Source of the DNA: Nitrososphaerota archaeon
GTDB lineage: Archaea > Thermoproteota > Nitrososphaeria_A > Caldarchaeales > Calditenuaceae
Reading direction: 5' to 3'
Assembly (NCBI GenBank): GCA_041641295.1
Contig: JBEPYO010000001.1
Location: 288,001-352,000, forward strand
DNA: 64,000 nucleotides
The notes beneath the pieces were generated by a model. That model was not told the origin of the DNA. It was given only the letters and a program-made list of their open reading frames with translations, and did no database searches. This document shows positions 1 through 64,000 of the stretch, one piece after another. The position numbers and the translations under genes were made by a program. Position 1 is the first letter of the stretch. Every line of letters starts with the position of its first letter.

Positions 1-695
1 CCAACATAGTATAATTCAAAACACTTCTTGGCATCAAGACTTTTATCAATGTACGCCCTCTCCAGGCCCGTCCCCCTTTCCAGTCGCCCATCCCTAAGAA
101 GCCTCTCAGCTAGGCGGGGTATATTCGCACCCGAACAATACGCCTCCCAGTGGCCCCGCCCACCACACCCGCAGTCCATGTATCCAGCCGCATCGATGAC
201 TATGTGGCCTATCTCAGCCCCATTCCCAATTTTTCCTAGGATTAGGTGCCCATTGTCTACAACCCCGCCTCCAATCCCGCTGCTGATTGTGATGTATATA
301 AGATTCCTGACTCCCTCCTCCTTTCTTGACCACCATTCTCCATAGGCGGCCGCGTTACAGTCGTTTAGGAAGTAGTAATCAACGTCCAGCTCCTCCTTCA
401 GATAGGCTAGGAGGGGGATCTCGCGCCCCTTGTCGGCAATGTTGGGGGCCTTCAGGATCACCCCCCTCTTTGAATCCAAGGGTCCGATTGAGGCCACACC
501 ACACCTCCAAATCGCGGACCAGTCCTGGCCCGCCACCTCCCTAGCCAAGTCCAAGAGCGCCCTCGGGACAGACTCAGGAGAGTTGGTTTGTGGGGTTTTC
601 CCACTCTTAAACCGGAGCAGCCTCCCCTCCTCGTTGAACACCCCCACACGCATATTCGTCGCACCCACATCCGCAGCGAGAATAAGCCCGCTCAC
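1..695 (-). CDS. ROK family sugar kinase (glucokinase-like), runs off window start
   Basis: Manual translation from GTG at 695: MSGLILAADVGATNMRVG...LNDCNAAAYGE...SSGIGGGVVVD...GAEIGHIVID...CGCGGRGHWEAYCSG (ROK motifs); not in ORF track. Confidence 0.9.
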   Translation of the reverse strand, partial: MSGLILAADVGATNMRVGVFNEEGRLLRFKSGKTPQTNSPESVPRALLDLAREVAGQDWSAIWRCGVASIGPLDSKRGVILKAPNIADKGREIPLLAYLKEELDVDYYFLNDCNAAAYGEWWSRKEEGVRNLIYITISSGIGGGVVDNGHLILGKIGNGAEIGHIVIDAAGYMDCGCGGRGHWEAYCSGANIPRLAERLLRDGRLERGTGLERAYIDKSLDAKKCFELYYV

Positions 696-757
696 AATTC
701 TAGCACTATTTAACGAGGATTAAAGATTACCGCCCTTCTCGAGCGATGGGACACACT

Positions 758-1168
758 TTAACCACACTCAAACTCTATGGAGAGCGTCAGGACTGTATCG
801 CCTATCCTTAGGATGATGGGGTCGTTGAACGGGTTGACTCCCTTGGACTCCAACAGCTTAACAAGGGATACAATCCTGTCCCTAGGCACAAGGGTTACAA
901 CAGGTTCTGGGACCGCGGACAGGAACTCTCTCCCGAATCTGTTCAGCGCATCCAACCGCTCCTGCCCCTTTTTCACAGCCTCCCCTACGGCCTCCAAAAG
1001 ACCATAACCGCCCACCTCCTCCAAGGATAGCTCCAGAATTGGCGTAAGATCCGGTGCATAGCCCAGCTTCACTCTCACCATCTCTGGGAGCTGCTCCAGA
1101 TATCTGCCCATCGCCCATGAAACCCTTTTCCAGTTCTCAACAAATAGGTTTTGCCCGCTGGACACCAT
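758..1168 (-). CDS. hypothetical protein
   Basis: 136-aa ATG ORF with natural composition, co-oriented with ROK gene; no motif recognised. Confidence 0.65.
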   Translation of the reverse strand: MVSSGQNLFVENWKRVSWAMGRYLEQLPEMVRVKLGYAPDLTPILELSLEEVGGYGLLEAVGEAVKKGQERLDALNRFGREFLSAVPEPVVTLVPRDRIVSLVKLLESKGVNPFNDPIILRIGDTVLTLSIEFECG

Positions 1169-1232
1169 CTCTTTTAAACCGAGTAGTGGAGATATAGTTA
1201 ATTGAGCCGCCCCTCACCGTACATCTTGAGTC

Positions 1233-1841
1233 ATGGAGACAGTGCTTCCACCCGGCCAGAGATATGTGAGAGGATTCATAATCTATGCGGCACTTGGCTT
1301 ACCTGAGGTCGATATTGAGAGCTATAGGCTGAGGGTTACCGGCAGCGTCGATAAGGAGCTGGAGTTCTCATACGAGGCGCTCCTAAATAATCCTGTAAAG
1401 ACAACCTATAGGTCAGACTTCCACTGTGTCACTAAGTGGTCTGTGCGGGATGTTTTGTGGGAGGGTATCCCTGTTAGATGGTTCGCAGAGCAGGCTGGAG
1501 TGAAGAATGGTGCTGCGTGGGTATTTTTCCGCTGTTTAGACGGCTACATGGCTCCAGTCCCCATCGAGGACGCCCTCTCGGAAAAGGCGATTGTGGTCTT
1601 GAAGATGAATGGAGAGCCGCTGAAACTGGAGAATGGATACCCATGCCGGGCCTTCATCCCCCATCTCTATGGCTGGAAGTCTGCTAAGCACCTCTGCGAG
1701 ATAGAGTTCTCAGACACTTATATGGATGGGTTTTGGGAGGCTTATGGCTATCACGAGAGGGGGAATGTTTGGGAAGAGGAGAGGTTCAAGCAAGGTTTTA
1801 GCAGACACGTAAGGAGGAACCCACTTGTCACCCATAAATGA
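1233..1841 (+). CDS. sulfite oxidase-like molybdopterin-binding oxidoreductase (YuiH/MsrP-like)
   Basis: DFHCVTKWS Mo-ligating Cys, NGYPxR, YGWKSAK, GFWExxGYHxRG motifs. Confidence 0.88.
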   Translation: METVLPPGQRYVRGFIIYAALGLPEVDIESYRLRVTGSVDKELEFSYEALLNNPVKTTYRSDFHCVTKWSVRDVLWEGIPVRWFAEQAGVKNGAAWVFFRCLDGYMAPVPIEDALSEKAIVVLKMNGEPLKLENGYPCRAFIPHLYGWKSAKHLCEIEFSDTYMDGFWEAYGYHERGNVWEEERFKQGFSRHVRRNPLVTHK

Positions 1842-1844
1842 TAA

Positions 1845-2564
1845 CTACAGGCCGCCATAGAGGAATAACTGTTCGCTACCAAAGGATGGGATAAAGACTT
1901 TCCGAACTCTTACACCCTTGAGAAATTTCCCAGCCGCTTCGAGGTGCCTCCTCCTTCTTTCAGGACCACCCGTCTGAGGCGAGGCGGGTCCAATGTAGCA
2001 CGAGCAGCGACCACCGCACCTCGCAGCTACAAACCGGTAGAGCTCCTCCAGCCCAACTCCTCCGCCTAGCCACTCCTCTGTTAAATCGAGGACTAATGCG
2101 TCATAATACCCCTCATCATCCCTGATGAATCTGAAGGCATCACCTATCACAAGCCTAGTCCTAGGGTCCTCTAAGGCCTCCTTTACGCCGGGAATATGGA
2201 GTCGACATGCCTCAACCACAAGGGGGTCAATCTCTACAATGGTTACCCTCTCTATACTCGGGCTACTGAGAAGCGCTTTCAGTGTCTGACCGCTACCACC
2301 GCCGAGAACTAAGACGTTTTTCAACCCGCGCCTCAGAACCGGCCCCACTAAAGCCCTGTTGAAAATGTGCGCGTCAAACTCTGTGTGCTGAAGGTTCCCG
2401 TCCAAGAGAAGCATGACGCCGTAGGCCTCATTCTCTATGATGTCTATCCGCTGAAACATTGACCGCCCTCTGAACAGCACCTTCTTAGCATGATATACGA
2501 CGTGGAGGCCGGGGTATGGTTGATAAACAATATACTCCGAGTCGTCGAAGCATATCTTAGGCAT
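1845..2564 (-). CDS. spermidine synthase-like (aminopropyltransferase fold) protein
   Basis: QRIDI..YGVMLLLDG, VLVLGGGSG, VEIDP, GDAF, VLDLT. Confidence 0.8.
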   Translation of the reverse strand: MPKICFDDSEYIVYQPYPGLHVVYHAKKVLFRGRSMFQRIDIIENEAYGVMLLLDGNLQHTEFDAHIFNRALVGPVLRRGLKNVLVLGGGSGQTLKALLSSPSIERVTIVEIDPLVVEACRLHIPGVKEALEDPRTRLVIGDAFRFIRDDEGYYDALVLDLTEEWLGGGVGLEELYRFVAARCGGRCSCYIGPASPQTGGPERRRRHLEAAGKFLKGVRVRKVFIPSFGSEQLFLYGGL

Positions 2565-2620
2565 CCACTACACCCATTCGGATAGACTATATAATCCGTT
2601 TAGGTTTTAATGACCACGAG

Positions 2621-3424
2621 TTGAGAGGCACCATACGACCACTCTACAACGAGTTGGCGGAGCTCTACGAGACGATAGAGGAGAGGAATTACAGGGCAGA
2701 GATCTCGCTCATAGATAGGGTGTTCAGGGAGAATCAAGTCAAGAGTGTAATAGATCTTGGGTGCGGAACAGGCATCCACGTGAGGGAGCTGGCAAGACTA
2801 GGGTACAGCGCAGTAGGGATAGACCTCTCTCCATCAATGATAAGGGTGGCTAAGAAGAGGGCGCGCGGCATAAAACGTGCAAAGTTCGTAAAAGCGGACT
2901 ACTACACCTACAACCCTAAGACAAGGTTCGATGGCGCCCTCTGCCTAAACTGGTCAATCCCAGTCACCCTGAGAGACGTGGAGAGATTCTTCTCTAACAC
3001 GGCCCGCCTCCTAAGAGAGGGGGGCATCCTGATAATAGACTACGAAAGGCCAAGCGATATAGTGTGGGGGGATGTAGGCAGGCCGGTTATCGACTCTTGG
3101 AGGTTTAAGGGAGGCCAGATAGTCCGTGTCTCTGTAGGAGAGATTAGACGAAACGTGATGAAGAGTAGGGACGTCTACATCGTCTTCGGGCAGCCTAGAG
3201 GATTCAGCCCGCCAAGCGAGCGGGAGAGATACTTGGGTAGGTGGAGAGGAGAGAACGTGGTAGTTTTCCTAGATGTATCGCATGTCAGGTTCTATGAGCC
3301 TCGAGAACTTGCGAGAATAGCCTCAAAACACGGTTTCAGCTCCCAGAGAATCTTACCGTTAAAGACGAAGCGAGGATATGTACGGCTCTACAACATATTC
3401 GTCAAGAGGGGGAAGAAAAAATAG
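2621..3424 (+). CDS. class I SAM-dependent methyltransferase
   Basis: VIDLGCGTG, GIDLSPSM, LREGGILI. Confidence 0.85.
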   Translation: MRGTIRPLYNELAELYETIEERNYRAEISLIDRVFRENQVKSVIDLGCGTGIHVRELARLGYSAVGIDLSPSMIRVAKKRARGIKRAKFVKADYYTYNPKTRFDGALCLNWSIPVTLRDVERFFSNTARLLREGGILIIDYERPSDIVWGDVGRPVIDSWRFKGGQIVRVSVGEIRRNVMKSRDVYIVFGQPRGFSPPSERERYLGRWRGENVVVFLDVSHVRFYEPRELARIASKHGFSSQRILPLKTKRGYVRLYNIFVKRGKKK

Positions 3425-3457
3425 TGTTAATATCTGACTCAAGCACATGGATTTGTA

Positions 3458-3676
3458 ATGTCACAAATAAAGGAGCGAAAAGCCAGAATCCCCGACCATA
3501 GACACTGCATCATATGTGGACGGCCGGTTCCTCCTAAGGAGGAGCTATGCTCTGACGAGTGTAAGAATGTCTATGAGGGGAGGCTCAAGAGGGAGAGAAG
3601 AACCCGCCTCCTACTCCTAATACTCTACATAGCCCTGCTAGGCTCTCTCTTCTTTTTCTTCTTCCTCCCCAGATGA
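3458..3676 (+). CDS. DUF2116-like Zn-ribbon membrane protein
   Basis: PDHRHCIICG...CSDEC plus C-terminal hydrophobic helix. Confidence 0.8.
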   Translation: MSQIKERKARIPDHRHCIICGRPVPPKEELCSDECKNVYEGRLKRERRTRLLLLILYIALLGSLFFFFFLPR

Positions 3677-4678
3677 GTGGATCGTGATGGGGGCGACATC
3701 CCTCTCGCTATACAGCCCCCACTTCCCCCCCTCAAGGACAAAAGAGTACACCACACCGGGGACAGGGTCGGCGATGAATTCGCGCATATTCAAGGCATTC
3801 AATAGCTCCCCTAGCCGCCTAGACCCGTTAAGGATAATCAACGCGTCCTCTCCACTATATGTTCTCGGGTTCCAAACACCCCAGTCAACCTCCCCACTCC
3901 TCACATCAGCCAACACCTCCTCGTGTTTTAGGTTTAGGGCACCGTGATTGAGTATTCTTGAGAGTTTCAGCCTGACTTTTCCTGAGAAGAACTTGCCGGC
4001 TCTCTCCGCTGCAGAGAGTAGGTAGTTGATGCCCCCCTTTGAGCCGTAGCTTAGCGAGCATTGGGCGCCTTCAAGATGTAGGTAGGATTTCTCGAGGCCG
4101 ATTTTTAAGAGGCCGCCGGAAGACTTGACCCAAACAACATACAGCTCCGGACCGTGGGTTAGGGATATCTTCAGGGCTGGGCATTTGAGGATTCCCTTAG
4201 CATTCTCGCCGCGCCCTATCAGAAGACCGACCACTTGGCCACGTGGCAAGGCAATGTGTAGGTTAGCCACCGAGTGTAGCTCCATTTTTGAGCTGGGAGT
4301 AAAATCAAAAGACGTTCGTAGTGACTCGCCGATATGATATTCAGTCGCGGTGAGTTCTCCAACTTCTAAGACTCCACTAATCGGTCTCTTAAACTCAAGG
4401 CTGACACGTAACTGTTCTCCTCGGTCTCCGGACACGGCACTTACCGATCTTAGGGGAGTCTTGCCTGTGCTTAGGGCTAAAAGGATCAGGATGACTGCTG
4501 TTACAAATATCAAAAGTGCGGGACTGGGTCCTTGCGGGTTGAGGGGGTCCTGAGGCTTAATAATCATTAGTAAGAGTGAGAGGGCTGTAATTATGGCGCC
4601 GGCTATGATTACTTTCCTCCTACTCACGGGTAAAAATGCCTTGTGTGAAAGCTCGGGGGATAGGTCGACTATCCGCAC
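3638..4678 (-). CDS. hypothetical membrane protein (two N-terminal TM helices, large soluble domain)
   Basis: 346-aa ORF with two hydrophobic segments. Confidence 0.65.
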   Translation of the reverse strand: MRIVDLSPELSHKAFLPVSRRKVIIAGAIITALSLLLMIIKPQDPLNPQGPSPALLIFVTAVILILLALSTGKTPLRSVSAVSGDRGEQLRVSLEFKRPISGVLEVGELTATEYHIGESLRTSFDFTPSSKMELHSVANLHIALPRGQVVGLLIGRGENAKGILKCPALKISLTHGPELYVVWVKSSGGLLKIGLEKSYLHLEGAQCSLSYGSKGGINYLLSAAERAGKFFSGKVRLKLSRILNHGALNLKHEEVLADVRSGEVDWGVWNPRTYSGEDALIILNGSRRLGELLNALNMREFIADPVPGVVYSFVLEGGKWGLYSERDVAPITIHSSGEEEEKEERA

Positions 4679-4712
4679 TCTATGGTTTAGAGCTTCTCAC
4701 ATGCTTATAAGC

Positions 4713-5051
4713 TCAGCGCGATGAATATTGCTTAATTAGCCGTTTACGAACAATAGTCCCCCAAATAAGTGATACTGCGGCAACCGCTCCAAGAAGTTGA
4801 GCCGCAAAGATATTCCCGGTCAGTAGAGAAGCTATCGCTGAGAGGGAAGACGCTGCAAAGGCGAAGAAGTATAGTGGCGCCCTTCTCTCCGACTGCTCGA
4901 GATACTCGCCATGACACCCCCTCAGATGCTTCGAGTTTGTGATTCTGAGGCAGGTTGTCAGGCAGGGGAAACGGGCTGTGAGAGCGTCTACTATTGGGAG
5001 CTGCTCACCACAAAGTACACATTCGCTCATCACATGCTTCTTCGAGGACAA
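4713..5051 (-). CDS. hypothetical Cys/His-rich membrane protein
   Basis: CxxC...CxxxC...H...CH followed by two TM segments; start uncertain. Confidence 0.6.
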   Translation of the reverse strand: MSSKKHVMSECVLCGEQLPIVDALTARFPCLTTCLRITNSKHLRGCHGEYLEQSERRAPLYFFAFAASSLSAIASLLTGNIFAAQLLGAVAAVSLIWGTIVRKRLIKQYSSR

Positions 5052-5119
5052 TTGCTGGGGTCAGTACCTTCGGGATGGATATATATTTTCGGTTTCTACT
5101 TGTAGTCTCGCGATAACAC

Positions 5120-6328
5120 ATGCTTATCATATCCCTTTACAAGGCTGTGCCTGCGAGAACAACTAAGATTGTGACTGTGGGGGGTGTCTTGCGGAGGGAG
5201 GAGATGGATCTTGTTATGAACCCGTTCGACTACAAGGCTATAGAGGCGGCGGACTACCTGAAGAGGGCGTTTGGCGGCAAGGTAGTCTCGCTGACGATGG
5301 GGCCTGATTTCAAGCTTAAGCCCATAGCTACAAGCCTCTATGAAGCTCCTGTCGAGGGTGTTGACGAGTCCTACATTCTCAGCGACAGGAGGATGGCGGG
5401 TGCCGATACTTGGGCTACAGCCTATACCGTCAGCCTAGGTGTCAAAAAGATTGTCGAGACACATTTAGCGGCTGTTGACGAGCTTGTAACTCTTCTGCAA
5501 GCGGGTGTAAGCCCTCAGTCTTTTGCAGAGAAGGCGAAAGAACTCTATGAAAAGAACCTAATCCCAAACATTGTCTACTCTACACTGCCTACGCTCAGGG
5601 GCGAGACTCTGACTGAGAGGTTGTTGAGGGGTGAAATAAGTAGGGAGGAGGCGGTGAGAGTGTTGGAGAAGGTTAGGCAGGAGGTGGGGAGATTCGTAGT
5701 TATTGCTGGTATCAAGACTAGCGACGGAGAGACAGGGAGTACTGGTCCGCAGGTTGCTGAGGCCCTTTCCGGAATGCTTGGCAGATTTATACCGAGCGTC
5801 ACATATGTCAGAGATCTAGAGGCCGACCCTGAGGCAGGGTTCATCTACGTTGAGCGCAAGCTCGGCGATATAGTCCAGAAGCTCCGCGTACCTTTACCCT
5901 GTGTGATAACGATTTCTACCGACTATCGTCCCCGCACTCCGCAGCTAAGGCTGAAGAAGAGGGCTCGCCTATACAATTATGCAAAGAAGGTCCTGGAGAG
6001 CGTGGTCTGGAACGCGGATATGATCGGTGCCAACCCGCAGTTAATCGGGTTGGCAGGTTCTCCGACGATAGTAGGGCCTGGTATAGATATTGGTGGCCCG
6101 CCTGTTCAGAAGTTCGTTGGGAAGACACTTGTGTTCTCAACCCGCGTGGAGGAGTTTGAGTTTAATGGTAAGAAGTATGGACCTTTTGAGAGGCTGAGCA
6201 AGGCTGATGACCTGCCCCCAGATGTTTTAGACCATCTAAAGGAGCGTGGCGTAATCAAGGTGTTTGGTCTTGAGGACCTTGTTGAGGAGTTATTTGGGGT
6301 GAGGGTGAGCATTGCAAGAGAGCAGTGA
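5120..6328 (+). CDS. fixA: electron transfer flavoprotein beta subunit (FixA/EtfB), long form
   Basis: MNPFDxxAIE, TMGP, SDRxMAGADTWAT, DGETGxxGPQ, GLAGSPT. Confidence 0.9.
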   Translation: MLIISLYKAVPARTTKIVTVGGVLRREEMDLVMNPFDYKAIEAADYLKRAFGGKVVSLTMGPDFKLKPIATSLYEAPVEGVDESYILSDRRMAGADTWATAYTVSLGVKKIVETHLAAVDELVTLLQAGVSPQSFAEKAKELYEKNLIPNIVYSTLPTLRGETLTERLLRGEISREEAVRVLEKVRQEVGRFVVIAGIKTSDGETGSTGPQVAEALSGMLGRFIPSVTYVRDLEADPEAGFIYVERKLGDIVQKLRVPLPCVITISTDYRPRTPQLRLKKRARLYNYAKKVLESVVWNADMIGANPQLIGLAGSPTIVGPGIDIGGPPVQKFVGKTLVFSTRVEEFEFNGKKYGPFERLSKADDLPPDVLDHLKERGVIKVFGLEDLVEELFGVRVSIAREQ

Positions 6329-7418
6329 GTATAGGGACGTTTGGGTTTATTGCGAGGTCCAAGACGGAGAGCTTACCCGTCCGACAACTGAGGTGATCGC
6401 CGGGGCGCGGAAGATTGCGGACAAGGTGGGTATGAAGGTCGTGGGCGTACTATTAGGATATAATCTCGGGAAAGTGGCTCGAGAGCCGATCTACTACGGC
6501 GCAGATAAGGTGATAGTATGTGATACTCCTTTGCTGAAGAGCTATCAGGCGATACCTTACGCCTACGTTTTGTCAGACATGGTGCTTAAGCTGAAGCCCT
6601 GGGCCTTCCTCTTTATCGCAAACGAGATGGGTAGGGAGCTCGGCGCCCGTGTAGCATTTAGGACAGTTACAGGACTAGCGGCAGACTGCATAGACCTCCT
6701 CGTTGAAGACTTTGTAATGCATACGCCCCAGGGGACTAAAGTCTTCAAGGACTGCATCGCACAGGTACGCCCAGACTTCGCCACCCGTATAGCCAAGATC
6801 TTCACCCCGAGGCACAGGCCGCAGATGAGCAATATCAGGCCCGGCTCGTTTACACCGCTACCGCGGGACGAGTCTAGGAAGGGAGAGGTGGTTGAATGGG
6901 AGGCTGAAATACCACCAGAGGCTTTCGCCGTCGAGGTTATAGAGGAGTGGAGGCTGCCTAAGAGTCCTGTAAAGCTTGAGGAGGCGAAGGTGATAATCAG
7001 CCTTGGCTTGGGAGTCTTGAAGGATGCTAAGGGAAATCCGAGGAACCCGGCGGAGGCGTATAGATATGCGGAGAAGTTGAAGAATGCAGTTGAGAAGCGT
7101 CTAGGAGTTGTGGCGGAGATAGGTGCGTCGAGGGCTCTAATCTACTCAGGTATCAAGGAGCTTGAAGGCCTGATCGTCAAGGATAGGCAGGTGGGGCAGA
7201 CAGGGAAGACCGTCGCACCAGATATTTACATCGCTGCCGGGATAAGTGGCGCGATACAGCACAGGGTAGGCATCATGAGGGCCAAGAAGATAGTGGCTAT
7301 AAACACGGACCCCGCAGCCCCCATATTCCAGATCGCCCACTACGGCATAGTAGGAGACCTATACGAAGTTCTACCCAAGCTCGCAGAGTACCTCGGAGGC
7401 GGTGGGAATGAAGCCTGA
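6312..7418 (+). CDS. fixB: electron transfer flavoprotein alpha subunit (FixB/EtfA)
   Basis: TGLAADC, QVGQTGKTVAP, GISGAIQH, AINTDPAAPIF. Confidence 0.93.
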   Translation: MQESSEYRDVWVYCEVQDGELTRPTTEVIAGARKIADKVGMKVVGVLLGYNLGKVAREPIYYGADKVIVCDTPLLKSYQAIPYAYVLSDMVLKLKPWAFLFIANEMGRELGARVAFRTVTGLAADCIDLLVEDFVMHTPQGTKVFKDCIAQVRPDFATRIAKIFTPRHRPQMSNIRPGSFTPLPRDESRKGEVVEWEAEIPPEAFAVEVIEEWRLPKSPVKLEEAKVIISLGLGVLKDAKGNPRNPAEAYRYAEKLKNAVEKRLGVVAEIGASRALIYSGIKELEGLIVKDRQVGQTGKTVAPDIYIAAGISGAIQHRVGIMRAKKIVAINTDPAAPIFQIAHYGIVGDLYEVLPKLAEYLGGGGNEA

Positions 7419-9111
7419 CTATGATGTTATAGTTGTGGGCGCAGGCCCAGCCGGTTGCGCAGCGGCTAACTACCTAGCCAGACAGGGGGTTGACGTAGCC
7501 CTAGTTGATAAGGCGCAGGTCCCCGGGCAGAAAAACGTTACGGGCGGAGTGATATACACTCAGTATCTACCCGGGTATAGTTTTGACGACGCATTCCCTG
7601 GATTTCGGGAGGAGGCCCCACTGGAGAGGAAGATAGTTTCCCACGAAGTGGCTGTCTTATCGTGGCCCGAGACAAGGAATGGAAGTGTGGTGTATAGGAG
7701 GGCGCGGATAGGGGAGGACTCGTTCCTAAACAAGATGGGTGTTACAGGCTTTGACCTGACCGGATCGGAGGGGTATTCGGTTCTGAGGGCGAAGCTGGAC
7801 AAGTGGATGGCTAGGAAGGTCTCTGAGAGCGGTGGAGTAGTGGTCACGTACAAGGCGGTGGAAGACCTCTACCTCGAGGGTAACCAAGTAAAGGGAGTCA
7901 TCACAAGTTCTGAGACAGTCACATGTAATCTGGTTATCGATGCCTCGGGTGTAACCTCTAGGCTAGTAGACAGGGCTGGGCTTAGGCCTCTTCTCACCCC
8001 TGATAAAGTCTATCATGGTGTTAAGCATGTCTACAAGCTTTCGCCCGAGAAGATAGAGGAGAGGTTCGGCCTCAAGCCAGGGGAGGGGAAGGCGATCTTC
8101 TACATGGGTGATGTCATGCAGGGCGTGAATGGTGGCGGCTTTCTCTACACTAACAAGGACACGCTTAGCGTCGGGATAGTCATCTCTCTCGACTCATTCC
8201 TTAAACGTGCGCTAGAGGAGATGGAGACCCTCGGTAAACCACTCGACATTCTCGAGAGACTAGAGTCCCACCCAGAGGTTGCACCCCTCCTCGAGGGTGG
8301 TGAGCTAGTAGAGTACTCCGCACACAATATCCCGAAGGGCTATAAAACGATGCTTGCGCAGCCCTACACTTCAGGCTACATAGTTGCGGGGGATGCGCTG
8401 GGCGCCTTTGTCAAGATTGGAGGCCTTATAGATGGGATGAGGCGGGCCGTCGCAACGGGGATTATGGCGGCCCAGGCCTATCTTAGAGCCGCAAAGGAGG
8501 GGGACTTCAGCGCGAAGACACTAGCAATATACAAGGATTTGCTCGCCCCGATTTACAGGGATGTCCAGAAATCGGGTAGGAACGCGATGCTCACGGAGTC
8601 CTCAATCGCATACAGACTTGCGCCGAGGCTTATGCTCAGTCTAACTGGGGAGAGGGTAGAGGCCAAAGTCGTCCAAAGGGAATCAAACCCCCTAGACATC
8701 GACGCGATTAAAAGGGTGCAGGAGAGGACAGGACTTCTGGACTATGATGAGGACAAAGAATACAGCCACATAAAAGTAGATACAGCTAAGGCCTCTGCAC
8801 AAAGGCTGAAGATGTGGGTACCGGCCTGCCCCGTGAACTGCTATACTCTCGTTCTGGAGAAAGGAGTTTTCGCCTCTTTGAAGGACCTCTACAAGTACAA
8901 CCTGGCGAGAAAAATTGCAGAGGGAGTGTCTGAGGAGAGGGCAAAAGCTTTGGCAAGGGCTGAAACGCTACAAGATATGGCACGTGCTAGGCTGAACTTT
9001 GACCACGTAGCATGCGTGGCATGCGGTACATGCGGAATTATCGGTCCGCCAGATATAGTAGACTTCGGCCATGAGAGGGACGGACACGGAGTCAGATTCA
9101 AGTACGGGTAG
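7408..9111 (+). CDS. fixC: FixC (ETF:quinone oxidoreductase-like flavoprotein) fused to FixX ferredoxin
   Basis: GAGPAG FAD motif, GGGFLYTNKDTLSVG, EYSAH, GDA; C-terminal ACPVNCY...CVACGTC...GHGVRFKYG. Confidence 0.88.
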   Translation: MKPDYDVIVVGAGPAGCAAANYLARQGVDVALVDKAQVPGQKNVTGGVIYTQYLPGYSFDDAFPGFREEAPLERKIVSHEVAVLSWPETRNGSVVYRRARIGEDSFLNKMGVTGFDLTGSEGYSVLRAKLDKWMARKVSESGGVVVTYKAVEDLYLEGNQVKGVITSSETVTCNLVIDASGVTSRLVDRAGLRPLLTPDKVYHGVKHVYKLSPEKIEERFGLKPGEGKAIFYMGDVMQGVNGGGFLYTNKDTLSVGIVISLDSFLKRALEEMETLGKPLDILERLESHPEVAPLLEGGELVEYSAHNIPKGYKTMLAQPYTSGYIVAGDALGAFVKIGGLIDGMRRAVATGIMAAQAYLRAAKEGDFSAKTLAIYKDLLAPIYRDVQKSGRNAMLTESSIAYRLAPRLMLSLTGERVEAKVVQRESNPLDIDAIKRVQERTGLLDYDEDKEYSHIKVDTAKASAQRLKMWVPACPVNCYTLVLEKGVFASLKDLYKYNLARKIAEGVSEERAKALARAETLQDMARARLNFDHVACVACGTCGIIGPPDIVDFGHERDGHGVRFKYG

Positions 9112-9147
9112 AAAAATTTAATACACAGCCCAACCAGAAAATAGAAC

Positions 9148-9666
9148 GTGGCGTTAACATCAGTTACAAATGTAATACGGACCAAGCTAGACGTGCGAAA
9201 CTTCTCACCTAAAGATGTGCCGTGGGAGGATAAGATCAGCATACTTGATGCGGGTAGGATGGCAGGGTCTGGCATGAACAGCCAGCACTGGCGCTTCATA
9301 CTCCTAGATAAGCGCGAGGACCTCCAGAAGCTCGCAGACCTAAGCATTACGGGTAAATGGGTGAGTGGCGCAAACTTTGCTGTAGTAGTTCTTACCGATT
9401 CGAGATACGCTTGGCACCTCCTCGACGCCGGGCGGGCTATAACAAATATGATGCTAGAGGCTTGGAGCCGGGGCATAGTCTCATGCATCTGTACAGGCTA
9501 TAACGAGGAAGCCCTGAGGAATTGGCTGAAGATTCCTCCTAACTATGCTATTGCGGGGTTCGTCGGATTCGGCTATCCCGTGAAGAGGATTATAGGCAGG
9601 AAGAATAGATTACCTCTGGAGCAGATTGCCTATTATGGACGGTTCGGAGAGCCACTCAAGAAGTAA
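9148..9666 (+). CDS. nitroreductase family protein
   Basis: VRNF, AGRMAGSGMNSQHWRF, GFGYP, KNRLP. Confidence 0.88.
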   Translation: MALTSVTNVIRTKLDVRNFSPKDVPWEDKISILDAGRMAGSGMNSQHWRFILLDKREDLQKLADLSITGKWVSGANFAVVVLTDSRYAWHLLDAGRAITNMMLEAWSRGIVSCICTGYNEEALRNWLKIPPNYAIAGFVGFGYPVKRIIGRKNRLPLEQIAYYGRFGEPLKK

Positions 9667-11230
9667 GGTTGCTGAAAAGCTGGCGGAGGCCCTACTTAGG
9701 GAGCCGCAACTCCTAAGCACAGGCATCTCAGCCACGAAATTAATTTTGGCGAGGAGGCTTGACGTTAAGGAAATACCGAGCAACACGGAGCTTATACAGG
9801 CGTTAAAGGAGCGTGGAGCTCCATCCACACTGCTTAGACAGCTTCGCCGCAAGCCAGTCAAGACAAGGTCGGGCGTCACCATAATAACAGTCGTGATCCC
9901 CCTCTTCAACTGCCCACACGGCCGATGCATATATTGTCCAGGCGGAGGCCAGACGGGGTTCCCCCAAAGCTACACAGGGGCTGAGCCAGTAGTCAGCTTC
10001 GCGCGGAGCGTCGGATATAACGTGGAGGCACAGGTCAGAAACTATCTAAGGAGACTGGAGAATATGGGGCATGAGGTCGATAAGGTCGAGATCATATTCA
10101 TCGGAGGCACATACACGTCAGCAAGCCCTGAGGCACAGAGATCATACATTAAGGCGGCCCTCGACGGGCTTCACGACTCCAAGTCAAGTAGTGTTGAGGA
10201 GGCGGTGAGGAGGGCGGAGTGGGCCCGCCCCCGTCTGGTAGGCATGATGATAGAGACGAGGCCTGACTGGGTAAGACCGGAGATTGCAGATGAGCTGGTT
10301 AGGCTGGGTGTGACGCGGGTTGAGCTGGGGGTACAGGCACTTGATGACGAGATCTATCGCCTCATAGCTCGCGGCCATACTGTCCAAGATGTTGTAGAAG
10401 CAACAAGAATACTCAGAGATAGGGCCTTTAAAGTCGGGTACCACTTTATGCCCGCGCTACCAGGCTCAAACCCTGAGAAAGACCTAGAAATGTATCGGAC
10501 ACTCTTCCAAGACCCACGCTTCAGGCCGGACACCATCAAGATTTACCCAACCATGGTTCTGCCCGACACACCCCTCTACCACCTCTGGAAGAGGGGCGAG
10601 TATAGACCATACGATGTTGAGACACTGATTGACCTCCTAGTCCGGATGATAGAACACACACCCCCGTACGTCAGAATACAGAGAATTAGGCGCGAGATAC
10701 CCGGCGAGACCGCTGTAGATGGTAGATACCCCGGCAACCTGAGGGAGCTAGTTGAGAGGGAGGCTGAGAGGCGCGGCATAAGGTGCAGGTGTATCAGATG
10801 CCGAGAGGTTGGGAGACAGTCATCGCTTAGCGAGGAATATATCCAGTCTATGGAGGTTAAGGAGCTATGGTACGACACGCTGGGAGGCCGAGAAGTCTTC
10901 ATATCTTATGAAACCAGTGATGGATGGGTCTTGGCCGGCTTGCTGAGGCTTAGGCTCCCTGAGGAGCCCGCAAACCAGCTGCTAGATGGGGCAGCCTTAG
11001 TCAGGGAACTCCATGTCTATGGGGAGATGATACCGGTGGGAAGCAGACCCGACCGCGGAGTTTGGCAGCATCGAGGCATAGGCGCCAAGCTCCTGAGAAG
11101 AGCTGAAGAAATAGCCCAGAAACAGGGTTATCGGAGGGTCGTAGTGATTAGCGGGCTCGGAGTCAAGGAGTATTATGCCAAGCAAGGCTATGAGAGGCAT
11201 GGGCCCTACATGGCTAAAATGCTAGTGTAG
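9635..11230 (+). CDS. elp3: Elp3 radical SAM/KAT tRNA uridine(34) modification enzyme
   Basis: CPHGRCIYCPGG, GGT, ETRPD, VELGVQ, KIYPT, VRELHVYG, QHRGIG; start uncertain. Confidence 0.93.
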   Translation: MDGSESHSRSKVAEKLAEALLREPQLLSTGISATKLILARRLDVKEIPSNTELIQALKERGAPSTLLRQLRRKPVKTRSGVTIITVVIPLFNCPHGRCIYCPGGGQTGFPQSYTGAEPVVSFARSVGYNVEAQVRNYLRRLENMGHEVDKVEIIFIGGTYTSASPEAQRSYIKAALDGLHDSKSSSVEEAVRRAEWARPRLVGMMIETRPDWVRPEIADELVRLGVTRVELGVQALDDEIYRLIARGHTVQDVVEATRILRDRAFKVGYHFMPALPGSNPEKDLEMYRTLFQDPRFRPDTIKIYPTMVLPDTPLYHLWKRGEYRPYDVETLIDLLVRMIEHTPPYVRIQRIRREIPGETAVDGRYPGNLRELVEREAERRGIRCRCIRCREVGRQSSLSEEYIQSMEVKELWYDTLGGREVFISYETSDGWVLAGLLRLRLPEEPANQLLDGAALVRELHVYGEMIPVGSRPDRGVWQHRGIGAKLLRRAEEIAQKQGYRRVVVISGLGVKEYYAKQGYERHGPYMAKMLV

Positions 11231-11235
11231 ACGAC

Positions 11236-11985
11236 TTGATCAGCATCGACGAGGCGGTTGATGAGATCAAGTCGGCAATTGCTGCCGGCAGACTAGTCAC
11301 ACTAGTAGGCGAAATGGAGGTCTTCTACGAGGGGCGATCCATCAGCTGGCTAGGCAGAGGCGAAAGACTCCTAGTCATTAAACAAGATAGGAGCGTCCTC
11401 GTCCACCGGCCTACAGGCTACGAGCCCACAAACTGGCAGCCGGCCGGCAGCCACATAGACGTATGGAGCGAGGAGGGCAAACTGGTGATAGTCTCAAAGC
11501 GCACCTCACCACCTGAAATGCTGAAAATCACTATCACGCGGATACTCCACCTATCATCCTTCGGGCTGAGGGATGAGGCCATGTTCCAGATACACGCCCG
11601 CGAAGAGGATATGAAGCAGGCGATCATTGCTGAGCCCAGCATAATTGAGGACGGATTCAGAGTTGTTGAGAGCGAAAGGAAGACCAAGAGCGGATACATA
11701 GACATACTGGGAGTTGACAGGGAAGGTAGGCTGGTGGTGATAGAGATAAAGAGGGAGAAGGCAGATGTCGGAGACGTCGAGCAACTCGTCAGGTACTCTG
11801 CTCAGATAGAAGAAGAGTTTGGGTCTAAGCCTAGGCAGATGATAGTCGCCCCACTCTTATCAAGCAGAGCGGCGAGAAAGGCCAGAATTTTGGGGGTAGA
11901 GTTTAGACAGCTCTCACCACGCAAGGCACAGGAAATCATAAGGAGGAGGAAAGGACTCGACAGGTTCCTATACCAGGAAGACTAG
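11236..11985 (+). CDS. nucS: endonuclease NucS/EndoMS
   Basis: YEGR, KxDRSVLVH, PTNWQP, IDILGVD...VVIEIKR, QLxRY. Confidence 0.93.
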   Translation: MISIDEAVDEIKSAIAAGRLVTLVGEMEVFYEGRSISWLGRGERLLVIKQDRSVLVHRPTGYEPTNWQPAGSHIDVWSEEGKLVIVSKRTSPPEMLKITITRILHLSSFGLRDEAMFQIHAREEDMKQAIIAEPSIIEDGFRVVESERKTKSGYIDILGVDREGRLVVIEIKREKADVGDVEQLVRYSAQIEEEFGSKPRQMIVAPLLSSRAARKARILGVEFRQLSPRKAQEIIRRRKGLDRFLYQED

Positions 11986-13217
11986 AAGAGGCGGACCTCA
12001 CCCCGCAGAATTAGGTCAGTCAACATGGTGATGTTTTTTAATTCATAGTGTACTATCTCCTTCACCTCGTTCCTCACGTTCGAAGTTATCTTCTCACTCG
12101 AGATGTATTGGATGGATGCGATGAGGGGTCTATCGATCCGCCGCCCAATCTGGGCCAAAAGTTTGACGTATACCTCGTCAAACACGTTGCACTCGTTGTA
12201 GATCTTGTCGGCGATTCTATAGGCTGCCACGTTGTATATTTTGCCCACATGTGAAACTGGGTTTTTTCCGGCCGTAGCCTCTAGTGACATCTGCCTGCAG
12301 GGTGTGATCAGTCCAGAGGCCCTGTTACCTCGCCCCGTGTTCCCATCATCACCATGCTCCGCCGAAGTACCTGTAACTGTCAGGTAGACGCTACTCTCCT
12401 CACGCCTCTCGAGATTGATCATGTCGCCCGTGTTTACATCTACTACTACATCCATGCCATCCGACATCTTGACTGCCAAGTCGAGAACCCTATCTCTAAT
12501 CTCCTCCTTGACTGAGATGTAGTGGTCTAGGTCTGGTGTGAGGTGAGAAACTATACCATCCGCTATGGTTAGGTGGATTTTGTTCCCCTTCCTCAGCCCC
12601 ATCACCTTACAGTCCTCGCCGCTCTCCTTCAAAGTCTGTTTGAAGGAGGGGCTGTTAATTTCCCTCTCCACACTGTACACTATTTTCTCTAGGGTTGTGA
12701 ATGGGGCGTAGCCGACTCCGAAGGATGTGTCGTTTGAGAGGGGCGCCTCGCCCTTATCATACTCTACTATCTTCACTAGGTCAGCGCTTCCAGGCCGTAT
12801 CCTGCTGTCCGCAATTATGTGCTTGTCTGGGTCGAGGAACCTGAAGTTGTTCTTAATGAACGATCTAATTGCCTCCTTCATCAATTCATCCACTGGAACT
12901 ACATACTTGTTAGTGGGGGTTTTTATGACGGTTGTCGCCCTGCCGGCTATCAGGATGTATATTGGCTCGTCTAGTGTCCCCCCTCCGAACACGGGAGTAG
13001 CCCTACCTCCCACAAGCAGGCCCTTATCCAAGTTGTGGTGGTAGATCTTGCCAAAGTGCTCCAAGTAGTATTTAGAGAGAGCGACGCTGGCGGCCTCGCA
13101 CACCGAGTCTATAATGTAGTCGGGGTGGCCCAGTCCTTTTCTCTCAACAATCTCGACGTATTGCTTGCCAGTAGGCAAACCCTTTATCCTTTCAAACACG
13201 ACCGATGTCTTCTGCAT
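11982..13217 (-). CDS. mat: archaeal S-adenosylmethionine synthetase
   Basis: [24 protein letters not shown], GEDx[24 protein letters not shown]. Confidence 0.95.
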
Positions 13218-13296
13218 CGATTAGCCCACTGTAAAGCCTGTATTTAAAAGGAACCCCCCCTTAACACCGTTGGATTTGTGGCTCCGAAGCTTTTCC

Positions 13297-13542
13297 CTAT
13301 TCTTCAGAATAGTCGAGCTGTATGTATAGTACGTTGTTCCCCCTCACCAGTATGTAGGGGTAACTCGCCTTTTTTACGTCATTCTGATACTCTACCCCTC
13401 GGTTTATGACGAGGTTCATGTAGTTGTCAGCCTCGACGAGTGTTCCAACATAGGATATGTCGTTCTTCAGCATTACCCGTACTTGTTTGCTGAAGCTGTT
13501 CATTATGAGACTGAGTGGTCTAACCCCTGTCGCGGTGCTCAA
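13297..13542 (-). CDS. Sm-like (LSm/SmAP) protein
   Basis: GTLVEADNYMNLV (Sm1) and ILVRGNNVLYI (Sm2); TTG start at 13542 inferred. Confidence 0.9.
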   Translation of the reverse strand: MSTATGVRPLSLIMNSFSKQVRVMLKNDISYVGTLVEADNYMNLVINRGVEYQNDVKKASYPYILVRGNNVLYIQLDYSEE

Positions 13543-13745
13543 GACCCAATAATGTGTTGCTGGGCCCAAATAAAAGTCTGACTCTGAAATGTCGCAAATA
13601 TGCGTTCAGATGGTTTAGAGAGGTTGGGGCTGTGGGCGTAGGGCTTTGTAGGTCAATTCGCAGGCCAGGTGTAGGGTTACGCGTAGCTACATGTAGTGGG
13701 GCGTCTTCCGTAGTGTGGCAAAAGGATATATGAGGCTTAATTGTT

Positions 13746-14063
13746 GTGTATGCCGCTAAGTTGGCCGAGAGACCTGCCGTCACACTGAGCAAAAGGGCCC
13801 GCATCGCCCTAGTCATTGCATTGGTAGGCGTGGCCATAAGCATAGTCCCGACCGTGCTTTTCCTACTCGTCATCGAGAATAAGCGTAACGATCCTTTGGG
13901 GTGGGAGATATTCGCTGATTTCCCCCTCCACCTCTTGACGGCTTTCATCGGCGCGGTTATCGGCTTCACAGGTGCACTCTTGTTTAGATCTGCAGTGAGA
14001 AAGGAGTTGGAGGTTTCAAGGCATGAGGAGAAGGCAGAGAGCGTTTTGAGGAGGGCTGTCTAA
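13746..14063 (+). CDS. hypothetical two-TM membrane protein
   Basis: Two hydrophobic helices; TATA-like GATATATG upstream. Confidence 0.6.
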   Translation: MYAAKLAERPAVTLSKRARIALVIALVGVAISIVPTVLFLLVIENKRNDPLGWEIFADFPLHLLTAFIGAVIGFTGALLFRSAVRKELEVSRHEEKAESVLRRAV

Positions 14064-14070
14064 CCCACCT

Positions 14071-17000
14071 TCACATATATCTCTTCAGCGAGAGTTGTCG
14101 AGGGCTCCCTGTGGGTGATTGCTTGAAGACAGACTGTATGTTCTCGACGGCGTTGATAGACCCCTCCCTCAGGTATGGATTTTCAATATACTCCTCCAAC
14201 AGGAGCGTTGCTAGTTCAACATATTTTTCGACCGCCCCCCTATACACTGTCTGGGTCAGCTCCGAACCACAGATCCTGCACACCCCCCTCAACAGCATCC
14301 TCCTATAGCGGGCTCCACACCTCTTGCACCTGTATGACTGTGAGAAATATGTGCGTAGATTACCTATGATGTCTGGGAGGACGTGATGGGCCATAACCCG
14401 TTCAGCCACAAATCGAGGATCAACAGCGCTCAACATGTTACAAAGTTCTAGCTGCGCAGTAACCCTCTCAAGCATGGTACTCTTCTTAGTATAGGTGGAC
14501 TTGTTCACATATCCATGGAGTATGGCCACGTGGTTCATGCACTTTACCCCCCTTAGATTAGGCCCCATGTTAACCAGCTCCCTCAGTAGTTTAATCCTGT
14601 CAGCCAGCTGCACTGCAGGCTCACCACGCTCTGCCGCTCGGTAGAATTCGAGGGGGAATCGTGAGACTACTTCAACATTGTGGGATTGTTCATCAACCTC
14701 TCTCGGATCTACTATCACGTTGAGGAGGAGGGGGGTATCCATCATCCCGCCAATCCTGTCTGGCAGATATTTTCTACTAAAGTTCATGAATACGTCGAGG
14801 AGGAGCATGACGCTGTCCTCGTCTCCGTCGCAGTCTCGCCGCTTCGCGGCATGTAGGAGGGGGTGGGCATATACGACCCTCGCCTCTGTTATGCCTATCA
14901 CTCTGCAGACCACAGCTCCATAGGTGTGGGGGGAAAGCGTGGCGACGAGGATGCCTATTACATCTCTGGGCGAGTTGAGTTTGTAGTATTCTGGAAGGCC
15001 TGCACAGGCTAGGAGTCTGTCTATGAACTTGGATGTCTTATAGAGGTGGGCTGCTAGCTCAGAGGGTATCACTATGTCTTGGATTTTCAGTTCGAGAAGC
15101 TGGTCTGAGCTACGGAGTGGTTCCCCGTTGATGTCATGAGTATATCCTAGGGCGCGTAGTTTTTCAGGCTCTACTCCGATCTGGCTTGGTGTGAAGTGTG
15201 TGAGAGGTGCGTTTGTGCTATCGAATCTTATTGTTCCATCCTTGTAGACATAGAGTCCCTGCCAGGCACGGAGAATGCCCTTAACCATGTCCTCAGGCTG
15301 TTTAGACCAGCTCGTCAGCTTCTTAACACCCTTCAATACCTTCACCGAAGCACCTGCCACACCCTCCGCTCTCCGGAGCTCTTCTTTTAGGTCCACCACC
15401 CACTTCCGAGAGGCTTTAAGTGTGTGTCCGCATCGGGGGCAAGTCTTGCTCTCGGGCTCCATATACTCGGAACCACATTGGTCGCAGTCGGCAACTAGCA
15501 CGGTTGGCTTCTCACACCTGCTGCAGATGCCGCGCCAAGTCCTTTCACCACAGGCCGTACATATCCGCGATACGAGTTCCAGTGATATGTTTTCGTGCTC
15601 AGCCGCCTTCACTACGTCTCGCGTCGCGCCGCCCGCCAGCCCTAGGGGGTAGAGGAGGTGTACTGGTGGTTTTAGGCGCCTCTGCCTAGCCTTCTCGGGC
15701 CGGCCAACCCTCACCGTGAGGACGGTACCCATCCTCGGGCGGTGTGGAGTCCCCGAGAGTTTTTCAACAGCCTCGCCCAGGCCCATGCCCGAGACATCAA
15801 TGTTCTTGAAGGGTCTGAATAGAAAGATGAGCGCCTTAACCCAATCTTTCGAGAGCTGGATCCTGTTACCTTGGATCCTGTGTTCTATGAGCATTGATTC
15901 GAGGATTCTCTTGGCGTTGCTGTCTATGGGTAGTTGGAAGTAGCCTGAACTTCTAGTGGAGTATTGGATGGCTGTTCTCAGCCATCGTCTGAGGGCTTCG
16001 ATGTCTCCTCCTGTGGCCCTGTCCCAGAAGGGCATGTATCTTGGATGGATTGGAACGCCCAGCTTTGCACTGATTTTACACGCATCTTCGACTTTGGGGG
16101 TGTGGGTGAAGGGGTTAGCTAAGACCTTCTCAACCTCAACAACTTCATCTCTAGAGAGAATATCACGCCACCTCTGATTTGATACTACCTCCTCTAACCA
16201 ATACTCCTCACAATAGCCTGGCTGTTGCAGCTTTACATTGTTCTCCACACAGTCGCCGAAGCTGACCAGTATGTCGCCGTTGAATAGTATCTTACTGAGC
16301 CTCTCCTCTGCCTCTGCGAGCTTCTGCTCCGAGTCCACCCTTATGACAGAGGTGTCTGAGAGCATGACTACGGGAGGTTCAATGGTTGAGACCGCCATCG
16401 CCACCCCGCCCTTCCCGGGATAGTCCGTCTTCAGCTGGGTCCCTATCGCGACATAGCCCCTCAGAATCTTCATCGTGTAGGGGTGGATGCCGAGCGCCGC
16501 CATAGATGTGTTGGGTGCGCGGCCGTATCGGAGGCGGAACCCCCCGAACATATTCTCCATAGAGAGTACGGGCCTTCCACCCACAACCTCCTCTAACACA
16601 GACCCTTTCCGGGCTGGCGCGTATCTTTTCAGCATCTCTGGAACCGCTCGAAGCCACTCCCAGCCCTCAAGCCCTGCAGTCTCGATCAGCCTCAAGAGTT
16701 TCCGCGCCCTACCCACAACTCCATCGTTGACAACCCTTAGAGCTCCACCCCTGAGATAGGGTGTTTCAACCCTCTTCAGGTCTCTGAAGCTTGAAACAGG
16801 AATATTATCGGTCGCGATGCCGGTGATCTCTATCGGAAGCCTGTGGAGAACATATCGTAAAACATCTTCAGGCACATTGTATTGAAAATTGCCAACCTTT
16901 CTCCTGTAGGTCCTGATCTCTTCTATGAAACGCATCACCTCCTCCTCAGTAGCCTTGTAGGGTGAGAGCCCCGCCACCTTCCTCAGATAGTCTGCTAGGA

Positions 17001-17463
17001 CGACTGAGCCTGCGATCTCTGTACCTCCAGCTGACCTTATTGGGCCTGCGTAGTAGACGGCCATGTAGCTTGTGCCGTCGTTGTTCTGCTTTATCTTGAC
17101 GCCGACTATGCCCTCGTTGGGTGCGGCTGTTGTCCCGGGCGGTGTCATCACGGCGAGTGCGGCGCGGAGGATTTGGGTGAGCTTAGACGGGTCGGACCCG
17201 CCGGAGTCGCTGTATAGGCGGTCTATGAGTCGGAACGGCACTATCTCTGGGTCGCAGCTCTGTTTGAGCTCTCTGATGATGGAGGCTACACCGGGTGGCC
17301 CTACAAGAAGCTCGATCCTCTCAGCCATGTCATAGGCTATCTTGACCTCGACGTCCCCAGTGGGCTGCTGTACCCTCCGCCTAAACTCTCTCGCAACCTC
17401 GTACTCTCTCTTAACCCTCTCCATTATTTCGGAGAGGTATGAGGCCCCGTAGTCCTCCGCCAA
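14071..17463 (-). CDS. polC: DNA polymerase D large subunit DP2
   Basis: GPIRSAGGT, GGFRLRYGR, HAAKRRDCDGDEDS catalytic motif, Zn ribbons; no intein. Confidence 0.97.
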   Translation of the reverse strand: MAEDYGASYLSEIMERVKREYEVAREFRRRVQQPTGDVEVKIAYDMAERIELLVGPPGVASIIRELKQSCDPEIVPFRLIDRLYSDSGGSDPSKLTQILRAALAVMTPPGTTAAPNEGIVGVKIKQNNDGTSYMAVYYAGPIRSAGGTEIAGSVVLADYLRKVAGLSPYKATEEEVMRFIEEIRTYRRKVGNFQYNVPEDVLRYVLHRLPIEITGIATDNIPVSSFRDLKRVETPYLRGGALRVVNDGVVGRARKLLRLIETAGLEGWEWLRAVPEMLKRYAPARKGSVLEEVVGGRPVLSMENMFGGFRLRYGRAPNTSMAALGIHPYTMKILRGYVAIGTQLKTDYPGKGGVAMAVSTIEPPVVMLSDTSVIRVDSEQKLAEAEERLSKILFNGDILVSFGDCVENNVKLQQPGYCEEYWLEEVVSNQRWRDILSRDEVVEVEKVLANPFTHTPKVEDACKISAKLGVPIHPRYMPFWDRATGGDIEALRRWLRTAIQYSTRSSGYFQLPIDSNAKRILESMLIEHRIQGNRIQLSKDWVKALIFLFRPFKNIDVSGMGLGEAVEKLSGTPHRPRMGTVLTVRVGRPEKARQRRLKPPVHLLYPLGLAGGATRDVVKAAEHENISLELVSRICTACGERTWRGICSRCEKPTVLVADCDQCGSEYMEPESKTCPRCGHTLKASRKWVVDLKEELRRAEGVAGASVKVLKGVKKLTSWSKQPEDMVKGILRAWQGLYVYKDGTIRFDSTNAPLTHFTPSQIGVEPEKLRALGYTHDINGEPLRSSDQLLELKIQDIVIPSELAAHLYKTSKFIDRLLACAGLPEYYKLNSPRDVIGILVATLSPHTYGAVVCRVIGITEARVVYAHPLLHAAKRRDCDGDEDSVMLLLDVFMNFSRKYLPDRIGGMMDTPLLLNVIVDPREVDEQSHNVEVVSRFPLEFYRAAERGEPAVQLADRIKLLRELVNMGPNLRGVKCMNHVAILHGYVNKSTYTKKSTMLERVTAQLELCNMLSAVDPRFVAERVMAHHVLPDIIGNLRTYFSQSYRCKRCGARYRRMLLRGVCRICGSELTQTVYRGAVEKYVELATLLLEEYIENPYLREGSINAVENIQSVFKQSPTGSPRQLSLKRYM

Positions 17464-17516
17464 CTACTGGAGGCCTTGTAGGTGGTGAGTTATAAAGAAG
17501 GCCGGGCCTCTGGGGG

Positions 17517-18329
17517 CTACAATCGCGCATCGATATATCTTGATAGGGCCGGCGGCCTCTCCTTGGCCGCTTCTCTAGAGTATTCCACTACCTCGGCCAG
17601 CTTTTGGGGGTCCTGCTCAGCCAATGTGCCGGTTACAATGATGTCGGCTCCAGCCCGTATGGCCTCTGCGGCCGCCTTGCCAGACCTGATGCCTCCGCCC
17701 ACGATTAAGGGAATATCCACCGTCTTCCTAACAACGCGGATGAGTTCTGGGGGTATTGGGGACTCTGCCCCCGACCCAGCCTCCAGATAGATTAGCCGCA
17801 TGCCCAGCATTTGGGCAGCCAGGGCATAGCTCGCAACTATGTTGGGCTTATTCTCGGGGAGTGGGAATGCCCTACCCACTGCTGCAACACTCGTCTCGCC
17901 CTTAATCACTACGTATCCGACAGGTATCGGCTCAAGGTTGTATTCCTTGACCATGAAGGAGCCGTGAATCTGGGCCCCCAGTATAAACCACCACTCCAGA
18001 GAGTTGAGCAGAGACATGTAGAAGACCGCGTCGGCGTAGGGGCTTAGAGATGTGATGTTGCTCGGGAAAATTATAACCGGCAGGTCGGAGACAGACTTTA
18101 TGGCTTTAATTGCCTCATCCATCATCTCCTTGAAATATACGGTTGAGCCTCCCACCATGAACCCATCCGTGCCCATCTCCTCAGACCTCTCCGCGAGCTT
18201 CGCCAAGTTCTTAGTATCCAATACCTCGGGATCGAAGAGTGTCAGATGTACGAACCCCTTCTGCCTGAGCCTATTTACCAGATAGTTCTCTGTCTTTCCA
18301 ATCTTGAATCCTGTCTCGCCGCGGCTCAT
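17517..18329 (-). CDS. geranylgeranylglyceryl phosphate synthase
   Basis: LFDPE, MVGGST, YLEAGSGA, VGGGIRS, IVTGT. Confidence 0.93.
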   Translation of the reverse strand: MSRGETGFKIGKTENYLVNRLRQKGFVHLTLFDPEVLDTKNLAKLAERSEEMGTDGFMVGGSTVYFKEMMDEAIKAIKSVSDLPVIIFPSNITSLSPYADAVFYMSLLNSLEWWFILGAQIHGSFMVKEYNLEPIPVGYVVIKGETSVAAVGRAFPLPENKPNIVASYALAAQMLGMRLIYLEAGSGAESPIPPELIRVVRKTVDIPLIVGGGIRSGKAAAEAIRAGADIIVTGTLAEQDPQKLAEVVEYSREAAKERPPALSRYIDARL

Positions 18330-18712
18330 GTCTCCCTGTTTTCCTCGCTACTCTCGCTAGAGTCTGGGGCTTCGAGTTGACTACCCTCCTCCGAGGCCTC
18401 AACTGGCTCGCCAGACTCTGCTTGAGAAGCCTCAACCACTACGGCCTCAAGCCTCTCAATCTTCTCTCTAACCTTCTCAGGACTAACCCGGCCCGTTACA
18501 ATGTCGTACCATGTAGAGTAAGCGTCGACGGGCAGATAGCTCTTCAGCCATGGGACCTCGTGGCTAACACCGCATTTGCCGCAGGAGACAACGGCCCTGA
18601 ACCTCATGACCTGTGTTACAGTGACGGCCTGAGCGCCGCATAGGGGGCAGACGAAAACTTTCGGCGGTGCTCGAGCAGTTCTACGTATTATCTTCCTCCT
18701 CTTCCTCCCCAA
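18326..18712 (-). CDS. elf1: transcription elongation factor Elf1
   Basis: MGRKRRK...FVCPLCG...CGKCG...PVDAYSTWYD; acidic C-tail; TTTAAA about 20-25 nt upstream. Confidence 0.88.
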   Translation of the reverse strand: MGRKRRKIIRRTARAPPKVFVCPLCGAQAVTVTQVMRFRAVVSCGKCGVSHEVPWLKSYLPVDAYSTWYDIVTGRVSPEKVREKIERLEAVVVEASQAESGEPVEASEEGSQLEAPDSSESSEENRET

Positions 18713-18791
18713 CCCTAGTTACACCTAGGTTTAAAGGGGATAGGCGCTGCTAATTACCTTTCCCACACCACCAATTTTGCCGGATATCATG

Positions 18792-18884
18792 TGCGGCCGC
18801 CGGGATTTGAACCCGGGACTTGCGGGCGTGCCCGCCAGAGTTGGCTCGGGGCCCCGCCGTCATACCTGGCTAGACCACGGCCGC
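18792..18884 (-). tRNA. tRNA-Gly(CCC)-like with 19-nt BHB intron (18828-18846) at 37/38; atypical loop G32/C33/G38
   Basis: Acceptor GCGGCCG/CGGCCGC plus A73, D arm GTCT..TGAC, anticodon stem GCGGG/CCCGC, T arm CCGGG-TTCAAAT-CCCGG; BHB GCCC/GGGC with CGA and ACG bulges; no encoded CCA. Confidence 0.85.
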
Positions 18885-18920
18885 CTACAGTCTCGGCGGA
18901 TGGATTGGGGGTGGCTGTCT

Positions 18921-19544
18921 TCAGATATTCTCAGAGGTTGCTTTGAAATAAATCTTGAGCGCTGATTCCTCGTCTGGGCTTAGGCCCTTAAACTCTGGCC
19001 CTGTCCCGTCGTCGGGCAGGACTTGGATGGTGGCTGTGGGGTATTGTTTTTTGAGCCTTGCTACGAGTTCGTGGGTCAGTGCCTCGGGCCTATATCCGAT
19101 GTAGAAGGCGAGGCGCCTATTCTCTCCGAGGCATTTAACAGTCATCCTGCAGTCTTCCTCGAAGGCCTCAATGCTTGGGTAGGTGTGGGTCTTCACCACG
19201 TAGCCGTCCACCACGTAGGCGACTCCCAGCCTGCGGCCCGGGTCTATTGCGATATCGAGGGAGGTTGGCGGCCTGTTTGGCCCAAGGTTTGAGGCCGCTT
19301 GGAGGGCTATACACTCGGGGGAGGGGTAGTCTTCCAGGTAAAGCGTTTTCAGACGACTGGGAAGGGACAGCCCCTCCTCCCTGCTGGCCACAGCCACCTT
19401 CACGGTGAGCGGAATCTCTTCGAGAGCCGTCACCCAAAGAGCCTGGATGCCGATACGCCGACAGGCCTCCAACACTTTTAACGCCTTCGCGTTATCTCTC
19501 AAGAGAACGGCGACAACACCCTTAATCCCGCCCCTCAACCCCAC
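18921..19544 (-). CDS. hypothetical protein with YqgF/RuvX-like RNase H fold C-terminal domain
   Basis: IAIDPGRRLGVA...FYIG...VLPDDGT...DEESALKI resembles YqgF acidic motifs. Confidence 0.6.
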   Translation of the reverse strand: MGLRGGIKGVVAVLLRDNAKALKVLEACRRIGIQALWVTALEEIPLTVKVAVASREEGLSLPSRLKTLYLEDYPSPECIALQAASNLGPNRPPTSLDIAIDPGRRLGVAYVVDGYVVKTHTYPSIEAFEEDCRMTVKCLGENRRLAFYIGYRPEALTHELVARLKKQYPTATIQVLPDDGTGPEFKGLSPDEESALKIYFKATSENI

Positions 19545-19647
19545 TATTGACTTGTGGGCTGGCTTATAACAGGAGGATGGGGGAGGGCGTCCATTGCCGG
19601 TGAAAATATTTAAAGCATGGCGGGCCGCCTCAATCTGAAGGGATTAA

Positions 19648-21099
19648 GTGGCGTCCTTCTGGGAAGGCCCGGGTTTAACGTTTGACGATGTACTGCTGGT
19701 GCCTAGGTTCTCGACACTAAAGTCGAGGAGCGAGGCGTCCACTGTAACAAAGCTGACCAGGAGGCTCACCATCAACATCCCGATAGTCTCTGCGGCAATG
19801 GACACTGTTACTGAGAGCAAAATGGCCATAGCCATGGCGAGGGAGGGAGGCCTCGGCGTTATACACCGATTTATGCCGATTAGACAGCAGGTGGCTGAGG
19901 TCCTTAAGGTGAAGAGGGCCGAGGGGATAATCATCGACGACCCCTACACCATATTGCTGGGCTCTACGGTCGGAGAGGCGCGGCGAGAGATGGAGGCTAG
20001 GGGCGTGTCAGGCTTAATCGTTGTGGACAACGAGAGGCGGGTGCACGGCATAGTCACTGCGCGGGACATAATGTTTGAGAGGGATGATACCCGCGTGGAC
20101 GATGTGATGACCCCGAGGAGCAGGCTAGTAACAGCTCGCGAGGGAGTCACGACAGAGGAGGCAGTAGAGCTCATAAGGAAGCATAAGGTCGAGAAGATCC
20201 CAATCGTGGATGAGGACTGGAGGGTTAAAGGTCTGATAACGGCCAAGGATATCAGGTCTCGAGGACTCTACCCACACTCCTCGCGGGATGCTAAGGGGCG
20301 GATGATGGTTGGGGCTGCCATCGGTGTCAAGGGAGACTTCCTAGAGAGGGCTCGCGCCCTAGTCGAGGCTGAGGCCGATGTACTGGTGGTGGACGTGGCG
20401 CACGGGCATACAGAACTGGTGATAAACGCCCTCAAAACGCTGAGAAGAGAGCTCGGCGATGACGTACAGATAATAGCTGGGAACGTCGCCACGCCTGAAG
20501 GGTTCGAAGACCTAGCCGCTTATGCCGACTGTGTAAAGGTCGGTATAGGCCCTGGAGCCGTATGCACGACAAGGATAGTTGCGGGCGTGGGTGTTCCGCA
20601 GCTCACGGCAATTCTGAGCTGTGCTGAGGCATCGGAGAGGACGGGAGTTCCCATGATGGCTGACGGTGGTATCAGGAGCTCAGCCGACCTGGTGAAGGCT
20701 TTGGCGGGCGGAGCCTCCACAGTGATGATTGGCATGCTGCTAGCGGGTACAGATGAGAGCCCAGGCGCTATTGTGGTGAGGAACGGTAGGAAGAGCAAGG
20801 TCTACAGGGGCATGGCCTCCTTCTACGCTATGCTGAGCAGGGAGACAAAGTCAGCAGGGGACGTGCCACTCGACGAGGTTGCCGACTACTCCTACATGGC
20901 GGAGGGTGTTGAAGCATACGTCGACTACAAGGGCTCGGCATCAGACGTCATAAAGCAGCTGGTGAATGGTCTAAAGTCTGGGATGAGTTACCTAGGTGCG
21001 AGGACGATACCGGAACTGAGGCGGAACGCAGTGTTCATCCAGATCACGCATGCCTCATACCTCGAGTCGCTACCGCACGACGTCGAGCGGATAGGCTAG
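19648..21099 (+). CDS. guaB: IMP dehydrogenase with CBS pair
   Basis: LTFDDVLL, SAAMDTVTE, GIGPGAVCTTR, ADGGI, YRGMAS. Confidence 0.96.
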   Translation: MASFWEGPGLTFDDVLLVPRFSTLKSRSEASTVTKLTRRLTINIPIVSAAMDTVTESKMAIAMAREGGLGVIHRFMPIRQQVAEVLKVKRAEGIIIDDPYTILLGSTVGEARREMEARGVSGLIVVDNERRVHGIVTARDIMFERDDTRVDDVMTPRSRLVTAREGVTTEEAVELIRKHKVEKIPIVDEDWRVKGLITAKDIRSRGLYPHSSRDAKGRMMVGAAIGVKGDFLERARALVEAEADVLVVDVAHGHTELVINALKTLRRELGDDVQIIAGNVATPEGFEDLAAYADCVKVGIGPGAVCTTRIVAGVGVPQLTAILSCAEASERTGVPMMADGGIRSSADLVKALAGGASTVMIGMLLAGTDESPGAIVVRNGRKSKVYRGMASFYAMLSRETKSAGDVPLDEVADYSYMAEGVEAYVDYKGSASDVIKQLVNGLKSGMSYLGARTIPELRRNAVFIQITHASYLESLPHDVERIG

Positions 21100-21100
21100 C

Positions 21101-22354
21101 ATGCCGGGAATAGTAGTGGTTGGGCTGCAGTGGGGGGACGAGGGAAAAGGCAAGGTATCAGCATACCTAGCGAGGGGGGCGTCGCTAGCCGTAAGATTCA
21201 ACGGCGGGGCCAACGCGGGCCACACCGTCACGCTACCCGATAGGACACTCAGCCTCCACATGCTACCAGCCGCTACCATCTCAACCAAGTCGGCCGCAAT
21301 AGGCCCCGGCGTCTACCTCGACCTAGAGGAAATGCTCCGCGACATAGCTAAGCTGGAGGAGGCTGTGGGGAAGGTGGGAGTAGTTGTGAGCCCGCGAGCC
21401 CACCTTGTAACCCCTCTTCAGGTAGGACTTGACGCAAAGATGGAGGAGCTTAGAGGTGGAGGTTCGATAGGCACTACGCGGAGGGGAATTGGTCCGACAG
21501 CCCTTCACAAGTATGGTAGGCTCGGGCTGAGACTGTGCGACGTTCTTGAAGAAAGCGGTGCCGATGAGCTAGTCAGGCTCTGGGAGAGGCTTTGGGGTGG
21601 TGTGATACCATTTAACCCCGCGGAGGTCTTGGCGAGGGTTAGGGAGCTTGCCGAGCAGGTCAGAGGTATGGTGGGAGATGTCTCTTCACTGATTAGGACA
21701 CAGCTCTCGAGTGGTGGGACGGTCGTTTTCGAAGGGGCTCAGGGAACCATGCTAGACATAGACCACGGCACATACCCCTACGTCACCTCCAGCCACACCA
21801 TCTCGGCCGCGGCTGCAATAGGCTCTGGCGTGGGGTTAAGGTCCATAGATAGGGTGGTAGGAGTAGCTAAGGCATATACAACTAGGGTTGGGGCAGGACC
21901 CTTCCCCACCGAGATATCGGGACCAGTAGCAGACGTGATTAGGGAGCGGGGAGGCGAGTATGGGGCAACGACGGGCAGGCCGCGGAGGATAGGTTGGCTC
22001 GACCTACCACAGCTCAGATACGCTTGCATGCTCAACGACACTGACCAAATATTCCTCACAAGGGTCGATACACTCTCGGGGCTAGAAAGGGTGAAACTCT
22101 GCGTGAAGTATGAGGGTGTGGGGGAGTCTTATCCAGAGAGGGTCGCTGTTCTGAGGGGTGTGGAGCCAGTTTATCTGGAGCTCGAGGGGTGGCCTCGGAT
22201 AGATGATGCTGAGAGGGAGAGGCTGAGGCGGGAGGGGTATGGAGCCCTTCACAGAGCCGCCCGTCGATACCTAGAGAAGGTCGAGGAAGAGCTTGGAACA
22301 CCCATCAAGTATATCGGCATCGGCCCGGGCGTATTGGACGTCATCGTGAAATAG
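21101..22354 (+). CDS. purA: adenylosuccinate synthetase
   Basis: QWGDEGKGK, GGANAGHT, FEGAQG, GATTGRPRR. Confidence 0.96.
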   Translation: MPGIVVVGLQWGDEGKGKVSAYLARGASLAVRFNGGANAGHTVTLPDRTLSLHMLPAATISTKSAAIGPGVYLDLEEMLRDIAKLEEAVGKVGVVVSPRAHLVTPLQVGLDAKMEELRGGGSIGTTRRGIGPTALHKYGRLGLRLCDVLEESGADELVRLWERLWGGVIPFNPAEVLARVRELAEQVRGMVGDVSSLIRTQLSSGGTVVFEGAQGTMLDIDHGTYPYVTSSHTISAAAAIGSGVGLRSIDRVVGVAKAYTTRVGAGPFPTEISGPVADVIRERGGEYGATTGRPRRIGWLDLPQLRYACMLNDTDQIFLTRVDTLSGLERVKLCVKYEGVGESYPERVAVLRGVEPVYLELEGWPRIDDAERERLRREGYGALHRAARRYLEKVEEELGTPIKYIGIGPGVLDVIVK

Positions 22355-22391
22355 GGCTAAACAGCCTCCTAGTCAGGTCTCTCACAGGGAC

Positions 22392-23741
22392 ATGTTGGGA
22401 TGTGGGGAGATAGAGAGGGCGATCGGGGTTGAGGGCTACTACACCTCTACCCGTGGAATAGGAGGCGTCATAAAGAAGCAGCCTGAAGACTTCCTAGTCT
22501 CCGAGATACTTGAGGGCGGGCTCGACGCCCAAGCCCTCTGGCTTAAAGACCCTCTCCCCATAGAGCCCACACGCTACACGCTCTGGATACTGAAGAAAAG
22601 GGATATGGAGACGGTCTCAGCGTTAGCCGAGCTGGCTCAAATAATTGGAACCAAACCCTCCAAGGCGAAGATATGCGGGATAAAGGATAGAAGGGCCATA
22701 ACCTATCAATACGTGGCCCTACCAGTGGCTAGGGTCTCGGAGGGTAGCGGCCACTACGCATCAAGGGGTTGGGAAGCATGGAGAATAGGGTTCATCGACG
22801 AACTCAACTCCTCTAGGCTGCTCGCGAATAGATTCGACATAACAATTTGGACGACTAGTGATGTAGACTCTTCACTCCTAACACAGTTTAAACAAGCTGT
22901 TCAGGACAGTGGAGTCCCCAACTTTTTTGGGCATCAGAGGTTCGGCCTCCTAAGACCCATAACACACCTTGTAGGCAGACTGATAGTGAAGGGAGATCTG
23001 CGCGGCGCTGTAGACACCTTCCTGGGATTCACCACAGAGTTTGAGCCTGAACCAGTTAGGACTGCCCGGAAGACCTTTTCTGAGACTGGCGACTATGGAG
23101 AGGCGTTAAAGAATTTCCCGCCAAGCCTGACATACGAGAGGAGGATACTGCGACACCTTTCCCGAGTGCCCGGAGACTACTCCGGCGCCCTCAGAAGCCT
23201 CCCACTACGCATAAGGCGGCTATTCGTCGACGCCTACTCCTCCTACCTCTTCAACAGGGCTCTAAGCCTCACACTTAGGGACGGCCTCCGTCTTGACGAG
23301 CCTTGCATAGGAGACCTCTTCGTCAGGATAGATAGGCATCACCGCCCATATGGCAGGCCGCTACAGGTTACTAGCGCGAATCTTGAAGAGATTGGTGTGA
23401 GAATCAAGAGAGGAGAGGTGGCAATAGTCCTACCAACCCCCGGATACCTCTCATGGATTCCCAGCGGCCCGCGAGGCAGCGCATTGAAAAACGTGCTAGA
23501 GGAGGAAGGGGTCTCGCCTAGGAGTTTTAGAACTAAGCTTATGCCTGAAGCCTCATCGACAGGAATGTATAGGCCCATATTATTGAGACCGCTCAAGCTC
23601 GAGCTTGAGAAGCTGCACGACTCCAGTGTTAAACTCTATCTTACACTGCCACCCTCGAGCTATGCAACATCCCTGCTGAGAGAACTCATGAAGAGGAGAT
23701 GCGCGCTGGCATACATTGGTAAGGAGCACTGCTATGCTTAA
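22392..23741 (+). CDS. truD: tRNA pseudouridine(13) synthase TruD/Pus7
   Basis: PEDFxVxE, GIKDRRAITYQ, PNFFGHQRFG, SYATxLLRE. Confidence 0.93.
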   Translation: MLGCGEIERAIGVEGYYTSTRGIGGVIKKQPEDFLVSEILEGGLDAQALWLKDPLPIEPTRYTLWILKKRDMETVSALAELAQIIGTKPSKAKICGIKDRRAITYQYVALPVARVSEGSGHYASRGWEAWRIGFIDELNSSRLLANRFDITIWTTSDVDSSLLTQFKQAVQDSGVPNFFGHQRFGLLRPITHLVGRLIVKGDLRGAVDTFLGFTTEFEPEPVRTARKTFSETGDYGEALKNFPPSLTYERRILRHLSRVPGDYSGALRSLPLRIRRLFVDAYSSYLFNRALSLTLRDGLRLDEPCIGDLFVRIDRHHRPYGRPLQVTSANLEEIGVRIKRGEVAIVLPTPGYLSWIPSGPRGSALKNVLEEEGVSPRSFRTKLMPEASSTGMYRPILLRPLKLELEKLHDSSVKLYLTLPPSSYATSLLRELMKRRCALAYIGKEHCYA

Positions 23742-23765
23742 ATCCGAGAATCCATAATCAATGAC

Positions 23766-24431
23766 TTGTTGTACATCGCAAGAGAAGAGCGGCCATTGGC
23801 TACATTCACGATTATAGCCATAAACTTGATAGTCTTCGCCCTCACCTTCATTTTTGGCAGAGTGTTCATGATCTCTAACTTTGGGCTGGTCCCAGTAACA
23901 ATTATGGCCGCACCAGACCTCTACACCCTCCTATACGGAGTGTTTACCATCTTCACATCCATGTTCATCCACGATGGATTCCTTCATATCTTCTTCAACA
24001 TGTGGGGGCTGCTGATTCTGGGGAGGGATGTTGAGATTCTGCTGGGCAGGTCTAGGTTCATCGCGCTCTACTTCGCTAGCGGCGTGGTAGGTGGGTTGTC
24101 GTACGCGTTCACCAGCTATTACTTCCCTTCAAACAGATTCGCACCCTACATTCCAGCCGTCGGAGCCTCTGGAGCGGTGTTCGGAGTTATGGGGGCATTC
24201 GGCGTCTTATTCCCGAGAAGACCATTGGCCCTATTCCTCTACCTGATACCCATCGTCGCGCCAGCATACATCGTCATACTCGTTCTGGCACTCCTCCAGA
24301 CGCTACTAGCCTTTACAATGCCTTTCAGCTCGATTGCATATAGTGCACACATCGGGGGCCTCCTCATGGGACTTGGTCTCACCGCCGTGTGGGCTTCAGG
24401 CCTAAACCGGTATAGGGTCTATTATTGGTGA
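23766..24431 (+). CDS. rhomboid family intramembrane serine protease
   Basis: SMFIH..HIFFNM, GASG, AHIGG. Confidence 0.92.
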   Translation: MLYIAREERPLATFTIIAINLIVFALTFIFGRVFMISNFGLVPVTIMAAPDLYTLLYGVFTIFTSMFIHDGFLHIFFNMWGLLILGRDVEILLGRSRFIALYFASGVVGGLSYAFTSYYFPSNRFAPYIPAVGASGAVFGVMGAFGVLFPRRPLALFLYLIPIVAPAYIVILVLALLQTLLAFTMPFSSIAYSAHIGGLLMGLGLTAVWASGLNRYRVYYW

Positions 24432-24442
24432 GTCGAGTCTTC

Positions 24443-24592
24443 CTAGGCGACTCCGAGCAATATGGCGCCTATAGCCCTCCCCAACGCCCTGAACAGATCG
24501 GCGATAAAAACCGATGATACGGCTACCAATAGGAAAAAGAGAAACAGGGCTATCACAGAGGCCAACTCTCTTGGCTGCACCATGGATCCCAT
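24443..24592 (-). CDS. small membrane protein (49 aa), not in ORF track
   Basis: MGSMVQPRELASVIALFLFFLLVAVSSVFIADLFRALGRAIGAILLGVA; TTAATATA about 20-27 nt upstream. Confidence 0.55.
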   Translation of the reverse strand: MGSMVQPRELASVIALFLFFLLVAVSSVFIADLFRALGRAIGAILLGVA

Positions 24593-24692
24593 GATAGCGG
24601 GGGGATTCCACTATATTAACGGATTCCGCCACGTGAAGAGCAGGATGCAGATTTTTTTGTGGAAGTCCTATCTCTTCGCGACCGCTGGGTGG

Positions 24693-26432
24693 CTACCTTT
24701 GGCGGACGTTAGCTAAGTGCATGGCTAGGCGCTCACCTATTCGGTCAATCTGCGTCAGACAATTCTGTAGGAGGGGCCTGTATATGTCGAGCGCAGCGGA
24801 GAGGGCTACTTCAAGCTGAACCTCACCCCTCTCTACACTCTTCATAAACCCCTCCACAATCCTCCGGGTCTCAGGTGTGACGAGTCTCTCATCCACCTGT
24901 TTCAGGGTCTCGATTAGGGCCTCTCCCAGCCCTGTGGGCTTAAGACTTTTCTTCTCTCTTACTACGAATCCTCTCTCGACGAGTAGGGACGGGTATAGGG
25001 GCCGCGTAGCGTCGGTGCCTAGCTCGTTAGACTCCATTATCCTCAGGAGGTCGCTCTCCGACAGCCGTGAGGGCGGGCGGGTCTCATCCTCAACCAATCG
25101 GGCTTCGACCACCTCAACCACCGCTCCTACCGGGAGCTTAGGGAGCGGTTCTTCACGGGGCTTAAAATAGGGGAAGACAGTGTAGAAGCCTGCTGACTCC
25201 AGATATCTTCCCGCTGCCCTCAACTCTACGCCGCCCACCTTGACCACGGCACTTTGCCGGACGACTAAAGCATCATCGGTGAAGGCGTTTGCAACGAATC
25301 TCCTCGCAAAATACTCCCACACAGCCCTTTCAACGCCTCCACCAGTGTAGGTGCCCGTGGGGTAAATGGGAGGATGAGCACCATCGCTCAGCTTACCGTT
25401 TCTAGGCCTAGGCTCCGCGCGAAGCTCAACACCAGCCAGCACTCCTGAATCCATGACGGTCTTCAGACGTTTCTTAAAGTCGAAACCGTCCGGATACTTG
25501 TTGGTCTCCGTCCGGGGATAAGAGAGGTAGCCCGACTGATAGAGCTGCTCCATGATTCTCATAAGGCTGTATGAAGACCTCCCCGTGATTTTTACCAACT
25601 CACGGAGAGAATCATCTGTCCTAGCGGGTAATGGCCGCGCCACCCTAACCCTCTCCTCACTGTACTCCAAAACCTCTCCGAGATTAGCCGATGAGACATC
25701 CCTGATGAGGCTCTCTGCAAGAGCCTTGTCCCAAACCTCGTCGCTACTAGCCTTGAAGACCACATCCCCATATTTCAGGATACACGCCACGTACCAGTAC
25801 TTCCTAGGCTTGAACCCGCGAATCAGCTGCTCCCTATCAACTACGAACTTTAGGCAGGGGGATTGTACCGGCCCCCAACTAATCACGCCTGAGCCATTTA
25901 CTCTACGCCGGGCAGATAGTGTTAGTAGGCGGGTAAAGGCTGCGCCGGTGATGAGGTCGAAGGTCCTCCGTAGCTGCGCCTTGTATACCCAGCCCCAGTT
26001 GAGGTCGCTTTCCAGATTCTGCCAAGCCCTGATTATCTCGTCTTCTTCAAGTGAGTTGAATCTCATTCTCCTGAATTCTGCCTTTTCTCCCCGGATGCTC
26101 CGGTAGAGGATCACCAGCTCGTATCCGATCAACTCGCCTTCGTGGTCATTATCCGTCGCCACAACCATCAATCCTTCGCGGAGATTTGAGAAGGCCCGAA
26201 CTACACGACTATAAGCATATTTGTCAGATACGACCAGCCTAGTGTTCTCGGGTCTGAAAAGCTCTAACAAGTCGGAGAGACGCCACCTCGCATACCTCTC
26301 GACTAGGTCGCAGTCCATTAGGTGGCCGCTGACGCTAGTTACTGTAACTGACTCCCGCGCATATTTCTTTAGGACCCTGTAAATCGCCTCTGCAACCGAC
26401 TTCTTCTCGGCCACCACCACGTAGCGGGGCAT
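24693..26432 (-). CDS. topA: type IA DNA topoisomerase (Topo III-like)
   Basis: VAEKxSVA, ATDNDHEGE (Toprim), SYPRTET catalytic Tyr, AHPPIYPT, LGTDATR. Confidence 0.93.
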   Translation of the reverse strand: MPRYVVVAEKKSVAEAIYRVLKKYARESVTVTSVSGHLMDCDLVERYARWRLSDLLELFRPENTRLVVSDKYAYSRVVRAFSNLREGLMVVATDNDHEGELIGYELVILYRSIRGEKAEFRRMRFNSLEEDEIIRAWQNLESDLNWGWVYKAQLRRTFDLITGAAFTRLLTLSARRRVNGSGVISWGPVQSPCLKFVVDREQLIRGFKPRKYWYVACILKYGDVVFKASSDEVWDKALAESLIRDVSSANLGEVLEYSEERVRVARPLPARTDDSLRELVKITGRSSYSLMRIMEQLYQSGYLSYPRTETNKYPDGFDFKKRLKTVMDSGVLAGVELRAEPRPRNGKLSDGAHPPIYPTGTYTGGGVERAVWEYFARRFVANAFTDDALVVRQSAVVKVGGVELRAAGRYLESAGFYTVFPYFKPREEPLPKLPVGAVVEVVEARLVEDETRPPSRLSESDLLRIMESNELGTDATRPLYPSLLVERGFVVREKKSLKPTGLGEALIETLKQVDERLVTPETRRIVEGFMKSVERGEVQLEVALSAALDIYRPLLQNCLTQIDRIGERLAMHLANVRQR

Positions 26433-26519
26433 GATGCTAAACAGTGGAGTGGCCCCTCGCTATTAACCCCTTCAGTCCTTCCAAGTAGATAAGACGCCCC
26501 TCAGTAGTGTTAGAGAGGA

Positions 26520-26954
26520 TTGTGTGGCGCGGGACACTGCATTGCATTCATCGACGGGGCTTCCAGCGGCAATCCCGGACCCTCTGCGTACGCCTACTTG
26601 ATCATGCGGGGGGAGAGTGTCTTGAGGGGGGCCGGGTATCTAGGCCAAGGCACAAACAATTACGCCGAGTATCAGGCGCTTCTCCACTGTCTGAGACGGG
26701 CAATCAGACTGGGATGCAAGTCAATCAGAGTGTATAGCGATAGTCAGCTGCTCGTGAGGCAGATTCTGGGCGAGTATAGGGTCAGAGACCCGCGGCTAAA
26801 GCGGCTAAGAGAAGAGGCATTGGAGCTCATAAGCCGCTTCCAATCCTTCGAGATAAAACACATACCGCGGGAGCTGAACCCGGATGCAAATAGGCTGGCT
26901 GCCAAGGTCCTATCTAAGATTCTGAGGGAGAAAGAAGATAGAGTAGATGGATGA
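26520..26954 (+). CDS. rnhA: ribonuclease HI
   Basis: FIDGASSGNPG, TNNYAEY, YSDSQLLVRQ, HIPRELN. Confidence 0.92.
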   Translation: MCGAGHCIAFIDGASSGNPGPSAYAYLIMRGESVLRGAGYLGQGTNNYAEYQALLHCLRRAIRLGCKSIRVYSDSQLLVRQILGEYRVRDPRLKRLREEALELISRFQSFEIKHIPRELNPDANRLAAKVLSKILREKEDRVDG

Positions 26955-26987
26955 GGTAGAAATATAGCACCATTAAATCATCAAATC

Positions 26988-27374
26988 GTGATGAAGTATA
27001 TCATCGGAGCCACTGATGTCAAGATAATATCCCTCGGCCTCTCACTGTATAGAGAACTCCTCCTCGAGACTGCACGCCGATTCCTATCGGGATACAACGT
27101 GAGTTATGAGGTGAAGGAAGCTATACATATGGAGGTTGAAGCGTTGGAGAACCTTCTTAACAATATGAGACCTGAGACGGAGTTCGTACTGCAAAATCCC
27201 GATGAGGCGACAAAGCAGGTCTTGCTGAGCGGCTGTAAAGTCTTCGCCGCAGTCTTCGAGGTAGTCAAGGCTAGACTAGCCCAGAGGGGTGTGAGAACCG
27301 ACATAAAGGAGCTAGATTATGTCGAGAAGCGGCTTAAGGATTTGTTGGAGTCGCCTATTCTCTCAGAGTCTTAG
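26988..27374 (+). CDS. hypothetical helical protein
   Basis: 128-aa ORF filling the gap; ATTAAA upstream. Confidence 0.65.
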   Translation: MMKYIIGATDVKIISLGLSLYRELLLETARRFLSGYNVSYEVKEAIHMEVEALENLLNNMRPETEFVLQNPDEATKQVLLSGCKVFAAVFEVVKARLAQRGVRTDIKELDYVEKRLKDLLESPILSES

Positions 27375-27380
27375 AAGTGT

Positions 27381-28403
27381 CTATCCACCCAGAGTGTGCA
27401 TGGGCCTGATGTGCTGGGGCAGCTCACCAGTTTTTAGCAACGTTTCCACTCCTCTAAACTTACGGCTGAAGGCCCATTTTATGAACTCGCTTATCTCTTC
27501 GTCGGGGGCTCCGGACCTTAGCAGCGGCTTAAGGTCGTATTCGTCCCTGCTAAACATGCATGGCACGAGTTTCCCATCGGCTTTAACCCGCACCCTGTCA
27601 CAATCGGAGCAGAAGGGCTCTGAGATGGAGGATACCAGGCCAATCTCCCCCACTTGGGAATCCTTGAAGCCATAGTATCGGGTTGTTGAGCCATGCTCCC
27701 TAGGCTTGGGGTAAAGTTGATATCGCGTAGATAGAATTTCAAGTATCTCGGACGCCCTCACCACTCTCTCAATATTCCATAGCCTCTCTCCATCGAAAGG
27801 CATAAACTCGATAAACTTGACCGTAATTCCAGTCCTCCTAGAAAGCTCTGCAAAGTCGAAAAGCTCATCATCATTGCAGCCCTTGACCACGACGGCGTTA
27901 ATCTTTACCCTCAGCCCCACATCTCTCGCGGCAGCTATGCCCTCAACGACCTTATCGAAGACGCCCCTGACTCCCACGATTTCCTCGAACCTTTCCGGCT
28001 TGAGGCTGTGGAGGCTGACCGTCACTCCCCTCAGCCCCGCCTCCGCTAGCGCATTTGCAAAAGACTTTAGGTGGAAGCCGTTCGTCGTCATAGTGATCTC
28101 CTCGATTCCTGGGATTGAGGCTATAGCCTTGACTAGCTTCTCCACTCCTCTTCTGACAAGGGGCTCTCCACCGGTTAGCCTGACGCGAGACACGCCCATG
28201 GATGCAAGAATCTTCACCACGCGGGCGAGCTCCTCAAAACTTAGCACTTCGTCTCTGGGTATCCAGACAGGCTCCTTAGGCATGCAGAAGTTACACCTGA
28301 AGTTACACCTATCAGTTACTGAGAGTCTAAGCTTCTTGGCTACGCGCCCATATCTGTCAACCAGCTTACTCAACAGGCTACATTCCGCGTATTGAGTAGT
28401 CAA
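27381..28403 (-). CDS. moaA: GTP 3',8-cyclase MoaA
   Basis: CNFRCNFC, TGGEP, FCSDCDRVR, C-terminal GG. Confidence 0.95.
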   Translation of the reverse strand: MTTQYAECSLLSKLVDRYGRVAKKLRLSVTDRCNFRCNFCMPKEPVWIPRDEVLSFEELARVVKILASMGVSRVRLTGGEPLVRRGVEKLVKAIASIPGIEEITMTTNGFHLKSFANALAEAGLRGVTVSLHSLKPERFEEIVGVRGVFDKVVEGIAAARDVGLRVKINAVVVKGCNDDELFDFAELSRRTGITVKFIEFMPFDGERLWNIERVVRASEILEILSTRYQLYPKPREHGSTTRYYGFKDSQVGEIGLVSSISEPFCSDCDRVRVKADGKLVPCMFSRDEYDLKPLLRSGAPDEEISEFIKWAFSRKFRGVETLLKTGELPQHIRPMHTLGG

Positions 28404-28537
28404 CTTATATAAACCTCACACTTCTAGCCATTCAGGGTTGGGGTCCTAACGGAAACAATCAAGCCAAATGGGTTCACCGGTTATGGTGAGATAGATTTAA
28501 ACGATGCCTTTGGAGCTTATAAACGTAGGTGGTGTGA

Positions 28538-29266
28538 TTGGCTGCTCTTGGGATGGCTGGAGCATATGACAGGGCGATTACTGTCTTCTCGCCTCAAGGC
28601 CGCCTATACCAAGTAGAGTATGCTCTTGAGACCGTCAAGTCAGGCTCAACAGCCGTTGGGATCTGTGTGAATGAGGGCGTGGTCCTCGCCGTAGAGGAGA
28701 GGGCCTACAGCAAACTTCAGAACCCGAACTACACGCAGAAGCTCTTCCAGATTGACGAGCACATAGGTGCTGCGAGTTCTGGGCTGATCTCGGATGCGCG
28801 GATTCTTGTTGATAGTGCGCGGGTCTACGCCCAGATATACAGGCTAACATATGATGAGCCTCCAAGCGTTGAGGCTATAGCTAAGAGGGTGGGTGATACT
28901 ATGCAGCTTTATACCCAGCATGCCGGCGTGAGACCCTTCGGAGTCGCCTTCCTGATAGGTGGTGTAGGAAGCGACGGGGCTAGTCTCTTCTACACGGAGC
29001 CAAGCGGCGTCGTTATGAAGTATGGCGGCTGGTCAATAGGTAGGGGTAGCGAGAAGGTGAAGGAGATTCTAGAGAACCTCTACGACCCCAATATGACACT
29101 CGAAGAGGCTAAGCTGTTGTGTGTGAAGGCGCTTGTCCAGAGTATTGAGAAGACTGACGAGAGATGGTCAGCTAAAATAGTCGTGATACCGACCAGCACG
29201 CGGCTCTATACGCCCCTGAGCCAAGAAGAGGTCAACAGGCTGGTAGAACAGGCCCTCAAAGGGTAG
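28538..29266 (+). CDS. psmA: proteasome alpha subunit
   Basis: YDRAITVFSPQGRLYQVEYA, RPFGV. Confidence 0.96.
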   Translation: MAALGMAGAYDRAITVFSPQGRLYQVEYALETVKSGSTAVGICVNEGVVLAVEERAYSKLQNPNYTQKLFQIDEHIGAASSGLISDARILVDSARVYAQIYRLTYDEPPSVEAIAKRVGDTMQLYTQHAGVRPFGVAFLIGGVGSDGASLFYTEPSGVVMKYGGWSIGRGSEKVKEILENLYDPNMTLEEAKLLCVKALVQSIEKTDERWSAKIVVIPTSTRLYTPLSQEEVNRLVEQALKG

Positions 29267-29317
29267 GGGTAGCCAAGAATATAAATAACATTCCCCATAA
29301 ATGTAGTTGATAAAACG

Positions 29318-30016
29318 TTGAGCAAGCGATATACCGTTGCGAGGATATCCAAGAGTGGTAACACCTTTGAGGTATTAGTTGACCCTGAGGCAGCATTAAG
29401 GGTAAAGATGGGTGAAAATCTTCCCCCCTCCAAGTTCTTGGTGTATGAAGAGGTTTACAGAGACTCGAAAAAGGGTATTAGAGCCAACGCAAACGAGCTC
29501 ATGAAGTCCTTCGGAACCACCAACATCCAAGAAATAGCATTGAAGATAGTTAGGGAAGGTGATCTGCAGATAACAGCCGAGCAGAGGAGAAGGTTGATTG
29601 AGGAGAAGAAGCGGCAGATCATCGATTTTCTTAGCAAACACGCAATAGACCCTAGAACTAACACTCCTATCCCGCCCCAGAGGCTTGAACTCTCACTTGA
29701 GGAGGCTGGGGTATCGATTGATCCTTTCCTTGACGCTAAGAAGCAGGTGCCGAAGGTTTTGGAGAAGCTGAGGATGGTTCTGCCCATAAAGGTGGGCCTT
29801 TCTACATTCGCGATACGGGTGCCAAACGATGCTCAGCCCGCTGTCTATAGACACTTGAAGCCCTTGGGCAAGGTTCTGAAAGAGGAGTGGGGACAGGATG
29901 GCTGGTGGAGATGCGAGTTAGAAGCGCCTGCGGGGATGATCACAGATTTGGTGGAACTGGTGAACAGATATACCGCTGGGAGGGGCGAGGTAAAGCCCAT
30001 AGGTGAGGCCAAATGA
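29318..30016 (+). CDS. ribosome maturation factor SBDS/Sdo1
   Basis: FEVLVDP, QITAEQRR, DPRTNTPIPP; canonical position after psmA. Confidence 0.94.
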   Translation: MSKRYTVARISKSGNTFEVLVDPEAALRVKMGENLPPSKFLVYEEVYRDSKKGIRANANELMKSFGTTNIQEIALKIVREGDLQITAEQRRRLIEEKKRQIIDFLSKHAIDPRTNTPIPPQRLELSLEEAGVSIDPFLDAKKQVPKVLEKLRMVLPIKVGLSTFAIRVPNDAQPAVYRHLKPLGKVLKEEWGQDGWWRCELEAPAGMITDLVELVNRYTAGRGEVKPIGEAK

Positions 30017-30687
30017 GCATATATGTCCGTGAAAGAGAGATTGTTACGCCAGGACAGCTACTGTCAGATGAGCCGCGCTCAGCAGGGGCCTATACATACG
30101 TTTACAACGGAAAAGTGTACGCAGCTGTCGCCGGAATCATACAGTTCAGGGACTCGAAAGTAAACATTCTACCGGCAAAGGCACCATATAAGCCGAGCGA
30201 GTCAGACACCATAGTAGGTATAATAACCGACTTAAAGCCGAGCCACTATGAAGTGGACTTGGGCTGGCACCTAGTAGGCTTCCTTCACACCGCGGGGAGG
30301 AGGGCGCGGACACGCCTCCAGATCGGCGACGTCATATACACCCGTGTCAAATACTCGGGGGTCAGGGGCGTGTTCCTAGAGGGGGGACGCGAGTTAGTGA
30401 AGATTGACCGAGGCCTCTTGATGCGTGTCAGCCCTGTCAAGATCCCCCGCATCATAGGCAAGAAAGGCAGCATGCTCCAAGTTTTGAGCAGCGAGTCAGG
30501 CTGCAGACTCTACGTTGGTAGGAACGGGCTAATAGCGATCGTTGGTGATAGTCCCGAGAAGGAGTTTGCCGTCGCCTCGGCAATCAAGATGATTGAGAGT
30601 GAGAGCCACCTCCCCGGCCTCACGGAGCGTGTCACGCACCATATAAGAAAGAAGATTATTGGTGGTGAGGTTGTTGGAGAAGGTTGA
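30013..30687 (+). CDS. rrp4: exosome RNA-binding subunit Rrp4
   Basis: IVTPG, S1-like segment, KH motif [14 protein letters not shown]. Confidence 0.92.
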
Positions 30688-31411
30688 ACATAGACTAATC
30701 ACGGAGGATGGTAGGAGGATAGACGGCCGAGCATTAGACGAGATGAGGCCAGTCCGCATCGAGGCGGGAGTACTGGACAGGAGCGACGGCTCAGCCTACA
30801 TCGAGATGGGTAAGACCAAGATATACGCGGCCGTGTATGGACCGAAAGAAGCCCACCCGCGACACCTAGCACAACCACACAAGGCAATACTCAACTGCCG
30901 ATACCACATGGCCGCCTTCAGCGTTGAAGGTAGAAAAGCGCCGGGAATGACGAGGAGAGAGATAGAGCTGAGTAAAGTCATACGTGAGGCCTTGGAGAGT
31001 ATAGTGATTCTTGAGGAGTTCCCACGATCAGCGATCGACATATTCATAGAGGTTATACAGGCTGATGCAGGAACGAGGACCGCAGGCCTCACAGCCGCCT
31101 CACTAGCCTTGGCCGACGCAGGGATACCAATCCTCGACCTCTGCGCCGGGATAGCCGTAGGCAAGGTGGAGGGCAGGATTGTTTTGGACCCAAGTGAGGA
31201 GGAAGACAAGAAGGGTGAGGCGGATATGCCAGTGGCCATGGCTCCTCGGCTTGGATCGATAGTGCTACTACAGCTTAACGGAAGGATGACCAGCTCAGAG
31301 TTCATGGAGGCCTTAAACTTGGCCAAAAAAGGGATCGGGGTACTCTATGAGCTTCAGAGAAAGGCGTTAGGGAAGAAGTTTACAACCTTCACGCCGATTG
31401 GGGAGGAGTGA
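30671..31411 (+). CDS. rrp41: exosome exonuclease Rrp41
   Basis: [23 protein letters not shown], EEDKxGEADMP. Confidence 0.95.
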
Positions 31412-31417
31412 TTAGAC

Positions 31418-32254
31418 ATGTATAGGATTGGTGAAAAACCCTACCCCACCAAGATAATGCATGACAAGCTATACGAGCTCATTATTAGGGGGGAGAGGCT
31501 GGATGGTCGAGGCCCATACCAGTACCGCCCACTCGAGCTCAAGACATCAATCATAGAGAAGGCTGACGGCTCCGCCATGGTAAACCTAGGCGGGACAAAG
31601 ATCATAGCAGGGGTGAAAACGGCCCTCGGTCAGCCTTACCCTGATACTCCAGACCAAGCCAACATAGTTGTCAACGCAGAGCTCCTCCCGCTCGCGTCAA
31701 GCTTCTTCGAGCCGGGGCCGCCGGATGAGAAGGCGATAGAGCTTGCACGCGTTGTTGACAGGTGTATTAGAGAGTCTAAGATGCTGGAGCTCGATAAGCT
31801 CGTCTACATACCGGGTAGAAGCGTTTTAGTGATATACATAGATGTGTACGTGCTCGACTATGATGGTAACTATTTCGACCCGTCAGTCCTAGCTAGTGTA
31901 GCGGCCTTGGCTACAGCCAAGATTCCACTGTACGAGGTCAAGAATGGCGATGTTGTCATGAATCCCGATATACGCACGAGCCTACCGATCCGGAAGTTCC
32001 CCGTCTCAGTAACCATAGGCTTGCTGGGGGATAAGATACTGGTTGATCCAACATCCCTCGAAGAGTCTGCCATCGACACGTCCATTGTCATTGGCTGGTC
32101 GGATGAGGATGAGATGGCTGCGATACAGAAGAACCTCCAAGGCTTTGTACAGATGAGTGTTATGGAAGAGATTATCCGAGTCTCGAGAGAGAAGTCTATA
32201 GAGCTGCGTACTAAGCTGATGGAGGCTATTGGCAGGGTCGGCGCACCGCTATAA
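31418..32254 (+). CDS. rrp42: exosome subunit Rrp42
   Basis: RLDGR, ADGSA, FEPGPPDE, ELARVVDR, DYDGN. Confidence 0.95.
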   Translation: MYRIGEKPYPTKIMHDKLYELIIRGERLDGRGPYQYRPLELKTSIIEKADGSAMVNLGGTKIIAGVKTALGQPYPDTPDQANIVVNAELLPLASSFFEPGPPDEKAIELARVVDRCIRESKMLELDKLVYIPGRSVLVIYIDVYVLDYDGNYFDPSVLASVAALATAKIPLYEVKNGDVVMNPDIRTSLPIRKFPVSVTIGLLGDKILVDPTSLEESAIDTSIVIGWSDEDEMAAIQKNLQGFVQMSVMEEIIRVSREKSIELRTKLMEAIGRVGAPL

Positions 32255-32320
32255 CTCCTCGCCCACCAGCTCAGCTGGGCGATGGATATATAATATGCCT
32301 CGGGTTGTTGAGTTGCAGAG

Positions 32321-32542
32321 ATGAGAGCAGGAGTAGGAGTAACTAAGAGATTTGGGGCGCGGTATGGAGCAAGGCTACGGAAAAAGGTTGAAGAGATAGA
32401 GCTAGAACAGCGGGCCATACACGTATGCGACAAGTGCGGGAGAAAAGCGGTGAGAAGGGTCTCGGTAGGCATCTGGGAGTGTAGAAAATGCGGTTACAAG
32501 TTTGCAGCTGGTGCCTGGTCGCCCAAACTGACGTCCAAGTAA
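32321..32542 (+). CDS. rpl37ae: 50S ribosomal protein L37ae (eL43)
   Basis: RFGARYG, CDKC...VGIWECRKC, AAGAW. Confidence 0.95.
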   Translation: MRAGVGVTKRFGARYGARLRKKVEEIELEQRAIHVCDKCGRKAVRRVSVGIWECRKCGYKFAAGAWSPKLTSK

Positions 32543-32585
32543 CATTTTAATCCATCTGAAGCTTCTCTCACATGGTGTAACAAGC

Positions 32586-32942
32586 TTGTCGAGCGGGCAG
32601 ATCCCACCCAACATTCAACAACAGATCGCTAGGCTGCAGCAGCTTCAGCAGACACTGAGCGTGATACTCGCAGAAAAGCAGAGACTACAGTCTGAGCTGG
32701 AGGAGATTAACCAGGCTCTGGAGGAGCTGGGTAAGAGTGCCGATAACGTAGCGGTGTATAAGGCGGTAGGCCCTATACTTGTCCAGACGACGAAGGAGAA
32801 GATCTTGAGCGAGCTATCAGAGAAGAGGGACTTAAACGACACTAGGCTGAAGGTGATAGAGAAGCAGGAGGCTAGGACGAGATCCCAGCTCGAGGCTCTC
32901 CAGAAGGAGCTACAGTCTATGCTCGGCCAGAGGCAGGAGTAG
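32586..32942 (+). CDS. pfdB: prefoldin beta subunit
   Basis: Coiled coils flanking VYKAVGPILV hairpin. Confidence 0.93.
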   Translation: MSSGQIPPNIQQQIARLQQLQQTLSVILAEKQRLQSELEEINQALEELGKSADNVAVYKAVGPILVQTTKEKILSELSEKRDLNDTRLKVIEKQEARTRSQLEALQKELQSMLGQRQE

Positions 32943-33013
32943 GGCATTTACAACAACGGCCTAGGTGCATTGTGGTAAAGTTATCAGGTCGCCGAGACAG
33001 TAATTGTTAGAAT

Positions 33014-34012
33014 ATGAGGGAGCCAGACCTTATATCCCAGATACTGGAGGCGCTCAAAGACCTGAGGGGGAAGGAAGTAGCAATACTTCTACACCTGGGA
33101 GGAGACCCAGACTCCCTTGCAAGCGCCTATGTCCTGTCCGGCCTCCTTACCTCTTGGTCAATCACCCTGAGGGGAATAGCGGTTCCAAATCACATTAGCG
33201 ACTATACGGAGAGGATGGCTGACATCATTGGGGTAGATTTAAGGAGTGACCTGCCAGAGGCCGGGGCCTACATCGCCATAGACGTCGGCTCACCCTCCCA
33301 GCTAGCCGAATTTTACGATAAGGTGGGCGAGGAGCTAATTGTGATAGATCACCACGAGAAGGGGGGCGAACAGTTCAAGGGGAGAGTTTTCTGCTCGACA
33401 AGATATCAGTCCACTAGCGAGATAGTTATTGAGCTGGCCGAGATGGCAGGCTACAGGCTGAACAGCTCCGAGGCTTCGGCCCTTTTCGCCGGCATTTACT
33501 TCGACACCGTCAGGCTAACGGTAGCCGACCCTGAAACACTCAGAAAAGTAGGGCTGCTCGGAGAGCTGGGCGCAAACCCTAGGACATTCATACAGAGGAT
33601 CGAGTCTCCCATAGATTATTCTGAGAGAGTGGCAAGGATTAAGGCAGTCAAGAGGGCGGAGTTCTACAGGTGTGGGGACGTGGTTATCGGTGTGACTCGC
33701 GTGAGCGCTTTTAAGCCTTCAGCCGCGCGCTCCCTCCTAGCTGTTGGATCACATATAGCGCTGGTTGGGGATGAGGTGGACGGTGAGGTTGAAGTAACTA
33801 TGCGGCAGGTTCCAGAGATTTTCGACCAGCTGAACCTAAACCTGGCCAAGGATGTTGTGGAGCCGATAGCGAAATCTCTCTCGGGTATCGGGGGCGGGCA
33901 TGCGGCCGCGGCCAAGCTACGCGTAAAGGGGAGCCTAGACCGTGTACTGGAGATCTGTGTGAACCACATATCCTACCTCCTCGGAGCTTCACCTACGAGG
34001 GTCGCCGATTGA
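33014..34012 (+). CDS. DHH family phosphoesterase
   Basis: HxxGDPD, IDHH, GIxxDT, GGGHxxAA. Confidence 0.9.
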   Translation: MREPDLISQILEALKDLRGKEVAILLHLGGDPDSLASAYVLSGLLTSWSITLRGIAVPNHISDYTERMADIIGVDLRSDLPEAGAYIAIDVGSPSQLAEFYDKVGEELIVIDHHEKGGEQFKGRVFCSTRYQSTSEIVIELAEMAGYRLNSSEASALFAGIYFDTVRLTVADPETLRKVGLLGELGANPRTFIQRIESPIDYSERVARIKAVKRAEFYRCGDVVIGVTRVSAFKPSAARSLLAVGSHIALVGDEVDGEVEVTMRQVPEIFDQLNLNLAKDVVEPIAKSLSGIGGGHAAAAKLRVKGSLDRVLEICVNHISYLLGASPTRVAD

Positions 34013-34851
34013 CTATGGCGATAGAGGTCTCAAACCTCTCATTCAGGTATGCGGGAGCCACGCAGTGGGCCCTCAGGAACATCTCCCTCTCAATAGAAGA
34101 AGGCGAGTTCGCAGTATTCACGGGTGCAACAGGATGTGGGAAGTCGACTCTATTCAAATGCCTCATCGGCCTCATTCCCCAGATGTATCCCGGCGAGTAT
34201 CTGGGCCGCGTAGTGGTTGATGGGCTTGACCCGGCCCAGACGCCTGTAAGTAGGATGGCTCAGAAGGTAGGCATGGTTTTCCAGAACCCGGATAACCAGC
34301 TCTTCGCCCTGACCGTGGAAAATGATGTGGCTTTTGCACTCGAGAATCTGGGTCTTGAGAGGGCAGAGATTGAGAGGAGAATCTCCAAAGCCTTCAAGAT
34401 GATGGGAATAGAGGACCTGAGAAAGCGCTCGCCATTCGAGCTTTCAGGCGGACAGAAGCAGAGGGTCGCAATCGCCTCCATACTCGCCCTCGAGCCGGAT
34501 ATACTAATCCTAGACGAGCCTACATCTTCTCTAGACGGCGCTACTGCGAAGAAGCTGCTAGAGGAGCTCGGAGAGATAAGAAGGAGGGAAGGGATAACCG
34601 TCCTGATCTCAGAACATCGACTCGACCTAGTTGTCAGGGAGGCGACGCGGCTGATAGTCATTGAGGAGGGGCAGATAGTGGCTGATGGCGAGCCGAGAGA
34701 GGTGGTCCACGACCTCTTGGAGGACGGTTACGAGAAGGTCGAACTCCCAAAGCTTTCTCGTCTAGCTTGGATGCTGGGCCTCCGCGGCGCGGACAGTATC
34801 CCTGTGACTAGGGAGGAGTTCGTTGAGAGATTTCTAGGGGTGGGAAAGTGA
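34009..34851 (+). CDS. ecfA: ECF transporter ATPase A
   Basis: GATGCGKST, FQNPDNQ, LSGGQKQR, LDEP. Confidence 0.9.
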   Translation: MTMAIEVSNLSFRYAGATQWALRNISLSIEEGEFAVFTGATGCGKSTLFKCLIGLIPQMYPGEYLGRVVVDGLDPAQTPVSRMAQKVGMVFQNPDNQLFALTVENDVAFALENLGLERAEIERRISKAFKMMGIEDLRKRSPFELSGGQKQRVAIASILALEPDILILDEPTSSLDGATAKKLLEELGEIRRREGITVLISEHRLDLVVREATRLIVIEEGQIVADGEPREVVHDLLEDGYEKVELPKLSRLAWMLGLRGADSIPVTREEFVERFLGVGK

Positions 34852-35702
34852 TTAGGATTGACTCGGTCTGGTACGAGTATCCATCAGGCACGGTAGCCCT
34901 GCGAAACGTCAATCTTGTCATTAACCGGGGCGAGATAGTCGCGTTCATGGGTGAGAATGGCGCGGGTAAGACAACCCTCCTCAAACATCTTAACGGTCTA
35001 CTTAAGCCGACCTCTGGAAAGGTCGAGGTGGACGGGGTAGACACTAGGACCTCAACGGTGGCTTCACTCTCTAGGCATGTCGGCCTCGTATTCCAAAACC
35101 CTGACAACATGTTCTTCTGCACGTCGGTGCTTGAGGAGGTTAGCTATGCTCTTACAAGGTTCGGCTACAGTAGGGAAGAAGTGAGGAGGAGGGCTGAGGA
35201 GGTCCTAAAGCTCTTTAATCTATGGCACTACAGAGATTCATCGCCCTTTACCCTCAGTGGCGGAGAAAAGAAGCGGCTTGCAATCTCGATAGTCGTGGCT
35301 TGGATGCCCAGCTACATAGTCATCGATGAGCCAACCACAGGTCTTGACGGGTGGGGGAAGCGGATGCTCATGGACCTCCTCCTCCACCTCAAAGATAGCG
35401 AGAGGGGCATAATCCTATCGAGCCACGATGTTGAGTTTATCTCAGAGATAGCGGCGAGGGTGGTGTTGCTCCGGCGTGGAGAGGTTATCGCAGACGGGCC
35501 GGCGGAGGACATTTTGACAGATACAGCACTTCTGGAGGAGGCTTCGCTCCTCACACCCCAGATCCCCTCCCTCTTATACGAGCTTAAGAGACGCGGCCTC
35601 AAAGACCTTAACCACAAGTGTCTCAGACTTGATGAGGCAGTCAGATACCTCTCAGCAATCCTTGGACGATCAGGGTCAAACTGGAGGGGCGATGTGGTCT
35701 GA
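34848..35702 (+). CDS. ecfA: ECF transporter ATPase A'
   Basis: GENGAGKTT, FQNPD, LSGGEKKR, IDEPT. Confidence 0.9.
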   Translation: MIRIDSVWYEYPSGTVALRNVNLVINRGEIVAFMGENGAGKTTLLKHLNGLLKPTSGKVEVDGVDTRTSTVASLSRHVGLVFQNPDNMFFCTSVLEEVSYALTRFGYSREEVRRRAEEVLKLFNLWHYRDSSPFTLSGGEKKRLAISIVVAWMPSYIVIDEPTTGLDGWGKRMLMDLLLHLKDSERGIILSSHDVEFISEIAARVVLLRRGEVIADGPAEDILTDTALLEEASLLTPQIPSLLYELKRRGLKDLNHKCLRLDEAVRYLSAILGRSGSNWRGDVV

Positions 35703-36487
35703 GTTTATCACTCCTTCAGGCACTCAAGTACAGGAGCCTAGATACGCCTATACACAGGCTTGACCCGCGGGTCAAACTGCTTGCATCCCTCTCCTTTCTA
35801 GTCACGGCGCTGTTGTTCGGCGAGTATTGGGGAGGAATGCTCACAGTCTCATCCACAATAATTCTCACCCAGCTAGTCCTCCTGAGGCTGGCAAGATCTG
35901 CCAGGTATATGCTCTCAACAATGCGCGGCGCAATACCCCTTGTCGCGTTAGTCTTTCTTCTAAGCCTACTAGGCGTGCTAGAGTCTGCGGTGGCGTATGG
36001 TGAGCTTCTTTACAGGGCTTCCGCATCGTCCATCAGGTTTCTAGCATTTTTAACGTCATTTAACATCTTCTTTCTCACAACATCACCGGACGAGTTTGGG
36101 CAACTCCTACTAAAGCTGCGAATACCATACGTATATTCCTTCACTTTTGTTGCGGCAGTCAGGCTAGCTCCAGTCATAGCAGATGAGGCGCAGGAGATAA
36201 TTGATGCTCAGCGGTCGCGTGGTGTTGAGTTCGAGAAGGGCAACCCGCTCAAGAGGCTGAGGGTGCTTGTGGGCTTGTTTGTCCCTTTGCTCATCAATTC
36301 GCTCCGCCGCGCATATGAGATGGCTGAGGCACTGGAGGTCAAGTGTTTCGGCGCTTCTGAGAGGAGGACAACCTACAAAGAAATTCGCGCCACCCGGAGA
36401 GATATTTTGGCGGCGATCGTTATACTTGCGGCCTTTACACTTGTTTTGACGGCTAAAAGCCTGAAGTTGTTCACCGGCCTCCCCTAG
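35699..36487 (+). CDS. ecfT: ECF transporter transmembrane T component (probable CTG start)
   Basis: In-frame extension LSLSLLQALKYRSLDTPIHRLDPRVKL (EcfT N-terminal motif); AQRSRG, AEALE. Confidence 0.88.
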   Translation: MSLSLLQALKYRSLDTPIHRLDPRVKLLASLSFLVTALLFGEYWGGMLTVSSTIILTQLVLLRLARSARYMLSTMRGAIPLVALVFLLSLLGVLESAVAYGELLYRASASSIRFLAFLTSFNIFFLTTSPDEFGQLLLKLRIPYVYSFTFVAAVRLAPVIADEAQEIIDAQRSRGVEFEKGNPLKRLRVLVGLFVPLLINSLRRAYEMAEALEVKCFGASERRTTYKEIRATRRDILAAIVILAAFTLVLTAKSLKLFTGLP

Positions 36488-37457
36488 ACGCTTCCTTTTG
36501 AGCCAATATCCACTCAATGTCCGAGAGTAGGGCCGAGACCGTGGACTCTCCTGCACCCCTACCGATCAGGGTTAGGTCACCAAGTATCTCCATCTTGAAT
36601 TGAATTGCGTTGAGGGATCCGTGGACGCAGAGAGGGTGGTTAAGCCTGACAAGCCGCGGGGCAACACTTAGCCTGCCCCCCTCTATACTCCCTACGAGCT
36701 TTATTGTCATTCCCAACTCTTTCGCAGCCAATATCGCGTCTGATGTTACCTGTGTTATCCCTTTTACCTTCACATCCTCCAGCCGCCTGTCTGCGCCTAG
36801 GAGGGCGTTGGCTAGGATGACAATTTTGCAGGCCGAGTCTATACCCTCGAGGTCGAGGCTTGGGTCTCTCTCTGCGAGCCCCATCATCTGTGCCTCCTGA
36901 AGGGCTAGGTCTAGTGGAAGCCCCTCGAAGTGCATCCTAGACAATATGTAGTTGGTGGTCCCGTTTAGTATTCCTTTAATCGAAAGTATCCTATCTCCCC
37001 GCAAAGAGTGCCTAGCTAAGGAAAATACGGGTATGCCGCCGCCCACAGTAGCCTCATAGCAGAGGAAGACGCCCATCGAGTCAGCCAGCGAGGTTAGCTC
37101 CCTAAACGCCACGACGAGAGGACCCTTATCAGCAGTCACCACATCCACCCCACTCTTAAGCGCCTCGCGAATATACGTCAGCCCAGGCTCACCATTATAC
37201 ACGTTCGTGGGAGTGAGGGTGACAAGTAAGTCGACCAGGCCACGCTCGAGTATCTCTAGAGGGTTTGACGCTCTGAAGCTGGTGTGGCCTGTTATATCTG
37301 CGGGCAGGTTATCGCTATCAAATCCTTTGGGATAGTATAGGTATCCTCTCGAGTTGGCGAGAGCCGTTATCGCCAGTCCGCGCATCTTATAGCGGGTCAG
37401 ATAACCCGCAAGCTTCTTACCTAGAAAGCCGTACCCTATTATCCCGCAGCGTATCAA
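36471..37457 (-). CDS. hom: homoserine dehydrogenase
   Basis: GYGFLG, VVTADKG, YEATVGGGIP, LNGTTNYIL, GRGAG. Confidence 0.94.
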   Translation of the reverse strand: MIRCGIIGYGFLGKKLAGYLTRYKMRGLAITALANSRGYLYYPKGFDSDNLPADITGHTSFRASNPLEILERGLVDLLVTLTPTNVYNGEPGLTYIREALKSGVDVVTADKGPLVVAFRELTSLADSMGVFLCYEATVGGGIPVFSLARHSLRGDRILSIKGILNGTTNYILSRMHFEGLPLDLALQEAQMMGLAERDPSLDLEGIDSACKIVILANALLGADRRLEDVKVKGITQVTSDAILAAKELGMTIKLVGSIEGGRLSVAPRLVRLNHPLCVHGSLNAIQFKMEILGDLTLIGRGAGESTVSALLSDIEWILAQKEASRGGR

Positions 37458-37921
37458 GCCTCCTCACTTACCAAGACGCAATTATTCTTCTCGGCCAGCT
37501 CCTCAAGGGCTTCGAGAACTCTCTCCCTATCCTCCGAGTTCACGCTGAACATAACCCTCATGTGAGGAGACCTACTGCCCCCACCAAACGCGAGACTTAT
37601 TATCTCGCCCCTCCCCTCGAAAACCTTCTCCAGCCTATCAACACTCAAGCTCCCTATAATAATGACAGTCTCAATCCTCCGTTCAAGGGACTCAGTCCCA
37701 AGAACAGGGATTCCAGCCTCCTCAATTCCAGCCCTGGCGCGCTCAAAGTGTTCACGGGATGGAAACTCAACCGATAGGCTCACGGGGACATAGCCTCCCG
37801 TCAGCTGCTCACGGTTGTGAACAATTGAGATGATGTTTCCTCCGTTCATTGCTATTTTTTCGAGTGCCTTGAGCAATGTCCCAGGCCTGTCGGTCAAGCC
37901 TAGTGTTAGCCTTATCCTCAT
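37454..37921 (-). CDS. ACT-domain protein (homoserine dehydrogenase regulatory partner)
   Basis: LTDRPGTL..GGNIISIVH; adjacent to hom. Confidence 0.85.
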   Translation of the reverse strand: MRIRLTLGLTDRPGTLLKALEKIAMNGGNIISIVHNREQLTGGYVPVSLSVEFPSREHFERARAGIEEAGIPVLGTESLERRIETVIIIGSLSVDRLEKVFEGRGEIISLAFGGGSRSPHMRVMFSVNSEDRERVLEALEELAEKNNCVLVSEEA

Positions 37922-37954
37922 CTCCCAGCTGGGCTTCTCTAGATGTGGGGCGAC

Positions 37955-38359
37955 TTAAGAGTTCTTCGCATCCCTTGAAAGCGTTCTAATAGGCCTCTGG
38001 GCCTTTGAGTTAAGCCGTATTATCTTCTCTGGTTTATACTGTGGAAGAGGTTTCCGCTCCAGCTCCGAAAGCTCAAACAGGCTGCCGGAAAGCATGTGGC
38101 TCAAAGAGCTGAAACGCTTCTGATACTTCCTCTCACTCGGCTTACCAAGGTATCCAATCTTCGCCAGCTCTTCTAGGAGGGAGGAGATGCTTCTTCTAGC
38201 CCGGCTATTCGATTTCAATTCTTCGGGTATGTATGGGTCCAGGTCGCCGAGCTTGAACGGGGAGTCGCCGATCGCATTTATCGCGGCTAGGATCTTAGCC
38301 ACATGCTCTTCCCTGAGATATCGTCGATTTTTACAGAGAAGTTTGAGGATGGGGTTCAA
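37955..38359 (-). CDS. hypothetical basic protein, possible winged helix
   Basis: 134-aa ORF; ISSLLEELAKIGYLGK..KY pattern. Confidence 0.6.
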   Translation of the reverse strand: MNPILKLLCKNRRYLREEHVAKILAAINAIGDSPFKLGDLDPYIPEELKSNSRARRSISSLLEELAKIGYLGKPSERKYQKRFSSLSHMLSGSLFELSELERKPLPQYKPEKIIRLNSKAQRPIRTLSRDAKNS

Positions 38360-38427
38360 GCTTCGGCGCCTCCAATCAAATGTGCCTCCAATATAAAAGA
38401 GGTTTCCAAGCGCGGTCCGCTAATCCA

Positions 38428-38904
38428 CTAACGAGACCCTCCACCCTTAAGCAGCGCAGAGAGCTCAGCGAGGGTCAAGGTCCTGATGACCCGCCCCGAG
38501 CGGCTTATGCCCGATTTATGGAGAGCATCCTCAAACCTTGTGAAGGGCACCTTCTCAAGACCCTCAGGGACCCCAGAGTGGACCCTAAGCCTACTTAAGG
38601 CCTCCCTACCCTTGGGCTTCTTCCTAGGCAGCATCCTAGCGATCGTATACCAGAGTATGCGCTCAGGTCTCCTCGGATACCAGACCTGCGGCTCCTCGAT
38701 GCTTGAATACCATGTCCGTCCAATCAGTTTGAGGTAGCGATCCAGAATAGCCTCCTTGGTGCCCGTCACCAAAACCTTCTCGGCGTTGACGACCACAACC
38801 CTTTTTCCTGAAAGAAGCAGTTTAGCCACCTTTGACGCGAGCCTCCCGAGACGGTGACCCGCCCCGTCTACTACCACAACATCCTCAGCAATTACGTGAG
38901 CCAT
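38428..38904 (-). CDS. rpl13: 50S ribosomal protein L13 (uL13)
   Basis: VVDG.GHRLGRLAS, VVNAEK, RMLPRK. Confidence 0.93.
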   Translation of the reverse strand: MAHVIAEDVVVVDGAGHRLGRLASKVAKLLLSGKRVVVVNAEKVLVTGTKEAILDRYLKLIGRTWYSSIEEPQVWYPRRPERILWYTIARMLPRKKPKGREALSRLRVHSGVPEGLEKVPFTRFEDALHKSGISRSGRVIRTLTLAELSALLKGGGSR

Positions 38905-38916
38905 ATTCTATCCACC

Positions 38917-39258
38917 TCACCCCACAATTATCAACCCTTTCCCATCACCGCCGCGATCAATGTACTCCTCTAAATAGTATGCCTCGCCCCCCGCATCCAA
39001 TATCTTCCGGTAAGCCGCGTCGGAGTAGTCGAACGCGACTACCTTCAGTGGCTTTTCCAAGACACCCACACCCAATAGCTTCCCGACGACTAGCACACCA
39101 CCACCAGCCGGCGCGACCCTATTTAGATGGTATATGTTGACGACCCTTCTCCTCCTTCTGGAAGACTCGAGGTGTTTTAAGACGGTCGCCCAGAACCTGC
39201 TCCTCTTCGCCAGCCGCCTCACCTTCGCCCTCAAGAGTTTATCCCTCTCCCCCGCCAC
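38917..39258 (-). CDS. rpl18e: 50S ribosomal protein L18e
   Basis: SRRRRRVVNI..LN, VVGKLLG.G, KI..AGG. Confidence 0.92.
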   Translation of the reverse strand: MAGERDKLLRAKVRRLAKRSRFWATVLKHLESSRRRRRVVNIYHLNRVAPAGGGVLVVGKLLGVGVLEKPLKVVAFDYSDAAYRKILDAGGEAYYLEEYIDRGGDGKGLIIVG

Positions 39259-39913
39259 TCCCTATCACCTTTTCCAGACTATCTCCAAGTTTAGTAACAC
39301 TCTCCTCAAATATCTTCACTGCCTCCAACAGTATCCTTCTCGGGGGGAGTTGGCCGAAAGACTCTACGTACAAGATCCTTTTTCCATCCTCCTCGTAGAG
39401 TGTCGCTATGCCAGGCTGCCACTTGGCATGCTTCCTGCCCTTCCCGAGCCGTACATAAAGTTCCAGCTCAACACTCTGTCCGGGCGCCAGTTTGACGATC
39501 TGAAAATCCCCGCTTATAGGCTTGACACTATCCGACCCACTTTCACGGACCAAGTCGGAGGAATACACCGTCAATACCTCACTCGTGGCTTCAGACCTCA
39601 GTGAGAACCTGACGCTACACTTGTCGCAGCCCAAATTGCTCCCACAATCGCACTCTTCGGGGAGAACATAATTGTCGAGGTCTGTCACAAACGGGATGAG
39701 TGAGATGCGATGAGTCAGGACCTCGTTTGTCAAGATGGAGGTATTCTCTATGACTAAGACCTCCTCAACAGCCATGGTGGGCACCTCGTTTAAGATAAGC
39801 CTTCTGATTGCATTGCCCATGCTGAGAGGTACGTCTACAAGCTCCAGACGAAGCCAGTTATCCCCCTCCCCAGCGATTCTGACCTGGTAGTGCACACCCA
39901 GACTAAACCCCAC
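39239..39913 (-). CDS. rpoD: RNA polymerase subunit D (Rpo3)
   Basis: NAIRR...EVPTMA, HRISLIP, CDC...CDKC Zn motif, HAKWQP. Confidence 0.94.
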   Translation of the reverse strand: MGFSLGVHYQVRIAGEGDNWLRLELVDVPLSMGNAIRRLILNEVPTMAVEEVLVIENTSILTNEVLTHRISLIPFVTDLDNYVLPEECDCGSNLGCDKCSVRFSLRSEATSEVLTVYSSDLVRESGSDSVKPISGDFQIVKLAPGQSVELELYVRLGKGRKHAKWQPGIATLYEEDGKRILYVESFGQLPPRRILLEAVKIFEESVTKLGDSLEKVIGSGGGEG

Positions 39914-40054
39914 CGTGAGCGCGTATTAAACTCTCCTACACAGCGAAAGGACCCCACAATAAATAGGTTTACAAAACCTCGACACCAACAACACCACACT
40001 GAAAATACTTCCACTTTTTCTAATGGTTAAATTCGGCGGCGAGTTTCTCGATTT

Positions 40055-40879
40055 ATGGCCAGCATCGTAGAGGTATTAGTCATATCCGTTTTCGCCGGAT
40101 TCATAGGCTCCATTACAGGGTTAGGGGGAGCCAGCATAACAACACCATTACTCACACTTCTGGGAATTCCTATTAAAAATGCGATAGCCGCGGGAATGGT
40201 TTCAATCATAGCCACCTCTAGCGGCTCTGCTTCAGGCTATGTCAGGCGCGGATTGTCCGACGTCAAGGCTGCCATGTTCTTGGAAATGTTCACAATTTTA
40301 GGGGCGATAGCTGGAGCCACTGTAACACTCTACGTGGCGCCTCGCTACCTCTACTTCCTTTTCGCAGGATTTTTGCTCACATCTTTCATAGGACTAAGAA
40401 CCATTAGGGAAGAGTTGCCAACCAATATCTCACAAGACAGGGTGGCCCGATGGCTAGACCTGTCAGGCTCATATTATGACGACCGTCTCGGCAGGGAAGT
40501 GAGTTATCGTCTGACTAGGCCGTTGCTGGGTGGTGCCGGCATGTTTTTTGCTGGCGTGGCGGCGGGCATGCTGGGTATCGGCGCTGGAGCCTTTAAGGTG
40601 GCGGTGCACGAACTGGTTCTCAAGATGCCTTCAAAAGTCTCCTCCGCGACAAGCAACTTCATAATCGGCATGACAGCTCTAGCGGGTGCAAGTGTATACT
40701 TCAACTCTGGGCTCCTCTACCTAGACCTCGCCGCACCAATGGCCGTGGGAACGACTATAGGAGCCCTAGCAGGCTCAAGAGTCTTAAGAAGACTCAGCAA
40801 CAAAACTACGAGGATTCTATTCCTAATCGTGGTCTTCTACATCATGGTCCAGATGGTTGTCAGAGGTGTCATGGGTTGA
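40055..40879 (+). CDS. TauE/SafE family sulfite exporter-like permease
   Basis: GSITGLGG, GMLGIGAG, SATSNF. Confidence 0.88.
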   Translation: MASIVEVLVISVFAGFIGSITGLGGASITTPLLTLLGIPIKNAIAAGMVSIIATSSGSASGYVRRGLSDVKAAMFLEMFTILGAIAGATVTLYVAPRYLYFLFAGFLLTSFIGLRTIREELPTNISQDRVARWLDLSGSYYDDRLGREVSYRLTRPLLGGAGMFFAGVAAGMLGIGAGAFKVAVHELVLKMPSKVSSATSNFIIGMTALAGASVYFNSGLLYLDLAAPMAVGTTIGALAGSRVLRRLSNKTTRILFLIVVFYIMVQMVVRGVMG

Positions 40880-41232
40880 GCCAGAGACTGGAATCACTCA
40901 TAGGTTTGGTGCTCGCAACGGGCGTTATTCTAAGCTTGGCCATCCTAGTCATCGCCTTAGGGTTTTACCTAGCTGACACTGGCCCTGAAATAATTCTAAG
41001 CGACAAATACCGAGTGATTTCGCCAAACTTCTTCGACTATGTGAAAAAGCTAGCGAGCATGAGTTTTGGAGCCAGTAGCCTAATGGCAATAGGCCTGATT
41101 CTACTTATGCTCACACCCTACGCCCGAATCATCGCCTCATTCACATACTTCGCAGCGAGACGCGACCTGAAATATACCCTGATAACAGCATTCGTGCTAG
41201 TCGTGTTGACAATAAGTCTGATAACGCATTGA
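40876..41232 (+). CDS. DUF1634-like membrane protein
   Basis: GLILLMLTP.AR...RDxxY; typical partner downstream of this TauE subtype. Confidence 0.8.
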   Translation: MSQRLESLIGLVLATGVILSLAILVIALGFYLADTGPEIILSDKYRVISPNFFDYVKKLASMSFGASSLMAIGLILLMLTPYARIIASFTYFAARRDLKYTLITAFVLVVLTISLITH

Positions 41233-41297
41233 CTAGTCCAATCATCTTTTTCTGAAACTTTTTATTTAGTTGTTTCCGAGAGTTCTGCTTAAGGGGT

Positions 41298-41717
41298 TTG
41301 CCTCAGAGCCTGCCCAGCCGCGGGACGTATGCTCTAGTCATTGGGCTGAGGAGATCAACTACTGTACGCGTTGGGGCTTTAGGGAGACTGTTCTTCAAGA
41401 AGGGTGTCTATGTATATGTGGGCTCCGCGAGGAGGGGGTTGAGGCCGCGGATCCGCCGTCACATCGCAAAGAGGAAAAGGGTAAGATGGCATATTGACTG
41501 GATTACGTCCCGCCGCGTCTTTGAGGTACGTGAGGTCTGGGTCTCGGAGGCTTTGGGTGCAGAGTGTGATCTTGCCGCCGCGCTCAGTAAACAGGCGGAC
41601 GGGTTTGTGCCGCATTTTGGGTCATCTGATTGCAGGTGTATGTCCCACCTCCTCTACTTCATCGACGGCAAAGCTGAAAAAGCTCTCCACGGGCTTAAGT
41701 TGCTCCGCTTAATCTGA
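41298..41717 (+). CDS. GIY-YIG (Uri/DUF123) nuclease family protein
   Basis: GTYALV, YVYVGSA, RIRRH, WHIDW, FGSSDCRC.SHL. Confidence 0.87.
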   Translation: MPQSLPSRGTYALVIGLRRSTTVRVGALGRLFFKKGVYVYVGSARRGLRPRIRRHIAKRKRVRWHIDWITSRRVFEVREVWVSEALGAECDLAAALSKQADGFVPHFGSSDCRCMSHLLYFIDGKAEKALHGLKLLRLI

Positions 41718-41868
41718 CCACCTGAGACGCACCCTCCAAGAATGACGCGTAGCCGCTCTTCCACCTATGGCGGGTACTATGTGTTTTCCCGTTTTCAGTA
41801 CTATGAGGGTCAAATAACTCGTCTATAGGAAAGAGCCGTGTGTTACCTTCTGAGTCTTTGGTAGAGAG

Positions 41869-41879
41869 CTTTAAATTAA
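41869..41879 (+). promoter_or_regulatory. TATA box of rps4 (CTTTAAATTAA)
   Basis: AT-rich box 33 nt before ATG; identical to box before rps27ae. Confidence 0.65.
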
Positions 41880-41901
41880 CGGATGGAGTGGTGATTGGAG
41901 G

Positions 41902-42390
41902 ATGGGAGACCCTAAACGGCCGAGGAAGAAGTATGAGACGCCTAGGAATCCCTGGAGGGAGGATAGGCTGCGTGAGGAGCTTGTGCTGGTCGGCGAGTAT
42001 GGGCTGAGGAATAAGAGGGAGCTCTGGAGGGCGGCGTCTATTCTTAGGAAGTATAGGAATATCGCTAGGTCCCTCTTCGTCTTGACTGGCGAGGAGAGGA
42101 AGGTGAAGGAGAAGGCGCTTATCGATAAGCTGTATTCGATGGGGCTTGTCCCCAAAGATGCAGATGCTAACTATGTCCTCCAGCTGTCTGTTAAGGACAT
42201 TCTCGAGAGAAGGCTCCAGACGGTTGTATACAGGTTGGGCCTAGCCAAGACACCCTACCACGCGAGACAGCTCATCGTCCACGGCAAAGTCGCGGTAGGC
42301 GACAGAGTGGTCTCATCACCCAGCTACCTAGTTATGAGGGGAGAGGAGGAGAAGATTAGGCTGCTAATTCCGGCAGAAGCACAGGCTTAG
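41902..42390 (+). CDS. rps4: 30S ribosomal protein S4 (uS4)
   Basis: [39 protein letters not shown]. Confidence 0.96.
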
Positions 42391-42809
42391 ACGCGCCTAC
42401 CCCTTCTCCCACCCTTCCGCCTCACACTATCGTGAGGCAGCGGGGTTACATCTTCTATCCTGCCGATCATTACTCCAGACCTCGCTATGGCACGGATGGC
42501 GGCCTGTGTCCCGGGACCGGGAGTCTTAGACTTCACACCCCCCGGTGCTCTGACCCTTATGTGGACGGCGTTTATGCCCCTCTGCTTGACCGCCTCCATA
42601 ACGTAGTTTGCCGCCCTCGTGGCTGCGTATGGCGAGGACTCGAGACGCCCCGACTCCACGAACATCCCACCAGAGGCTATCGCTATCGTCTCCGCGCCCG
42701 TAATGTCCGTGGCATGAACGATTATGTTGTTGTAGGATGAGTAGATGTGTATTATTCCCCAGACTTCCCTCCTTGCCTCGCTTCCCTGCTCCTCCTGAGT
42801 ATCTGACAT
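42387..42809 (-). CDS. rps11: 30S ribosomal protein S11 (uS11)
   Basis: [33 protein letters not shown]. Confidence 0.96.
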
Positions 42810-42868
42810 TCTGGTTGGACAATATCAGGGCGTCAGTATTTTAGTTTTGACCATCCGAGGACCTTGGT

Positions 42869-43726
42869 CTAGCCCACGAACTCACGAAGCTTCTGCAGAC
42901 TGATCCGCGCCGCCTCAAGCCCATCTTGGGGAAAAACAAGGGAGCTGGCAGGCTTCATGAACTCAGGAGGAGTCTCAATGTTGATAAATCCGTCATACCC
43001 TACCGACCTGAGGGCCTTGACGAACCCACTCCAATCAACTGAACCCTGACCGATCAGCCTGAAGCCTCCGGGTCCGCGGCTATTCATGTCGTAATCCTTC
43101 GCATGGACCATCACGACCTTGTCCCCCAGAACCTCGAGCCAGTGCTCGAAGGGGGCAAGTTCTAACACGTTTCCGACGTCGAAGTAGAGGCCCACAGCTT
43201 CTGAGCCAACATCCTCTATGAAGCGTCTAAAGATGGTGGGGTCGTATAGGAAGCGGTTCCAGACATTCTCGAGCCCTATCTTCACACCGTGGTCTTCGGC
43301 CCAGCGCGCCGCCTTGACGATTGAGGAGAGGGCATAGTTGTAGGTTTCTCTATAGCCTGTTCCGGGCTTAGCCACTGCGGGGACTACTAGTAGCGTCTCA
43401 GATTCTAGGTCGGCCGCCAGCTCTACCCCCATCTTGAGGAGGTTGAGAGCCATGTTCCGCTCTGTCTCGTCATGGGATGCTAGGCTGTATCTCCAGAAGA
43501 CTCCAGTCGCGATACTTGGGATCGAGATGTTATGGCTCGAGGCAATCTCAAGCAACTGTTTTCTATCCTTTTTCGATATCTTGTCCGGTGCATAGTTTGA
43601 ATCGTCGTAGACCAGTTCCACACCATCATAGCCTAGGGCTGATGCCGCCTCTATGACTCCGGAGAGGCCTCTAGGGAGGTTGAGCCGCCATCCACCTACT
43701 GTCCAAGCGTTGAGACCGATCCACAC
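42869..43726 (-). CDS. sugar phosphate isomerase/epimerase (xylose isomerase-like TIM barrel)
   Basis: GYDGVEL, LENVW, FDVGN, VHAKD, GYDGFINIE. Confidence 0.88.
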   Translation of the reverse strand: MWIGLNAWTVGGWRLNLPRGLSGVIEAASALGYDGVELVYDDSNYAPDKISKKDRKQLLEIASSHNISIPSIATGVFWRYSLASHDETERNMALNLLKMGVELAADLESETLLVVPAVAKPGTGYRETYNYALSSIVKAARWAEDHGVKIGLENVWNRFLYDPTIFRRFIEDVGSEAVGLYFDVGNVLELAPFEHWLEVLGDKVVMVHAKDYDMNSRGPGGFRLIGQGSVDWSGFVKALRSVGYDGFINIETPPEFMKPASSLVFPQDGLEAARISLQKLREFVG

Positions 43727-43741
43727 GTGGCTGAGAAAGTC

Positions 43742-44416
43742 TTAGGCTGTATTAATTCGTTCATATGGTGTAGGATCCTCTATGCCCAGTTCTCTGAAAA
43801 CTTTTCGTCTGGTTTGACAGCCTTCGCAGCGGCCGCAGTGGATTGTCCCAGTGCCCCAGCAGCTCCACGTATCCTCCAACGGAACCCCAAGGCTAAACGC
43901 CAGTTGAACCACCTCACGCTTAGAATATGGTAGGAGTGGGGCTTCAAGGGTTAGCCTGTACCCGGGCAGGCTCTCCCTCAAGAGTCCATTGAATCTCTCA
44001 ATGAAGCCGGCTCCCACATCAGGGAATCGTCCAACATCTTCTCCATTATGTCCCACAACTATTTTATTCGCGTTTATTGAGAAGGCGATGTGAGCCGCGC
44101 AAGAGTAGAAGACGAGGTTTCTGACTGGAATGAAGACCGGCGGGAAACCTACACTCCTGTAGTGTATTCCTCTCTCGGGGGGCTGGTCCTCGAGCTCTCT
44201 GAGGAATGGTAGGCTTATCTTGATGTGAGAGGATACTCCAGCCTTAGCGGATAGCCTCGCCGCACACTCGTCCTCACCCCTACTACGCCTGTAATAGTCT
44301 ATTGTTAGGGTGTAGACCTCGCTAGCAGGTGTCTCGCGCCGAATAAGCCAAAGGGCTACAGCCGAGTCAATTCCGCCTGAGAGTAGGACGAGTACTCTAT
44401 CAGACATCCCGCTCAC
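43742..44416 (-). CDS. queC: 7-cyano-7-deazaguanine synthase QueC
   Basis: LSGGIDS, IPVRN, TWSC...HCGRCEGC. Confidence 0.92.
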   Translation of the reverse strand: MSGMSDRVLVLLSGGIDSAVALWLIRRETPASEVYTLTIDYYRRSRGEDECAARLSAKAGVSSHIKISLPFLRELEDQPPERGIHYRSVGFPPVFIPVRNLVFYSCAAHIAFSINANKIVVGHNGEDVGRFPDVGAGFIERFNGLLRESLPGYRLTLEAPLLPYSKREVVQLAFSLGVPLEDTWSCWGTGTIHCGRCEGCQTRRKVFRELGIEDPTPYERINTA

Positions 44417-44903
44417 GATAAACTATGCTCTCGGCAAATTTTCCAGCACCCTCCGAGACAGTTACCCTCACGTATTGCACGTTCTCGGGCATACGCTTAA
44501 AGATTGACTCGGCCAGATACGCTGCTAGATTCTCGATTGTGGACTCGAAGGGCATTATGAAGACCTGTGAGAGGGGCGCGGAAAGCCTGTACTCTCCTCC
44601 CCTCCCGATGAATCCTATAGTAACTGAGCTGCCACTTCGCGACTCGACGTATTTCTCACAGACCAGTATCCTGTGGTCGAGCTCTGATACTACTTCTCTG
44701 ACGACTCTTTTAAGTATGCCAAAGTCAACCACTAGGCCAGGCCCCGCCTTCTCCCCAGCTACCTCCACCTCAAGGCTTGCCGTGTGTCCGTGAATAGTCG
44801 AACATTTCTCGATGTCTGGCAGAAAGTGGGCGTAGTCGAAGCAGAGGGAGGGGTCGCTGATTCTTATCTTAATTGGCGAGGCGCGTGATACCGATATGGG
44901 CAT
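44400..44903 (-). CDS. queD: 6-carboxytetrahydropterin synthase QueD
   Basis: AHFL...CSTIHGH, VVDFG, LDH, STIENLA; start uncertain. Confidence 0.88.
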   Translation of the reverse strand: MPISVSRASPIKIRISDPSLCFDYAHFLPDIEKCSTIHGHTASLEVEVAGEKAGPGLVVDFGILKRVVREVVSELDHRILVCEKYVESRSGSSVTIGFIGRGGEYRLSAPLSQVFIMPFESTIENLAAYLAESIFKRMPENVQYVRVTVSEGAGKFAESIVYRERDV

Positions 44904-45071
44904 ACTGCCGCCCCCTAGGTTGTCTTTGGGGTGCTTGGAATATCCCACGAAATCATACCCTATTTGGGCTCGATGTTGGTTTTTTTCTTCCATGAGACCA
45001 CCTGAAGCGTCTCTCCTCAACCTACTATAATATTTATCATTTAGCCCTAGTTTTGAGCTAAGGGCTTTTAG

Positions 45072-46259
45072 ATGGAGAGGGAGTTTAACACTAAGGCTAC
45101 GAGCGTTTTGCCAAGTACTGACGTTGCCGTGGTGGGTGGCGGGCCGGCAGGCCTGATAGCAGCTGCGGAGGCTGCGCGGAGAGGGCTTAAAGTCGTCCTT
45201 TTCGAGGAGGACAACATCATCGGCCGGCCAGAACGGTGTGCAGGCCTATACAGCATCCGGGGGCTGGAAAAAATCGGCGTAGCCCTCAGCCGAAGCTATG
45301 TTCAGAACCTCATCTGGGGCGGCGTCATTAACTCGCCAAGCGGGGAGGTCTTCGAGATCTCTTCACCCACTCCCGTAGCGGTTGTCGCTGAGCGCGAAGC
45401 TTTCGACAGGTATTTGGCTGAGAAAGCTCTTGCATCTAGGGCCGATATTCTTGTGGGGCGTCGCGTTGTCTCCTGCCACATTGATGAGGGCGGTAGAGCC
45501 TGCGAATTAGTATTTGATGACGGAAGCAAGCTATCCTCACGGGGCTTAATAATTGCCGAGGGCTCTTCAGCGAGCTTAGCACGTAGAATCTTCAAGGGCT
45601 ACGACGCACCATACTGGCTCCCCATCATTCAGCTCATAGTCAGGAATCACGGACTAGACAGGCGGAAAGCTCACGTCTGGTTCAAAAGCTATCTCAGAGA
45701 CTTTTTCGGCTACCTAGTACCCATAAACGAGGAGCTGGGGAAACTGGGTGTAGCGGCGAGGCGCGACCCTTTAGCAAAGGCATACAGGCTCATGAGGGAG
45801 GAGATGCCAAGCTCTAGGATAATCGGCTACTCTGCCCACAGCATATATCGCGGCCCTCCACTCGAGATAGGGCTCGACGGCAACGTAGTTTTGGTGGGAG
45901 ACGTGGCGGGTCAGGTTAAGGCAACTACCGGGGGAGGCATAATCACTGGGGGGATATGTGCCAAGGCAGCTGCCTCACACATATACAGCTACTTGGAAGA
46001 GGGGCGGAGAGGAGTCTACAGGCGTATGGTCAGGGGCCTCTACCGTGAACTCAGAGCTACCTATTCGATAGCTAGGGCAATAGACTCGATGAGCGACAAG
46101 ACCCTCGACGGCTTAATCAAGGCTGCAAGTGAGTCAGGGCTCTCAAAAACACTATCCATCCGGGGAGATATGGATTTCCAAGTTACAGGCCTAGCTAGGA
46201 GCCTAGCCTCGCCCGTTGGCCTAAGGTTTCTCTGCGGACTGCTTAGGACACTTCTCTAA
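45072..46259 (+). CDS. geranylgeranyl reductase family flavoprotein
   Basis: GGGPAG, PERCAG, R..FD, VGD.AGQVK.TTGGGI. Confidence 0.87.
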   Translation: MEREFNTKATSVLPSTDVAVVGGGPAGLIAAAEAARRGLKVVLFEEDNIIGRPERCAGLYSIRGLEKIGVALSRSYVQNLIWGGVINSPSGEVFEISSPTPVAVVAEREAFDRYLAEKALASRADILVGRRVVSCHIDEGGRACELVFDDGSKLSSRGLIIAEGSSASLARRIFKGYDAPYWLPIIQLIVRNHGLDRRKAHVWFKSYLRDFFGYLVPINEELGKLGVAARRDPLAKAYRLMREEMPSSRIIGYSAHSIYRGPPLEIGLDGNVVLVGDVAGQVKATTGGGIITGGICAKAAASHIYSYLEEGRRGVYRRMVRGLYRELRATYSIARAIDSMSDKTLDGLIKAASESGLSKTLSIRGDMDFQVTGLARSLASPVGLRFLCGLLRTLL

Positions 46260-47385
46260 GCTCCAACGGCAGATACTTTCTCGGACGCTCTCCCACATAG
46301 AGGTGTAGCGGCCGGATCAGCTTATTGTCTCGCCAATACTCTAATATGTGGGCAGCCCAGCCCGCAGTCCTGCTGACTGCAAAAAGTGCAGTGAAGCTAT
46401 CGGGTGGCAATCCAATCATCCTGTACAGGATTGGAGTCCAGAGATCGATGTTGGGATAGATTCCCCGGGGAGCTAAGAACTTCTGGCCATAATCCTCAAG
46501 AGCCTGCGTAACCTCGTACAGTTTCCTAACCTCGCCATCCATAGCACCTGCATGCCGGGCTATCAACTCCTTCACGACCGTCGCCCTCGGATCATAGATC
46601 TTGTACACTCTATGCCCAAACCCCATGATTTTCTTCCTCTGGGCAAGCGTCGACTCGACCCACTCGGGAACCTTTTCAGCGCTCCCGATGGTTAGGGCTT
46701 GGGCGTAGCTGGCCTCTGAGGCGCCACCGTGCAGCGGACCCTTCAGAGCTAGCATTCCAGCGGCTATTGAGGAGTAGAGGTCGCTAAGCGTGGAGGCTGT
46801 AACAAGGGTTGCAAAAGTGCTCGCAGGCACGCCATGCTCTGCATGAAGGATTAAGAGGTCGTCTAAGATCTCGGCATGCTCCCTTCTAAAATCTCCACCC
46901 TTCATCATGTATAGTATGTTCTCGGCGAAGCTCAGGTCTTTTCGAGGTGGTATGTAGTCTCCTCCTGAGCGAGTCCTTATGATGGTTGAGAAAAAGGAGC
47001 CCATCTTGGCTATGGCATTAATAGCAGCTTCTAGGTCTCCGGGATCACCGCCTTTTTTCCCGCTCCCCTCCAGCACCATTAACTCTGCAAGCATTGTAAG
47101 AGTATCTAGGCTGCCTGCATATCTTCGGATGGTCTCTATATGCCTCGGCTCGAGGTCTAGGGACGCTCTCAGACGGCTCGTAAATTCTTTGAGCTCCGAT
47201 TTAGTGGGTAGTCTCTGGTGGAGCAGGAGGAAGGCTACCTCCTCGAAGTTGCTCTTCTCCACAAGCTCCCTGACGTCATATCCTGCATAGTATAAAGCCC
47301 CGTTTTCCGTATCGATCAAGGATATAGCGCTGTCAATCACGTATACACCTTCTAAACCTTTAAACACATGTGCATGAACACTCAA
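46243..47385 (-). CDS. citrate synthase / 2-methylcitrate synthase
   Basis: KGLEGV, HAEH, GPLHGGA, MGFGHRVY, YPNID; downstream of prpD. Confidence 0.92.
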   Translation of the reverse strand: MSVHAHVFKGLEGVYVIDSAISLIDTENGALYYAGYDVRELVEKSNFEEVAFLLLHQRLPTKSELKEFTSRLRASLDLEPRHIETIRRYAGSLDTLTMLAELMVLEGSGKKGGDPGDLEAAINAIAKMGSFFSTIIRTRSGGDYIPPRKDLSFAENILYMMKGGDFRREHAEILDDLLILHAEHGVPASTFATLVTASTLSDLYSSIAAGMLALKGPLHGGASEASYAQALTIGSAEKVPEWVESTLAQRKKIMGFGHRVYKIYDPRATVVKELIARHAGAMDGEVRKLYEVTQALEDYGQKFLAPRGIYPNIDLWTPILYRMIGLPPDSFTALFAVSRTAGWAAHILEYWRDNKLIRPLHLYVGERPRKYLPLELREVS

Positions 47386-47422
47386 GTAACCTGCACCATA
47401 ACTAGGGCAACTGACTATATAT

Positions 47423-48790
47423 CTATTTAACTGTCGAGAGAAAGCCCATTAAATCTCTGACGGATTTGAGGCGGTCAAGAGACATGACCTCATCCCAGAT
47501 AATGTCTAGCTGCTCGTCCGTCAGCCTCCCACTTGTAAGCCGGCTAACCTTTCTGCGCAGGTCATCCATTGTTAACGGGTTCCGGTAATGCCCCTTCGGA
47601 TAGATTACTTCAGCAGAGTAGCGCCTCCCATCGCTGAGCGAAACCTCTACTGCGTTAGGCACGGCCTCAGGGTACAAGGCATCATACCTCGGCTCCACCT
47701 CCACGATTGTTTTCTCTGCAAGCTCTAGAAACGCTATGTCGCTGATCTTCTCCGAGCTGAAGCTCTCAAGCCATATGTCGCCGTCGAGGAGCGCCCTTAT
47801 TGTTATGTAGGGTAGACTGTGGTCGGCGGTCTCCCTGGACTTTGGCCTCCATTTTTCAGGGTCTTTTACTATTATGCTGTATGAAGTCTTGAAGGTTCTG
47901 ATCACTATTTTTTCTACAAGTGATGGCTTGGCCCTTCCCGCCTCAGATACAATTTGGAGGGCTGCTTCAACTGCAGACATAGAGTGGTATTCTACCGGCC
48001 ACCACTTTATAGAAGTTCTCAGAATTCTGACGGCGTTAGAGGTTAGTTTAGGCATGGTGAAAGGCCCGGAGACAGCTTTCATATAGCCTAGCTCACCCTC
48101 GAAGACCGGTTTTGGACCTGTCATGCCCTCTGCAGCTAGGAGGGCCGAGTATAGGCCGTGTCGCGCCGCATACGCAGCTGCGCATCCCTTCCACATGCTT
48201 AGCTCCCCGGACCTTGTCTGCCTCAGGGCCGCCGCGTTTACTGTGGCGATGTTGATTGCCTCGTGAGCCCTATCAGCATCAAGTTCTAGGAGTGAGGCAG
48301 CGCCAGCCGCAGCGCCTACTGCAATGTTTGAGACATGGTCGAACCCCCTATCCCTAATCGTTACGGCGTCGGCGAGGGCGCAGGCAACCTCATAAGCGAC
48401 TAGAATTCCCCTCAGGAGGTCTTCACCCGAGGCCTCAAAACACTCACCAGCGGCTAGGAGTGCGGGAATCATGTCGCTCGGATGTATCGCCTCCCTAGAG
48501 AGGTACGTATCGTTAAAGTCAAGGTACCGCGCCATTATGCCGTTCACAAATCCAGCGTCCTCAGGAGCCACCCTAACCTTTCCCCCAAGAATTGTCGCCC
48601 CTCCAGCAACAGGCCACCTCTCAACAACACGGCGTGCCGCTGCCACTGGCGGCGCATCAATCGCAGCTACCATCACACCTATAGTGTCAAGCAACCTTGC
48701 TTTGGCAGCCTGAATCGACTCCGGCGCAAAGTCCGCCAAACTTGCCCCCGAGGCATACTCAGCAATCTGCTCGGCTATGGTTTCATTCAA
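47423..48790 (-). CDS. prpD: MmgE/PrpD family 2-methylcitrate dehydratase
   Basis: RYLDFNDT, HPSD, GELSMWKG, ETADHSLPY, PKGHYRNP. Confidence 0.92.
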   Translation of the reverse strand: MNETIAEQIAEYASGASLADFAPESIQAAKARLLDTIGVMVAAIDAPPVAAARRVVERWPVAGGATILGGKVRVAPEDAGFVNGIMARYLDFNDTYLSREAIHPSDMIPALLAAGECFEASGEDLLRGILVAYEVACALADAVTIRDRGFDHVSNIAVGAAAGAASLLELDADRAHEAINIATVNAAALRQTRSGELSMWKGCAAAYAARHGLYSALLAAEGMTGPKPVFEGELGYMKAVSGPFTMPKLTSNAVRILRTSIKWWPVEYHSMSAVEAALQIVSEAGRAKPSLVEKIVIRTFKTSYSIIVKDPEKWRPKSRETADHSLPYITIRALLDGDIWLESFSSEKISDIAFLELAEKTIVEVEPRYDALYPEAVPNAVEVSLSDGRRYSAEVIYPKGHYRNPLTMDDLRRKVSRLTSGRLTDEQLDIIWDEVMSLDRLKSVRDLMGFLSTVK

Positions 48791-48867
48791 GCCCCTGCAC
48801 AGGGTAGAATTCTGATTCTTTCACTTAAAGCGTTTTCCTGTCAGAGGGTATCGATATGTGAGTCACA

Positions 48868-48895
48868 GGGATAAGCTTATCTATGGGCTTATCCC
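48868..48895. promoter_or_regulatory. inverted repeat GGGATAAGC-N10-GCTTATCCC, candidate transcription-factor site
   Basis: Perfect 9-bp arms; left arm overlaps a 12-bp palindrome GATAAGCTTATC; lies in divergent intergenic region. Confidence 0.5.
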
Positions 48896-48923
48896 GATAC
48901 GTGTCACAAGCGGTGGGTACCTC

Positions 48924-49028
48924 ATGTGCCACTGTGGTACACCGAGTAGTGCACACCACAAGGAGAAGGCCAAGAAGAGGCTAGTTGAGCGAGAGGCTTT
49001 AGAGGCGGCAACATCCACAACCGCATAA
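48924..49028 (+). CDS. small Cys/His-rich peptide (34 aa), not in ORF track
   Basis: MCHCGTPSSAHHKEKAKKRLVEREALEAATSTTA; SD-like GGTGGG 6 nt upstream; T-tract downstream. Confidence 0.5.
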   Translation: MCHCGTPSSAHHKEKAKKRLVEREALEAATSTTA

Positions 49029-49040
49029 CACACCCCATCC

Positions 49041-49059
49041 TTTTTTCCAATTTGTTTTG
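49041..49059 (+). terminator. oligo-T archaeal terminator candidate
   Basis: TTTTTTCCAATTTGTTTTG just after the small ORF. Confidence 0.45.
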
Positions 49060-49133
49060 AGTACAGCCGATAGTAGAAGTATTTATGGTTGGGTAGGGAG
49101 GTGAATTATTTACGTGGTAAGGGGGAATCTGGG

Positions 49134-50357
49134 ATGGATTTCGAGTTTCCGCCCGAAATAAGATTGTTTAGGGAGAAGGTCTCGGAGTTCTGCGCAAAAC
49201 GCATCGCGCCCAAGTGGGTAGAAATTGACGAGAGTGGCGTTATAGGGTCTGACATAGTTGAGCAGCTGGCATCTCAAGGGCTTCTCGGCCTCGTCTTAGA
49301 CGAGGAGTATGGCGGCCAGGGAGGCGGATTCTTGGAGGCGACTCTAGCGGCTGAGGAGCTGGCGTACCACGCACCGGCTCTCTCACTGGCCGTCCTATAT
49401 CTCCTTCAGAACTCCTGGACATACATTGTCCAGCTCTATGGTTCTGAGGAGGCGAAAATGGAGGTCCTTCCCCGTGTCTGCCGTGGCGAGGCCCTTGTAG
49501 GGATAGCGAGTACCGAGGCTCATGGTGGGAGCGATGTTGCGGGTGTTAGGCTGCGGGCTGAGAGGAGGCAGGATGGGTATTGGGTTGTGTCAGGGGAGAA
49601 GTCGATGGTCTCTCTGCCGTCTATCATTGAGAGGATGAAGTGGGGAGGCGGCTGGGTACTCATAAGCAGGACGGGCCGCCTCGAAGATAGGCATCAATCA
49701 ATCACAACCTTTCTCGCCCTCATGAAGAAGAATGGCCGCGTCGACCCCGCGATAAAATATAAGCCATGGACCGAGTTCGCCCGCAGAGGCCTCGACACAT
49801 CTGTTGTGAGCTTTAATGATTTCGTCTTGGAGGACAAGTACCGGCTCGGCGAGGTCAACAAGGGATTTAGGATCGCTATGGAGGGCTTCAACCTTGCGCG
49901 TTGTCTCATAGGCTCTGTTACTGTCGGCTGTGCTAGGTGGCTGATTGAGCAGGGAATCTCGTGGATCAAGCAGCGCGAAGTTTTCGGCCGCCCAATAGCC
50001 TCGTATCAGGCTATAAGCTTCAAGCTCGCCGACCATTTGAAGGAGCTCGAGGCTGCACGCCTCCTCTCATACAAGGCCGCTTGGGCCGCAGACAAGTACT
50101 ATAAGCAGAAGAGCGGCACGATCAGCCTGAAAGACATAGCTGTCCTCGGGGCGATGTCGAAGCTCAAATGTGCCTCCTTAGCCTTCGAGATAGGGGAGGA
50201 CGTCATGAAGTGGTTTGGTGGCGCATCATACTATAAGGAGCTCCCGATATTCAGAGCTTGGCTGGCTGCGTTCAGCTATGTTGTAGGCGCTGAGGGTACG
50301 GAGAACATGATGCGTCTAATCATCGCTCGAGAAACGCTGGGCAGGGAATACGTCTAA
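49134..50357 (+). CDS. acyl-CoA dehydrogenase
   Basis: MDF, EEYGGQG, TE..GGSD, GEK, REVFGRPI..YQ, FGG..Y, EGT. Confidence 0.93.
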   Translation: MDFEFPPEIRLFREKVSEFCAKRIAPKWVEIDESGVIGSDIVEQLASQGLLGLVLDEEYGGQGGGFLEATLAAEELAYHAPALSLAVLYLLQNSWTYIVQLYGSEEAKMEVLPRVCRGEALVGIASTEAHGGSDVAGVRLRAERRQDGYWVVSGEKSMVSLPSIIERMKWGGGWVLISRTGRLEDRHQSITTFLALMKKNGRVDPAIKYKPWTEFARRGLDTSVVSFNDFVLEDKYRLGEVNKGFRIAMEGFNLARCLIGSVTVGCARWLIEQGISWIKQREVFGRPIASYQAISFKLADHLKELEAARLLSYKAAWAADKYYKQKSGTISLKDIAVLGAMSKLKCASLAFEIGEDVMKWFGGASYYKELPIFRAWLAAFSYVVGAEGTENMMRLIIARETLGREYV

Positions 50358-51172
50358 CCCACTGATGCCTGCAACAGCATATTGATGGCGACAACGAGCA
50401 GGAAGAGGGCGAACAGCATCTCTAGTGTCCGGCTACTAGCTTTCTCAGAGACCTTCGCACCTATCTGGGCTCCGAGCAAGACGCCAGCGGCGATTAGCCC
50501 GCCCTTGACTATGTCGATATGCCCGAGGACGGCGTGAGTAGATATGCCAGTCAGAGCAGCCGGTACTAGGATAAAGTGCGAGGTCGCCGTCGCGATGTAG
50601 GCTGGGACGCCGAGCAGAATTATCATGACGGGGACATGGACTATGCCGCCTCCAACGCCGAAGAAGCCTGATATGAATCCTGAGATGACCCCGAAAGCAA
50701 TGATCAGATGAAGGTTGAATGAATATACATGCTCCCTGCCCAGTCGATCTTTCATCAGCCTCTGATTGCCACTCCTCAATAGCCCGCCACTCGATAAGCC
50801 CATTCTCGACCTGAATGCGAGGTATAGGGCAGACAAAATCAGCATCAATGCGAAATAGACCCTGAATGTCCCACTACTCACGACCGTTGTGGTTAGTGAG
50901 CCGGCTATGGACCCCGGTATAGTGCCCGAAGAGAAGCCCAGGCCCATTTTGACATCGACCCTGCGCTGCCTGAGATACGCCAGTGTGGCGGAGACGGCGT
51001 TTATAAGCACGACCAGAAGGCTGGTCCCAGCAGCACTCCCGGGTGTGAAATTATACAGCATTAGTAGCACGGGGGCAACTATGAAGCCTCCCCCAATACC
51101 TACCGGAGACGCGACCACGCCCACAGCCAGCCCTAAAAGGGCTAGCATCACAGCTTCTGTGAGACTGGTCAT
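50354..51172 (-). CDS. TauE/SafE family permease
   Basis: GIGGGF, AGTSL, GFFGVGGG..VP, ATATS. Confidence 0.9.
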   Translation of the reverse strand: MTSLTEAVMLALLGLAVGVVASPVGIGGGFIVAPVLLMLYNFTPGSAAGTSLLVVLINAVSATLAYLRQRRVDVKMGLGFSSGTIPGSIAGSLTTTVVSSGTFRVYFALMLILSALYLAFRSRMGLSSGGLLRSGNQRLMKDRLGREHVYSFNLHLIIAFGVISGFISGFFGVGGGIVHVPVMIILLGVPAYIATATSHFILVPAALTGISTHAVLGHIDIVKGGLIAAGVLLGAQIGAKVSEKASSRTLEMLFALFLLVVAINMLLQASVG

Positions 51173-51238
51173 AATCAGCTAGTCCAACCACCCAGTGGCC
51201 GACACTATAATATATATGAGGCTCCGCCGCGCATGCAA

Positions 51239-51249
51239 CTTTAAATTAA
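51239..51249 (+). promoter_or_regulatory. TATA box of rps27ae (CTTTAAATTAA)
   Basis: 32 nt before ATG; identical to rps4 box. Confidence 0.65.
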
Positions 51250-51270
51250 GAGTCATAATCATTTGTTGAG

Positions 51271-51459
51271 ATGTCTCAGAAGGAGAAGGCGAGAGGGTTG
51301 TGGAAGCTGTATACGGTGACTCCGGACGGCAAGCTTGTGCGAAACGTTAACTTCTGCCCTATCTGTGGCCCAGGATACATCATGGCAAAGCATCAGGATA
51401 GATATACATGTGGCAGGTGTGGATATACTAGCTTTATCTCTGAGAAGAAGCCTCGATAA
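51271..51459 (+). CDS. rps27ae: 30S ribosomal protein S27ae (eS31)
   Basis: [20 protein letters not shown]. Confidence 0.95.
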
Positions 51460-51952
51460 GCCCCTGGGCGAGTTTTCTGACCTCTTCGTTAATATGGACT
51501 ATGACAACCCCTTCTCTGGGCTGTCCATATAGCATCAGCGTACCCGGCGGAGCCTCCGCCATCACGACCAAGCCTAAAAGATCCTCCTCACCCTCCACAC
51601 GGACAATAACCGGCCCCTCCATCTCCAGAGCCTCTACAACAGTCTTGTAGGCTTGGCCGCTTATCGTCCCCGGCCTATTCTCACAGTTCAGTTCCACCGC
51701 ACCTTCGATGACAACATGCTCAACCGGCTTACGCTCAATCTTTCCATCCACTATGCAGACATCAGGCCTGAGCCCCATGGAGAGAAGTGTTTTAGTTACC
51801 GCGTCTCCTACTGCTACAAGTCTACCCGTCCTTTCTCGGATAACGCTCCTGACAATCTCAGAGGTATTCTCGGGGAAGCCCCGTACCAGCCGGCCAAGAG
51901 GCTTCTTTAACCGCTCCCTAACGTCCTCAGGGATGACTATCTCGTTACTCAA
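51434..51952 (-). CDS. GTP-dependent dephospho-CoA kinase (DUF359)
   Basis: LKKPLG, VGD, VDGK..R, NxPGTI, GEEDL, YGQP.EG. Confidence 0.9.
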
Positions 51953-52133
51953 CCTTGATCGCGTATCTTCCGGGCTTAACGATGCCTAAGAGTTTTGCTA
52001 TTTCTGAAGACTCAGGCTGTATCACGATTAGGAGGCCTGAGTACGTTGCGGTCAGGTTGGTTGAGCCGCAGTTATCGCATCTATTACCTGTAACTATCGC
52101 CCTGCAGTTTCTACATGCACGCTCCTTCGGCAG
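51945..52133 (-). CDS. spt4: transcription elongation factor Spt4 (RpoE''), CTG start; not in ORF track
   Basis: (M)[61 protein letters not shown]; canonical position after rpoE'. Confidence 0.93.
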   Translation of the reverse strand: MPKERACRNCRAIVTGNRCDNCGSTNLTATYSGLLIVIQPESSEIAKLLGIVKPGRYAIKVE

Positions 52134-52139
52134 GCATTA

Positions 52140-52709
52140 TCACCCCCCAGCAACCTTCTCCGCACGAGGCACGCGCTCCCTACGCTTCTGCTCTTCAATC
52201 CACTCCAAGTTCCCCAAGTAGGGCTGCCGCGTGGTTATCCCTACTTTTCCACCCGCCAGAGAGACTGCGACCACCCTAGCTCTAACCTTATCGCCCACCC
52301 CAAGCTTCCAACCCGTCTGAGACCCAACAAACACTGCATTCTTCTTGTCAAAATTCACGAAATCGTCAAGTATCTGCGAGACATGGAGTAGCGCGTCCAG
52401 CGGGCCTATCCTGACAAAGGCTCCAAAATCCGTTAACTCTACAACCTCGCCCTCGACGACCTCTTGGATCCGGGGGATGAATACGAGGAGCCGGCATTTT
52501 ACCCGGTGATAGAGGTTAGGGTCTCTTGGCAGCATGTACCCCACATCCTCAACATCGACGCTTAAGACCGAGATTACGTATCCAAGCTGCTCGTCTACTA
52601 GCCCCTCATAAAGGGCAGAGAGCTTCTTAAAAGCAATCTCCTTTAGAGTGAGCCCAAAATCTCGCGGTTCAACACCGATCACATCCGCTATCTCTACTAC
52701 GTAAAACAT
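52140..52709 (-). CDS. rpoE1: RNA polymerase subunit E' (Rpo7)
   Basis: EVVEGEV...FGAFVRIGPLDALLHVSQI, RQPYLG. Confidence 0.94.
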   Translation of the reverse strand: MFYVVEIADVIGVEPRDFGLTLKEIAFKKLSALYEGLVDEQLGYVISVLSVDVEDVGYMLPRDPNLYHRVKCRLLVFIPRIQEVVEGEVVELTDFGAFVRIGPLDALLHVSQILDDFVNFDKKNAVFVGSQTGWKLGVGDKVRARVVAVSLAGGKVGITTRQPYLGNLEWIEEQKRRERVPRAEKVAGG

Positions 52710-52795
52710 ACGCCAGTGACTCATATTATGGGGTACTGGGAGGTAATAAATTTGATATGGCCGCGAATACGCCTCCTAAAACTCCCGCCCTTCTA

Positions 52796-53215
52796 CTACG
52801 CTAGGATGTGGACTTCGAGCCTCCTACTGACGTATATGCACTTTAACCCCTGCTTCCTCAGCCTCTTCTGTAGGGCTGAATCCGCGGTAACAACGGCGTA
52901 TCCTTTCTCAGACGCCAGCCTAACCAGCTCCTCATCCACTCCCACCTCTTGGCTTGACTCTATCCGAGTCATCCTCTCCGCCATCGACAGAGCCAGCTCA
53001 GCTACCCTTCCACGCCGCCCCCCTACTCCCGACAGCCGCTTAAGCTCACCTATAACAGAGTCCGGGACAAGCGGCACTACAGGCTCACCTAACTTCTCTT
53101 CGATAAGCCGGAGGATGTCTCTACCACTCTCAACTAACAAGAGAAGGAAGCTAGTGTCTATTAGAGCATGCAATCCATCTATCCCACGATCAGCCCGTAG
53201 CCTATCAACCGCCAA
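52796..53215 (-). CDS. PIN-domain protein (Fcf1/Utp24-like)
   Basis: IDTSFL, V.GEL, VD, VVTAD..L; between eIF2gamma and rpoE'. Confidence 0.88.
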   Translation of the reverse strand: MAVDRLRADRGIDGLHALIDTSFLLLLVESGRDILRLIEEKLGEPVVPLVPDSVIGELKRLSGVGGRRGRVAELALSMAERMTRIESSQEVGVDEELVRLASEKGYAVVTADSALQKRLRKQGLKCIYVSRRLEVHILA

Positions 53216-54420
53216 CCCATCCCAATCTTCCTACATATAGAAACCCTGTCACCTGGCCATGCGCAGAGTGGCTTCGAGAGGTTTAGGGTTAGCCGGCCGC
53301 CGTGGCGCTTGACGACTATTCCACTAGTGACCGCTGTGTATGAGTTAATTACCAATGGCTCCTTCTCGGATATCTGTTTAACATCCACATCTCCCTCCAC
53401 ACCTATCACCTTCTGGAATAGAGTGTATTCAACCTCCAGCGTCTTCCAGACAGGGGGTAGCTTGGAGGGGCTTCCAGCCATCTCTCCGACCAGAGCATCA
53501 GACTTAGTGAGTGCTGGGTCGAGGGAGGTCTCTACGCCGATGAGCCCGCCGCTTGTCGCCTCCTCCACACTCCTACCACCCGCTTGAATGCTTACAACCT
53601 CTGTGACAATAGGCTCATACTCGGACGAGCCCTCCCTTACAGGGATGCCTGGCGCTATCTCGATCTCATCACCCACTCGCAGCCTTCCCTGAATTATTGA
53701 CCCGCCTATCACTCCTCCCCTAATCATTGTCGCAGGTGTTCCGGGGAGGTTAACGTTGAACGACCTCAGTATAGGCATAAGGAATGGTTTGCTCAGCTCT
53801 CTCGCAGGTGTTGGGATGTACTTGTCCATCGCGTATAACAAGGCCTCGACACCAACTCCCTGCTGGGCAGATACAGGAATAATAGGGACGTCGTGGAGAC
53901 CTATTTTCTCCAGATAACTCCTAATCTCATCATAGCTCGCCAACGCACGCTTCTTATCAATAACGTCTATCTTATTCTGGGCAACCACCATCTTCGACAC
54001 ACCCATTATCAGGGCTGCCTCTAGATGCTCCCTATCCTGCGCCTGGGGGAACTTCACCCTAGCGTCGGCTACGAGTATTGCGCCGTCGAATAGGGCGGCG
54101 CCGCTCAGCATGGTTATCATGAGGGAGTGGTGGCCTGGACAGTCGATAAAGGAAATGGCCCTGACGAACTCGCACTCTTTGTTATGTATCGGGCAGACAG
54201 GCACTGAGTAGTAGTTGTACGGCTCCTCGCAGAGGTCACACCTATACTGGACGGCATCGGCATACCCTACGCGGATAGTGATCCCCCTTTTCAACTCCTC
54301 ACTATGCCTACCCGTCCATACACCGCTAATCGCTTGAACCAGGGTAGATTTCCCATTGTCTACATGCCCCAACGTCCCTATGTTGACTTCAGGCTGCTTC
54401 GGCAGAGGTGTAATACTCAT
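53179..54420 (-). CDS. eif2g: translation initiation factor 2 gamma subunit
   Basis: QPEVNIG.LGHVDNGKST, HSEELKRGITI, DCPGH, QNKID, WRLIGYG. Confidence 0.96.
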   Translation of the reverse strand: MSITPLPKQPEVNIGTLGHVDNGKSTLVQAISGVWTGRHSEELKRGITIRVGYADAVQYRCDLCEEPYNYYSVPVCPIHNKECEFVRAISFIDCPGHHSLMITMLSGAALFDGAILVADARVKFPQAQDREHLEAALIMGVSKMVVAQNKIDVIDKKRALASYDEIRSYLEKIGLHDVPIIPVSAQQGVGVEALLYAMDKYIPTPARELSKPFLMPILRSFNVNLPGTPATMIRGGVIGGSIIQGRLRVGDEIEIAPGIPVREGSSEYEPIVTEVVSIQAGGRSVEEATSGGLIGVETSLDPALTKSDALVGEMAGSPSKLPPVWKTLEVEYTLFQKVIGVEGDVDVKQISEKEPLVINSYTAVTSGIVVKRHGGRLTLNLSKPLCAWPGDRVSICRKIGMGWRLIGYGLIVG

Positions 54421-54517
54421 CCAACGCTCCCAAATATCTATGCCGCTTATATAGATTGGTTTAATCCAACCCAAGATCAGATTAACATGGTATGTTTATT
54501 AGTTTAGCCTATCCGGA

Positions 54518-55042
54518 ATGGATATGCCCCAGATAAACAACATAAATTTGGATAAGGTATCCGCGACCGTAGAGTCAATAAAAAGAGATCCGACTAAGGC
54601 TAAGGTTGTCAGCAGAGTTGAAGGTGAGTGGCTTTTTGATGGTGAGACCCAGTTCAGGGCGGTGCTACCGACAGAGCAGGGATCACAGACACTCGAGATG
54701 AGCCTGCCAAGCTTCTTGGGAGGGACGGGAAAGATGCCGGGCCCAATTCAATACTGTCTCTTCGGGCTGGCTTCCTGCTTCGCCTCAACTATTGCCTCGA
54801 TAGCGGCTGAGAAGAACATAAGGCTGAAGAGGGCGAGAGTCTCTGCGGAATGCAGCCTAGATTTTTCCAAGACACTTGGTCTGAATGATAAGCCGATAGT
54901 AGAGGGTATCAGGTTTATCGTCGATATCGAAGCTGATGCAGACGACTCGATGGTTAAACAGATTCTAGCTGAGGCATAAGAGCGTTGCCCCGCCATATAC
55001 GTATTAAGACATAACATACCGTACCAATTGTCTCAAAGATAA
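54518..55042 (+). pseudogene. OsmC/Ohr family protein interrupted by in-frame TAA at 54977-54979
   Basis: FLGG.G..PGP..Y.L.GLASCF; downstream in-frame ERCPAIY carries the second conserved Cys. Confidence 0.75.
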
Positions 55043-55335
55043 CTAACATGACCGGGCTGGATAATATCCCCGACCTTAGGGAAGGCGATTTATGAGAGGA
55101 GATTTGACTGCCCTTCCAGCTCCTATTTTCTCTCGCGATGCTTCAGCCTAGACGATACACACTTGCATGAAATTTTGTGAAAAGGGTTGGGGAAGAACTC
55201 CGAGAAGTAGGTGGATGTGTACTATGATTGTTTTCATGCTTTTCAACATGTTTGATTGAATAATGTATGGGTAGTTAGGTCGTTTTATTGCATTGTATGT
55301 GAACGATTTATAAGTGGCGAGTATTGATGTAGGCC

Positions 55336-55881
55336 TTGGGGCATATGTTTCTCGAGATATTGTTTCTTGGTCGAGGCGGGCAAGGAGTCGTGACTGCAGG
55401 GAGGATAGTTGCCGAGGCAGCTCTAAGGGCCGGGCTGTTCAGCCAGAGTTTTCCTGAGTTTGGACCAGAGCGTTCAGGCGCCCCAGTGAGGTCTTATGTA
55501 AGAATCTCGGATGAGCCAATCTCCATGAGGGCTCCTATGGAGAGTTTTGACGTGGCCGTTGTCTTTGAGGAGAGGCTGTTGGACTCAGCGATTGTGGAGT
55601 CGGTTAGGAGTGGGGGGACTGTTGTCTTGGCGGCCGAGTCTGCCCGCGAGCTTCCGCGGGGCGATGTAAAGCTATTCGTCGTGGGGGCTAGGCGGATAAT
55701 AGAGGAGCTCAAGAAGCCCCGCTCACTTAACCTAGCTATGGTGGGGGCTCTCTGCTCGGTGATAAACGTGATACCGCTTAAGCATGTTGAGGATATTGTA
55801 GGCAGGAGGTTCGGGGAGGAGAACAGGGAGGTTGTGCGGCGTGCTGCCCAGCTGGTGGTGAGTGTTGAGCAGACGGCCTGA
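55336..55881 (+). CDS. porG: 2-oxoacid (pyruvate/ketoisovalerate):ferredoxin oxidoreductase gamma subunit
   Basis: GRGGQGVVTA, FPEFGPERSGAPV. Confidence 0.9.
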   Translation: MGHMFLEILFLGRGGQGVVTAGRIVAEAALRAGLFSQSFPEFGPERSGAPVRSYVRISDEPISMRAPMESFDVAVVFEERLLDSAIVESVRSGGTVVLAAESARELPRGDVKLFVVGARRIIEELKKPRSLNLAMVGALCSVINVIPLKHVEDIVGRRFGEENREVVRRAAQLVVSVEQTA

Positions 55882-56137
55882 GCTTCTTATTCCAATAGTT
55901 TTTGAAGCCGGGAATACTGCTAAGCGAAGTGTAGCAAGCTGGCGGAGTAACAGGCCGGTGATTGAGAGGCAGCTCTGCACTAACTGCCTGATCTGTTGGA
56001 TATACTGCCCCGAGCCAGCCATATACATGGATGATGCGGGGAATGTGCAGATAGACTATGACCACTGTAAGGGGTGTGGCATCTGTGCAGAGGAGTGTCC
56101 CCGCAAGGCCATAAGGATGGTGGTGGAGAATGTATAG
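55862..56137 (+). CDS. porD: 2-oxoacid:ferredoxin oxidoreductase delta subunit
   Basis: W R..RP, CTNCLICWIYCP, YDHCKGCGICAEECP. Confidence 0.92.
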   Translation: MLSRRPELLIPIVFEAGNTAKRSVASWRSNRPVIERQLCTNCLICWIYCPEPAIYMDDAGNVQIDYDHCKGCGICAEECPRKAIRMVVENV

Positions 56138-57311
56138 CCTCGCATCCTATAGGTTGATGACTGGCAATGAGGCGGCGGCCTTCGCTGTTAAGCAGGCGGA
56201 CGTAGACTTCATTTCGGCTTACCCCATCACTCCCCAGACAATAATCGTGGAGCGGCTGAGCGAGTATGTTAGTTCGGGCGAACTGGATGCAGAGTTTGTC
56301 CCTGTGGAGTCTGAGCACTCGGCTATCAGCGCCTGCATAGGAGCATCTCTTGCAGGGGCCCGTGTCTTCACGTCTACTTCGAGTCAAGGCCTCGCGCTCA
56401 TGCATGAAGTCTTATACATCGCATCAGGGATGAGGTGCCCCATTGTCATGGCTGTAGCAAACAGGGCTCTCTCAGCGCCCCTCAACATCCACGGGGACCA
56501 CTCGGATATCATGGGTTCGCGGGACGCGGGTTGGGTGCTAATATTCTGCGAGAACCCCCAAGAAGTCTACGACTACACCATTCAGGCGTTTAGGCTTGCT
56601 GAGCATCCTGAGGCCCTGCTGCCAGTGGCCGTCAACCTTGACGGCTTCACGGTGTCACACAGCAGTGAGCCAGTCTCCGTACTGGAGGATGACGTTGTGA
56701 GGAGTTATCTCCCGAGGCGGGAGCGCCCGCGGCTGGAATTTGAGGAGCCCGCAAGTTTCGGCGTCTTTGCCCTACCCACACACTATTTCGAGTTTAAGGT
56801 TGAGCAGGAGAAGGCCCTCCGGAGGGCGGGGGAGGTCTTGGAGGAGGTCGCAGCAGCCTATCCTAACAGCCAAGGCCGGCTCGTGAAGCTTTCCAAGTTT
56901 AACGATGAGGGTAAGATCGCCGTAATCTGCCTAGGTGGTACGGCGGGCACTGTTAGACATGTCTTGAAAAACTATGGGATGAAGGACTTCTCACTAGTCT
57001 CCCTGAAACTCTTCTCGCCATTCCCGAGTGAGGAGCTCTTAGACGCCTTGAACGGTGTTGAGGGTGTCGTCGTCATGGATAGGGCGACCTCGCCGGGCGC
57101 CCCCCTTCCACCTCTAGCCTCCAACGTGGCCGCCAGCTTATACGAGGCTGGAGTCCGGCTTCCGCTCCTAAGCGTGGTCTACGGTTTGGGTGGGAGGGAG
57201 CCTACCTTGAAGATGATTGTGGAGATGCTGGATAAGGCCCGGGAGAAGGTTGGTAAAGGCCGGACCGGCGTCTCCCGTATGTATCTCGGCTACGGGGGTG
57301 GAGAGAAATGA
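56130..57311 (+). CDS. porA: 2-oxoacid:ferredoxin oxidoreductase alpha subunit
   Basis: GNEA, AYPITPQT, ESEHSA, GLGGR. Confidence 0.92.
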   Translation: MYSLASYRLMTGNEAAAFAVKQADVDFISAYPITPQTIIVERLSEYVSSGELDAEFVPVESEHSAISACIGASLAGARVFTSTSSQGLALMHEVLYIASGMRCPIVMAVANRALSAPLNIHGDHSDIMGSRDAGWVLIFCENPQEVYDYTIQAFRLAEHPEALLPVAVNLDGFTVSHSSEPVSVLEDDVVRSYLPRRERPRLEFEEPASFGVFALPTHYFEFKVEQEKALRRAGEVLEEVAAAYPNSQGRLVKLSKFNDEGKIAVICLGGTAGTVRHVLKNYGMKDFSLVSLKLFSPFPSEELLDALNGVEGVVVMDRATSPGAPLPPLASNVAASLYEAGVRLPLLSVVYGLGGREPTLKMIVEMLDKAREKVGKGRTGVSRMYLGYGGGEK

Positions 57312-58225
57312 TGCAGGTATCTAAGCTGTCCGACCTATATGGTCGTGAAGGACTCAGCCCGGGGCACTCTGCATGTCAGGGCTGCGGCGCCACCATCGCT
57401 GTTAGGCAGGTATTACTGGCGGCCGAGCCACCCTACATAGTAGTCAGCCCAACCGGGTGTCTTGAAGTAATCTCCACACCATACCCCTATACTGCCTGGA
57501 GGGTACCGTGGGTCCATGTGGCCTTCGAGAACGCAGCTGCTGTCGCATCAGGTATCGAGGCTGCCCTAAAGGTGCTTGAGAGAAAGGGGATGGGGAGACG
57601 CCACAAGGTCATAGTAATCGCAGGTGATGGCGGGACCTTCGATATCGGTTTACAGGCCCTCTCGGGAGCCTTCGAGCGCGGCCACAACATACTCTATGTT
57701 TGCTATGACAATGAGGCCTACATGAACACGGGAATCCAGAGGTCAGCCGCAACACCACCCGGCTCCATCACCACCACAACCCCAGCGGGAAAGCGTGAGT
57801 GGAAGAAGGATATTGTCTCGATACTTGTCGGGCATGGCTCTCCCTACGTAGCCACAGCCTCCCCCCACCTCTGGAAAGACCTCGCAAACAAGGTTAGAAA
57901 GGCACAGAGCATCGAAGGCCCGACCTTCCTCCACATAATCGCACCATGCCCCAGGGGCTGGTACTTCGAGCCCCACCTAACCATAAAGCTCGCCAAGCTC
58001 GCGGTAGAGACGCGGATATTCCCTATCTACGAGGTGGAGAACGGCAGGTACAGGATCAACTACCTCATCACCAGGCCTAGGCCGGTTGAGGACTATCTCA
58101 GGCTCCAGAACAGGTTTGCTTACCTGCTAAAACCAGAGAATGCAGCCCTTCTTGAAGGGTTTAAGCGCTGGGTGGAGGAGAGGTGGAACCAGCTCCTCAA
58201 GATGGCATCAGCCTTCCCAGCCTGA
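57308..58225 (+). CDS. porB: 2-oxoacid:ferredoxin oxidoreductase beta subunit
   Basis: GHSACQGCG, TGCLE, GDGG, DNEAYMNTG, PCP.GW. Confidence 0.92.
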   Translation: MMQVSKLSDLYGREGLSPGHSACQGCGATIAVRQVLLAAEPPYIVVSPTGCLEVISTPYPYTAWRVPWVHVAFENAAAVASGIEAALKVLERKGMGRRHKVIVIAGDGGTFDIGLQALSGAFERGHNILYVCYDNEAYMNTGIQRSAATPPGSITTTTPAGKREWKKDIVSILVGHGSPYVATASPHLWKDLANKVRKAQSIEGPTFLHIIAPCPRGWYFEPHLTIKLAKLAVETRIFPIYEVENGRYRINYLITRPRPVEDYLRLQNRFAYLLKPENAALLEGFKRWVEERWNQLLKMASAFPA

Positions 58226-58277
58226 GCCCAATAGAGAATCAATCTTTATCACCGGCCAAGCGTGTCGGCCAAATCAG

Positions 58278-58820
58278 ATGAGAGAGTACCCTATTGCCGG
58301 TCTGAAGATTGTGGTCATGCGGGGAGACATTACGGAGGTCGAGGCCGATGCAATAGTTGTGCCCGCCAACAGTAGGCTCATCATGGGTGGCGGTGTGGCT
58401 GGCGCCGTGAAGCGTAAGGGTGGCGCTGAGATCGAGAGGGAGGCGATGAGCAAGGGACCGATACCGGTCGGAGGGGCTGTAACCACCGGTGCTGGAGCTT
58501 TGAAGGCGCGCTTCGTCATCCACTCACCCACCATGGAGCGTCCCGCAGGAGAGACAGACCCAAACAAGGTATACCTCGCCACTCAGGCCGCTATCAATGA
58601 GGCTCTGAGACTCGGACTAAAGACAATAGCCTTCCCGGGTATGGGGACAGGGGTAGGAGGCCTCAACCCCCTCGTAGCAGCGCGACAGATGGTTAAGGCA
58701 ATATTAGATACGGTTCATGGAAGAGAACAGTCCCTCCAGCAAGTATTCCTGGTAGCCTTTGACAAGGAGCTCGAAGAAGCCTTCAAGGCGGCGGTAGAGG
58801 AGCGTGTCAAAAACCCCTAA
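58278..58820 (+). CDS. macrodomain (ADP-ribose binding/hydrolase) protein
   Basis: GDIT, DAIV.PAN, GGGVAGA, AFPGMGTGVGG. Confidence 0.92.
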   Translation: MREYPIAGLKIVVMRGDITEVEADAIVVPANSRLIMGGGVAGAVKRKGGAEIEREAMSKGPIPVGGAVTTGAGALKARFVIHSPTMERPAGETDPNKVYLATQAAINEALRLGLKTIAFPGMGTGVGGLNPLVAARQMVKAILDTVHGREQSLQQVFLVAFDKELEEAFKAAVEERVKNP

Positions 58821-58849
58821 AAGGCAGGGCAGATTCTGAAGGAAAAGGA

Positions 58850-58923
58850 GCCCCGGTAGCTCAGCCCGGTAGAGCGGCCGCCTCGTAAGCGGCAGGTCGC
58901 GGGTTCAAACCCCGCCCGGGGCT
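58850..58923 (+). tRNA. tRNA-Thr(CGT), intronless
   Basis: GCCCCGG/CCGGGGC acceptor, U73, anticodon stem GCCGC/GCGGC with loop CT-CGT-AA, TTCAAAC T-loop. Confidence 0.95.
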
Positions 58924-59016
58924 CCTTCTAGCCAAGACCCTATAGTGGACAACTCAGCAGGAGAGAATACTTGGTCTTGGTCTAGGTCTAGACAATTCCA
59001 CTAATCTGTAGCTCGA

Positions 59017-59160
59017 TTACCACTTCGACTTGTCGCCCTCTAAGAGACCCTTCCCAACATGAGCCCTGTTGATATGCTTCGACAGCTCAGCCTTCGACTC
59101 GAAATACAAGTCGCAGTATGGGCAGCTAAACCTTGTGCCCACGTTTTTCTCAACACTCAC
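59017..59160 (-). CDS. single C2H2 zinc-finger protein (47 aa), not in ORF track
   Basis: MSVEKNVGTRFSCPYCDLYFESKAELSKHINRAHVGKGLLEGDKSKW; TTTTAATA about 25-30 nt upstream. Confidence 0.8.
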   Translation of the reverse strand: MSVEKNVGTRFSCPYCDLYFESKAELSKHINRAHVGKGLLEGDKSKW

Positions 59161-59243
59161 ACCCCGCGCTTCTTCGGCGAACTATTAAAATCTATGACTT
59201 CTTCCCACAAATACGACTAGACTTAACTAAATTATTGAGTATG

Positions 59244-59372
59244 TAGCCCGGGCCGGATTCGAACCGGCGTCACGGGGTCACTTCTCCCCCGTTTTGCGGG
59301 ATCCAAAGCCCCGCATCCTTGGCCCCACTCTATTCTGGCCAGGGAGTGGTTTGACCGCTAGACGACCGGGCT
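59244..59372 (-). tRNA. tRNA-Gln(TTG) with two BHB introns (59319-59350 at 21/22; 59279-59302 at 37/38)
   Basis: AGCCCGG/CCGGGCT acceptor (A1-U72, typical of archaeal Gln), CGGGG/CCCCG stem, loop CT-TTG-GA after splicing, 73 nt mature; TTAAATA upstream. Confidence 0.92.
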
Positions 59373-59420
59373 GTCCGGGCTAGGGATGTGGCGGGTGATA
59401 TTTAACTGGTTTTCGCTATT

Positions 59421-59603
59421 TCAAACAGTTTTCTCCACTTTGCCCGAGGTCTCCCTCCAGCACCCCATCCCCGTCTTCTCGCTTATCCAAGCGAGGAAGA
59501 TGTTTCGGAGGACTTCGGCGTCGCTGTTCCCCATCTTCCCCTTGAGCTGGCTGATGCACTGGTACTGCTCGTCTGTGAGAGTAACTAATACGTGCTTAAC
59601 CAT
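59421..59603 (-). CDS. ribbon-helix-helix (CopG-like) small regulator
   Basis: KHVLVTLTDEQY..I..L.GKMG.SD.EV.RNI..AW. Confidence 0.7.
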   Translation of the reverse strand: MVKHVLVTLTDEQYQCISQLKGKMGNSDAEVLRNIFLAWISEKTGMGCWRETSGKVEKTV

Positions 59604-59671
59604 CTCACCTATTCAGCTGCGCTTCTGGTTTTTAAAGGTTTATACCAGATTTATGAGGCTATAATACGGGC

Positions 59672-60541
59672 CTAAACTATTGCAACCGGGTTAACGGGGC
59701 TGGCCGTGGCCCCGCGGACTCTTAAGGGGCAGCATATGAATAGGAACTCGTAGACCCTGTCCCTTGAAAGCTCCTCCAAATTGAGGTTCTCAAGCATGAA
59801 TATGCCCCTCTCGACGATGAGGTGCTGGTGTACTGGCTCTTCGTGGGGTGTGCCCTGCGGCTCAACCTGTATCCTCTCAACAGATGGTGTATCTCCTCCG
59901 ACAAGTGTAACCCTCCGCGAGGATAGCCACCTCGCAACCTCGAGAGATATCCCGGGCATAGGCGGGCCAATGTAGCGCCTGTTGTCCCGGCCCCATAGCC
60001 CTCCCCATCCTGTCCTAAACAAGACCACATCACCCTCAGAGGGCTCGCTTAAGCCCTCAAACCTGAGGGTTTCGAGCATATCCTCCACCGTGATCAGGTA
60101 GTCATCGGGTAGGATGTCCCTTCCTTTAGCAGCGGCCACATCCACTAGGATGCCCCTAGTAATTATCGGTTGGAAATTCTCTGCACCCAGCTCTACAGTC
60201 CCTCTCTCCGACTCAACCTCGTCAACCACTACACCGCCATAGAGCCTATTCCCTATCGAGACATGGTTTAGGGCGTCTATGTGCGTCCCCGTGTGGTCTG
60301 ACATCTCCAGCCTAACGTTCATGGCGCCGAAGCTTCCGCGCCACATCCGCAGAGAGTCTTTCACCCGTCTAAAGGTTGAGTAGAATAGGGGCCCGTGGAA
60401 GGGGTGTGTAGGAGTGTGATCGTCTATAATCCAGCCGAGCTGGTAGATGCGCCCCTTCTTCACATGTGAGACTGACTGAGCAACCTTAGACTCGGACAAA
60501 TACTCTAAAGCACCGTACACCATACATTCTCCAACATGCAA
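59672..60541 (-). CDS. cyclase family metal-dependent hydrolase (kynurenine formamidase-like)
   Basis: HTGTHIDA..H, RTGW, GGDT, ENL.LE.L, GATASP. Confidence 0.9.
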   Translation of the reverse strand: MHVGECMVYGALEYLSESKVAQSVSHVKKGRIYQLGWIIDDHTPTHPFHGPLFYSTFRRVKDSLRMWRGSFGAMNVRLEMSDHTGTHIDALNHVSIGNRLYGGVVVDEVESERGTVELGAENFQPIITRGILVDVAAAKGRDILPDDYLITVEDMLETLRFEGLSEPSEGDVVLFRTGWGGLWGRDNRRYIGPPMPGISLEVARWLSSRRVTLVGGDTPSVERIQVEPQGTPHEEPVHQHLIVERGIFMLENLNLEELSRDRVYEFLFICCPLRVRGATASPVNPVAIV

Positions 60542-60611
60542 TCTCTGACCCCCTATATTTGATTTCAGATGAACGTGAAAATGTTATTGGGCGCGGCGAA
60601 GCTCTCTAAGC

Positions 60612-61616
60612 GTGGTTGACTTCGGGTATCATGTCCTGCCGGAGTGGTTTAGCCCCGAGAGGATAATAGAAGGCCTAGTCATGGCGGAGGAGGCCGGCTT
60701 CGCGGTCGGGTGGATAAGCGACCACTTCCACCCGTGGTTTGACGAGGGAGCACACTGCAGCTTCGCATGGACAATACTATCAACCACCGCCGAGAGAACC
60801 AAAACGATAAAACTAGGTACAGCCGTAACAGCGCCAATTCTTAGATACAATCCCGCTATTGTCGCGCAGGCGTTTGCTACGATGGATTATCTCTACCCTG
60901 GCAGGATTATCCTAGGCCTCGGGACAGGTGAGGCACTTAACGAGGTTCCAGTGGGATGTGGTTGGCCCAGCTTTAAGGAAAGGCTTGAGAGGCTTGAGGA
61001 GGCTGTTCAGATAATAAGGCTCCTCTGGAGGGGCGGATTTGTGGATTTCCGCGGAAAATACTACCGGCTGCGTGGTGCCAAGCTATACACCCTGCCCAAG
61101 TCAAGCATCCCAATCTACATAGCCGCCAGCGGCCCCTCAACGGCTTATCGGGCGGGGAAGCTGGGAGTCGGACTCATCACGCTCGCAGGCCTAGGCATAG
61201 ACTGGCTGAGGGATAATGTCTTGAGAAGCTATAGGCGTGGACTGGCAGACTCGGGGTTGGTCCAGTTGAAGCCAAGCATCGTGTGCGAAGTCATATGCTC
61301 ATACGACGAGGACGAGGAGAGGGCGTTGAAGAACTGCTGGCCCTTCGCAGCAACACTCCTACCAATAATCTTCAAGGCGAACGTACACGATCCTAGAGAG
61401 ATAGAGCAGTATGGCTACATGGTCAGAGAGGAGTTGATCAGGGAGCGCTGGATCGTTTCTCCCAACCCCGAAGACCATATAGAGAGATACTCTAAGCTTG
61501 CCGAGCTAGGCTTCACCCACATAGAGATCGTCGACATAAGCCCAGACCACAGGAAATTCATCAAGTTCTACAAGGAGAAGATACTCCCCTACTTCCAGCA
61601 GGCCAAGGGCGTTTGA
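60612..61616 (+). CDS. F420-dependent LLM oxidoreductase (G6PDH-like family)
   Basis: SDHFHPW, GTAVTAP..RY.PA..AQAFAT, GTGEALNE. Confidence 0.88.
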   Translation: MVDFGYHVLPEWFSPERIIEGLVMAEEAGFAVGWISDHFHPWFDEGAHCSFAWTILSTTAERTKTIKLGTAVTAPILRYNPAIVAQAFATMDYLYPGRIILGLGTGEALNEVPVGCGWPSFKERLERLEEAVQIIRLLWRGGFVDFRGKYYRLRGAKLYTLPKSSIPIYIAASGPSTAYRAGKLGVGLITLAGLGIDWLRDNVLRSYRRGLADSGLVQLKPSIVCEVICSYDEDEERALKNCWPFAATLLPIIFKANVHDPREIEQYGYMVREELIRERWIVSPNPEDHIERYSKLAELGFTHIEIVDISPDHRKFIKFYKEKILPYFQQAKGV

Positions 61617-61868
61617 CGCCATGCCCAAGGCCTCATCCTTCGTAACCCATAAGCTATGAGTAAGTGGTAGGCGGCCAAGGACCCGAATATAGGAGGGGCA
61701 ATATATAACTGATACCAGCTGCGAAGCCAAGATACATTCAGGTTTAAAAGTAAAGCGATCGGGCCTTCTAAGGCAGGTATTAAACACAATAAACCCAATA
61801 TAGCGTGGTATATCGCAAACCTCCTCGCCCTCCTCCAATCATAGTCCATGGACATGACACCATCCATC
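61589..61868 (-). pseudogene. membrane-protein fragment or short membrane protein
   Basis: Two hydrophobic helices ending GLRRMRPWAW, overlapping 3' end of LLM gene; N-terminus unclear, boundaries approximate. Confidence 0.35.
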
Positions 61869-62136
61869 AAAGATATGGATGACATCCTAAAAAATATTGA
61901 TAACCAGCCCGCACTCAGAGTAACACCCCGTCCAACATATGGACAAACTACTAAGATGCATACGGGGCAAGCTGCGAAACCCAAGCCAGTATACACATCT
62001 AGGCAGCCAAGCAACCAGCATAACCAGCAAGAGGGCGCAGCGCATTGTGCTAAGCAGAATTCTGTTTAGACGCTGTTTTTTGTATATCCGATATTTATAA
62101 AAGCATTTTTGATCCTGATAGTGATGGGTCAGGGTA

Positions 62137-62592
62137 GTGTCAATTCGGCTTCTTTTGGTAATTTTTACATTTGTGTTGTTTCCTTTGCTGGTGATAGCTG
62201 GTGTTGGATTTCTCGCTACTCAGTCTAGTGTCGAGCAGTCACGGAGAATAGTCTCTATTGAGATACCCAAGAATGCGCAGGACCCAACCCTCAATGTTTC
62301 ACTGGTTATGGTGGATGACGTTCCAGTTTCGGATGGTTGGTACCTTGTATCGTTGAGGGAGAGGCCTGCAATCCGCGTCGTCAACAAGAACGACCCCTTC
62401 GCAGCAGGAATAATCGTCTATAGGGTACTCTATTTTCCGAATGGTACGAAGTGGGGTGAGAGGGTCTATGAATCTCCCTTGTTTGGACCAGGCGAATCGG
62501 TGGTATACGAGTTCGACAGGCCTGGTGACTATGCTATCGCTACTGCTCCGTGGCCATGGCTGGGCTCAATCAAGATTAGGGTCACCCCATGA
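62137..62592 (+). CDS. membrane-anchored cupredoxin-fold protein lacking Cu ligands
   Basis: N-terminal TM; C-terminal SPLFGPGESVVYEFDRPGDYAIATAPWPWL. Confidence 0.6.
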   Translation: MSIRLLLVIFTFVLFPLLVIAGVGFLATQSSVEQSRRIVSIEIPKNAQDPTLNVSLVMVDDVPVSDGWYLVSLRERPAIRVVNKNDPFAAGIIVYRVLYFPNGTKWGERVYESPLFGPGESVVYEFDRPGDYAIATAPWPWLGSIKIRVTP

Positions 62593-62691
62593 ATGCGGGA
62601 CATGTCAGCCCAACTGTTACGTCGATTTTCATAGCGTTTTGTTCTAGAAACTTTATAAGACCACACGCAAAGCGCGTAATAGTATCCTTCC

Positions 62692-62958
62692 ATGTTTAAC
62701 GGCAGGGCTCGGCATGCTCAAAGGCTCTTTGGAATAGTCGGCACAATAGTATTTAGCGTCCTCATAATAGTAAGGGTTTTAGAGGGGGCTAGTCTGAGTG
62801 ATATTGTAACGCCATCGTCGTTGCTGATAATAGTCGTTATCATTTCAAGCATGTTCGTTAAACCGCCGGCTTCAATACGTCAGTATATCCCTCTAATTAT
62901 AGCTGCGGCCTTTCTGGCCGGCGTCATCATGGGTTTTCTCACTGGCTTTATTCGATAG
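62692..62958 (+). CDS. small three-TM membrane protein
   Basis: Three hydrophobic segments; CTTTATAA upstream. Confidence 0.6.
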   Translation: MFNGRARHAQRLFGIVGTIVFSVLIIVRVLEGASLSDIVTPSSLLIIVVIISSMFVKPPASIRQYIPLIIAAAFLAGVIMGFLTGFIR

Positions 62959-63135
62959 GGGGCCCGCTGAAGCCAGACGACATAGACTCTATCTACCTCA
63001 TCGAGCATAGCTCGCTTGGGGTCCTAGTGCAGGAAGCGCCGCTTCATACTCCTAGTGCTTTGGACGTATATACGTTGGGCGAGGCCTGCCATGCGCCTGA
63101 GAGATTTAAATTTAGATGATTCAATAAGGCTTGGT

Positions 63136-63873
63136 ATGAGCGGAGAGGAGAGACAGGGCACTGAGCCTCAGGCCGGGGCCGAGGAGCTGAGGGTGGCTCC
63201 GGGCAGCTTCGTCGAGCTAGACCTACTGATCAAGGTGAAGGATACTGGCGAGTTGGTGGACTCAACAATCGAGGAGGAGGCGAGAAAGGCCGGCTGGACC
63301 GGCGGAAACTTCAGGCCCAGGCTGACTATAGTGGGTAAGGGGTACCTGCTAAAACCCATCGAGGATGAGCTCATCAACATGAAGGTCTCGCAGCACAAGG
63401 TGTTTGAGCTTCCTCCGGAGAGAGCCTTTGGGGCCAGAGACCCCTCCAAGGTCAAGGTAATACCACTCCGGAGGTTTAAGGATGTAGACCAGCCGCTCAC
63501 TCCCGGGATGCGGGTAATCGTGGATGGGCGTGAAGGATATATACGGAGCATAGAGTCGGGCAGGGTTCAGGTGGACTTCAACCACAGACTCGCTGGAAAG
63601 ACCCTAGTCTCGGAGGTCTGGATAAGAAGAATCCTGACAGAAGACAAGGACAAAATACTGGGAATAGTGAAGATGCTACTCCCCGAGGCGACAGACGAGA
63701 ACACAAGCGTAGAGGTCAGCAGGCCCGAAGTATCCATTAGGCTTCCCAAGGAGAGCCGAACAATCTCAGGGATACAGCTTGTAAAGCAGTCAATTGCAAG
63801 GGAGATATTCGAAAACATCGATGGGATAACAAAGGTTACATTCATAGAGGAGTATCTGAAAGAGGAAGGTTAA
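63136..63873 (+). CDS. long-type FKBP peptidyl-prolyl isomerase (SlyD-like)
   Basis: PPERAFG.RDP, VDFNH.LAGKTL plus archaeal C-terminal domain; TTTAAA about 30 nt upstream. Confidence 0.92.
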   Translation: MSGEERQGTEPQAGAEELRVAPGSFVELDLLIKVKDTGELVDSTIEEEARKAGWTGGNFRPRLTIVGKGYLLKPIEDELINMKVSQHKVFELPPERAFGARDPSKVKVIPLRRFKDVDQPLTPGMRVIVDGREGYIRSIESGRVQVDFNHRLAGKTLVSEVWIRRILTEDKDKILGIVKMLLPEATDENTSVEVSRPEVSIRLPKESRTISGIQLVKQSIAREIFENIDGITKVTFIEEYLKEEG

Positions 63874-63906
63874 CTTTAAAACTGAATAATACCGATTCTC
63901 CGGCCG

Positions 63907-64000
63907 ATGGATATGGCGTGGATGGGCTCTTTCCTGCTACTCTTCTTCGGCGTCCTAGGAGTAGGTGTAGGCCTGATAATGGGCGGATACCTGACGGGGG
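63907..64000 (+). CDS. partial membrane protein (N-terminus only)
   Basis: MDMAWMGSFLLLFFGVLGVGVGLIMGGYLTG; CTTTAAAA about 30 nt upstream. Confidence 0.55.
   Translation, partial: MDMAWMGSFLLLFFGVLGVGVGLIMGGYLTG

Follow-up and report, generated by a model that had tools for sequence, protein, structure and literature searches.

A tRNA-Gly(CCC) gene with a G32-C33 anticodon loop recurs across Caldarchaeales genomes

Position 32 of the tRNA anticodon loop is expected to be a pyrimidine and position 33 a uridine, and both features are regarded as near-universal; nonetheless, the tRNA-Gly(CCC) gene of a Caldarchaeales ('Aigarchaeota') archaeon, located in the 64,000-nucleotide stretch of DNA analysed here (the window), encodes a loop that reads G32-C33-CCC-G37-G38. 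This tRNA is probably an ordinary one, the sole decoder of GGG codons in its host, equipped with a loop specific to its lineage. The sequences compared here indicate that the loop is a derived, inherited and conserved trait of that lineage, and not a separate system. Canonical archaeal tRNA-Gly(CCC), with the loop C32-U33-CCC-R37-A38, was represented by two loci of the order (L110 and L111) and by 56 of the 94 matched genomes elsewhere in the phylum. It has the same acceptor stem, D arm, T arm, A73, anticodon and length, whereas the gene described here has G32, C33 and G38 instead of C, U and A, and a G-C instead of a C-G pair at 31-39.

The gene, 93 nt long and without an encoded CCA, lies on the minus strand at 18792..18884 of the window, corresponding to G000:C1:306792-306884 of the host genome (1.56 Mb, 52.5% G+C, completeness 93.8%), as placed by Rfam RF00005, ARAGORN and the sequence itself. 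Its 5' exon (18847..18884, minus strand) spans tRNA positions 1-37 and is made of the acceptor strand GCGGCCG followed by U8 and G9, a D arm with the stem GUCU/UGAC, a U13-U22 mismatch and G18G19 in its loop, G26, the anticodon-stem strand GCGGG, and the loop bases G32 (18852), C33 (18851), the anticodon CCC at positions 34-36 (18848..18850, minus strand) and G37 (18847), an assignment on which the sequence, the CM alignment and the fold agree. A 19-nt intron occupies the canonical 37/38 site (18828..18846, minus strand). The 3' exon (18792..18827, minus strand; sequence and CM alignment) then begins with G38 and continues with the stem strand CCCGC, which completes the anticodon stem GCGGG/CCCGC, the variable loop AAGUC, the T arm CCGGG-UUCAAAU-CCCGG, the acceptor strand CGGCCGC and A73. 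The initial annotation had described four well-formed arms, and so they are in the sequence and in the Rfam alignment, with the U13-U22 mismatch of the D stem as an addition. The glycine identity set of the archaeal and eukaryal type, i.e., A73, C2-G71, G3-C70, C35 and C36, is entirely present, and G1-C72 is found as well. As a member of RF00005 the RNA forms a cloverleaf scoring above the gathering threshold; its anticodon loop is 7 nt long, has CCC at 34-36 and sits on a 5-bp stem. It departs from the Y32 and U33 of elongator tRNAs, having G32 and C33 instead.

Tools for tRNA detection handled the gene in different ways. A targeted Rfam search of a 281-base stretch matched RF00005 at 49.4 bits (cut-off 29 bits, E 6.4e-10, model positions 1-71), with 26 bases separating the two anticodon-stem strands in the unspliced gene; an Rfam run over the whole window at gathering thresholds listed only the tRNA-Thr at 58850 and not this gene. 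ARAGORN reported a gene at 18791-18884, labelled tRNA-??? with the anticodon cccg or, in intron mode, Gly(gcc) with a 4-nt intron. Both labels are misreadings; the splice register of the bulge-helix-bulge (BHB) motif gives CCC. Given these mislabels and the miss in a standard Rfam pass, automated annotation of such genomes may report tRNA-Gly(CCC) as missing.

The minimum free energy (MFE) fold of the unspliced RNA (-50.2 kcal/mol) is composed of the anticodon stem GCGGG/CCCGC, a 4-bp helix GCCC/GGGC, two 3-nt bulges (CGA and ACG) and the intron hairpin GCCA-ACUC-UGGC. The intron GGGC pairs with G32-C35, and the last two intron bases, AC, sit in the 3' bulge. These are the features of an archaeal BHB intron, that is two 3-nt bulges, a 4-bp helix between them, flanking helices and symmetric splice sites, all of which were recovered by both fold and parse. 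Cuts placed two bases into each bulge remove 19 nt and leave the mature loop G32-C33-C34-C35-C36-G37-G38; the fold and the enumeration of excisions thus confirm what the initial annotation gave as BHB anatomy, as splice register and as mature loop (G-C-CCC-G-G). The fold energy by itself is weak evidence, since the RNA is rich in G+C and its z-score against shuffled sequences is only -1.87, with 9 of 200 shuffles equally stable. The eight 19-nt excisions possible between the stem halves all leave G at position 32, together with C (6/8) or G (2/8) at position 33. An alternative splice register producing a normal loop was also considered with excisions allowed to reach into the stems, and rejected, as Y32-U33 appeared in none of 18; a canonical loop, which had been indicated as one outcome that would overturn the first reading, is found in neither the 8 nor the 18 registers.

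The host genome encodes two tRNA_int_endo (PF01974) paralogues, at 111.2 and 55 bits, and one RtcB (PF01139, 550 bits). The endonuclease pair lies at G000:C1:1407460-1407705 and 83425-83673. The pre-tRNA would be transcribed with its 19-nt intron, whose pairing with positions 32-35 would form a strict BHB; to judge from this motif and from the encoded enzymes, the splicing endonuclease would then cut both bulges and RtcB would join the exons. Strict hBHBh' introns at the 37/38 site of archaea have the same two 3-nt bulges, 4-bp central helix and flanking helices, along with an encoded endonuclease and RtcB. Compared with the usual archaeal 37/38 introns the present one is unremarkable, except for the covariation of its 3' strand with G32 and C33, and the splicing mechanism is by all appearances ordinary. 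For Caldiarchaeum subterraneum, the main text of the genome description lists 46 tRNAs, BHB introns in 13 of these 46, and a heterotetrameric endonuclease (Nunoura et al., 2011, PMC3082918).

A combination of ARAGORN, Rfam and hand parsing of intron-bearing genes resolved one gene per anticodon for 46 anticodons, while the genome-wide Rfam run gave 46 tRNA matches at E up to 1, 44 of which were above the cut-off. No second tRNA with a CCC anticodon was found among the 46 placed tRNA genes (assembly completeness 93.8%), which answers in the negative the question initially raised of whether another, canonical Gly(CCC) exists in the genome. In the tRNA-Gly(GCC) gene (G000:C1:191618-191710, minus strand) an intron of 19 nt interrupts the anticodon stem, and the mature loop is CUGCCAC; tRNA-Gly(UCC) (G000:C1:1425463-1425537) has the loop UUUCCGA. 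Hand reading placed the intron of tRNA-Gly(GCC) at 29/30, and ARAGORN labels this gene Ser(aga) or tRNA-???. Among the 35 tRNAs parsed by ARAGORN, 33 have Y32-U33, the exceptions being tRNA-Gly(CCC) and the mis-parsed Gly(GCC), the latter C32-U33 when parsed by hand; the remaining intron-bearing tRNA genes are C32-U33 by eye, and the same is true of the other two tRNAs of the window, as had been stated from the outset. The first 15 and the last 23 bases of tRNA-Gly(CCC) are identical to those of Gly(UCC), where the last 23 lie at G000:C1:1425515-1425537, and the T arm is the same in the two tRNAs. In 1,079 long ORFs, GGG accounts for 8,480 of the 33,123 glycine codons (25.6%), or 20.6 per 1000 codons, being the 15th most used codon. 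In the host genome alone, the ratios for G following the codon were 1.00 for AGG, 1.07 for CGG and 0.93 for TGG vs. 0.78 for GGG. One dimeric GlyRS, encoded at G000:C1:1347023-1348480, and two proteins with a TRM5-TYW2 methyltransferase domain are present in the genome.

The G32-C33 loop extends well beyond this genome. The gene was compared by BLAST with 41 genomes (the host and 40 relatives, from four families and 11 genera), all of which gave a match, and 29 of the 30 loci listed were tRNA-Gly genes with the same loop start. The thirtieth, L027, is a Gly(UCC) gene. A species-wide scan covered 185,579 prokaryote species, each represented by a single genome, and used a pattern formed by the 5' half of tRNA-Gly, six free positions and GCCCCG; it returned 36 records, and every one of them (36/36) was a full tRNA-Gly gene with GCCCCG, an intron or none, a G and the matching stem strand. 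The labels of 22 records were Caldarchaeum, Calditenuis, Pelearchaeum, Terraquivivens, Calditenuaceae, Caldarchaeales or Aigarchaeota, and 13 were generic archaeal ones. NCBI taxonomy places Calditenuaceae within Candidatus Caldarchaeales and Terraquivivens within Wolframiiraptoraceae, so that the host genome falls within this group. The tRNA genes of its relatives from the same genus match exactly those in records labelled Calditenuaceae and Caldarchaeales. One record of the 36 is a 2.6-kb contig labelled Bathyarchaeota (L046). The gene on this contig has the same sequence as the genes of one genus of Caldarchaeales, and tRNA gene transfer or a mis-binned contig are both possible.

When positions 32 and 33 were left free, the pattern matched 62 of the 76 Caldarchaeales genomes surveyed, and the 14 non-matches do not equal absence. 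The matched genomes fall into three loop states: G32-C33 in 39 of the 62 (in families f1 and f4, in the f3 genus g6 and in a single g15 genome), C32-C33 in 18 (genera g9, g13, g14 and g15 of f3) and C32-U33 in five (three of f2 and two of g9). One of the 14 unmatched genomes, G011, has a G32-C33 gene in which an extra insert after position 26 broke the pattern, and which shows a fourth stem variant, CCGGG/CCCGG. In this gene (L182, G011:C10:18700-18920, minus strand) the insert, roughly 19 nt long, comes in addition to an intron of 21 nt at 37/38. In the full sequences, the G32 type is further distinguished by G38, where the other two forms of the order have A38, and by G-C in place of C-G at 31-39.

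Outside the order, the same pattern was applied to 401 genomes sampled across the phylum, and matched 94 of the 341 non-order genomes, the other 247 being unclassified. The matched strings read C32-U33 in 56 genomes and C32-C33 in 38 (11 family codes), and G32 occurred in the tRNA-Gly(CCC) of none of these 94 matched genomes of the phylum. Thirteen of the outside C32-C33 cases were fetched; 12 parsed to the 7-nt loops CCCCCAA, CCCCCGA, CCCCCGC or CCCCCAC, and the thirteenth (L113), which gave no automatic parse, shows CCCCCGC in the printed sequence. One locus outside the order (L103, in G089) has an apparent second intron in the T arm. Across the genomes matched, C33 in tRNA-Gly(CCC) thus appears widespread in the phylum, and the combination of G32 and G38 is what marks Caldarchaeales. 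The initial annotation had proposed looking at the locus in related genomes: G32 and C33, with a matching intron, do recur in relatives, but not as the only form, C32-C33 and C32-U33 genes being present in the order too.

Many of the 29 loci have no intron (e.g., L012-L016, L021-L026, L030), and these intronless orthologues encode GCCCCGG uninterrupted between the same stem halves, and one of them, L013, fits the standard cloverleaf with an Rfam score of 55.2 bits. The contigs from three DNA runs are identical over the stretch, although they are possibly the source of the assembly and so not independent, and a fourth DNA run covers just 40 bases, outside the gene. Among the sequencing runs searched, no RNA run containing the locus was found. 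Error is therefore rejected mainly by comparison, as the intronless orthologues carry GCCCCGG directly, and the earlier statement that a single sequencing error does not explain the loop is borne out by relatives that encode the same loop with no intron.

The loop GCCCCGG does not vary among the 20 distinct mature G32-type sequences (20/20), and neither do the acceptor stem and A73, while other stem pairs change by compensatory substitution. Pair 27-43 is G-C in 11, U-A in 7 and C-G in 2 of these sequences, pair 28-42 is C-G in 11, G-C in 8 and G-U in 1, and pair 49-65 is C-G in 17 and G-C in 3. The introns of the 20 distinct intron-bearing genes of this type range from 12 to 26 nt, have little common sequence and are all inserted at 37/38. 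The base that faces C33 is G in all 20 introns and the one that faces G32 is C in 11 and U in 9; the helix of the pre-tRNA has thus co-evolved with the encoded G32 and C33. All four pairs of the central helix are intact in 19 of the 20 genes; the claim that the intron matches G32, first made for the present gene along with the view that splicing appears to be maintained, is confirmed and extends to genes beyond it. In the intron-bearing C32-C33 genes L107 and L108 the base opposite position 33 is A, and the same A pairs with U33 in the C32-U33 gene L111. The introns of L107 and L108 keep GGAG, resulting in an A-C mismatch in the central BHB helix, which points either to tolerance of the mismatch or to a recent change to C33.

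The neighbours of tRNA-Gly(CCC) are housekeeping genes, encoding PolD DP2, a member of the GGGP synthase family, an Elf1-like protein, IMPDH and adenylosuccinate synthetase, and no mobile genes were present among the neighbours examined. When five neighbouring proteins were searched by tblastn against 36 loci, neighbour proteins turned up beside the tRNA at each of the seven remaining loci from its genus, and in a rearranged order in one sister genus; none of the five was found at the loci of other families, nor beside C32-C33 or C32-U33 genes of this set. Synteny is limited to the genus and, in part, to one sister genus, and orthology across families rests on the status of the gene as the sole CCC glycine tRNA of each genome.

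The history of the loop was followed on a tree of the PolD large subunit (DP2), a single gene, obtained by quick maximum-likelihood with a fast search on 61 genomes (G013 left out). On this tree the three loop states require 4 changes, with 3 changes for G32 vs. C32 and 2 for C33 vs. U33. Forcing the G32 genomes together made the tree 47.4 log-likelihood units worse (p-AU 0.0015), for a constrained group that excluded G069 and was defined after the tree was seen. The 3 changes and the rejected constraint are at odds with simple vertical descent of G32, whose history may involve reversal, repeated origin or transfer of the small tRNA gene. Transfer of the tRNA gene is hinted at by G069 (L050/L112, G069:C15), which has a G32-C33 gene in a genus with C32-C33 in 8 other genomes, and by the similarity of 12-nt introns between genera of two different families; for G069, tRNA gene transfer and a mis-binned contig are both possible. 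In the same tree genus g6 of f3 stands apart from the other f3 genera, and the remaining f3 genomes have f1 as their sister group (SH-aLRT 99). The odd placement of g6 may be a gene-tree effect.

As an ordinary GGG decoder, the mature tRNA would be charged by the single dimeric GlyRS and would read GGG, m1G37 formed by a Trm5-family enzyme would block a C33-G37 pair, and strong CCC-GGG pairing, or overlap with Gly(UCC), may relax the need for U33. Modification to m1G37 is common in archaeal tRNAs having G37, according to the main text of a survey of archaeal tRNAs (Wolff et al., 2020, PMC7668247). When the unmodified 17-nt arm was folded at 37°C with nearest-neighbour energies, the form with the C33-G37 pair came to -9.3 kcal/mol vs. 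-8.6 kcal/mol for the open loop, and in relatives with the stem CGGGG or UGGGG the preferred structure at that temperature was a slipped helix whose loop has 4 nt; at 75°C the open form was the optimum for the GCGGG stem. With a closed form predicted at 37°C, the unmodified loop may decode poorly. In addition, tRNA-Gly(UCC) could read GGG by wobble, and tRNA-Gly(CCC) may for this reason be non-essential.

An arm predicted to close on itself at 37°C when unmodified, and a loop without Y32 and without U33, are also what a specialised or side-lined tRNA might display, with Gly(UCC) reading most GGG codons and the present RNA acting as a glycine donor, as a regulator, or as a poor decoder that tunes GGG. 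The Rfam scores of intronless relatives drop in the same sense, from 71.1 bits (C32-U33) to 61.0 and 57.8 bits (C32-C33) and 55.2 bits (G32-C33). We nevertheless consider such a role unlikely, because GGG is a common codon, the anticodon is invariant, the T arm and the acceptor ends are those of Gly(UCC), and nothing points to escape from the elongation factor or to a different synthetase. The extra tRNA-Gly genes of staphylococci serve cell-wall synthesis, and a cell-wall tRNA-Gly is an extra copy beside a canonical isoacceptor, in which an altered T arm or D loop weakens binding to the elongation factor; in contrast, no canonical CCC copy stands beside the tRNA-Gly(CCC) described here. The non-ribosomal glycine donor listed among the original options is therefore unlikely, the gene being the only CCC one and having G18G19 and a standard T arm, the same as in Gly(UCC). 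The wider proposal of a specialised tRNA, and of an undescribed system, is not supported either: this is the sole CCC gene, next to normal Gly(GCC) and Gly(UCC), and its loop is the usual form across most of the order.

Correction of the loop after transcription, whether by deamination of C33 to U or by modification of G32 or C33 so as to restore a canonical-like turn, would make the working tRNA more conventional than its gene, but appears improbable. The intron A that faces C33 in L107 and L108, in the place where A pairs with U33 in L111, would regain its partner through a C-to-U change, and C-to-U editing of archaeal tRNA occurs at position 8 in Methanopyrus. We know of no tRNA editing at position 33, however, and the 20 intron-bearing G32-C33 genes, all with G opposite position 33 and C or U opposite position 32, argue against correction. 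Still harder to sustain is a quadruplet or +1 frameshifting tRNA, with C33-C36 reading GGGG. The loop has four consecutive C, a run including the CCC anticodon that is shared with the sufD-type +1 frameshift suppressor tRNA-Gly, and G follows GGG at a frequency of 0.286 vs. 0.365 overall, a ratio of 0.78 that is the lowest among the NNG codons listed. Yet the loop of the sufD-type suppressor has 8 nt owing to an inserted base, whereas here it has 7 nt in every register and in the intronless orthologues, 2,418 in-frame GGG-G sites remain in the 1,079 long ORFs, a similar depletion of G follows many NNC codons (0.70-0.83), and the C32-C33 type, with five C in a row, is widespread. The 7-nt loop and the GGG-G sites are equally at odds with the altered decoding that had been put forward at first. 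Lastly, a pseudogene, or an assembly or sequencing artefact, as might be suspected for a loop that breaks near-universal rules in a gene that two tRNA finders mis-call or miss, is refuted as far as sequence comparison reaches by the presence of this loop in 36 public records and in 39 of the 62 genomes matched within the order, by compensatory stem changes and a maintained intron helix, and by the lack of any other gene able to supply the CCC anticodon.

Retaining the ordinary sole GGG decoder as the preferred reading, a broader interpretation is possible, although we hold it with less than even confidence: the whole order might translate the common codon GGG with an elongator lacking Y32 and U33, in which the turn is not based on U33 and may depend on G37 methylation and a G32-G38 contact as the sole means of keeping the loop open. 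Were this true, the loop would represent a natural, selectable exception to the U-turn rule, and C33 in the tRNA-Gly(CCC) of many thermophilic Thermoproteota would be the first step of the same relaxation. With the loop of tRNA-Gly(CCC), the extent to which the U-turn rule is necessary could be tested on an example from nature, and the graded series existing within one order (C32-U33, C32-C33, and G32-C33 with G38) is suited to comparative experiments.

Loops without U33 have precedents. Cytoplasmic initiator tRNAs of some eukaryotes carry C33 and also work without U33, but they are initiators entering the P site, not elongators, and do not have G32. In the phylum considered here, non-U33 elongator tRNAs are a known curiosity: the tRNA-Cys(GCA) of Sulfolobales has an 'unusual' C33, and those tRNAs could not be isolated, as reported in the main text of Wolff et al. 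(2020, PMC7668247), where no like remark on tRNA-Gly(CCC) was found. The Sulfolobales tRNA-Cys(GCA) is similarly an elongator without U33, but it is a different tRNA, from a different lineage, and has no G32. The main texts of two papers dealing with Caldiarchaeum tRNAs (PMC3082918, PMC3293823) make no mention of the glycine loop. Watanabe et al. (2015, PMC4307357) detected, as cDNA, the complete set of glycine tRNAs in Aeropyrum pernix and Sulfolobus tokodaii. A literature search of main texts did not find G32 or C33 in tRNA-Gly(CCC) described, and an earlier remark, especially on C33, is possible; the G32-C33 variant of the tRNA-Gly(CCC) anticodon loop is apparently undescribed.

Other features of the region and of the tRNA set were observed. 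Directly downstream of the tRNA, the product of the gene at 18326-18712 (minus strand) is 128 aa long and contains an Elf1-like zinc ribbon (PF05129, E 1.7e-12), and directly upstream, 18921-19544 (minus strand) is a 207-aa ORF with no Pfam match at E 1e-5 that is conserved beside the tRNA within the genus. The tRNA-Gln(UUG) of the window (59244-59381, minus strand; G000:C1:347244-347381) holds several introns and has the loop CUUUGGA; Rfam scores it at just 19.5 bits (E 0.14) and ARAGORN labels it Ser(gga). The tRNA-Gln(CUG) gene, at G000:C1:248198-248321, is similarly multi-intron.
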